Part shown: positions 1 through 64,000 of the stretch, piece after piece | Layout: each line of letters starts with the position of its first letter | How positions within the stretch are numbered: the stretch's first letter is position 1 | Source: Octopus sinensis | Taxonomy: Eukaryota | NCBI RefSeq assembly: GCF_006345805.1 | Contig: NC_043021.1 | Span: 12,958,001 to 13,022,000 of the forward strand | Direction: 5' to 3' | Length of the DNA stretch: 64,000 bases | Translations under genes and position numbers: made by a program | The notes under the pieces: model-generated | Database searches by the model: none | Seen by the model: the letters and a program-made list of their open reading frames with translations, nothing else | Told to the model about the DNA's origin: nothing

Positions 1-772
1 CAAGTCTTTACCTGTTGTTAAGCTGCCAGTAAATATATTTGTTAATCAAACACACACACTCTCTCTCTCTCTCAACATATTTTTCTCTCAACAACAAAAA
101 CCTGTTTTTTTTTTCTTGAAACAAATCTTAATTCTATCCTTCACACATTCTTTCTCTCTCACTGAATTTCTCTCTCAACAACAACCTCTCATTATAGTGA
201 AGGTCATTTTTTTAAAGTTTGTCTCTATGTTGAAAGACATAGAGAAATACAGATACACACACACAAACAACAAAAAGAATAATTATCTATATTATTATAT
301 AGTGAAAGTATTTTTTAAGTCTGTGTTGCATAGTGTTGATAGACTTGCACTTAAAATTCCTGCATTTTTTATCAAAACTTGTTAGTTACAATGGTGACAA
401 CACTATTATCTATCTATCTTTCACACACACTCTCACTATCTTACTGTATTTCTTTCTCAATTACAACTTTTTCTTCTCCCCCTTCACATATTTCTTGTGA
501 TGGACAGGCAGATGGAGATCAGTTTCTCTTTTATGATATCAGATTTATGGTTAAAATGAATTTCTTTTTCGTAATAAGCATACAAAACTAAATCGGTATA
601 ACCAAATTTGAAAAAAACTGGAAGCTAACTGAAAAAAATATGAAGTCTGTGACAGCAGCTGAAAAGATCCAAACTAAGTAATTCACAAACCCCAAACAAT
701 ATTAAAGAATTATGTAAAATGTGTTGGTCATAAAAAAAGCCCTAAGCAAAGGAATGTAGAATGGTAACTTGC

Positions 773-853
773 CTGTACTCCATATAGTGGTTTCAGATTT
801 ACTGAGATTAAAGGTTTTTCTCCATTTACAGTCCAGTCCCAAAGGGAAAATTC
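773..853 (-). CDS. CFAP251: CFAP251/WDR66 exon with a GC donor; the gene continues off the left edge
   Basis: gatttag|EFSLWDWTVNGEKPLISVNLKPLYGVQ|gcaagt, versus human [27 protein letters not shown]. 81 nt. Confidence 0.85.
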
Positions 854-1884
854 CTAAATCAGGAAATAAAAAAAATTAAAATTTTTCTTTCACTCAAACA
901 GCTGATGTCGCCCTTTTCTATTCATTAATCAATTTAATCAATCATCCATTGTCCTCTTTCTTATTTTTCACCAATCAGCAACTTGTATTCATTTTGCTCT
1001 TAATCATCAATTACCCAGCTTTCCTTTTCTCATTTTTCATCAATCAACTATACCTGTCACCACCTTTCTTGTTTTTATCACTCATCAATCAGTCAGCGCC
1101 TTTCTCATTTTCATCAATCAGCAACATATCATCGCCTTTCTCATTTTCATCAATCAACAACATATCATCACCTTTCTTGTTTTTGTTAATCCACCACTCA
1201 TCATCTTTCTTATTTTTATGCCAGCTGCACATAAAAAGCACCATTTGAGTATGGTCAATGTGCCAGTGGCATGTAAAAAGCACCCATTACACTGTCAGAG
1301 TGGTTGGTGTTTTCAGAATAGATGTGTGATGTGCCGTACCTCGTGGAGAGGGAAAATGTTTTGAAAGGGCAAGGAAAAAAATATAACGAATTGAGAATTT
1401 TGGAAAACAAATAATGATTTTCTGGTGCTACTTTGGTATGTGATCTTAAAGGGTGATTATTTTTGGTTATTTTTTAGTTTACTTTCCATTTTCTAATGGA
1501 ACAACAGTAAAATTTTGCCAGCTTTGCATTGCAAAACTCATAGCTAGCAACCTTGGAAATAGATATGAGCACCACTCTTCTTCTTAACTAAACAGTTTGC
1601 TACAAAACTATCCAGATAAACCATTGAACATGTTGGGCATGAATGGATTGATGTACGGTATAGTTAAAAAAAATTTGCCAGTTTTCAGGTAGAAAAAGCT
1701 GGAAAAATTCTTTGCTTTCCTTTTTGTACCCACCCCAAAATCTATGACCCTGAATCTATACTAGAGGTCAATGAGACAATAGCAACTTTTATGATGCCAA
1801 TGAACTACTCAGAAGGACCGTTAAATCTTTGTGGAAGGCCACAACTGGACACGACTGATGAACAACCAATTCAATTTCACTTAC

Positions 1885-1990
1885 TTGATATTCACTTGCT
1901 GAGAGCGTGGCGAGGTATTTTGAGTCGGGTGTGAGAGCTATAGCTGTCATGCCATCAGCACTGGCACCAAACAGTGTTTGAATAGGAATG
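1885..1990 (-). CDS. CFAP251: CFAP251/WDR66 exon
   Basis: ctctttcag|C+IPIQTLFGASADGMTAIALTPDSKYLATLSASEYQ|gtaagt, versus human IPVHTIF...[22 protein letters not shown]. 106 nt, phase 2/0. Confidence 0.92.
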
Positions 1991-2153
1991 CTGAAAGAGA
2001 ATGACCAAGAGTTGAAGACTTCTTCCAGTTATGACAAGGCATTGAGAGGGATTTAGTAATGGTTACTGGCTTAGGCACAACACCAGTAATTTTTTGAGGG
2101 AGGGAGGGGAAGTTAGTTAATACCATCAACCAGTGCTTGGCTGGTACTTTCCT

Positions 2154-2193
<40 letters not shown>

Positions 2194-2636
2194 CAACAAC
2201 AACAACACCAACACCAGCACCACCACCACTAACAACAACGACAATAATAATGGTCTCAAACTTTTCCACAATCTTGGAGGAGAGTATGAGTCGATTATAT
2301 TAACCCCAGTGTTCAACTGGTACGTAGTTTATCGACCCTGAGAGAGATGAAAAGCAAAGTCGACCTCAGCAGAATTTGAACTCAGAACATAAAGATGGAC
2401 AAAATGCCATTATGCATTTCACCCAGTGTGCTAACAACTCTGCCACCTTACCACTTTAATAATAATGACGACGATAATAATAATAATAATTTCTGCTATA
2501 GTGACGAAAAGGTGATGCTCCAGCATGGCCACAGTCAAATGACTGAAACAAGTAAAAGAGTAAATATTCAAATATAATTCAATGAAAAGGAATGAAACTT
2601 TTGGTACCCACAAGAAAGAAAGAACATGGCACTTAC

Positions 2637-2740
2637 TAGGTATATGTGTCCCATATGATAACAGCACTATCCTTGCCTTTGTCTGCAGTTACAAGCCACT
2701 TCTTGTTCTGACTTACATAGATACAAATGATAGAATTTGC
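2637..2740 (-). CDS. CFAP251: CFAP251/WDR66 exon (WD40 repeat)
   Basis: ttttttcag|ANSIICIYVSQNKKWLVTADKGKDSAVIIWDTYT+TA|gtaagt, versus human [34 protein letters not shown]. 104 nt, phase 0/2. Confidence 0.92.
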
Positions 2741-3222
2741 CTGAAAAAAACACCATCCCAAGCCAAGTGTGAAAATAAAAAGAAAAAGAAAGAAAGATAA
2801 TTAATATATGTAGAGGTGTGGCTTTGTGGTAAGAAGCTTGCTTGTCAACCACATGGGTGAGGGTTCAGTCCCACTGCATGGCACCTAGGGCAAGCGCTTT
2901 CTACAATAGCCTGAGGCCAACCAAACACTTGTGAGTGGATTTGGGAGATGGAAACTGGAAGAAGCCATCATGTGTGTGTGTGTGTGTGTGTGTGCTGTGT
3001 CTTTGTGTCTGTGTTTGTCCACCACCACTTGACAACTGGTGTTGGTTTATTTATGTCCTTGTAACTTAGCAGCTCAGTAAAAGAGACCAATAGAATAAGT
3101 ACCAAGCTTAGAAATAAATTGCTGGGGGTCAATTCATCTGATTACAAACTCCTTGAGGTGGTTCCCTATCATGGCTGCACTCTCACGACTGATACAAGTA
3201 AGAGATAAAAAATACATGCATA

Positions 3223-3233
3223 CATACATACAT

Positions 3234-3316
<83 letters not shown>

Positions 3317-3438
3317 CACACATACATGCATACATACATACAAATATACATACATAATAACATACATACACACACACACACATACATACATACATACACA
3401 CATACATACATACATACATACACACATACATACATACA

Positions 3439-3469
<31 letters not shown>

Positions 3470-3480
3470 GTACATACATA
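3223..3480. repeat. Compound (CA)/(TA)/(TACA) microsatellite
   Basis: Direct reading of the sequence. Confidence 0.97.
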
Positions 3481-4056
3481 CATGGTGGCTGCCCCCTTGT
3501 TATCGAGTATGGCCATTGCACGAAGCTTAATCAATGTTCAATGTAGTTATCGTGCAATGCCTGTGCAAGAAGATTTTTTTTTTAAGTGAGGAAAGGCTGT
3601 GCACTGAGTCAATCCCACTCACTAAGCAACAGCAGCCATAATCCGAAATGAAGAACAAGTCGACATCATTGGTAACCACTGAGCCGCAGGTTTTATGACA
3701 GAGTTATCCCAGTTACCTGAATTACCTTCTCCTAGAAGGATGCCCTAACAAAGGCTAGGAGTCCTTCACTCCCAATGGTTTAACCACGCGATTGGGTATT
3801 CAGTCCAATCATTTCTATGTCCCTGCGCATGATACAGCCTTAAGACATTTATTGGATGGCCGTTGACTCTCAAGAGTTCCTCCACCCTTTGACGGGTTTT
3901 GTTTTTCATCCTGCAGGGTGTCCAATAAACACCCTCCTCACCAAGCAAGCTTGGTGGGGTTGCCGGTTTAGTCGCCGACGACTCGACATACATACATACA
4001 TACACACGCACATACATACATATATATTACAATGAAACCAATAATATCCAACTTAC

Positions 4057-4203
4057 ATGACCCTGTAAGATCCACTGTTTGTTGCTTACATAATCATACA
4101 TCACCGAAATGTGAGAACTGGCATAGACAACCATGGAACGATTGTCATCCGTGAGATTCTGGACAGGTATGTTTTTGTTGTAACCAAACGACCAACTGAT
4201 GTT
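4057..4203 (-). CDS. CFAP251: CFAP251/WDR66 exon
   Basis: ctttcag|NISWSFGYNKNIPVQNLTDDNRSMVVYASSHISVMYDYVSNKQWILQGH|gtaagt. Resembles remembered human WDR66 WSFGWNSSLPV...QYHLQGH. 147 nt, phase 0/0. Confidence 0.92.
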
Positions 4204-4555
4204 CTGAAAGTAACAAGAAAGAAATATGGTTACAATGGCAATCAAGTTTCACCTAATAAAATTCAGGCCAACATGTTTTAGTGTGCAAAACATATCGGAC
4301 AGTCTCTCTATAAAGGGGTGTTGAAAATTTACTGGCTTTGGACAAAAAAAAGTACAGGAGGATCAGTTAATTATGATTTTATTCAGCATATTCCCCTCTC
4401 AGATTCACACACTTATTGCAGCAATTCTTCAGCTTTCTAAGCCCTGTAAAAGAACTTAGAAGTTTGGGTCTCCAACAGAGGCCTTTCATGATACCCTTAA
4501 AGCCACACGCACACACACACACACACACACATCATCATCATCATCATCATCATCA

Positions 4556-5378
4556 TTTAGCGTCCGTTCTCCAAGCTAGCATGGGTTGGACGGTTCGACC
4601 GGGGATCTGGGAAGCCAGAAGGCTGCACCAGGCTCCAGTCTTATCTGGCAATGTTTCTACAGCTGGATGTCCTTCCTAACGCCAACCACTCCGTGAGTGT
4701 AGTGGGTGCTTTTTACGTGCCACATGTATATATATATGTATGTATATATGTATGTATGTATATATGTATGTATATATGTATGTATATATATATGTATGTA
4801 TATATATATGTATGTATATATGTATGTATATATGTATCATCATCATCATCATCATCGTTTAACGTCCGTTCTCCAAGCTAGCATGGGTTGGACGGTTCGA
4901 CCGGGGGATCTGGGAAGCCAGAAGGCTGCACCAGGCTCCAGTCTGATCTGGCAAGGTTTCTACAGCTGGATGTCCTTCCTAACGCCAACCACTCCGTGAG
5001 TGTAGTGGGTGCTTTTTACGTGCCACATGTATATATATATGTATGTATATATGTATGTATGTATATATGTATGTATATATGTATGTATATATATATGTAT
5101 GTATATATATATGTATGTATATATGTATGTATATATGTATCATCATCATCATCATCATCGTTTAACGTCCGTTCTCCAAGCTAGCATGGGTTGGACGGTT
5201 CGACCGGGGAATCTGGGAAGCCAGAAGGCTGCACCAGGCTCTGGTCTTATCTGGCAATGTTTCTACAGCTGGATGTCCTTCCTAACGCCAACCACTCCGT
5301 GAGTGTAGTGGGTGCTTTTTACGTGCCACATGTATATATATATATGTATGTATATATGTATGTATGTATATATGTATG

Positions 5379-5414
<36 letters not shown>

Positions 5415-5630
5415 TATGTATGTATATATGTATGTATATATGTATCATCATCATCATCGTTTAACGTCCGTTCTCCAAGCTAGCATGGGTTGGACGGTTC
5501 GACCGGGGGATCTGGGAAGCCAGAAGGCTGCACCAGGCTCCAGTCTTATCTGGCAATGTTTCTACAGCTGGATGTCCTTCCTAACGCCAACCACTCCGTG
5601 AGTGTAGTGGGTGCTTTTTACGTGCCACCT
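4556..5630. repeat. Tandem array of ~302-bp units (SINE 3' half plus TATG/TA microsatellite)
   Basis: The motif ttta(a/g)cgtccgttctccaagctagcatggg recurs near 4556, 4858, 5161 and 5461, with nearly identical intervening microsatellites. Confidence 0.92.
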
Positions 5631-6887
5631 GCACTGGTGCCAGGCGAGGCTGGCATCGGCCACAGTCGGATTGGTGCATTTTACGTGCCACTGGCACGGA
5701 AGCCAGTCGAGGCGGCATTTCACCTAATAAAATTCAGGCCAACATGTTTTAGTATGCAAAACATATCGGACAGTCTCTCTATGAAGGGGTGTTGAAAATT
5801 TACTGGCTTTGGACAAAAAAAAAGTACAGGAAGATCAGGTAATTATGATTTTATTCAGCATATTCCCCTCTCAGATTCACACACTTATTGCAGCAGTTTT
5901 TCAGCTTTCTAAGCCCTGTAAAAGAACTTAGAAGTTTGGGCCTCCAACAGAGGCCTTTCATGATACCCTTAAAGCCACACACACACACACATATACATCA
6001 TCATCATCATTTAGCGCCCGTTTTCCATGCTAGCATGGGTTGGACGGTTCTACTGGGGTCTGTGAAGCCAGAAGGCTACATCAGGCCCAGTCAGATCTGG
6101 CAGTGTTTCTACGGCTGGATGCCCTTCCTAACGCCAACCACTCCATGAGTGTAGTGGGTGCTTTTTACGTGCCACCCACACAGGTGCCAGACAGACATAT
6201 ACGAAATAATTTTTCAAGCATTTTCTATCTGAAAACTGTCAATTTTTTTTTAACTATACACTCTTCCAGGTAGGGCCCTTCAGCCATTGATGTCACTGAG
6301 CCTTTCCTTCCGGTTCACCTCATCCCCACACTCGTGCAGGTTGAAACGTAAAATGCTAAAGGAAGAAACCTAGCTGCTGCTTTCAATAAATACATCAAAA
6401 TCAAAACTTCTAATTTTTTTTTTTTGTTAAAAGTATTCTTTTCAACTGTCTACAAACACAGCCAAGCTGAAATAATTAATTCCAGGAGTGAATAAAAAAT
6501 TCTCAAACTTGAAAGGGATGAGCCCCTTGGATACTAACATGAGCCCCCATATATGGATTCTAGTGGCGCAGTGGCCCAATTGCCATTGGGCAAGCTGGCA
6601 ACCAGGCCAGTCCACCACTATACACACACACACACACAGGTGCATGTCACGTGTGCGAGCATCAACTTTCAAAAGATTTAATTTGAATGTCAGCCTCATC
6701 AATCGAGGGAGAAGAGATGGAGGCTGTGAATTAGTGCTACAAACATGGTTCCTTTTCCTTAGAATGAAATAAACAATTGTTTAGAAAAATTAGAACAAAA
6801 TAGAAGAAGAAGAAGAAGAAGAAGAAGAAGAAGAAGAAACAAAACAATAGAAACTGAAAGGAGAGAAGAGTTAAACATATACCTTAC

Positions 6888-7889
6888 CAATGCTAAATTA
6901 GGAAAAGTCTTTTTCTGGTGGTCAGATTCATCCATATATTCTGGTTTATCTTCTGGATCGTCTCCTCCAGCCCCTGGTTTTCCTGGAGGTATTGGTTTTG
7001 GTCCAGGTTCCACGCTATCTTCATCAATTGCTAGTTTCAAGTCGCTATCTTCTCTCCATAACTCGGTTTGTTCGGCTTCAATTTTATCGTCTCCCTCCAG
7101 TTTTTCTTGTGTCCCTACATCTCCTGCCAGTTCTCCTGTCCCTACAGCTCCCTCCGGTTTTTCTTCTGTCCCTACATCTCCTGCCAGTTCTCCTGTCCCT
7201 ACAGCTCCCTCCGGTTTTTCTTCTGTCCCTAATTCTCCTGCCAGTTCTCCTGTCCCTACAGCTCCCTCCGGTTTTTCTTCTGTCCCTACATCTCCTGCCA
7301 GTTCTCCTGTCCCTACAGCTCCCTCCGGTTTTTCTTCTGTCCCTAATTCTCCTGCCAGTTCTCCTGTCCCTACAGCTCCCTCTGGTTTTTCTTCTGTTCC
7401 TACATCTCCCTCACGTTTTTCCTCTATCCCTACATCTTCCATCAATTTTCCCTCCGCTTCTTCATCTCCCTCACGTTTTTCCTCTATCCCTACATCTTCC
7501 ATCAATTTTTCTTCCGCTCCTTCATCTCCCTCACGTTTTTCCTCTACCCCCACATCTTCCATCAATTTTTCTTCCGCTTCTTCATCTCCCTCACGTTTTT
7601 CTTCTTCCTCTGCATCTCCCCCCAATGTTTCTTCTGCTGTTACATCTACCGCTTCTTGCTCCGGCATTTCCACGCCTCCTCCACATTCTTCCACGTCTGT
7701 GTCTTCGTTTCCTCCACCTTCTTCTTCGTCTGTTGTATACAAATTCCTTTCCCCTGTACTTAATATGTTTTCAACTTCCTCACTTTCATCGATTCTCTCT
7801 TCATCTACCACATTTTTTATTTCTTCCGTTTCTGATTTCTCTTCTTCGTTAACTTCGTCGATCTTGTTATTGTCCGCCATTGCTGACAT
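6888..7889 (-). CDS. CFAP251: CFAP251/WDR66 coding exon 1: acidic, repetitive N-terminus. Start codon uncertain (ATG at 7922, 7889 or 7880).
   Basis: Open E/G-rich frame ends ...KKTFPNLAL at the donor TTG|GTAAGG and joins in phase 0 to the exon at 4203. Human WDR66 also has a long acidic N-terminus before the WSFG motif. Confidence 0.82.
7110..7640 (-). repeat. Coding tandem repeats: five 57-bp (19-aa) units and about three 60-bp (20-aa) units
   Basis: GTEEKPEGAVGTGELAG(EL/DV) x5 and EEKREGDEEAEEKLMEDVG(V/I)-like x3, visible in both DNA and translation. Confidence 0.9.
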
Positions 7890-7914
7890 GTGAAATAACA
7901 AAATAAACAAGGTT

Positions 7915-7928
7915 GTTGCCATATCAAC
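7915..7928. promoter_or_regulatory. Probable RFX X-box of the ciliary gene CFAP251
   Basis: GTTGCCATATCAAC has one mismatch to the consensus GTYNCY-AT-RGNAAC and sits at the 5' end of a flagellar gene. Confidence 0.6.
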
Positions 7929-8177
7929 GTTTTAAGTCTAACTCTACAAACAAAAGAGTTGTTTGAACGGCCGACTAATTTTATTATTCGATATCGATTC
8001 CTTTTACATTGTATAGATAAGGGCGCTAAATATGATTGTGCCACTAGAAATGTCTGACAAAAAAAAAAACCGTCCTGTACTCCTTTCTTATGATTTTGTA
8101 TGTTATGAGTACAAATCTCTCTGAAATTGCTTTTACCTTTCAGCTTTCCAGTAGGGAGATCGAAGAGATAAAATACT

Positions 8178-8410
8178 TATTTCTTTACTACCCACAAGGG
8201 GCTAAACACAGAGGGGACAAACAAGGACAGACAAACGGATTAAGTCGATTATTTCGACCCCAGTGCGTAACTGGTACTTATTTAATCGACCCCGAAAGGA
8301 GGAGAGGCAAAGTCGATCTCGGCGGAATTTGAACTCAGAACGTAGCGGCAGACGAAATACGGCTACGCATTTCGCCCGGCGTGCTAACATTTCTGCCAGC
8401 TTCGCCGCCT
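8178..8410 (-). mobile_element. ~230-bp SINE-like repeat (family C; other copies near 18940-19560, 21550-22160 and 27145-27310)
   Basis: Reverse complement of the copy at 19330-19560 (gcggcgagctggcagaaacgttagcacgccgggcgaaatgc...gagttcaaattccgcc). Has a B-box-like GAGTTCAAAT. Confidence 0.8.
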
Positions 8411-8797
8411 TTCGAAGAAATAAAATACTTCGAGGTCGCATCCCTCCCACCAATGGCCAAGAAAATTTATTCCAAAATTGTTTACGCGCTATTTATTTCA
8501 ATTGCTCAACTCTCTCTTTTTCGTATGTGCGTGTGTGTGCGCGCGCGCGATTTCTTCAGCATTCGCTCTAACAATACATTTGGATTAACAAAACTTATAA
8601 TGTACCAGCCTGCTCCCTCCAAGAAGATGTATGTGGTTTCTTTTATAACTGTGAATGGTCAAAGGTTGGAGACTCTCTAGATTTATTTATTTAGGAAGTA
8701 CCTAGGATCTGTTCCTTTTGAACGGCAGTTTTCAACACAATTTCTAGTTAACTAAACACTTTTAAACTTCGTATACTGGTAGAATGTGTCAAAATAA

Positions 8798-8845
<48 letters not shown>

Positions 8846-8915
8846 ATATATATATACAAAATAAGAAAATGGAGAAATACATCTAAATCAATTATCACTA
8901 CCAGATAATACCCAA

Positions 8916-9275
8916 GGGGCAATGGCCCAGTGGTTAGGGTAGCGGACTCGCGGTTTCGATTCCCAGACCGGCGTTGTGAGTGTTTATTGGGCGAAAACAC
9001 CTAAAGCTCCACTAGGCCCCCATCAGGGGGTGGTGGCGAACTCTGCTGTACTCTTTCACCACAACTTTCTCTCACTCTTTCTGTTTCTGTTGTACCTGTA
9101 TTTCAAAGGGCCAGCCTTGTCACACTCTGTGTCACGCTGAATCTCCCCGAGAACTACGTTAAGGGTACACGTGTCTGTGAAGTATTCAGCCACTTGCACG
9201 TTAATTTCACGAGCAGGTTGTTCCGTTGATTGGATCAACTGGAACCCTCGTCGTCGTAACTGACTGAGTGCCACG
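8916..9275 (+). mobile_element. tRNA-derived SINE-like element
   Basis: A-box-like TGGCCCAGTGG and B-box-like GTTTCGATTCC, followed by a non-tRNA body. Confidence 0.6.
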
Positions 9276-9493
9276 GTATATATTATACCTGATCGGTCTA
9301 AGGGAGATAACCAAAGATACTATAATTTATTGGCCCTCAGTATTACAAAATCAATACAAATCGCTTCTCTTACACGAATGTAGTATGACATTGGCAACGG
9401 TTGTGCAAAAGAGCAATTATGGCTCCAAAGAACATTACTGTGAGTAATTTCAATGAAAGACTCGAAAAAGTTTTGCTAGGAAATGAACATACA

Positions 9494-9891
9494 GGCGCAG
9501 GAGTGGCTGTGTGGTAAATAGCTTGTTTACCAACCACATGGTTCTAGGTTCAGTCCCACTGCGTGGCATCATGGGCAAGTGTCTTCTACTATAGCCTCGG
9601 ACCGACCAAAGCCTTGTGAGTGAATTTGGTAGACGGAAACTGAAAGAAGCCCGTCGTATATATGTATATATATGTATGCGTGTGTGTGTTTGTGTGTCTG
9701 TGTTTGTCCCCCTGGCATTGCTTGACAACAGATGCTGGTATGTTTACGTCCCCGTAACTTAGCAGTTCGGCAAAGGAGACCGATAGAATAAGTACTGGGC
9801 TTACAAAAGAATAAGTCCCGGGGTCGAGTTGCTCGATTAAAGGCGGTGCTCCAGCATGGCCGCAGTCAAATGACTGAAACAAATAAAAGAG
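9494..9891 (+). mobile_element. ~400-bp tRNA-derived SINE (family A; more than 12 full or partial copies in the window)
   Basis: Head ggcgcaggagtggctgtgtggta...ggttcagtcccactgcgtggc, then a MIR/CORE-like segment tgggcaagtgtctt, an internal microsatellite, and the tail gactgaaacaa(g/a)taaaagag. Near-identical copies at 30798-31205, 38442-38820, 44415-44790 and elsewhere. Confidence 0.9.
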
Positions 9892-9934
9892 TATACAAAT
9901 CTATAAACTCTGTTGTTGCTGACTCGAAAATTTT

Positions 9935-10380
9935 CAATTATCCGGTTGTGTTCTCAAACTCTCTTGGAACCACAAGGAGCTCCCCGCACATTGCCTTCGA
10001 TTGAAAATAGGCGCTCCAATCATGCCTCTGCAGAATTTTTCTCAATGACACAAGACTTGTTATGAAGAAATTAACGAGAAATGTCATAGAGACCACAATA
10101 ATTTCTGTCTGTGGAAAAGGCAAAGATGTTTTTATTCCTCGTTTACTTTTAATACCTTCCAATTCAAATGACTTCAATTTCCAATACATATGTCTTTTGC
10201 GATGTCCATTAATAAGTCCCAAGATCAGACTTTGAAATTTACTGCTTTGCAATTAGCGGAGAACTGATTTTTCACTCAGCTAGTTATATGTTGGGTTCCA
10301 GAGTGGGGAGCAAGGACAATCTTTTCGTTTTCGCTCTTACTGGTAAAACCCAAAACTTTGTCATAAGGAAGTTTTGTAGC
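9935..10380 (+). mobile_element. Degenerate Helitron helicase (PIF1-like C-terminus) remnant
   Basis: Broken frames give SNSLEPQGAPPHCLRLKIGAPIM, DTRLVMKKLTRNVIETTI...GKGKDVFIPRLLLIP, FAMSINKSQDQTL and SRVGSKDNLFVFALTGKTQNFV. These match the typical Helitron RepHel helicase tail. Confidence 0.75.
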
Positions 10381-10639
10381 ATGGGATAAACAAACTAAAA
10401 TTTGCAGAAGGAATAATAACTTTTAATTGATATTGTCAATGTCACATTATATTCCTCTAAGAAAAGCTACTTGTATTTTTGTTTGTAATACTTCAGTTCA
10501 ATAAATCATAGTACATATATTTGTAAGTTTTCCCCGAACTTACATTTAGTTATCTTGTACTAGACATAAGCCAAATTATGTATGATATTTGCTTCCTTTA
10601 AAGACTGAAATAGCAGAGATCATACACCAGATGTTTGTA

Positions 10640-11870
10640 TGCACAAACCTGTTGAATTGTTTACTGCTACAGAAGCTGAACGGGAGGTGGTAAGAATTGA
10701 TTACATCAACACTGAAGAAAATTATGTAATGCTAGCAATAGATGACATACACGCAAACTCAGCTGCTGGTCCTGATCGATTCCCAGCATTCCTCCTCAAG
10801 TCACGCAGAATCATTGCAGCTACTTTCTCGGAGTTTCTTTGCAAATGTTAAGCTTCTGGACAATATAAAGGAGGGAATAATATGCCCTATCTATAAAGGA
10901 GGAAGGGAAGCAGAGCAGATTCTAAAAACTATAGACTGCTCTGACTTCATACATCAGCAAAGTCAAGGAAAGGATCGTCCGAAGGAAATTAAGTGCTTTC
11001 CTTGAAGAGAATGACTTGCTGACTGACACCCAGCATGATTTTCGACCAGGTAGAAGCTGCTTGATACAGCTCTTGCAGCATTACGACCGGGTGCTAAAAC
11101 CCTGTGCTACCAACACATGAAGCTCAATGAAAAGCAGATAAGATACACTGACCCAGGAGAGATTCCAGTCCCTGAATCAAAATCACTGCGTGACCTGATT
11201 ATCGACATGAGTATTGATGCATCTTTACAGGTGCACGTTACTAAGTTGTTAATAAAATGCAGACGTCTAGACGGGTGGATCCTTTCAACTTTCAAAACAA
11301 GACAAAGGAAAACCATGATGCTCCTCTGGAGGACTTTCGTTCTCAGCCGTCTGGATTACTGCTTCCACTTGCGGTCACCAAACAGTCTAACGACGGAACT
11401 GGAGGTGATCCGGTGGAGCTACATAAGGAAGATCGATACGATGCGACATATCAGCTACTGGGAGACACTGAAAGAGTTAAGACTTTCTGCTCCCTGGAGC
11501 GAAGGTGGGAAAGATATGCAATAAAATACATCTGAAAAATCCTAGAAAAATTTGTTCCAAACTTTGTCATTGATACCATCACAAACAGTAGGACAGGGTG
11601 CTGCAACATTGCCATCAGGATGTAGGACGAGGTACTGTTTAGCTTCGCCTTCAAAGGTTCACAACTCTTCAATATCCTCCCACAAGGCCTGAGAGACCTG
11701 CATGTAGTGGATGTAGGATTTTTCAAAACAAAAGTATATTTCCTTCTGTCAAGAGTTCTGGATGAACCTACCTCTAGGCAAGAGACACAGATGAGGGCAG
11801 CAAAATCAAACTCTCTCATCCACTAAATGTCACATATCAGAGGACGTTTTGTGAAAGTGTAGCAAAGTAA
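10640..11870 (+). mobile_element. Degenerate non-LTR retrotransposon (CR1/L2-like RT region, internally deleted)
   Basis: Fragments NSAAGPDRFPAFLLK, IICPIYKGG, QHDFRPGRSCLIQLLQHYD and LWRTFVLSRLDYC...ISYWETLKEL, with frameshifts and stops. Confidence 0.8.
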
Positions 11871-13521
11871 ACGGTAGTGCCATGCTGGGGCACCACCGTT
11901 TACATATAACCACTTTCTGTTTTTTTTTTTTTTTGCTTGATTAAGGATAACTAACCGAATACATACATACATAACAATTATAAAGCCCGCCAATTACATC
12001 GATCATTAATGAATTGACCAGAAACTATCGTACGCACTCCACGTATGTTTCATGTTTAGTACATCGTTGTAAATTTATCACTCATCACTCCCTTTACAAT
12101 ATTCATCCCGCAAACCATTATCAATATAATAATTAATCAACAAAGGACTTTGCCCATTTTATACGAAACCAAAGCTACGAATCAGCAACTAAAAGAGAAA
12201 CAGTTGCAAGATCCTCATACATGGTGAGCTTTCCCCGATATTTGTTAAGTGAAACAATGAAACTCTACCGGTATAGACGTTGCATTTAAAATTTTGGGAG
12301 TCGATTCAATATAGTTAAAATAATCGAATGTGTACGTAAATAAGGCAGAAGGAACCACATAGGAACGACAAGTTACCTTTACCTAATTTGCAAATAAATC
12401 ATTTTGCCTAAGTGACTGCTAAGCTTAATTAAACTGAGTTAATTATCGTTTTATGGTATATTTTATGGGCATAGAACAGCATACATTAGTATTTTTGTAA
12501 GCATTCAGTGATTCCACGCTTATAGTGTAAATAATACTTTATGAACCAATAAGGGAACCTGTGATTACGAAGACTAAATTACCGTTTTACACTATATTTT
12601 ATAAGCATTAAAACACAAAGGTTTAGAAGTTTTGCAGACCATAGGGAATTCTAGCACGCAGTTTCAATGTGGTCCTGTTTTGTAAAGAAGATCGTTGCTA
12701 CATATTCGATAATTTTATATCATTTAGCTAAGTTCTAAATCTAATCTGATCGTATTAGTTGTCCTAAAATTTGTAGAAATCGAGATTTATATCGCGCTAA
12801 AACCTTTAAATATCACGACGGATATAGAAATGCCTGTCGGTAATTAATGCTTTGAATACGTAACTGAGTTAAGTGTGTTTCTAAGAATAGGACAAAAGTG
12901 ATTTGGATTTCGAAATCATTGAACTGTATTATAGCAAAAAAAAAAAAAGATTTTCATCTTTGATTCAAATCAGTCGATCCATGATGATGCTGATTTGATA
13001 TTATTTCCCATCTTCAATACAAATCAATTACATGGGATGATAAAGCGCAATAATGTTTTATGACAAGAATGTAGAAGTTCCAGGTGATCTTTGATTATAG
13101 CGTACCACGTTCCTTCTCTCACACGAGTTTGTTGGTCTCAGGTAATTGGTGACCGTGAAAATTTTTTCAACGTAGATGTCGTGCTGATGGTGTGTTTACT
13201 CCCCCGTAACATTCACTGTTCCGTAAAAGAAGCTGATAGAATGAATACTAGACTTAAGAAATAAGTCCTTAAGGCGGTGCTCGTGCATGGCCCCAGCAAA
13301 ATGACTGAAACAAGTAAAAGAATAAAAGAATGTCCTGCCGTGGAGAAATATTACCTTGCATAGAAATAGGTGAGGGTTAGAACAGGAAAGACGTCCAGTC
13401 ATAGAAAATTTACCTCAACAAATTTTACCTATGCTAACATCGAAAAGTTGCTTTCCTCAACAAATTTTACCTATGCTAACACTGAAAAGTTGCTTTCATC
13501 ATTTTGGGGTCGATAAAATAA

Positions 13522-14160
<639 letters not shown>

Positions 14161-15779
14161 AAATAAAGTATTCTATACAAATATTCTTCCTTTTAACTTT
14201 TACATTTTCCTCACACTTCCTCCTTCATGCACTATGCCTACTTCACACTCCCCAATCCTGTCCTCTTGGCCCTGTGTCACTGTATTATTTCTATCCAGTG
14301 CCCCCCTTCCCACACTTCCACGCTATATATACTCAGGTTTTCACCACTCACCCCCTCCCCACTCTAGACACGCTTCTTTGGCAATATTTATATTTCCACT
14401 TAAAAATTATGACCTTTGAACCTCAAGGGTATGCCCTGGCACTTGCCACCATCTGTGTCTCTCTCTCTGCCTTTTCTCGACCATCCCATTTATATTCTGA
14501 TCCCTGTACCCTGTGAGTATGCCCAGCACTTTGCCACCATCTCACCCACTCTCTCTCTCCCCTTCTCCTGCACTTCCCTCTATGGATAACTATGTGTCTC
14601 CTTTGCACCAGCACACTTTTTTCTGCCTTCGTTCCTGATTTTTCTTTCTTTCTTTCCAGGTAACCTTGTACCTCCTCTACAGCAAGGCACCTGTTTCTGT
14701 CTACCTGTCTCACTATAACCTTTCATCATCTGACACAAGATCACCTCCTCCGATGCCCCCTCCTCTCTAAAAAGATTTTTGTCTTGCAGGTTACTTGGTG
14801 ACCCTGCCAGTGCAGGTGCCACTTAAAAAGCATCCAGTCCACACTGTAAAGTGGGTGGCATTTGGAAGGGCATCCAGCTATAAAAACCTTGCCAAAACTG
14901 ACCTCACCTGTGGTTGTGCCATGTAAAAAGCACTAAGTCCCCTCTGCTAGGTGGTTGGTGTTAAGAAGGGCATTCAACTGTAATAATCCTGCCAAAACAG
15001 TCTCAGAAGTCTGGTGCAGGTTTCTACCTGGCCAGCTCCTGTCAAAGCGTCTATGCCAGCAAGGAAGATGGATGTTAAATGATGGTGACAATGCTGATGA
15101 TGATGGTGATATATATACATATTCTTTTATTTGTTTCAGTCATTTGACTGCAGCCATGCTGGAGCACCACCTTTAGTCGAGCAAATCAACCCCAGGACTT
15201 ATTCTTTGGAAGCCTAGTACTTATTGTATCAGTCTCTTTTTGCCGAACAACTAAGTTATGGGGACGTAAACACACCACCATCGGTTGTCAAGCGATGTTG
15301 AGGGGGGTACAAATGCACACACACACACATACACATGCATATATACATACATATATATATATATACAACGAGCTTCTTTCAGTTTCTGTCTACCAAATCC
15401 ACTCACAAGGCTTTGGTCAGCCCAAGGCTATAGTAGAAGACACTAGCCCAAGGCACCATGTAGTGGAACTGAACCCGGAATCATGTGGTTGGTAAGCAAG
15501 CTACTTATATATATCGCACATGATTACATGATTAACCAGACTATCAGATGTTACACATCACTCGTTACAATCCACTTTTGCATTATTTTAGCCTTCAAAT
15601 GACATCATCCCACTGGCTTGGTGAGCAGGCCAACATTCCCCTCTGATTGAAGGGGGACGGGAGCAATGTGAAATGAAGTGTTTTGCTCAAAAATACAACA
15701 CACCACCTAGTCAGAGAACTGAACCCATGATCCTGCGATCATGAGTGCAACAGCCTAACCACTAGGCCATGCACCTTCA

Positions 15780-15841
<62 letters not shown>

Positions 15842-18707
15842 GTGTATGTGTGTGTGTGTGTGTGTATATTGATCATTCATTTTTATACTTTTTGAGATCT
15901 AGTTATATGTTTTATAAAAATATATTTTATTTGTTTTTTATGTTTTGGTTTATGTCTATCACTGTTTGAATTGCATAATAGTGGTTTTTATCTCTAATTT
16001 ATATTTTATATATATGTATATATTTATATATATATATACACAAAAACTAGATCCTGTCTAAACTAACTCTCTCCCTAATTAATCTCTCCCTATGTGACTT
16101 TCATCACCTAATCCAACAATTTATGTATGTGTGTGTTTACATACATACATACATATATATATATACATAGACACACACACACACTGACTATCAGAGAAGG
16201 ATGTAAAGCAATGGTGACGAAATAAAATAAATTGGTGCTCAGCGAATCAAGTTCTCCAGGATGATTATTCTGTACCAAGTCACAGACACTCCTTTCCAAT
16301 TATTTCAGCAGACAAGCAGAAAATCCATACATTTGCCACTATATCCGTTTGTGATTATGATTTTAAGTGGTAGATTTTATCCCTGTCTCTGTTTTTATAC
16401 CATTACCTGACAACTTGGAGTCCATCCAGGCATCTTTTCAGTTTTCAGAATTAGCAAGAGAATGTTCAGCTGTGTAGAAATTGCTTTTGAAAATCAGATC
16501 TGGTTTTTTGAAACCGCAAACATACTCACTGAGTCATAAGCATTCAGGACAGGTCTCTAGTTTCAGGATATCTTTTGCCCTGTATAAGAATTATATATCA
16601 TCATCATCATCATCATCGTTTAGCGTACGCTTTCCATGCTAGCATGGGTTGGACGGTTCAACTGGGGTCTGTGAAGCCAGAAGGCTGCATCAGGCCCAGT
16701 CTGATCTGGCAGTATTTCTACAGCTGGATGCCCTTCCTAACGCCAACCACTCCGTGAGTGTAGTGGGTGCTTTTTACGTGCCATCCGCACAGGTGCCAGA
16801 GGGAGCTGGCAAACGGCCACGGACGGATGGTGCTTTTTATGTGCCACCGGCACGGGGGCCAGGCGAGGCTGGCAACGGCCACGAATGGATGGTGCTTTTT
16901 ACGTGCCACCGATGAAGATGAGAATGTGTGTCTGCCTGTCTGTCTGTGATCACCAAACCCCCAGAAACAGCTAAATGACGGGGATGTAAACACACCAGCA
17001 TCAGTTGTCAAGCGATATATAAATATGTGTGTGTATATATATATATATATATGACAAGCCTCTTTCAGTTTCCGTCTACCAAATCCACTCACAAGGTTTT
17101 GGTCAGCCCGAGGCTATTGTAGAAGACACTTGCCCAAGGTGCCACGCAGTGGGACTGAACCTGGAATCATGTGGCTGGTAAGCAAGCTACTTACCGCACA
17201 GCCTCTCCTTGCACCCTTAACAAATAAATAATAGTTTGAAATTTTGGTACAGGGCCAGCAATTTTAGGTGAAGGAGTAAGTTGATATCATCAAACCCCAG
17301 TGCTCAACTGGTACTTATTTTATCAACCCCCCAAAAGATGTGAGGCACGGTGGACCTTGGTAGAATTTGAACTCAGAACATAAATCCAGATGAGATGCTG
17401 CTAAGCATGGTTATGATTCTGTCAGCTTCTTTAAGAAAGGAAGAAATAATAATTGCACAAATTACTGGATTGTGCATGCTGCTGAGTAAAATTGCAGTCA
17501 TTCATACATTCAGGCATGTCCTTTGCAGGCGCTGGTGCCAACTAAAATGCACTTGCACCGGTGCCATATAGAATGCACTTGTGCTGGTTCTGCATCAATG
17601 CACTTGTGCTGATGCTGCGTAAGTGCCCCCAAAGGGCTCAGCACATTCTGTTAAGTGGCTGGTGTAGGAACCATATCAAAACAGACAACAGGAGTCTGGA
17701 CACCTCCCTGGCTGACCAGTTCCTGTCAAAATGTCCAACCCATGCCAGCATGGAAAACGGACAGTAAACGACGATGACGACTTCCAGGAATACTGTTTTT
17801 CTTTTATCAATCACGAGAGGATGAAAGGTGAAAATCAATTACCACCAGGTATGAAAGTGCACTTACATACAAGGAACAGATTGCAAAACTCATTTGAGAA
17901 CAGAACCATCTCATCAAGAATTAACTCTTTCTCTCTTTCCACTTTCATATCTTTCCCTTGTTTCATTAATTAGACTGTGGCCATGCTGGGACACTGCCTT
18001 CAAGACTTTTTGTCGAATGAATCAATCTAGTATTTATTCTTTTCTAAGCCTGGTACTTGGTCCATCGGTGTCTTTTGCTGAACTGTTATATCATGAGGAT
18101 GTAAATGCACCAACATCGGTTCTCAAGGGACAAATACATATCTATATCTATCTTTCTATACATACACACACACACACTATAGTCTTCTTTCAGTTTCCAT
18201 ATACAAGTTTTTGGTCGGCCTCAAGCTTATAATAGAAAACATTTGCCCAAGGTGCTTGAAAACCCATGTGGTTGAAAAGCAAACGTCTTATCACACAGCC
18301 ATGCCTGCACCTATATACATATGAAAAATATTCAAGCAAAAATATGAAGTTTTAAGGTTTGTACCTTAAAAATGTTTTCAAGTTATAAAAAAGAACAACA
18401 GAACACTTTAATTTTAATTTGACTCATTAGCATTCAGATCACTCAGTCAAATGTAATATTTTTTATATTCACATTGTTTTGAATTAATCATGAATTATCT
18501 TGTAGCTTCAAGATTTTGCTGATGTGGCAGCATATTTCTAGAATGACATAGTTGGGGAGGTGTGAAAGTCAGATCAGGTTAGTTTTGATATAAAACAGGT
18601 AGACTAATTGAACGTGATATGACTAGTTTAAATTTTCGGATATGAGATAAAGCTGATTATGTCGACGAAATGCTAAAGGTTTAAACCATTAAAACAATTC
18701 TCTAGAT

Positions 18708-18908
18708 CAGTGGTTTTCAACCAGGGTTCCGCCAGTACTGTCCAGGGGTTCCACAAGAAGTTATAAAACTGCTAAAATTGGCAGTAATTTTTAATTCTCC
18801 TGTGCAGATATGTGTGCATAAGACTATTAAATTATTGCACAGGGGTTCCTCAAGCCAGTGGAATGTTTCCTTGGGGTTCCGCTCCAGCAAAAAGTTTGAA
18901 AAGCACTG
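18708..18908. mobile_element. hAT (Charlie-like) MITE with a perfect 8-bp target-site duplication
   Basis: Termini CAGTGGTTTTCAAC...GTTTGAAAAGCACTG are flanked on both sides by CTCTAGAT, which fits the NTCTAGAN target preference of Charlie elements. Confidence 0.88.
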
Positions 18909-19806
18909 CTCTAGATAAATATTTATTTCAAATTTTGGTACAAGGCCAACAATTTCGGAGGAGTGGGTTAGTCGATTACACTGACACCAGTACTAAACTG
19001 GTACTTATTTTATCGACCTCGAAAGGGTGAAAGGCGAAGCAGACCGCAGCGGGATTTGAACTTAGACCATAAAAACAGGCGAAATGCCCCTAAGCATTTT
19101 TTTTCGACGCACTAACGATTCCGCCAACTCGCCGCCTTAATTCTGTAGATAAATACTGATTTCAAATTTTGGCCCAAGGCCAGCAATTTCGAGGGAATAA
19201 GTAAGTCGATTGCATCGACTCCGAAAGGACGAAAGCCCGGCTTCGGCGGAATTTGAACTCAGAATGTAAAGCTCGACGAAATGCCGCTAAGTAGTTTGTC
19301 CGGTGCGGTAACGATGTTGCAAGTTAAAAGCGGCGAGCTGGCAGAAACGTTAGCACGCCGGGCGAAATGCTTTGCCGTATTTCGTCTGCCGTTACGTTTT
19401 GAGTTCAAATTCCGCCGTGGTCGACTTTGCCTTTAATCCTTTCGGGGTCGATAAATTAAGTACCAGTTACGCAATGGAATCGATGTAATCGACTTAATCC
19501 CTTTGTCTGTCCTTGCTTGTCCTTTCTGTGTTTAGCCCCTTGTGGGTAGTAAAGAAATAGGTAACGATGTTGCAAGCTCGCAGCCTTAATTCTGTAAATG
19601 AATATTAAAATTGTTTTTATCTGCAGAATTGTTTGCGAGTCTATAAGGATCTTTCAGTGGAGAAAGAAAGAAAGAAAGAAATAAGGAAAATAGATAAAAA
19701 AAAAAAGAAAGAAAAAGAGGTAAAATGTGAAAGACAAAAGAGCGTATTGAGTGTAACTCTCCGGGAATTGGCGAAAGGAAACAAGAACGGCGGCGCTACC
19801 GCACAG

Positions 19807-19832
19807 TGACGTCACAGATTTGTGTATGACGT
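19807..19832. promoter_or_regulatory. CRE palindrome plus half-site in the putative promoter of the zinc-finger gene
   Basis: TGACGTCA at 19807-19814 and TGACGT at 19827-19832, in a CpG-containing stretch about 140 bp upstream of the candidate ATG. Confidence 0.5.
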
Positions 19833-19951
19833 GAAACACAACGGACATCTGAAACTAAAACAACGAAAAGCTAAACTCTCTCATTTGACCTAAACAAACA
19901 CACTAACCACTCCGATGTATGCCGCCCAGACCAAACTTCCAAGCACATAAA

Positions 19952-19966
19952 ATGAATGCCTTTGTG
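19952..19966 (+). CDS. Candidate first coding exon (MNAFV) of the unnamed zinc-finger/coiled-coil gene
   Basis: AAAATG context followed by the strong donor GTG|GTGAGT. Phase 0 matches the exon at 27978. Confidence 0.55.
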
Positions 19967-22900
19967 GTGAGTTGCCCTAGACGACCTTAAAGGGTTTCGC
20001 TTTCCAAGCCCGGTTAAATGTCCTGTGATATATATCTGCTTTTTCTTCTCAACTCTTCTTGTACGGTGCAGTCGGTTGACGAATGTGACAAATTCTTTGG
20101 TACGTTTTGAAAAAAAAAAAAAAAATCCATGACATTTATTTAGTCAACATGTGACAGACTAACAGATATATCGGTCTGTTTGACGATCTGTAGAACTATT
20201 TTTTTTTTTTAATCGCTGATCTGTCTTTCTCTGAATAACAGAGAACATCGTGAACAAATTTTTATAAAAAGTTAAAACAATTATAGTGAAATAGATAACA
20301 CCGAGAGACGAGAGACGAGTCGAGACAAGAATGCAGTGATATTTCGTTGTTTCGACGGTATCTAGACAATAATAGCCGTAAATATTTCCCTGCTTAAAAA
20401 TATTCCCCTCATCAATTAAATGGTTTGGGGTCTTAAAAATTCTATCTTTTCTTTCCCAGTTCTATTAACGTGATAATATATATATATATATGTATATAAA
20501 ATAAGCATTGTTCTCTAAAAGTATGGCTATTTTAATAAATGTATGCGAACACTATCAGTAATGTAGATTTTTACCTTGTGTTAGAATTCGCTGATGGTAT
20601 CGGGCTTTTCGTGTTTGTGTGTTTTCTTATTGGCTTGCTATTTTAGTTTCTATCCTAATCTACACGGAACGGATGAGCTAACTAGAAAGGCTTCTGTTTT
20701 TCTTTCGATCTGCTAGAAATAGCAGCCAACTCTCCCTTATATCACAACCTTGTTTGAAGAAAAAAAAAAAGGCGGCTTTCGATTATGAATCTAAAATAAT
20801 AAATAGGTAAATAAAATTAAACAACGGTAGGTCGAAACATGAATGCTTTTGGTCATGCGTGTGTACGATCAGGTTTGACCCGGGACAAAACGTCACAAAC
20901 TCGAAATGGAAGTTTTTGTTAGTCGCCCAATAACAGTACTTGTTATGTTATTTTATTCCCGTGGACAAAACGCTTTCAGAGAACACTAGGTTTTAAACCA
21001 GAGGGTAACACAAGTCATAAATATGTATTTAAAGCTGGGTGAGTCGGTCGGATCTTTAAAAATAATCTCTTGATAATCGTTCAGTTGCGAACTTCTGTTA
21101 ATAACTAACAAACAGCAATGTTGATAATGGTATAAACGTCTTCCTCTTCTTGAGGTAGTCAACAATCTGCTTGGTTAATTTATTATTAGTCAGTTGGTTA
21201 GTGGCCGAGCCAGGTTGCGTCTTGACAAGCCATGAACTTGCTGTTTAATTATTAGTTTTGAAGCCAAGTTTAAAGAAGTCTTGAGTAATCTGCTATAAAC
21301 AGAAAGAAGAAGAAGAAAAATCTTAAACGAAAGAGAGATAGGGAAGAAGAAATTCCCTTCCTCCGTGTTTTAACATTTCGATGCTTTATTATTACTTCGT
21401 CCGACTTCACGTTTCGAGTTCTAATTCCGTCGAGGCCGCCTTGGTCCTTCATCGTTTCCGGGTCGATAAAATAAGTACCAGTTGAGTATTGGGGGGTCAC
21501 TGTAATCAATTTATCCCCCCCCCCCTCGAAATTGCTTATTATTATTATTAAGGCGGCGAGCTGGCAGAATTGTTAGCACGCCGGGCAAAATACTTAGCGG
21601 CATTTCGTCTCTTGTTACGTTCTGGGTTCAAATTATGTATGATTTCACCTTTCATCCTTTTGGACTCGATAAAATAAGTACCAGTTGAGAACTGGGGATC
21701 AATGTAATCAATTTACCCACTCTGTTAGCATGCTGCACAAAGTGCTCAGAAGTATTTTTGTCTGTCTTTATGTTCTGATTTCAAATTCCACTGAGGTTGA
21801 TTCTGCATTTCATCCTTTCAAAACCAATAAAATAAGTACCAGTCAAGTACTGGAGTCGATGAAACTGATGAGACCCCCACCCACACACACAAAATTTCAG
21901 GCCTTGTGCCTATAGTAGAGAGAATTCTTCTTCTTATAGCAGTGAACTGGTAGAATCATCAACATACCAGGCAAAATGCTTAGCAGCATTTTGTCTGTCT
22001 TTACATTCAGAGTTCAAACTCCACTGAAGTTGACTTTGCCTTTCATCCTTTCAGGGTCAATAAAATAAATACCAGTTGAGCACTGGGGTCGATGTAATCA
22101 ACTTATCCCCTTCTCTGAAATTGCTGGCCTTGTGCCAAAATTTGAAGCCATTATTATTATTATTAAAAACATCTGTTCTGTATTATGTAACATTATGCTT
22201 ATAAATAAACTTGCTACGCTATTGTTTTAGATAATAATATTGTGTGTGTGATGACTATAAAGAAAGGAAGTGGTGCTCTTAAAAAAGGTTTGTCTAGCAC
22301 TTAAAACACACAAAAGGAATGATTTCATTGACAAGAAAATAAAATATAAAAAAATCTAAGAAAAATAAAAACTGATATGATTAATCATAAACCTAGATGA
22401 TGATGATTAAAAAATGACAATCCCTTTTACTATAGATAGGCCAAAGGCCTGAAATTTTGGGGAAGCGGTCTGGTCAATTACATTGACTCTAATGTGTAAC
22501 TGGTTCTTATTTTATTGACCCCTGTAAGGATGTAAGGCAAAGTCGTAGGGGTTGAACCGGTGAAAGATAAAAAAGCCAATAATTATAACAATGATTTGTG
22601 AAGATGTTTGGTAAAGAATAAAATCTCCATAATCAACCAATTTAATTAACTGTGACACACTGTATTCCTGCTATAGCGGGAAAAGGTTAAATATCATCTC
22701 TGCTGGATTCCTGGTAAAGCAGTATTGAGCCACACACATATAAAAGGAAGATGTGGCTGATTCTGTCCACTAGGATGCCTGCAGGCATCACCCTTGAGCT
22801 GTATTTTTCTTTTTATTCTTTTATTGGTTTGAGTCATTTGACTGCGGCCATGCTGGAGCACCGCATTTAGTTGAGCAAATCAACGCCAGGACTTATTCTT

Positions 22901-25849
22901 TGTAAGCCTAGTACTTATTCCATCAGTCTCTTTTGCCGAACCGTTAAGTTACGGGGACGTAAACACACTGACATCAGTGGGAGACAAACACAGACACACA
23001 AACATACACACACACATACAACGGGCTTCTTTCAGTTTCCGTTTACCAAGTCCACTCACAAGGCTTTGGTCGGCCCGAAGACACTTGCCCAAGGTGCCAC
23101 GCAGTGGGACTGAGGTGGGAGACAAACACATACACACACATATGATGGGCTTCTTTCAGTTTCCGTCTACCAAGTCCACTCACAAGGCTTTGGTCGGCCT
23201 GAAGACACTTGCCCAAGGTGCCACGCAGTGGGACTGAACCCAGAACCATGTAGTTGGGAAGCAATCTTCTTACCACACAGCCCCACTTATGCAGCTGTTT
23301 ATTTTTTTGCTCAGGGGTCCAGGTCTGTGAGGGTTAATATTGGTTTCAAATTTTGGCACAAGGCCAGCAATTTGGGGTGGGTGGGACTAAGTTGATTACA
23401 TCGATCCCAATGCTAAGCTAGTACCTATTTTATTGACACTGAAAGGCTAAGTCAACCTTAGTGGAATTTGAACTCAGAACATAAAGAAGGACGAAATGCT
23501 GCTAAGCATTTTGTCCAGTATGCTAATGGTTCTGCCAGCTCACTGCCTTTGACTAGGTTAATACTGACTTAGTATAGACTCAACCTCAGATCACTTCTAA
23601 TTTTTCCTAACAGTATTAAAAAACCCTTCAAGACTGCCCCACCACGACTGCAATCCAATGACTGTAACCGGTAAAAGATAAACGAGACAATAGTTACAAC
23701 AATTAATGATTTGTGGAGATGTTTGGTGAAGAGCAAACACTCTGTAATCAACCCAATTTAAACCACCCCCTAAAAAAGCAAAAAAAAAAAACGTTTGCCC
23801 CACAATCAATATAGAATTCATTTACATTCATCCACATCCTGAGGAAGAGTCTTCTTTCATAATCCCATGTTGACACCCGTCTCCCCCACCTCTGCAAGTG
23901 TTCTTTTACCTTCTTTTCTTCGTTTCAGTTAATGGACTGTGGTCATGCTGGAGCACTGCCTTGAAGGGTTTTTAGTTGAACAGATCGATCCCAAAACTTA
24001 TTCTTTTAGTCTGGTACTTATTCTGTTTGTCACTTTTGCCAGCAGATGATGTGTCGACAGGAGAAATGGCAACATCACTGCTTGTGACTCGGTGATTTTC
24101 AGAGAAGTGCATATGTAAACACGTACATGCAAGTACATGCACACTCACACATCATCGTCATCATCATTGTTTGTCTGCTTTCGTTAGAGTTAATATCATT
24201 TTCTTCCCATAATGTTCTTTTTAGGATTAGCTGAGGTGTAGCTGTGTGGTAAGAAGCTTGCTTCCCAACCACATGTTTCCAGGTTCAGTCTCACAGCGTG
24301 GCACCTTGGGCAAGTGTCTTCTAGCCTTGGGCCGACCAAAGCCTTGTGAGTGGATGTGGTAGATGGAAACTGAAGGAAGCCTGTCGTGTGTGTATGTGTG
24401 TGTCCCCGTGACTTAGCAGTTCTGCAAAATCATCTCAATACATCCTTAGAATGAGATAATCACCTACCATTTTGGCATGAGTTGAATGGTTTGACAGGAC
24501 CCTGGTTGAATGGTTTGACGGGACCGAGTTGAATGGTTTGGCAGGCAGAGGTTTGTCTGGATCCAGTATCTGCTTTGGCTTGTTTTCTATGTTTGGATGC
24601 TCTTCCTAATGCCAACCACTACAAAAATGTATTGAGTGCTTTGTTTATGAGACCAGCGCTTGAGACGTCACCATGCAGACTCACAACATATGACTCTTAG
24701 AAAGATGGCTTTATGTTGGGTGTTGGGTGGCTGATTTATGATAAGGAGAAAGAAACAGATGTGTTGCTATAGAGGGAATATATGGCATGTCCCCAGCTGG
24801 CGAGAGATGATGATGATGTTGATGAAGCGTCAAAGTGTACCCTTGAGGTAAAAGAGATGAATAGAGACGAAAAGAGAGAGAATAGGGGACAGAAGATGGG
24901 AAACAGTCGTAAGGAGAGCGACAGATAGTTAGAGATGTGGATGGTGAACACAAGTGGAGGTGTGTTTAATGGTGAACATCAGTTGGGGTGGGGGAGTGGG
25001 GCAGGTGACGGAAATGGGAGTGGCTGAGAGAGGAGGAGGTGGTAGGTGGATGACTACAAAAAAAAAGATGGTTGATTGAGAGTGCAAACAAACAGAATTT
25101 ACAGAGGATGTCATCATCATCGTTTAATGTCCGTTTTCCATGCTAGCATGGGTTGGATGGTTCAACCGGGGTCTGGGAAGCCAGGAGGCTGCACCAGGCT
25201 CCAATCTGGTCTGGCAGTGTCTCTACAGCTGGATGCTCTTCCTAATGCCAACCACTCCGTGAGTATAGTGGGTGCTTTTTACATGCTACCGGCACAGGGG
25301 CCAGAGGAGGCTGGCAAACGGCCACGATCGGTTGGTGCTTTTATGTGTCACTGATATGGATGCCAGTCAGGTGGCACTGGCATCTGCCATGTTCGGACGG
25401 TGCTTTTTATGTGTCACCGGCGCAGGTATCTTAACTACAATTTCCGAGACAAAATGTGTGATGAATGAAGGTAGAGGTGGTGGTGTTGGGGAGCATTGAA
25501 TGTTTAGTGGGGAAAGGGCATTCAGTGGAAAATGAGATTAAGGATGATATTGGGAATACAGGTGGTGGTGGGGGTGACAAAAAGGAAAAGGCTCCAAGTA
25601 GAGGAATAACTGGTTGCATAAAAGGAGTGTGAAATATGTGCAGTTCTACTTTCATTGAGTCGCCTTTTTTTGTTCCATTTGGATTTCCTGACACATCTCT
25701 GCTCATTTGTTATATATATTTATATTTTTGTTTGTCTTTCCAAGAACTTCTGAACTTCAAAGGTTCGAAATTTGTATGGTATAAACCTTTAGCTACTAGG
25801 ATTTAACTGTTGAAGATCAATACATGTTAACAGTAATTTTACTAGAAAT

Positions 25850-25984
25850 ATATTGTGTATGTATGTATGTATATATATATATGTAATGTATATATTGTGT
25901 GTGTGTGTATATATATATATGTATATATTGTGTGTGTATATATATATATGTATATATTGTGTGTGTATATATATATGTATATAT

Positions 25985-26029
<45 letters not shown>

Positions 26030-26300
26030 TGTGTGTGTATATATATATATTGTGTGTATATGTATATATATATATAATGCATATATTGTGTATATATATA
26101 ATGCATATATTGTGTATATATATATACATATATATATATTGTGTGTGTGTATATATATAATATATATATATATATATTGTGTGTGTGTATATATATATAT
26201 ATAATGTATATATTGTGTGTGTATATATATATATATAATATATGTATGTATATATTGTATATATATATATTTTATATGTTTTTATATATATATAAATAAA
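25850..26300. repeat. Complex TA/TG microsatellite
   Basis: Direct reading of the sequence. Confidence 0.97.
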
Positions 26301-26805
26301 ATATTTATACTGTGTATCTATGCTTCCAGGGGCACCTTCCTTCAACCAATATAATGACACAAATTCCCAAGAATAACAACATCAAGGTTTGTTTAATTAT
26401 GATTTATTGATTGATTTGTTATTGTTTTGTCTGTTTGTCTATCTATCTATTTTTTAATTAAATATCTGCCTTATTTTCAAAACAACCTTCTTGACACCTA
26501 TTTCTGTCTGCTCCTCCCATCATACTCTAAGTTACTCCTCACCTGGCACAAAGCCACCTCCCTCAGTTCTACTCCACTCAGTTGAGTGAGAGGATCAAGT
26601 GGGACTTGACATGCAATTTACACGGTGATCTCTTTAGTGCTGTTGCCCCAGAAAAAACACCCAGTATATTCTGCATAGTAGTGGGCATCCAGCCCTATGA
26701 ACCCTGCCAAAATAGACATTGGAGTTTGGGTGCAGCCTTTTGACTTTTCATCTCCAGTTGAACCATCTGGCCTATACAAGCATGGAGAATAGCTGTTAGA
26801 TGACC

Positions 26806-27032
26806 ATTTAAAAACACACAAAAACCATTAGATTCACTTCAACATTTAAATTTAATTTGTGTCAAAATATTTTCGCCGCCTTGGAACCACGACTTGTTCA
26901 CTGACAAAATTTCATGACGCTGCACGAAATTTTATCAGTGAACAGGTCACAGTTTCAAAGTGACAAAAATATTTTGACACAAATAAAATTTAAATGTTGA
27001 AGTGAATCTAATGGTTTTTGTGTTTTTAAATG
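26806..27032. mobile_element. ~225-bp foldback (palindromic) MITE-like element; a half copy lies at 59812-59915
   Basis: The left arm aaaaaccattagattcacttcaacatttaaattt...gtgtcaaaatattt is the reverse complement of the right arm. Confidence 0.8.
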
Positions 27033-27544
27033 ATTTATAAACACCTTCCATGCTGCAATTGTTTTTGTTTCATCACACAATCACAGATCAAACTACTTGC
27101 TATGCAAGTACATTTCTGTAATTATTATTATTTTTGTTATTATTGAGGTGGCTTGCTGGCAGAACTGTTAGCATGACAAGCAAAATTTTTAGCAGCATTT
27201 TGTCCAGCTTTATGTTCTGAGTTCAAATTCCATCAAGGTCAGCTTTGCCTTTCATCCTTTCAGGGTTGATCAAATAAGTACCAGTTAAGTATTGTGGTTG
27301 ATGTAATTGACTTTGTTTCCCTGGTAGAAAGCATTATTATTATTATTATTATTGCTTTTGACCAACTTTGCCTTTTATTATTTCGCGGTCAGTAAATTCA
27401 GTACCAGCGAAACACTGGGGTTGATGTTATCGACTATCCTCCTCTCCCAAAATTACAGGTCCTGTGCCTATTAGTAGAAAGGATCATCATCATCATCATC
27501 ATCACCAACATCAACATCGTCACCAAAATCATCATTATCAAGCA

Positions 27545-27945
27545 TTTGTCTTATGAAGAAAGGATGAAGACGCTCGACCTTTATTCTCTAGAAAAACGAC
27601 GACGCTGTGGTGATCTCATTCTTGCTCACAACATCATAAGCGGAAAGTGTAACCTCTCGAAAGAGCTGTTCTCCACTCCTGCTCCAGAACATGGGCTGCG
27701 GGGTCACTCCGAAAAGCTCTATCTGCGACGATTTCATCTCAATCGAAGGAGAGGGGCTTTCTCCGTCCGGGTTGCGGATCCGTGGAATAAGCTGCCGGCG
27801 ACCGCTCAGTTCAAAGTCTCTCTTGACCAGAAATGGCCTGAACTCTTTGCATGAACATCCTCCCTGTACATAACTCTATGTCCCCCTACATGGCCTTGCT
27901 TTTTGCTTTTTGAGCCAAAAAATTAACTTAACTTAACTTAACTTA
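27545..27945 (+). mobile_element. 3' fragment of a CR1-like LINE with a (TTAAC)n tail
   Basis: LSYEERMKTLDLYSLEKRRRCGDLI...GLRGHSEKL...FSVRVADPWNKLP is the typical CR1 ORF2 C-terminus, followed by a short tandem-repeat tail. Confidence 0.85.
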
Positions 27946-27977
27946 TCTCTTTTTTTTTCTTTCTTTTTTCATTTCAG

Positions 27978-28170
27978 ACTCACCCAAGTGTGAGGATCAA
28001 AGGAACTGAAACCAATTTCAACCCAGTCATGTGTTTGGATTTATCGTGTTCGAATCAAAATCCTCATATGCATTGTCCATTTTGTGTGAAGTCTGAATCT
28101 TATCAAGATCCTGTCATTCTCAAAGTCCACTACCGAGTGAAACATGTAGACAAGGGGATAGAATTTGCTG
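27978..28170 (+). CDS. Unnamed zinc-finger gene, exon 2 (Zn module 1)
   Basis: Long pyrimidine tract, then cag|THPSVRIKG...CLDLSCSNQNPHMHCPFC...HYRVKHVDKGIEFA+G|gtatgt. Phase 0/1. Confidence 0.85.
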
Positions 28171-29257
28171 GTATGTTGCTCTCTCTCTCTCTTTTACTTG
28201 TTTCAGTCATTTGACTGTGGCCATGCTGGAGCACCGACTTAATCAAGCAACTCAACCCCGGGACGTATTCTTTTGTAAGTCCAGTACATAATCTATCGGT
28301 CTCTTTTGCCAAACTGCTAAGTAACGGGGACATAACACACCAGCATCGATTGTCAAGCAATGCTAGGGGGACAAACACACACACACATATATATATATAT
28401 ACATATATACGACGGGCTTCTTTTCAGTTTCCGTCTACCAAATCCACTCACAAGGCTTTGGTTGGCCCGAGGCTATAGTAGAAGACACTTGCCCAAAGTG
28501 CCACGCACTGGGACTGAACCTGGAACCATGTGGTTGGTAAACAAGCTACTTACCACGCAGCCACTCCTGCTCTGATTTTTTCCGTTAAAAAATTTGCAAA
28601 TATTTCTTAAAAATTTAGAGCTGTTATCTATCTTTTACTTGTTTCAGTCACTGGAAGGTGGCCATGCTGGGGCACTACCTTAAAAGGGTTTAGTTGAACA
28701 AATTGACTCCAGCATTTAATGTTATTTTTTAATAACTTCTGGTACTTATTCTATCTGTCTCTTTTGCTGAACTGCTAAACCAGAAGGATGTAAATAAACC
28801 AACACTGGTTGTTTGTTTACGTATGTTGGGAGAAGATATCAAACATGGACACCAAGACAAACACATAACATATATATGTATATATATATCCTGCCCACAA
28901 CAGAATTTAAATTTTAAAACCAAGGTGCCATGTAAAAAGCGTTGGTATTGGCGATGGTGCCATGTAAAAAGCACCCAGTTTGCTCTGTAAAGTGGTTGGC
29001 ACTAGGAAAGACATCCAGCCATAGAAACCAAACCAAAACAGATTATGGAAGCTGGTGCAGCCCCTGGCTTTGCCAATTTCTGTCAAGCTGTCCAACCTAT
29101 GTTGATGATGATGATACACACACACACATAAGGTGGGGCAGAGAGGACGGATGTTTTTGAAATGGCTATTGTTCAGCCCCAGGAGGAGGGACATATGTCT
29201 CACAGGTACCATTTGGTCTGTGATGTCTTAGTATTTTTTTTCTTTTCAGGTGAAGCC

Positions 29258-29460
29258 ATGACACTGAACGGTAGAGTATTGCGTGCTTGCCTACGACAGT
29301 TACGTGAAGAATAACGACTCTGTCACAGAAGTTCAGCATGAGTTTCGGCGCCACTTCAACGTTCACCGAACTCAGGCTGTTGCCACCCATAACACAATCT
29401 TACGTTGGGTGAATGCACTTCGTACATGAGGTACACTAATGAATAGGAGACTGGTAGGAG
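29258..29460 (+). mobile_element. Tc1/mariner-type transposase N-terminal HTH fragment (DUF4817-like)
   Basis: YDSYVKNNDSVTEVQHEFRRHFNVHRTQAVATHNTILRWVNALRT, interrupted by a frameshift and a stop. Confidence 0.6.
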
Positions 29461-30109
29461 TACCATTCTTTAGAAGCCTAGTACTTATTCTATCAGTCTC
29501 TTTTGCTGAACCACTAAGTTACGGGGATGTAAACACACCACCATCAGTTGTCAAGTGATGTTGGGGAGACAAACATATACACTCATATACATATGCATAT
29601 ACATATATATGACGGGCTTCTTTCAGTTTCCGTCTACCAAATCCACTCTCGAGGCTTTGGTCGACCCAAGGCTATAGTAGAAGACACTTGCCCAAGGTGC
29701 CATGCAATGGGAATGAACCCGGAACCATGTGGTTGGTAAGCAAGCTACTTACCACACAACCACTCCTGCACCTGAATCTTTTTTTTGTGATTCTGTCCAT
29801 TCATTTGCCTGCAATGAACAAATATGGGAATTGAGAGACAGGCCTGTTGTTGTTATTTTTCTGAATGTTTTTTTTTTTTTTGTGATTCTGTTCATTTGCC
29901 AGTAATTATTACGCTTGAGCTGAATATGCAACTATTTATTTTTTTTTGCTCAGGAGCCCAGATGAAGGGTAAAGTTAGACATAGGGACCCGGGTCTGAGA
30001 AGGTTTAAAAACTACAGTATTTAATGATCAAACTATGTTTTATTGACCACCATGTGTTTTAATTAATTAATTAATGTTTTGTGTTTTAATAATGTTGTTG
30101 CTGTGACAG

Positions 30110-30300
30110 GTTTAAAGATTTTACGCTGCTGTGACCACTGCGACATAGTAGGAATTATCAAAGGTGAGAAGAAGTTCAAGAGGGCCCACTGGCACTGTTA
30201 CAAATGCCGAAATGGTTTCAACAGACGTGATGAGGCGATAAAACATTATAAAACACATTTTAGAAATCCACAGACAACATTCCAAATACAGATTGCTCAG
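30110..30300 (+). CDS. Unnamed zinc-finger gene, exon 3 (Zn module 2, C2H2)
   Basis: cag|GT+LKILRCCDHC...HWHCYKCRNGFNRRDEAIKHYKTH...QIAQ|gtgagt. Phase 1/0. Confidence 0.88.
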
Positions 30301-30361
30301 GTGAGTCGAATGAAACATCTGTATCTTCTTTCTTTATTTATTCCCATTTGAACTGAGATTA

Positions 30362-30760
30362 TCATCATCATCGTTTAACGTCTGCTTTCCATGCTAGCAT
30401 GGGTTGGACGATTTGACTGAGGTCTGGCGAACCAGATGGCTGCACCGGACTCCAATCTGATCTGGCAGAGTTTCTACAGCTGGATGCCCTTCCTAACGCC
30501 AACCACTCCGAGAGTGTAGTGGGTGCTTTTACGTTCCACCGGCACGAGGGCCAGTTAGGTGGTACTGGCACTGGCCACGCTCAAATGGTGCTTTTTATGT
30601 GCCACCTGCACAGGAGCCAGTCCAGCAGCACTGGCAACGACCTCGCTCGAATGTTTTTTTTCACATGCCACCAGCACAAGTGCTTGTAGGGCGATGCAGG
30701 TAACGATCACGTTTGAATGGTGTTTTTAATGTGCCATCGGCACGATGGCCAGCTTAAACT
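30362..30760 (-). mobile_element. SINE family B with a (GAT)n tail (many copies, e.g. 16600-16910, 25110-25430, 37450-37770, 46623-46880)
   Basis: Shared core gagtggttggcgttaggaagggcatccagctgtagaaac and the 3' end gcatggaaa...gacgttaaa(c/t)gatgatgat. Confidence 0.88.
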
Positions 30761-30968
30761 TTACTGTGGTAGATGCTGTGAGTAAAACTCCCATATAGGC
30801 GCAGGAGTGGCTGTGTGGTAAGTAGCTTGCTAACCAACCACATGGTTCCGGGTTCAGTCCTACTGCGTGGCATCTTGGGCAAGTGTCTTCTGCTATAGCC
30901 CCGGGCCGACCAATGCCTTGTGAGTGGATTTGGTAGACGGAAACTGAAAGAAGCCCGTCGTATATATG

Positions 30969-30999
<31 letters not shown>

Positions 31000-31408
31000 T
31001 TGTATGTCTGGTTTGTCCCCCTAGCATTGCTTGACAACCGATGCTGGTGTGTTTACGTCCCCGTCACTTAGCGGTTCGGCAATAGAGACCAATAGAATAA
31101 GTACTGGGCTTACAAAGAATAAGTCCCGGGGTCGATTTGCTCGACTAAAAAAAAGGCGGTGCTCCAGCATGGCCGCAGTCAAATGACTGAAACAAGTAAA
31201 AGAGAAAAGAGAAATAGGCTTTTGGTGCAAAATGCATGCTTGTTTATATCGATGGTGAGGAGATAAACCCCCACTAACTCCAGCACCAGGACCACCAGAT
31301 CATGAGATTTTGACCTTCCTTGGTCACCCCAGACTCTTTGCTTCCAATTGTTGTCATGCTTTTGCATGTCCAGTCTGTATCCCTCCCATTTTTTCTCTTT
31401 CATCCCAG

Positions 31409-31544
31409 GAAGTCACTCAAGCATCGAACGCAGGGGCTGAAGACCAAGCCGCCACTCACACAATCAGTCAAGAAGAAGTATCCATCCATCCAGTTCTTAC
31501 AGAAGCAGCCATATTGTCAAGTCCTAACACAGATGAACAGAACA
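31409..31544 (+). CDS. Unnamed zinc-finger gene, exon 4
   Basis: ttctctttcatcccag|EVTQASNAG...PNTDEQN+A|gtaagt. Phase 0/1. Confidence 0.8.
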
Positions 31545-32271
31545 GTAAGTTGTCGTAAATAGTTTCATTTGTCTGTACAGGTGAGGGCAAAGCCCTATGA
31601 GTATATGTAGCTCGTGTGGGTTGAGGTTGGGAGAGCAACTGTACATCACAAAACACCCACCAGTAGCAGGTGACTGCAGGAGTTATACAACTTGAAGTAC
31701 AGCCCTGACAGAGCAGACCTATGTTAAAAAAAAAAGCCTCCCAGCCATGACCATCACGTCTATTGTTTCTAATACTAAATTACTTATTGCAGTCCATGAT
31801 ATCATCATTTTCCTATTTAAAATAGGTTATGATTTAATAGAAATTTGACTGTTATTTTTGGCTGGCTGAGAGCCCACATAGAGAGTGCATTGTTGGTTGG
31901 ATGCCCTTCCTAATGCCAGCCACTTTACAGAGTGTGCTGGTTGCTTTTTATATGTCATCGGCATGGGTGCGTTTCCGCAGCATGGCACCTGTAAAGGACA
32001 AGCCTGTATGTATAGAGAACAGCAACTTTACTTAGCTTGATGTGTCTCCTTAAATACAGCAGATCATCACAGCTCCTGGTTCCCTGTCATTTCCTAAGAG
32101 AGGCCCAGTGCCTGAAGATCCTTTCTCACCTCTTCATTCTACACAGGTTCCCTCCACAATTACAGCTTGGAACTGTTTTATGCAACTGTCCTCATCCATA
32201 TGTTTCTATGTTTCTTGATATTTATTTTCCTTTTTCAGTCTAATCTTTTGCTTTTTTTTTTTCTCTTGCAG

Positions 32272-32453
32272 CCTACGTAAGTCGGACATCAAATAATATT
32301 TTGAGCAACGGCAAGTCCCCCGACAGAGCTGTGCACGTATCTGTGGCTGCAAATGAGACAGTAGACACGACAGACAGCCAAACTATCATGATCATCAAAG
32401 AAGACATTACAGACATCAACAACTCCTTCACCACCCAAATTGTCTCGAATGAT
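32272..32453 (+). CDS. Unnamed zinc-finger gene, exon 5
   Basis: ttttctcttgcag|CC+YVSRTSNNILSNGK...TQIVSND|gtaagt. Phase 1/0. Confidence 0.8.
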
Positions 32454-32618
32454 GTAAGTTGGAGAGATCTTACGAACCTTTTGTCAGTATTCTAATAGCA
32501 TTAGCTACTTTTAACATACACTTTTTCATCTAACTCATGCTAGCATGGTAAAACAGACATAAAACAAATGAATATATGAACATACATACATAGATACATA
32601 CACACATACACATTATTT

Positions 32619-33330
32619 TTACAGGGTGTGGTCAATAAAATATTGTCTAAATTATGCAAAAATGAAAATAACACTGACATCTCATTTTAATAGATATATT
32701 TACCAAAATTACATAAAAATATTTTGAAATACTAAAGAGTAAATTTATTCAGTAAAATCACCATTGGCTTCAACCATGGTCTCCAGACAACTTCGGAATC
32801 TCCTGCAATTCTTCTGGATGATCTCCTTGTTGAAGTTGGTGAATGCTGCCATAATCCTTGCCTTCAGTTCATCTTTGGTGTTACAAGGAGTTCTGTTGGT
32901 CTCTTGCTCAACTGCGCTCCACACATAATAATCAAGGGGGTTGCACAGGTGTTGGGGATGATGTGGTTACAGAAATTGTCTGACAGCCATGATTGGGTTC
33001 TCCTGCTTGTGTGGCATGATGCAGAGTCCTGTTGCTTGACATAGGGTCTTCCAGCAGCCACCCTCTTGACTCAGGCAGCACTACCTCCTCCAGGCACTTG
33101 ATGTAGGCCTCCATGTTGAGTCTGAAGTTATGTGGGAAGATGAATGGCAGCATAATGTTGACTGTATGTTTGATTTTTATCACTCTCGGTACATGTTTTG
33201 GGGACACAGTAAGCCAACGGTTGTTCTGTGTGTTCACCATCTGATTCTGGCAGAAATTTTTCTCGTCTGAGAAAAACCAAAGCATATTTGGTTGGAGGGG
33301 ATGCTTTAGTTTGTTCAAAAGCACAGTGTT
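32619..33330 (-). mobile_element. Degenerate Tc1/mariner (maT/DD37D-like) transposon
   Basis: Fragments WFFSDEK, NTQNNRW, AYIKCLEEVVLP and QQDSASCHTSRRTQSWL. A terminus-like tacagggtgtggtcaataaa lies at 32619. Confidence 0.75.
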
Positions 33331-33452
33331 TCCTTTTGTTCTGCTGTGTGGATGGATCTTCTTGGTATATTCCTATTCTTTTTCTTTCAAATTGTAATTC
33401 TTGTTGGCTTTTGTTACACCATATGCTTTGGTTTTCATATTTTTGATCCTAG

Positions 33453-33587
33453 GACGTAACAATATTTAATAATAAACTCTCAGAAAAAGAGTATGCATTG
33501 CTTCAAGACAAATACGATCAATTGGCACTCGACAAAGCTCAACAGGAACAAGATTTCAAGGCAGAAATTGAGCAACTCAAGCTACAG
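33453..33587 (+). CDS. Unnamed zinc-finger gene, exon 6 (coiled coil)
   Basis: cctag|DVTIFNNKLSEKEYALLQDKYDQLALDKAQQEQDFKAEIEQLKLQ|gtaagc. Phase 0/0. Confidence 0.85.
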
Positions 33588-34948
33588 GTAAGCGATGTTA
33601 CAGACTTCCATATATATCTCTGCGTGAATGGAGAATCACTGGAGTGCTATGTTGGTTTTTGTATCCCATTCCATATAAAAGATCTTTACAGCATTTAGGA
33701 AGTTCTGTAAATATGACTTCACTGTCTTTTCATTTCTTGTGTCAGCAGTTTATCTAGCATGGGGTATGGGAAAGAAATCTGAGATCCCCTTTGGTCACGA
33801 TACTGACCATGGGATTGCACCTAAAAAGCTACCCTCCCAGTCACAAGTCCGGGTAAGGTTGTTTATGGAAGACCAGCAGTCACCCATGCATACCGGTCTC
33901 CCTTCTCCATGCCACCAGTGTTATCCAAGGGAAAGGCAAAGGGGCCGATACAGCTTGGCCCCTGTGACGTCACAACTCATTTCTACAGCTGAGTGAACTG
34001 GAGCAATGTGAAATAAAGTGTCTTGCTCAAGAATACAACACGCAGCCCGGCCCAGGAATCAAACTCAACCTCACGATTGTATGCTCGATGCTCTAACCAC
34101 AGAGCCATGTGCCCTCACACTGAGCCATTTAATTAATAATATTTTTTATAATCAACTACCATGCATTGACTAAGTAAGTTTCATATTAAGGCTGTGCCGT
34201 ACGCATGGGATTTGAACCCACATCTTATGTATTAGCAACAAGTGTGCTACCATTTACATTAACGTACTCCTATGTTGCAAATACTTAGAGGTGTGGGTTT
34301 GAGTCCCATGCATATGATAAACCCTACTTTTTTCCATTGAGAGTTTATAAGCCCCAATATTAGACTATTTAACTTAGTCAATACTTGGTGACCGCTTATT
34401 AGAATATTATTTACAAATTGTGAAATTCAGCACTGGTTACCAAATACTCGCAGAAAACTAATTTGTTTTGAAGAGAGAAATGTAACTGATAATAAAGTGC
34501 CCTCAAACAGCTGTCATCCTCTGTATGTAGATGTGTATATATATATATATATCCATGTGCTCATGCATCATCAGCATCTGCTTTCCATGCTGGCATGGGT
34601 TGGACTTTGGTGTTTGTAAATGTTTTAGCTGGAAGATCAAAACTAATTTTCTAAATCCTTCTTTATAGATCAAAACTAATTTTATAGATCCTTCTTTCAA
34701 AGTTCCTACTATTGATTACATTAACTTCAGTGCTCAACTGGTCCTTAATTTTAGCAACCCCAGTGTACTTAATTTATTGACCCCCAAAGATGAAAGGCAA
34801 TGTCAGCTATGGAATTTGAACATAAACCTGGAGAAAATGCCACTAAGCATTTTATCGTATGTGCCAGGTTGTTTCCTTTGTAATACTATACGCATAGCAA
34901 AACATTATAATTCGGTTTAAAATCAATTTTATTTTTGTATGTTTTCAG

Positions 34949-35767
34949 ATTGAATTACTCAATAAAGAACTTTCTAATTACCAGAAGAGAGAACAGGAGT
35001 TGATAAATCAACTTTGTCCACCGGCAGAGAAAACAGTTGCTGAATTAATTGAACAAATGGAGGTGCAGCATCGGAACTTACTGAACCAACACTTAGCTCA
35101 GCTACGCAGTACCTACCTATCGAATCTACCGTCTCACTTGACCGACACTACTATAGTGACCACGTCGACTACATCTTCTCAATCGGACACTCTGCTGACT
35201 TCGTCTGCTGTTGCCGACGATGGATGCGAGCAGGAGCAGCAGGTAGAGAGCGAAGAATACGAGACAGCATCCTCTTTGCGACAGCATCATCAGTCCCATG
35301 TCGCAGTCGAGGTAGACAGTGCAGAGAGCCTAGAGCAACATCAACAGGAACATATAGCTTATTTAACAGACAATGTTGTGGCCCGTATACAGACGGCTCA
35401 CTCTCATAGTGGCCAGGTCCACGACGACATTGTAATCATAACTTCGTCTGAAGATCCAACAGATCAGAACGAACCGAACGAAAGTGGTGGTATGGAGAGT
35501 GAGCCTTTAATCATATGTGCTTCGACAATGGACGAGGCTGTCAGTTGCAGCACTAACAACGAAGCCGAGAACAACGAGGCTACAGTGATTGATCCGCAAC
35601 AGGAGCAGCTAAGTACGGAAGAGGAGAAAAGTGGTTCTAAAGCTGATACAGCGACAGAGGTTCAAGTGGTCAGTATAATTCACGCCCCGAGCAAAAACGA
35701 CATACCTGTTAATCAACCGAAACCCCCCTTTGAACCACCAAACAAACGGCTGCGCACTGAAACGTGA
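34949..35767 (+). CDS. Unnamed zinc-finger gene, terminal exon (end of coiled coil, acidic disordered tail, basic C-terminal NLS-like PPNKRLRTET)
   Basis: ttttcag|IELLNKELSNYQKREQELINQL..., in frame with ORF 35000-35767. The total spliced CDS is 1671 nt (556 aa plus stop). Confidence 0.88.
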   Translation: MELLNKELSNYQKREQELINQLCPPAEKTVAELIEQMEVQHRNLLNQHLAQLRSTYLSNLPSHLTDTTIVTTSTTSSQSDTLLTSSAVADDGCEQEQQVESEEYETASSLRQHHQSHVAVEVDSAESLEQHQQEHIAYLTDNVVARIQTAHSHSGQVHDDIVIITSSEDPTDQNEPNESGGMESEPLIICASTMDEAVSCSTNNEAENNEATVIDPQQEQLSTEEEKSGSKADTATEVQVVSIIHAPSKNDIPVNQPKPPFEPPNKRLRTET

Positions 35768-38052
35768 ATAACAACACTAAAACAAAAAGAAAAGACAAAA
35801 AAATGTTCCAAATGGAGAGGAGTTGGGGTTCGTGCTTGTAACGTTTCACTGAAGATTGTTAACGATCAGTACAGTTTGAAGCTTTCTACACAGTCTTGCA
35901 TTTAATGAGCTTTAAAAAAAATAATGAATTTTTTAATCAACAAATGGGAATTTCTTATCAAGTTGACTCACAAAACAAATAGGTTAACCTTGTGAGAGTC
36001 CCAAATGTGTTGAGGTGGGCAAGGTGTACAGGCAAGCTGGTATAAATGTTCAACAGTTCAGAATTTAATTGAAGGGGAAGATTTCGGAGTTATCAGACAA
36101 GTAATTCTATAGAAAGATTCTCTCTGGTTCATATTGAAATTTCTTCTTTACCTCATGTGTTAAAACATTGTGTGTTTGTACATGTGTTGTGTATGTATGT
36201 ATGTTTTGTTTTCTGTGTATCTGACAGAAATATTTGTATGTACACTTGGAATAACAGAAAAAGTCAAACCAAAACAAATGTAAAAGAGTGGGGGAGGGAA
36301 CTAACTCTCAGCATCACTTCTTCACTCCCAGTCCTGACAGTTAAAAAAAAAAACAAAAAAAACCTTCCTTCAATTAAGGTTTAATCTTCTTCTTCCCTTT
36401 TGTCCTGTCTGGTTCATGTAGAAAAGAGAAGTCCTAAAATAACAAAATAAGATCCGTGCACATTGAAACAGTGTAAATAAAGAATATTTATTTTCTTTGA
36501 CTTGTTTTACTCTGAGATTTCCGACGAGAATGAGATGTTAAACATTTTAGCTAGATGGTGGTGTGTTTACGTCCCCGTAACTTAGCAGCTCGGCAAAAGA
36601 GACTGATAGAATAAGTACTAGGCTTACAAAGAATAAGTCCTGGGGTTGATTTGCTCAACTAAAGGCGGTGCTCCAGCATGGTTACAGTGAAATGACTGAA
36701 ACAAGTAAAAGAATAAAAGAGATGTGTGTGTGTATCTATGTGCTTGTCCCCATCACTGCTTGAAAACAGGTGCTGGTATATTTAGTTCCTCGTAAATGTC
36801 CCCCAACATTTAGCACTCAGATTATTCTGTCAAATCCAATGCTTATTTATTACCTCCGCCTTAGCAAAGGCATTGTTTTCAGTTGTGTTTGTTTGTCCGT
36901 GGACAAGATATCTCAAGAACCGCTGGATGGATATGGATGAAACTTCCAGGGATGTGTGGTCTCGTGACTGGTACGAACTGATTAGATTTGGGGATAAATC
37001 CAGTACCAGACAAGGATTCTAGATTATTTTTCCTGGTTTTTTTTTTTCTTACTTAATTTTTGAGAGTGGTCGGGTCCATTTTTAGTATTCTCGCTTGTGA
37101 GAACACTAGTTTATTTCAGATATTCTCATTTTAAAAATCATCTCTGGCTAATCATTGAGAGGATATAGGTGTTTCTTTTCAAATAACTGAGTATTATCTC
37201 ATAGCATTAAGATTTCAATGATGTGATCGTGTATTTTCAGAACGATATTGTAGAACAGGTATAAGAGGTTGGATCTGATCAGTTTGAACATAAAACAGGT
37301 TGTATACTTGGGCTGGTTTAAATTCTAAAGGGTTAAACCAGCCATATGTAGCCCAAGTATTCTACCAGTCATATGTTCAAACTGGCCAGATTTGCCTCTT
37401 CACATCTACTCTACAATGTTAGTTTAAAAATAACATCAAATTGTAGTTGTGAGCCCCGTGCCAGTAGCACGTAAAAAGCACCATCCGAACGTGGCTGATG
37501 CCAGTGCCGCCTTGATTGGCTTCTGTGCCGGTGGCACATAAGCATTCTCCGATAATGGTTGATGCCAGCTTGCTCTGGCCCCTTGTGCTGGGGGGCACTT
37601 AAAAAGCACCCGCTACACTCTCGAAGTGGTTGGCGTTAGGAAGGGCATCAAGCTGTAGAAACGCTGCCAGATCAGATTGGGGCCTGGTGCAGCCTTTTAG
37701 CTCCCCAGACCCCAGTCGAACCGTCCAACCATGCCAGCAATGGAAAATGGACGTTAAATGATGATGATTATTGAAATCTCAAAGCTGTGAGATAATCCAT
37801 GATTAATTCAAATCAAGGAGTAAATACTATTTGATGGAGCAATCTGAATGCTAAAGGGGGCTAAAAATAATTACCTAAATCATACTTCACACACACGTAT
37901 TCATTCATCTGTTCATGCCCCGCATATATAAATACACACACACACACATTAGCTATTTAGTGTATTGTTGAAGTCAAAACAAGACCAAATTTAGAAAAAA
38001 GGTAATTTTTATTGTAAAAGATATATTTAAAAAAACTGTATAAAAGTTGAAG

Positions 38053-38131
38053 TCATTGAGGGGCATCTATCACAAGTTCAGCATCATCGTCGACATCACC
38101 CAACAATCCTGAGGCGTCCTGGGCTGTTTCA
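38053..38131 (-). CDS. INO80E: INO80E terminal exon
   Basis: ttcttctggcag|T+ETAQDASGLLGDVDDDAELVIDAPQ*, versus the human C-terminus ...DGDDDLVIDIPE. Confidence 0.88.
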
Positions 38132-39519
38132 CTGCCAGAAGAAAATGGAAAGAGAAACACATTTATTTTTGTAGAGAGAATTAGAAATGAAGGAATTATA
38201 AATTTATACTCAGTCTTTACCCATTGCTATGCTGTGGGTAAAAAAAAAATTGTTAATCATGCACACATTTGCAGGCATGGCTGTGTGGTAAGAAGCTTGC
38301 TTCCCAACCACATGGTTCTGAGTTCAGTCCCACCGTGTGGCACCTTGGGCTGACCAAAGCTTTGTGAGTGGATTTGGTAGGTGCAAACTGAAAGAAACTC
38401 ATTGTGTGTGTGTATATAAATATATATATATATATATTATAGGTGTAGGAGTGGCTGTGTGGTAAGCTTGTTTACGGACCACATGGTTCCGGGTTCAGTA
38501 CCACAGTGTAGCACCTTGGGCCAGTGTCTTCTACTATAGCCTCGGGCCAACCAAAGCCTTGTGAGTGGATTTGGTGGATGAAAACTGAAAGAAGCCTGTC
38601 ATGTATATATGTATGAGTGTGTATATGTTTGTGTTTGTTCCCCAACATTGCTTAACAACCGATGGTGGTGTGTTTACGTCCCCGTAACTTAGTGGTTTGG
38701 CAAAAGTGACCGATAGAATAAGTACTAGGCTTACAAAGAATAAGTCCTGGGGTCGATTTGCTCGACTAAAGGCGGTGCTCCAGCATGGTTACAGTGAAAT
38801 GACTGAAACAAGTAAAATAATAAAAGAGATATATGTGTGTGTGTATCTATGTGCCTGTCCCCGTCACTGCTTGAAAACAGGTGCTGGTATATTTAGTTCC
38901 TCGTAACTTAGTGTTTCAGCAAAAGATGCTGAGAGAACAAGTCCTAGGCTTAAAAAGTAAGTCCTGGTGGTGACTTTTTTTTTCAGCTAAAAATTCTAAG
39001 GTAGTCACAGCATGGCCACAGTCAACTGAAACAAGGAAAAGGATACTTTTAACAGTAAACTGTTGGTGAGAATACTCTACTTGCCTGTCTATCTCTCACC
39101 TGTATTTCTGTCAACAGTAACAACCAAAAACATAATTATATTGTTATATAATGAAAGACTTGTTTTTTTTTTTTAAAGCTGTGTTTTGACAGAATTGTAC
39201 TTAAAATTCCCGCATTTTTCATTACAATGGTGACAACACTACCTATCTGTCTTTCTTTCAAATTTTTCTCCTCCCCTTCTCCCAGTAGATTTGATGGACA
39301 GACTGAAGGAAATTTGCTTCTCTTTAATAATATGGGATTTTGAAGAAGCATTTCTTTTCAACATATGCATTCTTTTCAATTGCATGAACTAAAAGTCGGA
39401 GGGGCAATGGGATAAACTACCAGCATCAACTTGCTATGAAAGCAGGTAGTAATTTTACCTTTGTATTTATTCTTAGTGCAAGTTTTGAAGAGCACAATTT
39501 TATTTTAACAGTTACTTTT

Positions 39520-40597
39520 CAAAGCTATAATGAAAGTGACAAAAGAGCATAGTCAGCATATTTTGCTTCATGAGTTCAAGAAAGGCAAAGGAAAGTGCGA
39601 GGAATATTAATGCAGTATATGGGGATCGGACAATAAGCATAAGCCAGTGTCAATAGAAATTCTCAGCCACTACCTACAGCCTAGAAGATGAGCCTTGTCC
39701 TGGAAGATTTGTAGAGCTCAATGAGGATGTCCTGCAAACCCAGGTGGAACAAATCCCATTGTAACTGTTGAGGAATTAGCAGAGAAGCTTGGATTTGGTT
39801 ATTCAACCATTCATCAACACCTGCGTACCATCAGAAAAGTCAGCAAATTGGGTCAATGGGTTCTTCACAAACTTTCCGAGTCTAATCGTGTGCAGAGAGT
39901 AAATGTGTGCTCTTCTCTGCTGTCACGTTTCATGAATGAACCTATTTTGGACCGAATAGTGAATGGTGACAAGAAACAGGCTCTCTATAAAAATGTCAAG
40001 CGCCAAAGACAGTGGGTAGGGAAAGGAAAAACACTAGCACCCCAAGCTAAAGAAAGTCTTCACCCATATAAGGTATTGTTATCTGGTAGGATATGAAAGG
40101 TTTAGTCCACTTTGAACCTTCAAACCCAAACCAAATGATAACAAAGGAGATCTACTGCAAGCAGCTCAAGTCAGTGCTAGAAGAAAAACGACTGTCTTTG
40201 GTCTCAAGACGAAAGGTGTTCTTCCATCAGGATAATGCTTGACCACATACAGTGAGGATGACATTCCAAAGACTGGAGCAGTTTGAATGGGAAATGATGC
40301 CCCACCCACCATATTTGCTGAACATTGCCCCATCTGACTATCGCTTATTCTGCACTCTTCAAAATCATTCGGATGGAAAAAATATGAATTCTGTAGATGA
40401 GGTCAGAACAGTACTAGAGGAGTATTTTTCATCACAGATAAGTGAATTTTGGAAGCGGAGCCTTGCAAGTCTACCAGATAGATGGAAGAGCATTGTAGGA
40501 AATGAAGGAGAGTATATTTTAGATTAAAAAAGAACTTTATCTTAATTTTGAAATATAAAAGTATAAAAAAAACTGCATTATTTGTGATGACCCAATA
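39520..40597 (+). mobile_element. Degenerate mariner transposon
   Basis: Mariner signature fragments GQWVLHKL, ILDRIVNGDKK, HPPY..NIAPSDYRLF and LPDRWKSIVGNEGEYILD. The 3' terminus-like sequence is gatgacccaata. Confidence 0.9.
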
Positions 40598-41180
40598 TTA
40601 AGCCAGTGGATCTCAACCATTTTTTGTCTATAGACCCCTTTGATTTCTATTTTATTTTGGCAGACACCATCACCACTCAAAGATCAAAAACTAATTTTAT
40701 AGATCCTTCTTTCAAAGTTCGTATTTCGCTTTTTCACACATTGAATTGTGTAGGTTGAACTATGTAGAACGTTAGAGAAAGAAACCTAGCTGTTGTCTTT
40801 TTTGCAAGAAATACAACCAAAGTAACATTCTTTCATGGACTCTCAAAATACTACTGTGTGTCACCCAATTTCCAGACACCCAAAAATCTTACACGGACCT
40901 CAGTTAAGAACCACAACACTAAACAAACACAAGCATTGCTAGAAATAGGAGTCAAAAAACAGAAGCACTTTCTATTTACTGACAGGGGAGATAACCTACC
41001 CACTACAAGCGAGTGAGAAAAAAGAAAACGTGCTTCTGTGGCTAGAGTTCTTTGAGTTTTATTTCTAGCAAGGCCGGTGCTCCCTGCACCCTCCATCATT
41101 TTTTAGTGATGGTGAGTTATATATAAACTTACTTGCCATCTAATGTTAACTCCACCATAACAACTTAAGATGTTATCAAT

Positions 41181-41720
41181 CTAGGTCGTCCCCAGGATGC
41201 CCCAAAACTGTTTCCACACGTTTTCCCCATTCATCTCGATCTTCCATAATGGTCCTCAGCTCCTGTGCCTCTTCCACACCAGAATCCTCCAGCGAGTTGT
41301 CGATATAAGTCGTCTTCCTCCTTCCTCTCCTGGTTCTTCCTTCCGTTGGTTGCCAGAGCACAAGCTTGTTAGCAATTTCATCGGTCTGATGCAGTGTCCA
41401 GCCGGCCTCATCCTTCTATGCTGCATCTTCAATGTTACTTTTGGTAGTCCCTGGTATAAGTGTCGGTATTTGTTGTATGACTCTTCCAGGAGACATTAAA
41501 TACCATTCTAAGAATCCTCGTATAACAACCGTCCAACTGCTTCTTCAATGCTATAGTGAGCATCCATGTTTCAGCCCCATATAGAACAGACTCCACACCA
41601 CTGTTACCAGAAACAACCTCACTTTCAATTTCCTTGCCAAAATTGAACTCCTTACCTTTCTCAATTTATGGCATGCGCTCCAGGCCAAAGCTTTCCTTGC
41701 TCTGATGTCTTTTTCAGTAC
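41181..41720 (-). mobile_element. 3' fragment of an RTE-like LINE
   Basis: LWQPTEGRTRRGRRKTTYIDNSLEDSG...ELRTIMEDRDEW, typical of the RTE ORF C-terminus. Confidence 0.7.
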
Positions 41721-41988
41721 TTTGTGTCCACGCACCAAAGTATTTAAAATTTTCAACTACCTTGAGCGACTTACTTTCACTTTCACAATGGGCTTCAAGA
41801 GTAGGTATATTAAACCAAACAGAAACATTCTACATGCTTATGCAAGAAATCATTATTTAACAACAAAACACAAAATCATTGAAATTTATCCCATCTTCTC
41901 CTTTTCACCAATGATAGAGTGGTCTTGTTCTAAAAGAACATCCATGTTTAAGTGGCAATAAATACAGTGATGTTTGATTGTCACTCAC

Positions 41989-42154
41989 CTGTCAGGATCA
42001 GAGTTTTCATTGCTAAATATTTCCATTGGTAACTTGGCAGGTGCTTTCTCAATTCCGAAAGAATGCTGTCGAGACTCCAAATGTCTTTCTAGTTCTTCCC
42101 GGGTCATCTGGCCAGCGATTCTTTCAGGCTGTGGTTCAGGGGCTTTGGGTGTAC
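41989..42154 (-). CDS. INO80E: INO80E exon 7
   Basis: ttatgtccag|GT+TPKAPEPQPERIAGQMTREELERHLESRQ...LPMEIFSNENSDPD+AG|gtgagt. Phase 1/2. Confidence 0.85.
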
Positions 42155-42947
42155 CTGGACATAATCCAAAGATATAATGGTTCAGTAAGACACGGCACTG
42201 AAGACAGTTGATAGGTAAAAGAGAATCAATTAGATAAGTGGTTCCCAACCATTTTTTCGCCTATGGACCTCTTCGATTCCTATTTTACTCAGGTGGACCC
42301 TCATAACCATTCCACGTTTGAAAAAAATCCTATTGTATTTTTCATCATCATCAATATCATTTAGCATCCATTGACCATGCTGGCATGGGTTGGATGGTTT
42401 GACCAGGGCTGGAAGGCTGCACCAAAGCATAGTTTCTATGGCTAGATGCCCTTCCTAACACCAACCACTCTGTGAGTAATGCGGGCTTTTGGGTGCAATA
42501 TACATGATACCAGTATCTGCTACAAATGTGATCTTACTTGGCTTGATGGGTCTTCTTCTCAAGCACAACATAATGCCAAAGATCTCGGAGGCCCAAAACT
42601 AAGTCCCAAGTTAGTTCTTACAGTGCTGAATCATGCACAAAAGCATTCCAACCATGGCCATTCTATCTATTGGTATATGTACATCTACATTGTCCAATGC
42701 CAACCTCCTTGGGACCACTCCTGCTTCACATTTTAAAATCTCACGTAAATTTATTCTCCAAATATCAGTTTAATATTGATGAAGTAATTTTTAAAAATTC
42801 TTGATTTTCAAAATTAATTGAAATAAAAACAATATATTTCAATAGAAATATGATGTCAAACTATACGATTTGAGGAACATTTAGCTGCAGTTTCTGGGAG
42901 GTCATATGACCTTGTAAAACAAAAGGAAAATAAACCAAAAGACTTAC

Positions 42948-43020
42948 TTGATTTTGTGGTTGATTTTTTAATTGTGGTTTTGGTTTTCTTTTTATTTTCT
43001 GGTGTGACTAAGGGAGATGG
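42948..43020 (-). CDS. INO80E: INO80E exon 6
   Basis: ttggcag|PSPLVTPENKKKTKTTIKKSTTKS+A|gtaagt. Phase 0/1; human has EPSPLRPKREKRPR. Confidence 0.8.
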
Positions 43021-43560
43021 CTGCCAAATGCAAGGATCAGGTGTGGAGGAATGGAAGAAAAAAAAGGAAAACAAAAACAACCCATGAATAATGCGAACTG
43101 CATGAATGTGCAGTAAGAATATTTAGCAATCAGACCACTCTATCTGATGTTGCGATTCACTAGAAATTACCTACATCAGTGAAAAGATCTGACCAACCAA
43201 GACTTTGCCTGGAACCGGCTCCAAAAACAACTTCATCTTTTGGTACTTATATATATATATAAATTATATATATATATATGATATAAATATATGCATATAT
43301 ACATACATATATGTATATACCTACATATATATGTATATATACATGCATATATGGGCACAGGACATCAAAAAAGACGTTGAACACAATGAGAAACGAAAAC
43401 ATAAAAACAAAAACATAGAAACGAACTTTTTTTTCGGACAACGGAAAAAACAAACAGAGAAACGAGACATACAACATAAAGAATATTCCCCTTCTACAGC
43501 TGTCCCTGTTTCAACTACTACACATTTCGAAGGCTATATGTATGTATATATATATATATA

Positions 43561-43778
43561 CAAGGAGGTGCTACAAAGTTCCTGGCTCTGGGTAAAAGCA
43601 AATACAAGAGGATCGGTTAATTACAATTTTATTCAACATGCTTCCCTCTCGCATTTGCACACTTATTGCAGAAGTCCTTCAGATTTTTCTAAGCCTTGTA
43701 AAAGAACTCAGAAGGCTGGGCCTCCAACTAAGCCTTTCTTGATAGCCTTAAAGCCAGGAACCTTTTAGTACCCCCTTG
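43561..43778. mobile_element. Tc1/mariner-type MITE with a TA duplication (related copies at ~4310-4505, 5780-5960 and 48080-48290)
   Basis: TA|CAAGGAGGTGCTACAAAGTTCCTGGCT...AGCCAGGAACCTTTTAGTACCCCCTTG|TA. Confidence 0.85.
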
Positions 43779-43805
43779 TATACATGTATGTATGTGCGTG
43801 TGTGC

Positions 43806-43849
<44 letters not shown>

Positions 43850-44869
43850 CACACATATGTAACAAGAATATTTAGCAATCAGATCACTATATCTGATGAC
43901 GTGATTCACAAGAATATTACCCATGTCATCGAAAAGATCTGACCAATGAAGACTTGGTCTGGAAGTGGCTCCAGGAATGATTTCATCTTTCGGTTCATTT
44001 CTTCCTGAGTCTAAACCTTCACCATATATTCACTGCACCTTAGTTACTCTGAAGAGACGAGACAGCAGACAGACAGTCAAGAGATGGTTGACAGCAGCTG
44101 ACCCAAGCTGACAGCAGCTAAAGCAATGAATGGACGATGGACAGCAGCTTATCCAAGCTGACAATACAAAAACAATGAACAGACGGTGAACTAGAGACAG
44201 AAGACAGTAGCATCACCAGCAGCTAGCACAATGAATGAACAACAACAGGAACACAAGAACCAGCGAACATTTCGACTGCTGCTACATCCACATCAATCCG
44301 AGAACAACAATATTCAAACACACTCAATGGTTTATTGGGCACAGTAACGACACCATTTTACTTGGTTACAAGGAAAGAATAATTATTTTATTTATCAGAA
44401 TTCTCAACTCTTTAGGCATAGGAGTGGCTGTGTGGTAAGTAGCTTGCTTACCAACCACAGGTTCAGTCCCACTGCATGGCACCTTGAGCAAGTTTCTTCT
44501 GCTATAGCCTCGGACCAACCAAAGCCTTGTTAGTGGTTTTGGTAGACGGAAACTGAAAGAAGCCCGTCGTATATATGTATGTATGTATATATGTGTCTGT
44601 GTTTGTCCCCCCAACATCGCTTGACAACCGATGGTGGTGTATTTACGTCCCCATAACTTAGCGGTTCAGCAAAAGTGACCGATAGAATAAGTACTAGGCT
44701 TACAAAGAATAAGTCTTGGGGTCAACTTGCTCGACTAAAGGTGTTGCTCCAGCATGGTTGCAATCAAATGAGTGAAACAAGTAAAAGAGTAAAGTTTAAT
44801 GTACTAGCTCACTTCTGCTGTTTACAGCAGTGCTTGGAAGGAAGGTGAGTAGCATGTGATTGTTGCACT

Positions 44870-45540
44870 GACCATGACAGAGAAAGTTGAGCAGAGAATC
44901 TGCATCAAATTTTGTCAAAAGCATGGTGATACCTGCTCAGACGCTGACACAAAGTTTTCATCATTCTTGACACATTTGTGTCATTTGTGCAACTCAAACC
45001 CGAGTGTCTTTTTGGTCAGCTGAAAGCAGTCTTGGCACAAACTTGGCAGACATGCGACTCATTCCCAAATCTTCAGTGATAATGGACTGAACTGAACCAT
45101 AACTAATCTACACATCATCTGATAACTTACAGATGGTGATTAAATGACTTTCCCCTCACAGCTGCATGCTCATCTGTGATGTTTTCCCCAGTTCTGCTGG
45201 TTGTGGGTCTTCCAGAATGTTTGTCAATATCGACATTTTTTCGGTAATCTTGGAAACGTCTGAACCACTCACACACTCTTCTCCATACATTTTCTGCAAC
45301 TTTGCATAGGCTTCTAAGCAGGTATCACCATGACATCTTTCTCTGTCAAGGTCAATGTGACGATCCCACACTACACACCCTCCTTCCAAGCACTGATGTA
45401 AACAGCGGAAGTGAGCTAGAACATTAAAACCTAGTACACAGACACAACAGAGTTTAAGGTCAATCCATGCCAAGTGGCTTCACTCTGCATGCTTTAGCTT
45501 CGTTACTATGGCAACAGACCGGATACTTATTGATCAGACC
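44870..45540 (-). mobile_element. Rearranged mariner 5' fragments in both orientations
   Basis: EQRICIKFCQK on the plus strand and GDTCLEAYAKLQKMYGEEC on the minus strand are mariner HTH-like. The segment atggtgatacctgct occurs in both orientations. Confidence 0.65.
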
Positions 45541-47802
45541 TAATATATACATATAAGACAAACAAGCATTTTCCTTCACATATAATAAACATATACATCA
45601 GACTCTACACACTTCTACCACAATGGTACAGTGACCATTTTCACGTATTTTGAATCAGAAAACAAACAAAAACAATCATCATATATCATTGTCATTTAAC
45701 GTCCATCTTTCCTGCTGGCATGGGTTAGATGGTTCAACAGGAACTGATGTACCAGAAGACTGTGTCGTGTTTCAATAACTGCTTGGCATGATTTCTAAAG
45801 CCAACCATTTTACAGAATGTACTGGATGCTTTTTCATGGTATAGTACTGGCACCAGTAAGGTGAAGAAGTCACTATATAACTTGTACGACTAAAGGTCCT
45901 CCTTAAACTGAATGGAAGCGTAAAAGAGGAGGCAGTTTTATGGAAGGGGCTGAGAAACTGAAGAACGACAGAGGTTGCCAAGAACAGGTTTTTTGCAGAG
46001 GTACATGGCTACCTTGGATTATATAAAAGTAGGTTGGAATAATTAGAGTGAAGCTGATAAGAGAGAAAATGAAGAGATATGAGAGCATAACTTAAAGGAA
46101 CAAGAAGGCGAATAGGAGAGAGAGTGTGGACAGAAGATGAAAGAGAAGGATGGACAGGTAGGGGATGCAAGAGTGCATGTGGAGAGTGAGAGATGGTCAG
46201 AGAAGGGAGTGAGGGCGTGGATGAATGTAGTGAACAGTGAATTAGAGTGGAAGGGTGAACAGTGATAAACACGAGTTGGAGTGTGATGAGTTGGGTGTTG
46301 GAAGAAACCAGCAAAACTCCTTGTAACATCAAAGATGAACTGAAGACAAAGATTATGGCAGCATTCACCAACTTAAACAAGGAGACTGCCCAGAAGAGTT
46401 GCAGAAGATTCTGAAGTCGTCTGGATAACTTAGTTATCATTCAGCTAGTGTTAGGAACATAAATTGTGACTAAGGTTCGGTGGAAGATTTTAATTAAAAA
46501 CTTATGAAAACAAGACATTTGTACTCAGAGCCAGGGCTGGTTTCAACCAGGTTAGTAACGAAAGAGTTAACGATCACATTATTGAAATCTCAAAGCTACA
46601 AGATAATGCATGATTAATTCGACTGGCTTCCGTGCCGGTGGCACGTAAAATACACCAATCCGACCGTGGCCGTTGCCAGCCTCGCCTGGCACCTGTGCAG
46701 GTGGCACGTAAAAAGCACCCACTACACTCATGGAGTGGTTGGCGTTAGGAAGGGCATCCAGCTGTAGAAACATTGCCAGATAAGACTGGAGCCTGGTGCA
46801 GCCTTCTGGCTTCCCAGATCCCCGGTCGAACCGTCCAACCCATTCTAGCATGGAGAACGGACGTTAAATGATGATGATGAATGTGAATGAAGAAAAGCAT
46901 TATATTTGACAGAGTAATCTGAATGCTAAGGAGTTACACTGGCCATATTACAGCCAAAATATTCTACCTGATTTATGATCAAACAGGCCAGATCCAGCCT
47001 CTTACACCTACCCTACAATGTTATTCTAAAAATAAACAATCACATTATAGAAATCTCAAGGCTACGAGATAATGCATGATTAATTCCAAACAATGTGAAT
47101 AAATAAGCATTGCTTTTGACAGAGAAATCTGAATGCTAAAGGGCGAAAGTGAGAATAAGCATAAAAAGAGATAGGCTTTGTTTTTTGCCTGTTTGTTATA
47201 CGCATTGATAGAACCCTTACTTGCTGTTTAAGGGTTACAGGGACCAAGTGTGAGAAGTATGAGTGTGTGTTGCATAGAAAGACTGGCAAAGAATGCAGTG
47301 GAATTAGAATGACTGGAGAAAGAGATGGAGTTGAGTAAGATCTGTTGGTGGTGCCATACTAATAGGAACACAACAAGAATTCCTGAAATTGGGTGAATTT
47401 AGAAAGCAGTGGTGGATGGCTTCATGAAAATCATGAATCAGCATTGCCTGTAGACACACATAATGTGAATGGAGGGCATGGAATTATTGCAAAAATACTA
47501 TGAATTGGGTGGAGGTAATTATGTGCTGTAATGGGATTGGCCAAAGAAGATTTACAAAGAATCAGTCAGGACAGATATGAGAATGTAGGACCTCACAAAC
47601 GAGATGGAAATGATGTGAGAGGATGAGAACTTGCAGAAGATTGTGGTATTGCAGACTTGTGCAACTGATACTTGTAGGGGAAGAAAAACAGATGTTAAAA
47701 TGACAATGATGATGATGACGATAATGATGATACAACATTTAATTGGGTGATGAAAATGAAGGTGATGATTATGATGCGACAGACGAGAAAGTTGGTACTT
47801 GC

Positions 47803-47959
47803 CAGAACAGGGTTTTGTGACAGCAAGTTTGTAAAGGAAGGGTTCACAAACAGTGTTGATGTGTCTGTCCCTAACAAATTCGATGATGATGGTGGAGATG
47901 TGACCACAGGTGCTGCACTGGAGCCAACACTACTGCTGCTGCTGCTAATGGTCTTTTTC
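47803..47959 (-). CDS. INO80E: INO80E exon 5 (Ser-rich), probable GC donor
   Basis: ttcaatttcag|G+KKTISSSSSSVGSSAAP...SQNPVL|gcaagt. Only the GC donor gives the phase 0 that the next exon needs. Confidence 0.72.
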
Positions 47960-49959
47960 CTGAAATTGAACAGAGCAAGTAATGATTTCTTAGCTAGAGC
48001 ATGAAATCAAGTAAGGTTACACGTTTCGCTTCCAGCGCCAACTGCAGGAGAGGAACTCAGGAAACAGATTGTGAAAACGGGTGCTGGAAAGTTCCTGGCT
48101 TTGGGTAAAAGAAAATACAAGAGGATCAGTTAATTATGATTTTATTCGACACATTCCCCTCTCACATTCACACACTTATTGCAGCAGTCTTTCATTTTTT
48201 TCTAAACCCTGTAAAGAACTTGGAAGGTTGACCCTCCAACCAGGCCTTTTGCAATACTCTTAAAGCCAGGAACTTTAGCAACCCCTAGTATAGTATATAT
48301 ACTATTTCCTACAACCAGGTTGATCTAATCCTTGTAAGTGAAAATGGGCAGATGGAAACTATAAAGAAGCTCTTCAGATGGACTGTAAGATCTAATCTGT
48401 CCTGCCTTTCAACACTACTGCTTGGAATCGCAAGATGGATTCTTCAAGCTGAACCAAACCAGTAGGAAACCAAGAACAACATGGTTGGATAACATCCATA
48501 ATCTCAGTTGGTCATGCTTGGTAATCCAGATGGAAAGTCTGACAGGACCCTATTGAGGACCATGACCTTCCCAGCAATAGCATATGGAGAAGACAAATGA
48601 ATATCTGGCCTTTGGTCACTTTTGGTACAAGAATCTGAACTTTTAAGCTAGTCTTTGGTCTGGAGATAGCCAATTTGCCATACAAATGGACAGCTCCCAA
48701 ATACAACAACAACCCATGAATAACGCTTTTGTTCTTTTTTTTTTCATTTTCCTGTAACCACATTTGGATGAGGTACCCGCAAATAGGCTTTATACCCTAC
48801 AGTTTCTCCTCAAAGTAGGAAAAAAAAACTGAAAATTTAATTGAAATGAATTGAAAAAAATAGGTGCCGGCTTGGTTGTGTGGTAAGAAGCTTGCTTGCT
48901 AACCACATGGTCCCGGGTTATAGCCTTCGGTTGACCAAAGCCTTGTGAGTAGATTTGGGAGATGGAAACTGAAAGAAGCCAATCATATATGTGCACGTGT
49001 GTGCGCATGTGTATGAATCTTTGTGCCCCACCTCCACTGCTTTACAATTGGTGTTGGTGGGTTTAAGTCACAGTAACTTAGTGGTTTGGCAAAAGAAAGT
49101 GACAGAATGAGTTCTAGGCTTAAAAATAAAAAAGAGTCCTGGAGTCGATTCTTTCGACTAAAACCCTCCACAGGGGGCGCTCCAGCATGGCCTCAGTCAA
49201 CTGACTGAAACAAGTAAAAGACTAAATCACAGAGATGTACCCATCAGACCCTCAACTGTATGTTGAAGCTAAAACAAGTACAGCAGGGACATGTGTTAAC
49301 CATTGAAAAGCACACAAGTACTGTTTCAACCAGTGGTCCTCAACCAAGGTCCACGCAAAGAAAATAGTAAATTGGGGACCCACCATAGTATTTTAAGGGT
49401 CCATAGAATAATTTTGCTTTAGATGGTATTCTGCAGTACTTGAGAAGACACGTCAAGCTAAGTAGAATCGGAGCCATCCATCTGTACATATAAGCATGTC
49501 CGTTATGGCAATGTCCCCACTCCCTCTCCCTGCTGAGAAATCTTTTTCTTGCAGGTGTCAGTGTCACGTGTAATGCACCTGTGCTTTAGATGGCGATCTG
49601 CAGTACTTGAGAAGACACGTCAAGCTAAGTAAAATTAGGGCCATCCATACATGTCAGCAAGTCTTTCGTAGCAATGTCCCCACTCCCGCTCCCAGCGGAG
49701 AAGTCTTTTTCTTGCAGGTGTCAGTGCCGGTGTCGCATGTAATGCACTTGTGCTGGTGCTATGTAAATGCACCAGAGCCAGTGACATGTCAGAAGCACCC
49801 AGTATACCCTGTAAAATGGTTGGCGTCCAGCCATAGAAACCATGTCAAAACAGACAAGTAGAGCTTGGGCAGCTCTCCAGCTGCCGAGCTCCTGTCTAAT
49901 TGTCCGACCCATACCAGCATGGAATATGGACGTTAAACAATGATGATGATGATGATGTA

Positions 49960-50873
49960 CAAGGAGGTACCAAAAAGGAACTGGAAATGTTCTCTGAGGG
50001 ACAAGCCTATTGTAGTTCAGGCCTCTGCCACTAGAAGCCACTTGATGTGACCCTCAAGCATCAGCCTGCCGACCGGCAGTACGACCCGTGTCTTGGGTCG
50101 TACTGCCACATGGTGCGTCTTTGCTTTGCAGTGTTTCTCCCTTGTTTGTTGATCTTTGCAATGGCTGAAATGAAGAAACAGTATGCTTCTGTGAAATTCT
50201 GTTTTCTGCTGAGGAAAACAGTGGCCGAAACAGCTGTCATGCTTTAAACAGCTTACAAGGAAGCTACCATGAGCAAAACACAAGTTCATGTGTGGTTTTC
50301 ACGCTTTAGCAATGGTCACTTGTCTCTTGATGACGAACCTCACGCAGAGTGATTGTCAACCTCCCAAATGAATGAAAAAATTATGAAAATTTATAAACTG
50401 ATCTTGTAGGACCATTGCCAAACAATTGATGACCTTGCTGATATAACCTGTGTGTCCTGGAGCTCCTGCCAAAGAATTTTGAGTGAAGAATTGTGAATGA
50501 AGAGGGTTGCAGCAACATTTGTGCTTGCTTGGTTATGGAAGATCAAAAGCAGTCACGACTGAATGCGTTTTGTGAACTGAAAAAAAAAACAGTTGAAAGT
50601 TGATTCACACCCATTTTGTCCCTCTCAATATAAAAAGTCCTTAGAGGAAAATGTTTTGCGAATGTGGAAGAGGTGAAAACAAAATTGACAGAGGCCTTAA
50701 AAGGCATCACTTTGCAAGAGTTCCAGGACTGCTTTGAACAGTGGAAAACGCATCTGGACCGATAAATTGCTTCAAATCGAGAATACTCTGAATGTTATAT
50801 ACATGTAAACATGGAAAACTAAGTGAATAAAATAATATTGCAAAATTTCTGGTTTCTTTTGAGTACCCCTTTG
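49960..50873 (+). mobile_element. Degenerate mariner-like element with both termini
   Basis: TA|CAAGGAGGTACCAAAAAGGAACTGGAAAT at the 5' end and an imperfect inverse at the 3' end followed by TA. Internal fragments KQYASVKFCFLLRKTVAET, SKTQVHVWFSRF and QEFQDCFEQWKT. Confidence 0.8.
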
Positions 50874-51316
50874 TATTTATGGCAAAAAAAAAACAGCTAA
50901 ATTTCTTTCTTTAACGTTTTATATCCAAAATAGTAATTCTGAAAGACTTATCAATAAATTTTAATTTTTAAACACCGGATAACTATGGGTAGTTCACCAG
51001 AATAAAACAGCAATCAAAGGGGTCCATAGACAAAAAGATGGTTGAGAACTCCTGCTTTAAACATTTATCACTTGGTGCCAAAATTTCGTTGCAACAGTTG
51101 TGAGTTGTCACTGACGCGATTTCACTGAATCTCACTGCATGCATGTCTTTTGAGATGAAGTGAAACCACATCTGCAACCAGATTGCAGTATTTGAAGAAC
51201 AAAAATTACCAACACCAAATAATAGATATCAAAGTGAAGTCAACAGTGTTTGTGCGGTTTCCAACGACTAATACAAGAGCTTCCCACACTCGAATAGAAG
51301 AAAGAATTTCATTTAC

Positions 51317-51436
51317 TTTTTCGTCACAATGCTTTCTCTGTTTATTTCTATGTCGCTCTCACTCGATGCTGTCGCGTCGGAGTCGCCCGATGAGTCGTTG
51401 ATATTTTCATATGATAATAGACGATCCAACAGGAAA
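51317..51436 (-). CDS. INO80E: INO80E exon 4
   Basis: [28 protein letters not shown], versus human [26 protein letters not shown]. Phase 2/2. Confidence 0.93.
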
Positions 51437-51607
51437 CTGAAACAAACAAACATCAACATTGCAAACCTTGACGAAATGATCAACATTCAGCATTATAAGC
51501 AGAAAGACAATCAAAGGCACAAATGTGTGTCCATATATGTATACATACATACATACATATATCCAACCCATGCCAGCATGGAAAACGGACATTAAATGAT
51601 GATGATG

Positions 51608-51648
<41 letters not shown>

Positions 51649-52217
51649 GCGTTAGGAAGGGCATCCAGCTGTAGAAACACTGCCAGATCTGACTGGCCTG
51701 GTGCAGCCTTCGGGCTCCCCAGACCCCAGTTGAACCGTCCAACCCATGCTAGCATGGAAAGCGGACGTTAAACGATGATGATATATATATATATATGTGT
51801 GTGTGTATGTATGTATTTTTAGTTTAGTATACTTAAATTATTATACATTTTCTATAAATCTTCTCTATTGATGTAAATAAGGCATTTATTTTTTTATCAT
51901 GTTTTTAGTGATTATGTTATTTTATTCCTTTTCTATGGTGTTCTGCCCGACCTGATTATTCTAACCCATAAGAAAGTCATTCACAGTGTTTTCTCGTGGA
52001 GAAAATTTCTCAGTGTAGACAAATGGTGTAAATACACCAGAATCAGCTTGCAGCATTACATTCCCTGAGTGTGAGATGCAAGCATTTTGGAGTGGTTATC
52101 TGCTCTTCAGTCACAGAAACCCAGACAGGGTGTGCTTCTGATAAACATTACAGTACAGAGCCATGCATATACATTTATAACATAAGTTTCAAAATAAAAT
52201 GTGAACAAGATGATTAC

Positions 52218-52288
52218 TTTTTGTCCCTGGAAACTTTCAGAAGTTTTCTTTGGGCCCTTCGCAATTCTTCAAGGAAACATTCTTGTTC
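52218..52288 (-). CDS. INO80E: INO80E exon 3
   Basis: [23 protein letters not shown], versus human [23 protein letters not shown]. Phase 0/2. Confidence 0.95.
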
Positions 52289-53461
52289 CTGTTGATAGAA
52301 AATGATAAGTGAAGATCAGATTTTATGCAATTAGTTTACACACACAAACATTATGTCTTACACACATTCTCCTTCCAAGTGTCTTCCTGTCAGTTTCACC
52401 AAGCCTGTAACAACAAGAGCTCCCCTAACTCTTGTCAATTAATGCAAGTGTACCCCAACCAGATGTAGCAATATCCAATTAGATAAGTGGTTCTAAACTG
52501 GGGTCCATATGACCCTTGAAGGTCCACAGATTTTATCATTAAAATTTAAGCCTTTAGCATTCAGATTACAGTCAGATGTAATTCTTATTGATTCACATTC
52601 TTTTGAATTAACCATGCATTATCTCGTGGCCCTGAGATTTCAAAAATGTGATTGTTTATTCTTAGAATGATATTGTAAGGAAGGGTTAAGAGGCCTGATC
52701 TGGCTGGTTTAAACATAAAACAAAAAAAAAATATTCAGGCTGGATATGGCTGGTTCAAATACTAAAGGGTTAATGTACAATAAACCAGTTACACTTCTAC
52801 AACACAGTTCCAATTAATATCTAATTTTAAAAATACAGTATGAATTTTTTAAAACATCAAATGTTATGAGGGTCCACCCAGGTAAAATAGTTATCAAAGG
52901 GGTCAACTGATGAAAAAGGGTTGAGAACCACTGAGATAGACGGACAGGGCCAGCAAGAGCAAAGTAGTTTTGTCCTCGATACAGCAGTGGGTTCAGTCCC
53001 ACTGTGTGGCACCTCAGGCAAGTATCTTCTACTATAGCCTTGGGCTAACCAGAGCCTTGAATAGATTTGGTAAATGGAAACTGAACAAAGCCCGATGTAA
53101 TGTGTGTGTGTGTATCTTGGTGTCTGCACCCCAGCATCACTTGACAAATGGTGTTAGTGTGTTTATGTCACCGTAACTTAGCAGTTTGGCAAAAAAGACT
53201 GATAGAATAAGTACCAGGTTTTTAAAAAAATAACTACTGGGGTTGATTCATTCGACTGTAAACATTTTTTTCAAGGCAGTGCCCCAGGATAGCCACAGTC
53301 TAATGACTGAACCAAATAAAAGGTAAAAGATGACAAAAAAAAAAACAAACAACACCTAAAAAAAACTCCAACCCCTTCACTACCTGGAACTAGAAATTGT
53401 TGATCAAAAACATACAAAAGTGAAGAAATCTCAAAACCATAATAATAAGTGAAACACTTAC

Positions 53462-53538
53462 GTAAACCAAGAACTTTAACTTGCTTTTCAAATTCTTGTA
53501 TTTTCGTTTGTAATCAACCTGGTGATCAATTGCATTAT
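53462..53538 (-). CDS. INO80E: INO80E exon 2
   Basis: QVDYKRKYKNLKSKLKFLVY, versus human [20 protein letters not shown]. Phase 1/0. Confidence 0.95.
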
Positions 53539-56347
53539 CTGTAAAAAATGAGAAGCGTTCATCTTTAACTCTTTAGCATGTAAAATGGCCATATTCCATC
53601 AAAATAACTTACCTGTTTTATCCTCAAACTGGCCAGATCCAGTCTCCCACACGTATCCTACAATATTAATCTTTTATTCTTTTACACGTTTCAGCCCTAC
53701 AGCTGTGGCTATGCTGGGGCACTCCCAGTGAAAAAAAAAAATCAAAAGCTTCCCATGAGATTTGAACCCACATCTCTTGTAGACATGTCAGATGTTCTAT
53801 CATTCTGTAAGTAATATTACCCCACCACCATCAAGTAATATTCTAAAAAATAAACAATCTTTGCAATCTCAAAGCTACAAGGTAATGCATCATGATCATC
53901 ATTTAACGTCCGCTGTGCATGCTGGTGTGGGTTGGATGATTTCACTAGGGCTGAGGGGCTGCACCAGACACCAGTCTGATTTGGCATGGTTTCTAGAACT
54001 GGATGGCCTTCCTTACGCCAAACACTCCAAGAGTATAATGGGTGCTTTTACATGTCAGTTGCATGACACCAGTACAATTTCACTTGGCTTGATGGGTCTT
54101 CTTCCCAAGCATGCCAAATTCTTTTCTACTCAAGGCACAAGGCCTGAAAATTTTGGGGGAGGGGACCAGTCAATTAGTTTGACCCCAGTACACAACTGGT
54201 ATTTAGCTTATCAACCCCCGAAAAGATGAAAGGCAAAATCAACCTCGGCGTGTGTGTGTGTTCTGTTTAATTTGGAAAATAATCAAGAATTTTATGGAAT
54301 TTTCTACAATAACTCACTCAATATTTAGGATAGAAATTGTTTGCAACATAGCAAAAGATAGATAAAATGTTATGATGGAAAGGGGTTTAATTTTAGAAAC
54401 GAAATTTTAAGCTGGACAGTTTTGTGTCATAGAAACCAGCCAGAGATCACTCTACCTGCTAGAAATCACATCTAAATAGCTTTCAAATCAAACCCTATCT
54501 TAAAACAAGGCAGAACACATTGACTGTAGTCCTTGACACTTGTTAAAACATGGGATGGTCATAACTGGAATGGTTTTGATCATAGGTCTGTTCAATCAGG
54601 GTACACCCTGGGTTCAACAACTGTAGGTTGCAGTAACACAGGTCCTCCTCCTCCCCCTCATCATCGTTTAACGTCCGCTTTCCATGCTAGCATGGGTTGG
54701 ATGATACAGTTGTTTTTATTTATTTATTTTTTCATAGATCAAAAGACTGGGTGCATCTAATACATGGTATTATTTAGGGTGGATATAAGGTGGCAATCTG
54801 GCAGAATTGATAGTATGCCAGACAAAATGCCTTGCAATATTTCCCCCGTCTTTACGTTCCATCGTAGTTGACTTTGTCTTTTCTCCTTTCAGGCTCATTG
54901 AAATAAGTACCAGTCAAACACTGGGGTTCATCAGGTCATGGATCATTTGGTGCAGGGCCACACAGAATAAATTTTAAAATCATATTTGTGTGTATGTGTG
55001 TATACTCAACAAGCAGGAATGTGAACACCTAATTGTATATCTTTAGCCAACTCTGATGAGATTCAACTTCTAAATGGTTTTAATTATGGTAATTAATTTA
55101 TAAAGGTCTGGAATCGAAACAGCTGTAAGATATGATGTCTAATTTTTAAATTAATAAATAATTATTATCTCTATTTTCTTATCTTCTTAAAATGTGTCCC
55201 CTCTCCCACTCAACATCAAGCTGCGTTTTACATACACAAGGAAAGGGTTTAGGGACTCATGCATTGTTCGCTTTCCAGACATTTGTACACTACTGCATGT
55301 GCTTTATATGCACTGTCTGACAAGTTGTGGTGCACCTGAGCACTGTATACAATAATTTCATTATTATTATTATTTTTAATTGAAGGTTCATGAGACGGGT
55401 TTGCTAAAACTGGGGTGCGTCTTGTAAGTCGCTAATTATTTGATTTTGTTTTTATTGCTGGACTTCTTCCAATGATGTCTGTTGGTTCGAAATAAAGAAT
55501 ATTGATTTCTAAACTGTGATTCAAGGGCATAAATTGTAGATGATGCGAGAGAATATACTATTTGACAGGGGCTTAACTTTTATCGAATCCGTTACGATGA
55601 AAAGCTAGGTCAAATATTGGCAGGGTTAAAACGCAGACTCAGAACCGAACTAAAATAATCGCAACACACTTTTACTTACCGCTCTACCGATTTTGGAAAT
55701 TCACAACCCTTTATAAGGGACATATTAACAGCTTTCTTTTTGCACACGAAGAATCCCACCACCATCACCAGCATTACCGAACAGAAAATAGAAAGCAGAA
55801 TCGGGTATGCCTCGCTGCAAGGGATATTATTAGCAACGTATGTAGCTTGAAATCTAATTGCAAGCACATTTCGTCGAGATACATGGGTGATTTGGTTAAA
55901 CTATAAATAAATCTAGTATATTATGAAGTTTACTGAACCCGGAGATAAGATTTAAAAGTCGAAATCAGCGGGATTCGAATTTAGGGCAGAGGCACATTAA
56001 ACGTCGGGTACCAGAAAATAACGAATAAAGCTCATTACTATTATCATGGGTTATCTTGTCGGGGTAGGATTTGATCTTGTGCGCGCGCGTGTATGTGTAT
56101 ATATATATATATACACTGGCATTCCGTTTATTGGTAGGGAAAAAATAAAGAGACCAATTTGGCACTGGTGAGGGCTGAACTTAGAAGAATGAAACAGTGT
56201 TATATAAGGGGTAAAGAAAAAAAAAAGATAAGTCACGTTCCTTAGCGAGTGCACGATCACTATTGTCAATAACGGCAAATGTCAAGAGAGTCAAAAGCAG
56301 TCAATAATGCAGAGAATAAGAAATGAAGAAACAAATGCATTATATAC

Positions 56348-56393
56348 CTGTGTTTGTCACTGTTGCCGCACTGGAAGCGGAAACAGGCATCAT
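56348..56393 (-). CDS. INO80E: INO80E exon 1 (MMPVSASSAATVTNT)
   Basis: ATG ATG...ACA G|GTATAT gives the phase 1 that exon 2 needs, and it lies in a CpG-containing promoter-like region. The total CDS is 789 nt (262 aa plus stop). Confidence 0.72.
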
Positions 56394-56564
56394 TATTGGT
56401 TGAAAAGTGAACTTTTTAACAATCTAAATGTGATAACAGAAAAATCAACCAAAAATGCAAACAGAGCGGTTGCGAACTACGTCACGGCAACATTACAGTT
56501 AACTTCCGTTTCCGACAGTAGGCACCGCTGAAACTAATTTGATTAAAACGTCATCAGTTTGTGT
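56394..56564. promoter_or_regulatory. Compact bidirectional promoter between INO80E and RPL6
   Basis: Only ~170 bp separate the INO80E ATG from the RPL6 TCT-like start. The stretch contains ETS-like ACTTCCG and two CRE half-sites (ACGTCA). Confidence 0.65.
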
Positions 56565-56590
56565 CTTTCTTTTTAGCCACTACCTGGAAT
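56565..56590 (+). other. RPL6: Putative non-coding first exon of RPL6 with a 5'TOP/TCT motif
   Basis: gt-CTTTCTTTTTAGCCACTACCTGGAAT|GTAAGT: a C followed by a pyrimidine run and a strong donor, as is typical of ribosomal-protein genes. Confidence 0.65.
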
Positions 56591-57189
56591 GTAAGTAAAA
56601 TGGTTGTTATATATGTCTCCTTATAAATCCACTTTAATCGTGGCTTTTAGCCTTAAATTTATTTTCATCATCAAGAGAAAAGTAACATGAAAGATGTTTA
56701 TTTCCGTTTCTATGCTTTATTATTTAGATTACTCATGCAAAATTGATATTATTACATGTTTTTCTCCTCTAACTCAAATTTTCATAAATGGCGATAGATT
56801 CATTTGTTAGAAGCACATGAGTTTTTTTTTTTTTCAAGAATCGTGTCTACATTCATTTACTATTTAGTAACTTTGTTCTTTGGAACATAACACTTTCCAC
56901 ATAATTCCCATGTAATGAACCTATTTCCACATGGGTTACATTCACGTGTATGTGTGTCTGTCCTCGTTAAATATATTTTCTCCCTTCTCCTTTCCCGTCG
57001 TGTCATTTTTCACCGTTCAGAGCTTGATGCCTCTCATACATATTGTTAAAATGCGGACAGAAACATTTTGTAAGTTTATAATTTTCCAATGGAGGGAGAG
57101 AGCTATTCATTTTATTATTGTAATATCGACAAACTGAAACTGGCCTCGAGCAATATAAGCTATATTAACCAACCGAATGTGGACATAGG

Positions 57190-57208
57190 TATATATACAT
57201 ACATATAT

Positions 57209-57240
<32 letters not shown>

Positions 57241-57342
57241 CATACATACATATATATTTATATACATATATATATTTATATACATATATATACATACATA
57301 TATATATTTATATACATATATATATTTATATACATATATATA

Positions 57343-57374
<32 letters not shown>

Positions 57375-57375
57375 G
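57190..57375. repeat. TA-rich microsatellite
   Basis: Direct reading of the sequence. Confidence 0.97.
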
Positions 57376-58222
57376 GACTATAATCCAAATTGTGTTCTCA
57401 TCTGCATATTCCAGCTATTATACATGTGTAGAACCATATACTTACACAGATATACTCCGCTCGTGTTGCCTCTAATTATTTTTAGGGGTTAATGTTAAGC
57501 TTTTTAGGCCCTAAGGTACGAATATCGTATACATTCATCACTGTCTCCTGTTAGGGCTCCTTAAAGACTGAGTGGAATTCGAACCAACGCGAGGAGCCTC
57601 AGGTGCTCGACATCGTCTTCAAAATTTAAAGACGAGTAAGGCAATGAATAATACAAATGTGTGGTCTATAAAAATAAACAAGATTAGTTGGTCATGGTTG
57701 GAGCGTCGCTCATTTACGATTTTCAGTTCGTCCAGTTTTTAATAATTTGAACGTATACTATTTATGTGTTCAGAAATATTGCTTTTTGTTTTTAACCACG
57801 GGCATTTTCTATGTAATAGCTGTTTAACACATGGTCAACCATCAATAAGCTGACCCATGACCAAAAAAATAAAGCATCCAGACGCGATCACTCCCGGTTT
57901 TTTTTTCCTTGAAGCAGTGTCTTTATATATTTATATATATCTAATGTTTTCAAGAGAATACGGTGATATTTCAAGGACATTGGCTACTATTTCTCGCCGA
58001 TAAGGTGAGTACGTTGAGGCCTCTCGTTGGTTTGTTGTAGTAATTTCAAAACGAAGCCATGGTAAAGTATTAACTCATCGTGTGGTTAAGAACTTCATAA
58101 TCGCATGGTTTCGGGATCAGTCGCTTAAACGCATCATTGTGTTTACATTTTGTGCTTCTCCCAAAACCGATAAGCTACAAACAGTGCCGTTGTGGTCAAC
58201 AAGTTTGCTTGGGGGCCTTGAA

Positions 58223-59189
58223 ATTAGCGATCCCTTACTTCAAAACACGGGTATGGGTTAATGGCAGGAAGCACATCCGCTTATAAAACAGGGTCGTTTA
58301 ATTTATTCCAGCAAGTAAAACTGAATGAACGAACATTTGTGTTGGTTTAAATTCAACGCACGTGTGACTAGTGTGTCTCCACAGGATTTCGTGAAACGAG
58401 GCAAAACAGTTTACTATGCATTAATGTGGATTCCTTGTTTTAGTTCATGGAATCCTGTCTTAGGATGGTGGCGATTTGTAGTTCAAATCTAACTAGAAGA
58501 CATGGCTCTTTTCTATGACTTTTTACCAATGTTTGAGATTGTTATTAAATAATGAGCAAGATGTGAACGCTGTAATATGCAGATGTGGCATTTTGTTCAA
58601 GTGTCGTCTTCTATATCCCTGGTTTGACCAAAGCTTTGAATGGATTTGGTAGGCGGAAATCGAAAGAAGCCCATCGTGTATGTATTACTATCAAGTGTCA
58701 CCATCATTCATGCAGTCTTCCATGAAAACCTGGAAGAAATGTTCTCTTGCTCAAAGACAGGTGAGGTTTGGTGACATGAAGGGCATCTGCCTGTAGAAAA
58801 TTTACCATGACATGTAAGAATGGGAAGTGGTTGTTAAAACAAGGACGACAATTGTAGTTTATGTACTGAAGATTATCTTTGTGGATAGAAGCAGTTGTAT
58901 TCTGTTGAAAGCTCTATTCTGTGGGCCTTGGTTCAGGTACCTGATCTGGTTAACCATTAACAAGGAATCCACATTAATGCATAGTAAACTGTTTTGCCTC
59001 GTTTTACGAAATCCTGTGGAGACACACTAGTCACACGTGCGTTGAATTTAAACCAACACAAATGTTCGTTCATTCAGTTTTACTTGCTGGAATAAATCAA
59101 ACGAATATGTCATCGAGACCCTGTTTTATAAGCGGATGTGCTTCCTGCCATTAACCCATACCCGTGTTTTGAAGTAAGGGATCGCTAAT
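58223..59189. repeat. Long near-perfect inverted repeat (arms 58223-58439 and 58959-59189)
   Basis: The arms are reverse complements (attagcgatcccttacttcaaaacacggg... and ...cccgtgttttgaagtaagggatcgctaat), with one short insertion in the right arm and a ~520-bp spacer. Confidence 0.92.
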
Positions 59190-59396
59190 AATATACTTTC
59201 TTTCTTACAATTATAATTGTCCTGAAAACAATACAAAAAAATCTTTGTGAAGATAGCTTTCATTATTAAAGTGGTGTTTGGAACATAGATTAAGTTTCAC
59301 GGGTTTTAATTTCGATGACTTGAAAACAGAAACTTTGTACCATAATACCAAGGGCAGTTTCAGGAGGGTTGCTATGAAAAGGGTTAACAACACTAG

Positions 59397-59485
59397 GTGT
59401 GTGGCTATGATGGAAATGTCATGATCTGTCAATCCACTGATTTTATCAAGTTTGATGAGAATTTATTTTGACGCTGAGCACACAC
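59397..59485 (+). ncRNA. Box C/D snoRNA copy 1 (guide for the 18S site equivalent to human Um1288; SNORD110-like function)
   Basis: C box ATGATG(G) at 59407, guide GATCTGTCAATCCA then D' CTGA at 59437, C' TGATGA at 59453, D CTGA at 59474, terminal stem GTGTGTG/GCACACAC. Confidence 0.85.
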
Positions 59486-60497
59486 ATTAATATTTTAGTA
59501 AACTTGGCAATTTTTCTGCCCTTTACGAGTTTTTAACACTTTAGTATTTAGATTACGCTGTCAAATGTAATGCTTATTTCTTGACGTTGTTTCAAATTAA
59601 TCAAGGTTTATATCATAGCTTTGAGATTTTGATGATGTGGTTGTATGTATTTATGTTTTTAGAATTACATTGTAGGGTACCTAACGCAGAAAGACACTAT
59701 GAGACACATTCACTCAGTCATATACAAAATGTGACGTCGTTGTGGTATAAAATGTCCTGTTGATAATAGAAAGATTGCAGTGTGGAAGATGTTTGTAAGC
59801 CATTGCAGAACACACAAAAACTTAGTTTCACTTCAACATTTAAACTTCATTTGTGACAAAATATTTTTCGGCGCTTTGAAACCATGACCTGTTCACTGAC
59901 AAAACTTCATGCTGCATCTGAGAGAGTTAGTTCATGATATATGTGTAAATGTGCATGCATGCATATACACAAATGTATGTAAGTATATAGACGTGTATGT
60001 AAATGTATGCGTTCAAGTTGTATGTATAACTGTTATTCCGTCGATGGTTGTGTGTATATATACACACACACACATTTGTTCTGAGCACATGGTCTCAGAT
60101 CAAGTCACTTGCTGTGCAAGTACATCGTTGTAAATAAAAAAATTATCTCTATGAAATATATTGTTTTAATCGAAATGAAAATAAAATTTCGTATTGACAT
60201 TGACCAGCCCTTGCATGCATACAGTGTGTTTAACGTGCATAACACAGAAAGACACACACACACCGTAAGACATATACACGCTCATACACATACCTTCACC
60301 GACAGAAAATGTGACAGTCTCATCGTTAGAATTAAAAGTTAAAGTATAAATGTGAAACATAAGATCAAGTCTTTTTTTTTTTGTCTTTTTCAAAGAATAC
60401 TTGGTTTATATTTGTCTTAGACTGTGTGATTTGAAAGGGAATTGGTTGCTGTTTGTGATGGTCAAGCATCTACATAGGTGCTCTCTGGTTGGGACTG

Positions 60498-60582
60498 GTG
60501 TGTAGCCATGATGTACTCGAAATCTGTCAATCCACTGAATAAATCAGTTTGACGATAAACCATTTTGACTCTGAGCACACAC
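60498..60582 (+). ncRNA. Box C/D snoRNA copy 2
   Basis: C box ATGATG(T) at 60508, 13-nt guide AATCTGTCAATCC then D' CTGA at 60535, C' TGACGA at 60550, D CTGA at 60571, terminal stem GTGTGT/GCACAC. Confidence 0.87.
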
Positions 60583-61258
60583 TTTTGGAAAAGGACTATG
60601 ACCTGTCTGTTGCCTGGGCTTGGGAATTTGATGTGTGAACGTACTTTCTAAAAATTTTGTGGGGTGCAAAATCAATTTTCACATTCTTGTGTTTAGAAAA
60701 CAGCATAAAAATCTCAAAGCTACGAGATAATGCTAAAAGGTTGGCTGAAAGCAATGGATAAATAAGCATTACATTTGACAATAATCTGAATGCTAAGGAA
60801 TTAGACATCAAAATCTGTCTTTTGGCACTGTGAGAATAATTTTAGATTATAATTTATATTCAGTTAGAATGATGGATTAGATTCAGAGTAAAGTATTAGG
60901 TTTGTCTTCCTACATTGTTTCACATTCCTTATTCGAAAATGACAAAACAAATTCAAATGGATATATGTACGATAATGTAATTATTTTGTCCAATTTCAAT
61001 TTACTGCTCTGAAACAGTGTATTGGTTCTAGTGACTATTTCTTTTGCATCATTGTTGTTTAATATGCACCTTTCATGCAGACATGGGTTGGATGGTTTGA
61101 CTGGAGACTCGACAGGGTTTTTTTACAGCTGGATGCCCTTCCTAACACCAACCATTCTGTAGAGTGGTGTGATGCAAGTTAATCAGAAAAAAACTGCCAA
61201 GCCTGGTTTCTATGATTTCATTTGTGTTCCTTTATTCTTGGTGGTGGCCACATAATTG

Positions 61259-61346
61259 GTGTGTAACCATGATGCACTGTCAAGATCTGTCAATCCACTG
61301 ATTAAATCAACTTGATTGATAAACCCATATGACACTGAGTTCACAC
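61259..61346 (+). ncRNA. Box C/D snoRNA copy 3
   Basis: C box ATGATG(C) at 61269, guide GATCTGTCAATCCA then D' CTGA at 61298, C'-like TGATTGA, D CTGA at 61335, terminal stem GTGTGTAAC/GTTCACAC. Confidence 0.85.
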
Positions 61347-61855
61347 TATTTTTGGCCTTGAAAACCTGGTTCTGATTTAGCTGGGTTCTCTGTTTGGTCT
61401 AGGTCCATATGACCCTTGAGGGTCCACATAAGATTTTGTTGTTAAAGTTTATGTTTGGTTTATATTTCTACAATACACAAAATATTTAATGCAAAAATAT
61501 AATTGTTTTTAGGTAGCGAATGGTTGTGAGAGTTCTAGCCCTTGAGTAAAATAAAAAATTAATGGGATCCATAGATGAAAAAAGAATGAAGAACAACTTG
61601 TTTAGAATACGGAGCAATATCCATAACCTTAGCAGGGGCTTTGGTGCGACTGATAATCTGCTTACACATGCATGTCAACATCTGCAGGAAAGACAGAGAG
61701 AAGATTGTTAGTGCAGGGTGGAGGGACTGAAGGTGGTGAGGTGGGGGCAGCTTGTGGTATTGTAGTAGGGATAGAAAAATATGAGGAGACTGCATGTCTG
61801 TGAGGCAGAGGCTGGAACTTTTGTTGTGAGATATTTCCGTTGTTACTACCATTAA

Positions 61856-62066
61856 CCCTTTAGTGTTCAGAATACTCTGTTAAATATAATACTTTTTCAC
61901 TCAAATTGTTTTGAATTAATCCTGCATTATCTTATATCTTTGAGGTTTCAATGATGTGATTGTTTATTTTTAGAATGGCATTGTAGGGTAGGTGTGAAAA
62001 GCTAGATATCGCCTGTTTGAATATAAAACATGTAGAATATATTTGGCCGGTTTAAATACTAAAGGG
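61856..62066. mobile_element. TTAA-flanked piggyBac-like MITE (family E; further copies at 62385-62597, 62602-62770, 63664-63870, 52545-52772, 46880-47140, 37140-37340 and 18420-18690)
   Basis: TTAA|CCCTTTAG...CTAAAGGG|TTAA. CCC/GGG termini with a TTAA duplication are the piggyBac signature. Confidence 0.82.
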
Positions 62067-62889
62067 TTAAACCCAATTCATGCTCACTGCTATTGGGGTG
62101 AAGATGGCTATCTGCAAGTGTGAGTCAGAGTGGCTTTCCACCAAATCTCCCTTGCCATTCACTGGCACAATACCTCTTCCGTTTTCTCTGCTGGGACCAG
62201 GGGGTGGTCTGAATCAAGAGAGCATAAGAATTTTGTAGTTCACTACACATACAATAACCTACTTCATTGTTGACTGATTCACTGAACTAGTCTATAATAA
62301 GGATATGTAAATATTCACTCCTCCAGAAACTGTTTATTTTAGCCCTTCAGCATTTAATCCAACCCAAATATTCTTCCTGTTTAACCCTTTAGCATTCAGA
62401 TTATTCTGTCAAATATGATATTTATTCATCCATATTGTTTTAAGCTAATCATGCTTAATCATTTTGTAGCTTTAAGATTTCGATGATGTTATCACCTGTT
62501 TTTTAGATTGACATTTTAGGTTGGTGTGAGATACCAAATCTGGGCAGTTTTAAGAGAAAACAGGTAGATTATTTGGGCCGGTTTAAACACTAAAGGGTTA
62601 ATGTTCAAACCAACCGGATCCAACCTCTCACACCTACCATACAATTTTCATTCTAAAATATACAAACACACCTTTGAAATCTGAAAGCTACAAAATGTGT
62701 GATTAATTCAAAATTTTATGAATAAATAAGCAATATATTTGACAAAAAAATCAGAATGCTAAAGGGTTAAGAATGGTGATCGGTAGAACAACAGGGAATG
62801 TAATGACTTGTTTTGCAGTATTCGTTGATGTTCTGGTGTTAGAAACTGTTATTACGATGCTTTTCATATTCTCCAACAGTTCATTCATT

Positions 62890-63159
62890 ATGGAAGGAAC
62901 AGAGAAAAAGAAGCCTGAGACTAAAGCAGCAGTAGCAAAGAAGGCATCAACCAAGCGCCGGCCTCGTAATCCAGTCATATCTTCAAGTGGTTTGAGGAGG
63001 TTTTCTCGATCTCGGGTGTACAAGAGGAGGAGGATCTTCATCAAGAAGGAACAACCTAAGACAAAAGCAGCTAAGAAGGTCAAACCTGCAAAGTATGTCG
63101 TGAAGCCTATTGGTGGTGAGAAAAATGGTGAAACGAGGAAAGTCCGTGTTAAGCGATTG
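62890..63159 (+). CDS. RPL6: 60S ribosomal protein L6 (eL6), first coding exon; the gene continues beyond the window
   Basis: RNPVISSGLRRFSRSRVYKR...VVKPIGGEKNGETRKVRVKRL, versus human RNPVLVRGIGRYSRSAMY...[21 protein letters not shown]. Acceptor at 62879/62880, donor TTG|GTGAGT. Confidence 0.95.
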
Positions 63160-64000
63160 GTGAGTCATTGTATTTTTCTGTTTCCTGTGAGATTGAGTGA
63201 CTACTGGGTTGCTTCAAACTAACATGACATTACTTTCTTTGTCTCTTGGCAAATTATGTTGCTATTTTAGGTCACGTTGGCTTTGGTATAGTTTATTAGT
63301 CATGTTAGTATGTTTAACCTTTTAGCATTTAAACTGGCCATATCCAGCTCAATTTTCTGTTCAAGCTGTGAAGGCGCCTGGCTCAGTGGTTAGAGTGCCG
63401 GGTTTGCAATCGTGAGGTAGTAAGTTTGATTTCCAGGCTGGACTGTGTTGTGTTCTTGAGCAAGACACTTTATTTCACTTTCCTCCAGTTCACTCAGCTG
63501 TAGAAATGAGTTGCAATGTCACAGGTGCCAAGCTGTATTGGCCTTTGGGTAACATCGGTAGCATGGGAACTTTAAAGGTTCTTACATAATTCTGTTTTGT
63601 TTTTTTTCATTGACCCCTGACAAAAAGACTTCTTGCAAGCAGTGTCTGTGAGATGCTAAGGTATTTAACCCTTTAGCATTTGATTTGGCCAAAATATTCT
63701 GTTTTATGTCCAAACTGACCAGATCTGGCCTCACACCTACCCTATAATATCATTCTAAAAATGAACAGTTACCTGTCAAATTCTCAGTTACAAGATGATG
63801 CATGATTAATTCAAAGCAATGGGAATAAATAATTGCTTTTGACAATAATCTGAATGCTAAAGGCTTTAAATTCTTTATTGGAAGAACCACTAAATTATTC
63901 TGTGTCTGGGGAGAGTCATTTTCTTTTTGTGCCTTATAATTTAACACACTCACTGGTAAAATTTCCACTTATTCCTTATTTATTTTCCTAAAATTTTCGT

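What the first reader, a model, noticed from the sequence alone, without database searches (positions are those of the whole stretch)
59397..61346. Three paralogous box C/D snoRNAs with one conserved 18S guide inside a single putative RPL6 intron
Seen in sequence: three ~88-nt units about 1.1 kb and 0.76 kb apart. Each has C, D', C'-like and D boxes and a terminal stem, and each keeps ATCTGTCAATCCA-CTGA while the flanks and the D-side sequence have diverged. Established knowledge: the guide is complementary to the conserved 18S segment GGAUUGACAGAUU. The D+5 rule points to the first U, which is human Um1288, guided in human by SNORD110/HBII-55 from NOP56. Inference: this guide is hosted by RPL6 here and has been triplicated. 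Metazoan hosts usually carry one snoRNA per intron, so three in one intron would need either unannotated non-coding exons between them or an unusual polycistronic processing route.
Basis: partly seen in the sequence, partly recalled or inferred. Interest (0 to 1): 0.78.

Follow-up and report, generated by a model that had tools for sequence, protein, structure and literature searches.

The report
Three snoRNA copies in octopus RPL6 intron
Three sister copies of a known small nucleolar RNA, the guide for one conserved 2'-O-methylation in 18S rRNA, sit between the first two exons of the octopus RPL6 gene and are kept in three octopod species; it is a tidy example of a known kind with a somewhat unusual layout.

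Summary
Three 86-90 nt box C/D units lie at 59397-59486, 60498-60583 and 61259-61346 on the + strand. Each has C, D', C'-like and D boxes and an 8-10 bp terminal stem. All share an invariant 17-mer, ATCTGTCAATCCA-CTGA. Copy 1 passes Rfam's threshold for snoR14, the plant counterpart of human HBII-55/SNORD110; copies 2 and 3 score below threshold but match the same family best.

The window is Octopus sinensis chromosome CM016883.1. I located RPL6 exon 1, a 26-nt TOP leader, at 56565-56590. The ATG exon is 62880-63159. All three copies therefore lie between RPL6 exons 1 and 2, a 6,289-nt interval.

The same three copies sit at the same place in O. bimaculoides and Argonauta hians. Between Octopus and Argonauta, only a block of about 400 nt just after exon 1 and the three snoRNAs are still alignable in that interval.

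The claim that all three share one intron is likely but unproven. I found no conserved internal exon and no excess of 3' splice sites after the copies. Squid-like RPL6 cDNAs have short leaders, and several copies have extended outer stems. No octopus transcript data were available.

This is a new member of a known family in a new host, with a clustered layout that has precedents in Drosophila and rice. Interest is moderate.

The parts
59397..59486 (+). snoRNA copy 1 (box C/D, SNORD110/snoR14 family). C box 59407-59413, 18S guide 59424-59436, D' 59437-59440, C' 59453-59459, D 59474-59477.
   Evidence: Rfam snoR14 41.4 bits against a gathering score of 40. R1 model 107 bits. Orthologues at L003 7499-7592 and L004 8364-8451.
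60498..60583 (+). snoRNA copy 2. C box 60508-60514, guide 60522-60534, D' 60535-60538, C' (TGACGA) 60550-60555, D 60571-60574.
   Evidence: Rfam snoR14 24.7 bits, below threshold but the best-scoring family. R1 model 106 bits. Orthologues at L003 8158-8245 and L004 8967-9050.
61259..61346 (+). snoRNA copy 3. C box 61269-61275, guide 61285-61297, D' 61298-61301, C'-like TGATTGA 61313-61319, D 61335-61338.
   Evidence: Rfam snoR14 19.5 bits. R1 model 112 bits. Orthologues at L003 8746-8838 and L004 9461-9553. Carries the compensatory A-U pair in the terminal stem.
56565..56590 (+). RPL6 exon 1, a non-coding 5'-terminal oligopyrimidine (TOP) leader: CTTTCTTTTTAGCCACTACCTGGAAT, followed by the donor GTAAGT at 56591.
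   Evidence: Leader and donor are conserved in O. bimaculoides and Argonauta hians. The leader is homologous to cap-adjacent 5' ends of squid-like RPL6 cDNAs, which read CTTTTCAACAGCCACGAAT| and CCTTTTCTATAGCCACGGAAT| directly after the cDNA adaptor.
56394..56564 (.). Compact promoter shared by divergent genes: INO80E on the - strand (its coding start is at 56393) and RPL6 on the + strand. It contains a tandem CTTCCG pair and two ACGTCA motifs.
   Evidence: Gene calls in L002, L003 and L004 show INO80E (-) next to RPL6 (+) in all three species. The motifs are invariant across the three species. This is the only stretch of undepleted CpG upstream of the ATG exon (o/e 0.85-1.13 at 55-58 kb).
56591..62879 (+). 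The interval between RPL6 exon 1 and the ATG exon: 6,289 nt, intron 1 if it is spliced as one piece. It holds the three snoRNAs and many transposon fragments.
   Evidence: Donor at 56591 and acceptor ...TCTCCAACAG| at 62879. The same interval is 4,315 nt in O. bimaculoides and about 3,820 nt in Argonauta.
62880..63159 (+). RPL6 exon 2: 10 nt of leader, the ATG at 62890, and 90 codons.
   Evidence: Pfam Ribosomal_L6e_N, E = 3.8e-7. Identical to residues 40-129 of the O. sinensis RPL6 protein P0048, and it aligns with the N-termini of the O. bimaculoides, Callistoctopus and Argonauta proteins.

Best explanation
Three paralogous box C/D snoRNA genes of the HBII-55/SNORD110 = snoR14 family lie in the 5'-UTR intron region of the Octopus sinensis RPL6 gene, between the 26-nt TOP exon 1 and the ATG exon.

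Inferred mechanism:
1. They are transcribed as part of the RPL6 pre-mRNA from the TOP promoter that RPL6 shares with divergent INO80E.
2. Core box C/D proteins bind the C/D kink-turn motif, helped by the long terminal stem.
3. The flanking intron RNA is removed, leaving RNAs of about 85 nt.
4. Each RNA pairs its D' guide (AUCUGUCAAUCC) with 18S GGAUUGACAGAU. Fibrillarin then 2'-O-methylates the first U of that motif, the equivalent of human Um1288.

The triplication predates the split of Octopus and Argonauta, and all three copies are under purifying selection. Most likely (about 0.6) they share one long intron. If so, the copies must be separated by cleavage between them or by assembly that does not depend on splicing, rather than by the usual one-per-intron, splice-site-coupled route.

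Shown here: the sequences, the family match, the host exons, synteny and conservation. Inferred: expression, methylation and the processing route.
For: Family: Rfam snoR14 for copy 1 above threshold, and the same family scores best for copies 2 and 3. snoR14 is tabulated as the homologue of human HBII-55 and Neurospora CD44, also acting through a D' guide (PMC2780460). SNORD110 guides 18S Um1288.

Target: the motif lies in eukaryotic SSU rRNA. One was confirmed as RF01960 at 1445 bits, with the motif at about position 1234 of 1813. The D' guide pairs with that motif in essentially every one of those contigs.

Selection: the 17-mer guide plus D' box is invariant in 9 of 9 copies from three species. 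The terminal stem is 87.7% paired, with one pair switching G-C (6 copies) to A-U (3 copies) and never broken. Octopus and Argonauta introns are otherwise unalignable, except for the promoter-proximal block.

Host: exon 1 and its donor are conserved and match the cap-adjacent leaders of related cDNAs. Exon 2 is RPL6. All copies are on the RPL6 strand.

Single intron:
- The one internal exon candidate examined across species (57918-58004, upstream of the copies) loses its acceptor in O. bimaculoides.
- A candidate donor at 61736/61741 lies in a stretch that does not align even with O. bimaculoides.
- Acceptor-like sites 30-130 nt downstream of the copies are no commoner than at random intron positions: 9-48% of random positions score as well.
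- Squid-like cDNA leaders are only about 43-45 nt.
- Several copies have extended outer stems, duplex energies of -11.6 to -15.7 kcal/mol.
Against: - No RNA data for any octopus could be reached, so expression, the RNA ends, methylation and the splice junction between exon 1 and exon 2 are all inferred.
- Copies 2 and 3 fall below Rfam's gathering score.
- The octopus's own 18S sequence was not examined.
- Non-coding exons of snoRNA host genes are often unconserved, so their absence from alignments is weak evidence.
- The RefSeq model of O. sinensis RPL6 starts inside the proposed intron at 62773. This could reflect a second start site or retained intron, although the extension is not conserved.
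- One squid-like contig (L005) carries a different leader joined at the same point. Alternative upstream exons may therefore exist in cephalopod RPL6.
- Argonauta copy 1 has a degenerate C' box and a weak inner stem, and it may be decaying.
Confidence: 0.85

Rival explanations
1. The snoRNAs and the host are the same, but each copy sits in its own intron. Short, poorly conserved non-coding exons lie between them. These exons would be used in some or all primary transcripts, as in GAS5/UHG-type host genes, and the usual one-per-intron, splicing-coupled route would apply.
For: One snoRNA per intron is the prevalent rule in vertebrates and silkworm (PMC3089462). Acceptor-like sites exist 40-113 nt after every copy in all three species, and strong donor-like sites follow some of them, for example 61736/61741 and L003 7775. 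One squid-like contig has an alternative leader joined at the same point.
Against: The acceptor-like sites are no better than at random intron positions. None of the candidate exons is alignable between Octopus and Argonauta, and one candidate donor lies in sequence not shared even with O. bimaculoides. TOP mRNAs have short leaders, and the related cDNAs join the exon 1 homologue to a leader of only about 25 nt before the ATG.
Confidence: 0.3
2. The cluster is an independent polycistronic or mono-cistronic snoRNA transcription unit with its own promoter(s), lying between the INO80E/RPL6 promoter and the RPL6 ATG exon. It would not be processed from RPL6 pre-mRNA.
For: A CpG-rich, TATA-like stretch with a strong donor lies at 57860-58010. 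The RefSeq RPL6 model starts at 62773, downstream of the cluster.
Against: No sequence upstream of any copy is shared between paralogues or conserved to Argonauta. The 57.9-kb stretch is not conserved in its splice signals in O. bimaculoides. The conserved TOP exon 1 with its donor lies upstream of all three copies, and its only conserved acceptor partner lies downstream of them. RPL6 transcription must therefore run through the cluster.
Confidence: 0.05
3. Only one copy is a working snoRNA gene; the other one or two are decaying pseudogenes or retroposed copies.
For: Copies 2 and 3 are below Rfam's threshold. C' boxes are imperfect in copies 2 and 3. Argonauta copy 1 scores lowest (55.6 bits).
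Against: All nine copies keep the C, D' and D boxes, the stem and the guide intact, while the neighbouring intron has diverged beyond alignment. There are no poly-A tails or target-site duplications. Order, number and copy-specific signatures are shared across species: the base after ATGATG, ACTGTCAAG in copy 3, and CTGAAT in copy 2.
Confidence: 0.08

Closest known systems
Human SNORD110 (HBII-55), Arabidopsis snoR14 (Rfam RF01280, clan CL00076) and Neurospora crassa CD44
   Same: Box C/D architecture. The same 18S target motif is read by the guide upstream of D', which places the methylation on the U equivalent to human Um1288 and Neurospora Um1227. All are encoded in introns.
   Different: The host gene differs: RPL6 here, NOP56 in human (from memory). 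There are three tandem paralogues instead of one. The sequence upstream of the D box is not shared with the plant family consensus, and no conserved second target was found for it.
Paralogous snoRNA triplets in vertebrate ribosomal-protein genes, such as SNORD18A-C in RPL4, SNORD36A-C in RPL7A and SNORD58A-C in RPL17 (from memory)
   Same: Several copies with the same guide sit in one ribosomal-protein host gene driven by a TOP promoter.
   Different: In those genes each copy has its own intron between coding exons. Here all three lie between the non-coding exon 1 and the ATG exon, 1.5-3.4 kb from the next known 3' splice site.
Intronic snoRNA gene clusters of Drosophila (mostly H/ACA) and rice
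   Same: More than one snoRNA, often isoforms of each other, sits within what is annotated as a single intron (PMC3089462).
   Different: The Drosophila clusters are described as H/ACA; this one is box C/D and in a mollusc. That this cluster really occupies a single intron has not been shown by transcripts.

Membership tests
Box C/D snoRNA | C box (RUGAUGA) near the 5' end and D box (CUGA) near the 3' end | tested here: met
   RTGATG (ATGATG in eight copies, GTGATG in O. bimaculoides copy 2) and CTGA are present in all 9 copies from three species. The seventh C-box base varies (G, T or C).
Box C/D snoRNA | A terminal stem that brings the C and D boxes together | tested here: met
   87.7% of stem cells are paired across the 9 copies. 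One pair shows a G-C to A-U double change in 3 copies and is never broken. Sliding the 3' partners by 1-3 columns drops pairing to 16-70%.
Box C/D snoRNA | Internal D' and C' boxes | tested here: met
   D' CTGA is invariant. C' is UGAUGA in 4 of 9 copies and a one-off variant (UGACGA, UGAUUGA, UGAAUG) in the rest, as is usual for animal snoRNAs.
SNORD110 / HBII-55 / snoR14 family (Rfam clan CL00076) | Score at or above the family's curated covariance-model threshold | tested here: inconclusive
   Copy 1 scores 41.4 bits against a threshold of 40 (met). Copies 2 and 3 score 24.7 and 19.5 bits (not met), although snoR14 is their best-scoring family.
SNORD110 / HBII-55 / snoR14 family (Rfam clan CL00076) | A guide of at least 10 nt directly upstream of D', complementary to 18S GGAUUGACAGAU, with the first U opposite the fifth guide position | tested here: met
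   There are 12 Watson-Crick pairs from guide positions 2-13, read from the sequence. The motif was confirmed in eukaryotic SSU rRNA from environmental contigs. The octopus 18S itself was not available.
SNORD110 / HBII-55 / snoR14 family (Rfam clan CL00076) | A stable RNA of about 80-90 nt bound by fibrillarin, and 2'-O-methylation at the target U | not testable with these tools
   No octopus RNA or modification data were reachable.
Intron-encoded snoRNA of a TOP (ribosomal-protein) host gene | Lies on the host strand, inside an intron of the host transcript | tested here: met
   Exon 1 (56565-56590) and exon 2 (62880-63159) bracket all three copies on the + strand. The exon 1 assignment rests on conservation and on homology to the 5' ends of related cDNAs, not on octopus transcripts.
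Intronic snoRNA gene cluster (several snoRNAs in one intron) | No exon between the snoRNAs in the primary host transcript | tested here: inconclusive
   No conserved internal exon and no excess of splice acceptors after the copies. Unconserved non-coding exons cannot be excluded without cDNA.

The most novel reading that the evidence does not exclude
Octopods have kept, probably for on the order of 100 million years (divergence time from memory), a cluster of three same-guide box C/D snoRNAs inside a single long 5'-UTR intron of RPL6, each 0.4-3.4 kb from the 3' splice site. Their release would then depend on extended outer stems and on cleavage between the copies, not on the splice-site-coupled, one-per-intron route typical of animals. 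That would make this a natural animal model for polycistronic intronic box C/D processing.
Probability: 0.5. Interest if true: 0.5.

Novelty: new member of a known kind. Interest (0 to 1): 0.4.

Why it matters
The literature search here found no dedicated study of cephalopod snoRNAs. This locus gives a well-supported, conserved example, with its target, host gene and evolutionary depth defined. It shows that the guide for the Um1288-equivalent site has moved host, from NOP56 in human to RPL6 in octopods. It also corrects the 5' end of the RPL6 gene model.

If the three copies do share one intron, the locus is a convenient test case for how animal cells separate several box C/D snoRNAs from one intron. 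If they do not, it points to unannotated non-coding exons in a ribosomal-protein gene. Either result is incremental rather than field-changing.

Tried and rejected
- **Protein search with the ATG exon alone.** It found nothing. A composite query was needed to reach the cephalopod RPL6 entries. Exact-sequence look-ups of the window's long reading frames also failed.
- **A second rRNA target for the sequence upstream of the D box.** The best candidate was a 9-bp match, including G-U pairs, to a 28S-like motif GUCAAAGUG, seen for copies 1 and 2 only. It is not kept in the other copies or species, so I rejected it as a conserved guide.
- **A weak Rfam match of copy 2 to SNORD36.** It comes only from a U-rich stretch; the SNORD36 consensus guide is different.
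- **Yeast snR55 as the homologue.** My own first recollection was wrong. snR55 corresponds to human U33, and the table lists no S. cerevisiae homologue for this guide.
- **Candidate internal exon 57918-58004.** It has a strong donor at 58005, but it loses its acceptor and has a weakened donor in O. bimaculoides.
- **mir-297-type Rfam hits.** Those at 57.2-57.4 kb and 59.9 kb are TA/TG low-complexity sequence.
- **A simple regular-expression scan for further C/D snoRNAs.** It found none that was credible.
- **O. vulgaris short isoform look-up.** It failed because only the longest product of each gene is indexed.

Full report
**1. The observation**

The 12-mer ATCTGTCAATCC occurs exactly three times in the window, at 59424, 60522 and 61285, all on the + strand. 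Reading the sequence gives three units of 86-90 nt at 59397-59486, 60498-60583 and 61259-61346.

Each unit has the following parts, in order:
- a 5' stem half, GTGTGTRRCY;
- a C box, ATGATGN;
- a short variable spacer;
- the invariant guide ATCTGTCAATCCA, followed directly by a D' box, CTGA;
- a short hairpin-forming linker;
- a C'-like box: TGATGAG, TGACGAT or TGATTGA;
- 14 nt of more variable sequence;
- a D box, CTGA;
- a 3' stem half, GCACACAC or GTTCACAC.

Pairwise BLAST shows that similarity between the units starts and stops at the stems: 71-81% identity over 93-113 nt. The flanks share nothing except unrelated transposon fragments. A covariance model built from the three units finds only these three in the whole window, at 106-112 bits, with the next hit at 17 bits.

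**2. Which family**

Rfam places copy 1 in snoR14 (RF01280, clan CL00076) at 41.4 bits, above the curated threshold of 40. Copies 2 and 3 score 24.7 and 19.5 bits, below threshold, but snoR14 is still their best family.

A published homology table lists Arabidopsis snoR14, human HBII-55 (SNORD110) and Neurospora CD44 as one family, acting through the D' guide on 18S Um1227 in Neurospora numbering (PMC2780460). SNORD110 guides human 18S Um1288. That table also corrected my own first recollection: yeast snR55 is the homologue of human U33, not of this family.

The guide forms 12 Watson-Crick pairs with GGAUUGACAGAU. The fifth guide position upstream of D' is an A, which lies opposite the first U of that motif.

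I confirmed that the motif belongs to eukaryotic SSU rRNA. One of these is a full-length SSU_rRNA_eukarya match (1445 bits), with the motif at about position 1234 of 1813. The D' guide pairs with that motif in essentially every one of these contigs. The octopus's own 18S was not available.

**3. Organism and host gene**

A single-exon ADAT2-like gene in the window (13636-14160) is an exact match to a gene called on GCA_006345805.1, chromosome CM016883.1. The RPL6 protein at the locus is named Octopus sinensis by NCBI.

The ATG exon of RPL6 is 62880-63159, with the ATG at 62890. It matches Pfam Ribosomal_L6e_N at E = 3.8e-7, and it is identical to residues 40-129 of the O. sinensis RPL6 protein. 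It is preceded by the acceptor TCTCCAACAG|, only 10 nt before the ATG, so an upstream non-coding exon is expected.

I place that exon at 56565-56590: CTTTCTTTTTAGCCACTACCTGGAAT, followed by GTAAGT. Five lines of evidence support this:
- It is a classic TOP start.
- It sits about 170 nt from the coding start of the divergently transcribed INO80E gene, at 56393. This is the only region of undepleted CpG upstream of the ATG exon.
- The leader, its donor, a tandem CTTCCG pair and two ACGTCA motifs are invariant in O. bimaculoides and Argonauta hians.
- Squid-like RPL6 cDNA contigs begin, directly after the cDNA-synthesis adaptor, with the homologous CTTTTCAACAGCCACGAAT or CCTTTTCTATAGCCACGGAAT. 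They then switch to unrelated leader sequence at exactly the point where the octopus donor lies. I infer that these contigs come from decapodiform cephalopods, from about 68% protein identity and shared motifs; the sample species were not checked.
- The RefSeq protein's extra 39 N-terminal residues start at an in-frame ATG inside the intron, at 62773. They are absent from the other three octopod proteins, and the reading frame is interrupted by a stop in O. bimaculoides DNA. This looks like a modelling artefact.

All three snoRNAs therefore lie between RPL6 exon 1 and exon 2, on the RPL6 strand. The interval is 6,289 nt.

**4. Conservation**

The orthologous loci of O. bimaculoides (L003) and Argonauta hians (L004) show the same gene order: INO80E on the - strand next to RPL6 on the + strand. 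Each has exactly three matches to the model between exon 1 and the ATG exon:
- L003: 7499-7592, 8158-8245 and 8746-8838;
- L004: 8364-8451, 8967-9050 and 9461-9553.

These score 56-110 bits.

Between O. sinensis and Argonauta, the only alignable parts of the interval are about 400 nt after exon 1, which carries a conserved CACGTG E-box, and the three snoRNAs.

In the nine-sequence alignment, the 17 nt of guide plus D' are invariant. RTGATG of the C box and CTGA of the D box are kept in every copy, ATGATG in eight of them and GTGATG in O. bimaculoides copy 2. Copy-specific signatures are shared across species and support one ancient triplication rather than repeated duplication:
- the base after ATGATG is G in all three copy 1 sequences and T in all three copy 2 sequences;
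- ACTGTCAAG occurs in copy 3;
- CTGAAT occurs in copy 2.

That said, Argonauta copy 3 is the closest relative of all the Octopus copies by overall identity, so some gene conversion cannot be excluded.

The terminal stem is 87.7% paired. One pair is G-C in six copies and A-U in three, and it is never broken. Shifting the 3' partners by 1-3 columns drops pairing to 16-70%.

This pattern is what purifying selection on three functional RNA genes would produce. It argues against pseudogenes and against a dispersed repeat.

**5. One intron or several?**

This is the only part of the finding that stays open.

Evidence for a single intron:
- No block between the copies is conserved to Argonauta.
- The one internal exon candidate I compared across species (57918-58004, donor AAG|GTGAGT, upstream of the copies) loses its acceptor through a 13-nt deletion in O. 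bimaculoides, and its donor is weakened there.
- The strong donor-like sites at 61736/61741 lie in sequence that does not align even with O. bimaculoides.
- Acceptor-like sites 30-130 nt after the nine copies score no better than at random positions of the same introns; 9-48% of random positions do as well.
- The squid-like cDNAs have total leaders of only about 43-45 nt.
- Several copies have outer complementary flanks beyond the core stem. The clearest case is copy 3, GCCA...TGGC, with a duplex energy of -15.7 kcal/mol that none of 300 shuffles reached. Argonauta copy 1 has TGTTGG/CCAACA. From memory of work on mammalian snoRNAs, extended outer stems go with assembly that does not depend on a nearby 3' splice site. 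The copies here are 0.4-3.4 kb from the exon 2 acceptor.

Evidence against a single intron:
- Non-coding host exons are often unconserved.
- One contig (L005) has a different leader joined at the same junction.
- The RefSeq model begins inside the interval.
- No octopus cDNA could be examined.

I put the single-intron reading at about 0.6.

**6. Mechanism**

The three RNAs are most likely co-transcribed with RPL6 from its TOP promoter. They would be packaged on the C/D kink-turn motif and trimmed to the stems, and they would direct fibrillarin to the Um1288-equivalent U of 18S rRNA. Three copies would simply raise the dose of the guide.

If they share one intron, exonucleases entering from the two ends of the debranched intron can free only the outer ends. 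Cleavage in the spacers, or release before splicing, would also be needed, as in the polycistronic clusters of plants and yeast. This step is inferred and not shown.

**7. Other features**

The 14 nt upstream of the D box are T-rich and end in TTGAC in most copies. I found no rRNA complement that is kept across copies or species.

TTGAC is complementary to GUCAA in the 18S guide itself, and RNAalifold predicts that helix. Both sides are invariant, so there is no covariation to test it.

**8. Comparison and verdict**

This is a new, well-supported member of a known snoRNA family in a taxon for which my search found no dedicated snoRNA study, and it sits in a different host gene from the human one. 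Same-guide triplets in ribosomal-protein genes are familiar. Several snoRNAs in one intron are already described for Drosophila (H/ACA) and rice.

Its target and host assignments are supported and extended. Its single-intron inference is plausible but unproven. Interest is moderate, at 0.4.

Noticed in passing
window 58223-58439 and 58959-59189: Two arms of about 220 nt are 99-100% complementary to each other and lie inside RPL6 intron 1. O. bimaculoides lacks 58068-58747 and 58959-59189, so these look like two very young inverted copies of one element inserted in O. sinensis.
   Followed up: partly
window 62773-62889: The RefSeq O. sinensis RPL6 protein (XP_029651065.2, 307 aa) starts at an in-frame ATG inside intron 1. 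The 39-residue extension is absent from the O. bimaculoides, Callistoctopus and Argonauta proteins, and a stop interrupts it in O. bimaculoides DNA. It is probably a gene-model artefact.
   Followed up: yes
window 56393-56990: INO80E is transcribed divergently from RPL6; its coding start is about 170 nt from the RPL6 TOP start. The first ~400 nt of RPL6 intron 1 are conserved to Argonauta, including a CACGTG E-box and TAAATGGCGA, which suggests promoter-proximal regulatory elements.
   Followed up: partly
window 59533-59680, 60700-60805 (-), 61852-62070, 62381-62600, 62694-62770 (-), and further copies after 63300: Many copies of a MITE-like repeat beginning TTAACCCTTTAGCATTCAGATT fill the spacers between the snoRNAs. 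They account for much of the size difference between the O. sinensis and O. bimaculoides introns.
   Followed up: partly
window 59463-59472, 60561-60569 and 61326-61333 (and the same place in all nine copies): The segment just upstream of the D box ends in T-rich sequence plus TGAC. It is complementary to GUCAA within the 18S guide of the same RNA, and RNAalifold predicts this internal helix. There is no covariation, because both sides are invariant.
   Followed up: partly
L005 1-60 (Logan ERR4009593): One squid-like RPL6 cDNA contig has a different 5' leader (…GTGGAGCAAAT) joined to the downstream leader exactly where sister contigs carry the exon 1 homologue. It is either an alternative first exon or an assembly chimera.
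   Followed up: no
window 34197-34268 (-): An Rfam tRNA match just above threshold (29.8 bits against 29) is not called by ARAGORN. It is probably a tRNA-derived repeat rather than a tRNA gene.
   Followed up: partly
window 13636-14160 (+): An intronless gene for a 174-residue cytidine/adenosine-deaminase-fold protein (ADAT2-like), matched exactly to a called gene in the O. sinensis assembly. It served to identify the organism.
   Followed up: partly
whole window, 1-kb bins: CpG observed/expected is 0.1-0.5 over most of the window. It rises to about 0.8-1.3 in bins within 7-10, 12-14, 19-22, 35-36 and 55-58 kb. The 12-14 and 55-58 kb regions coincide with gene 5' ends (ADAT2-like and INO80E/RPL6), so these may mark unmethylated promoters in a mosaically methylated genome.
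   Followed up: no
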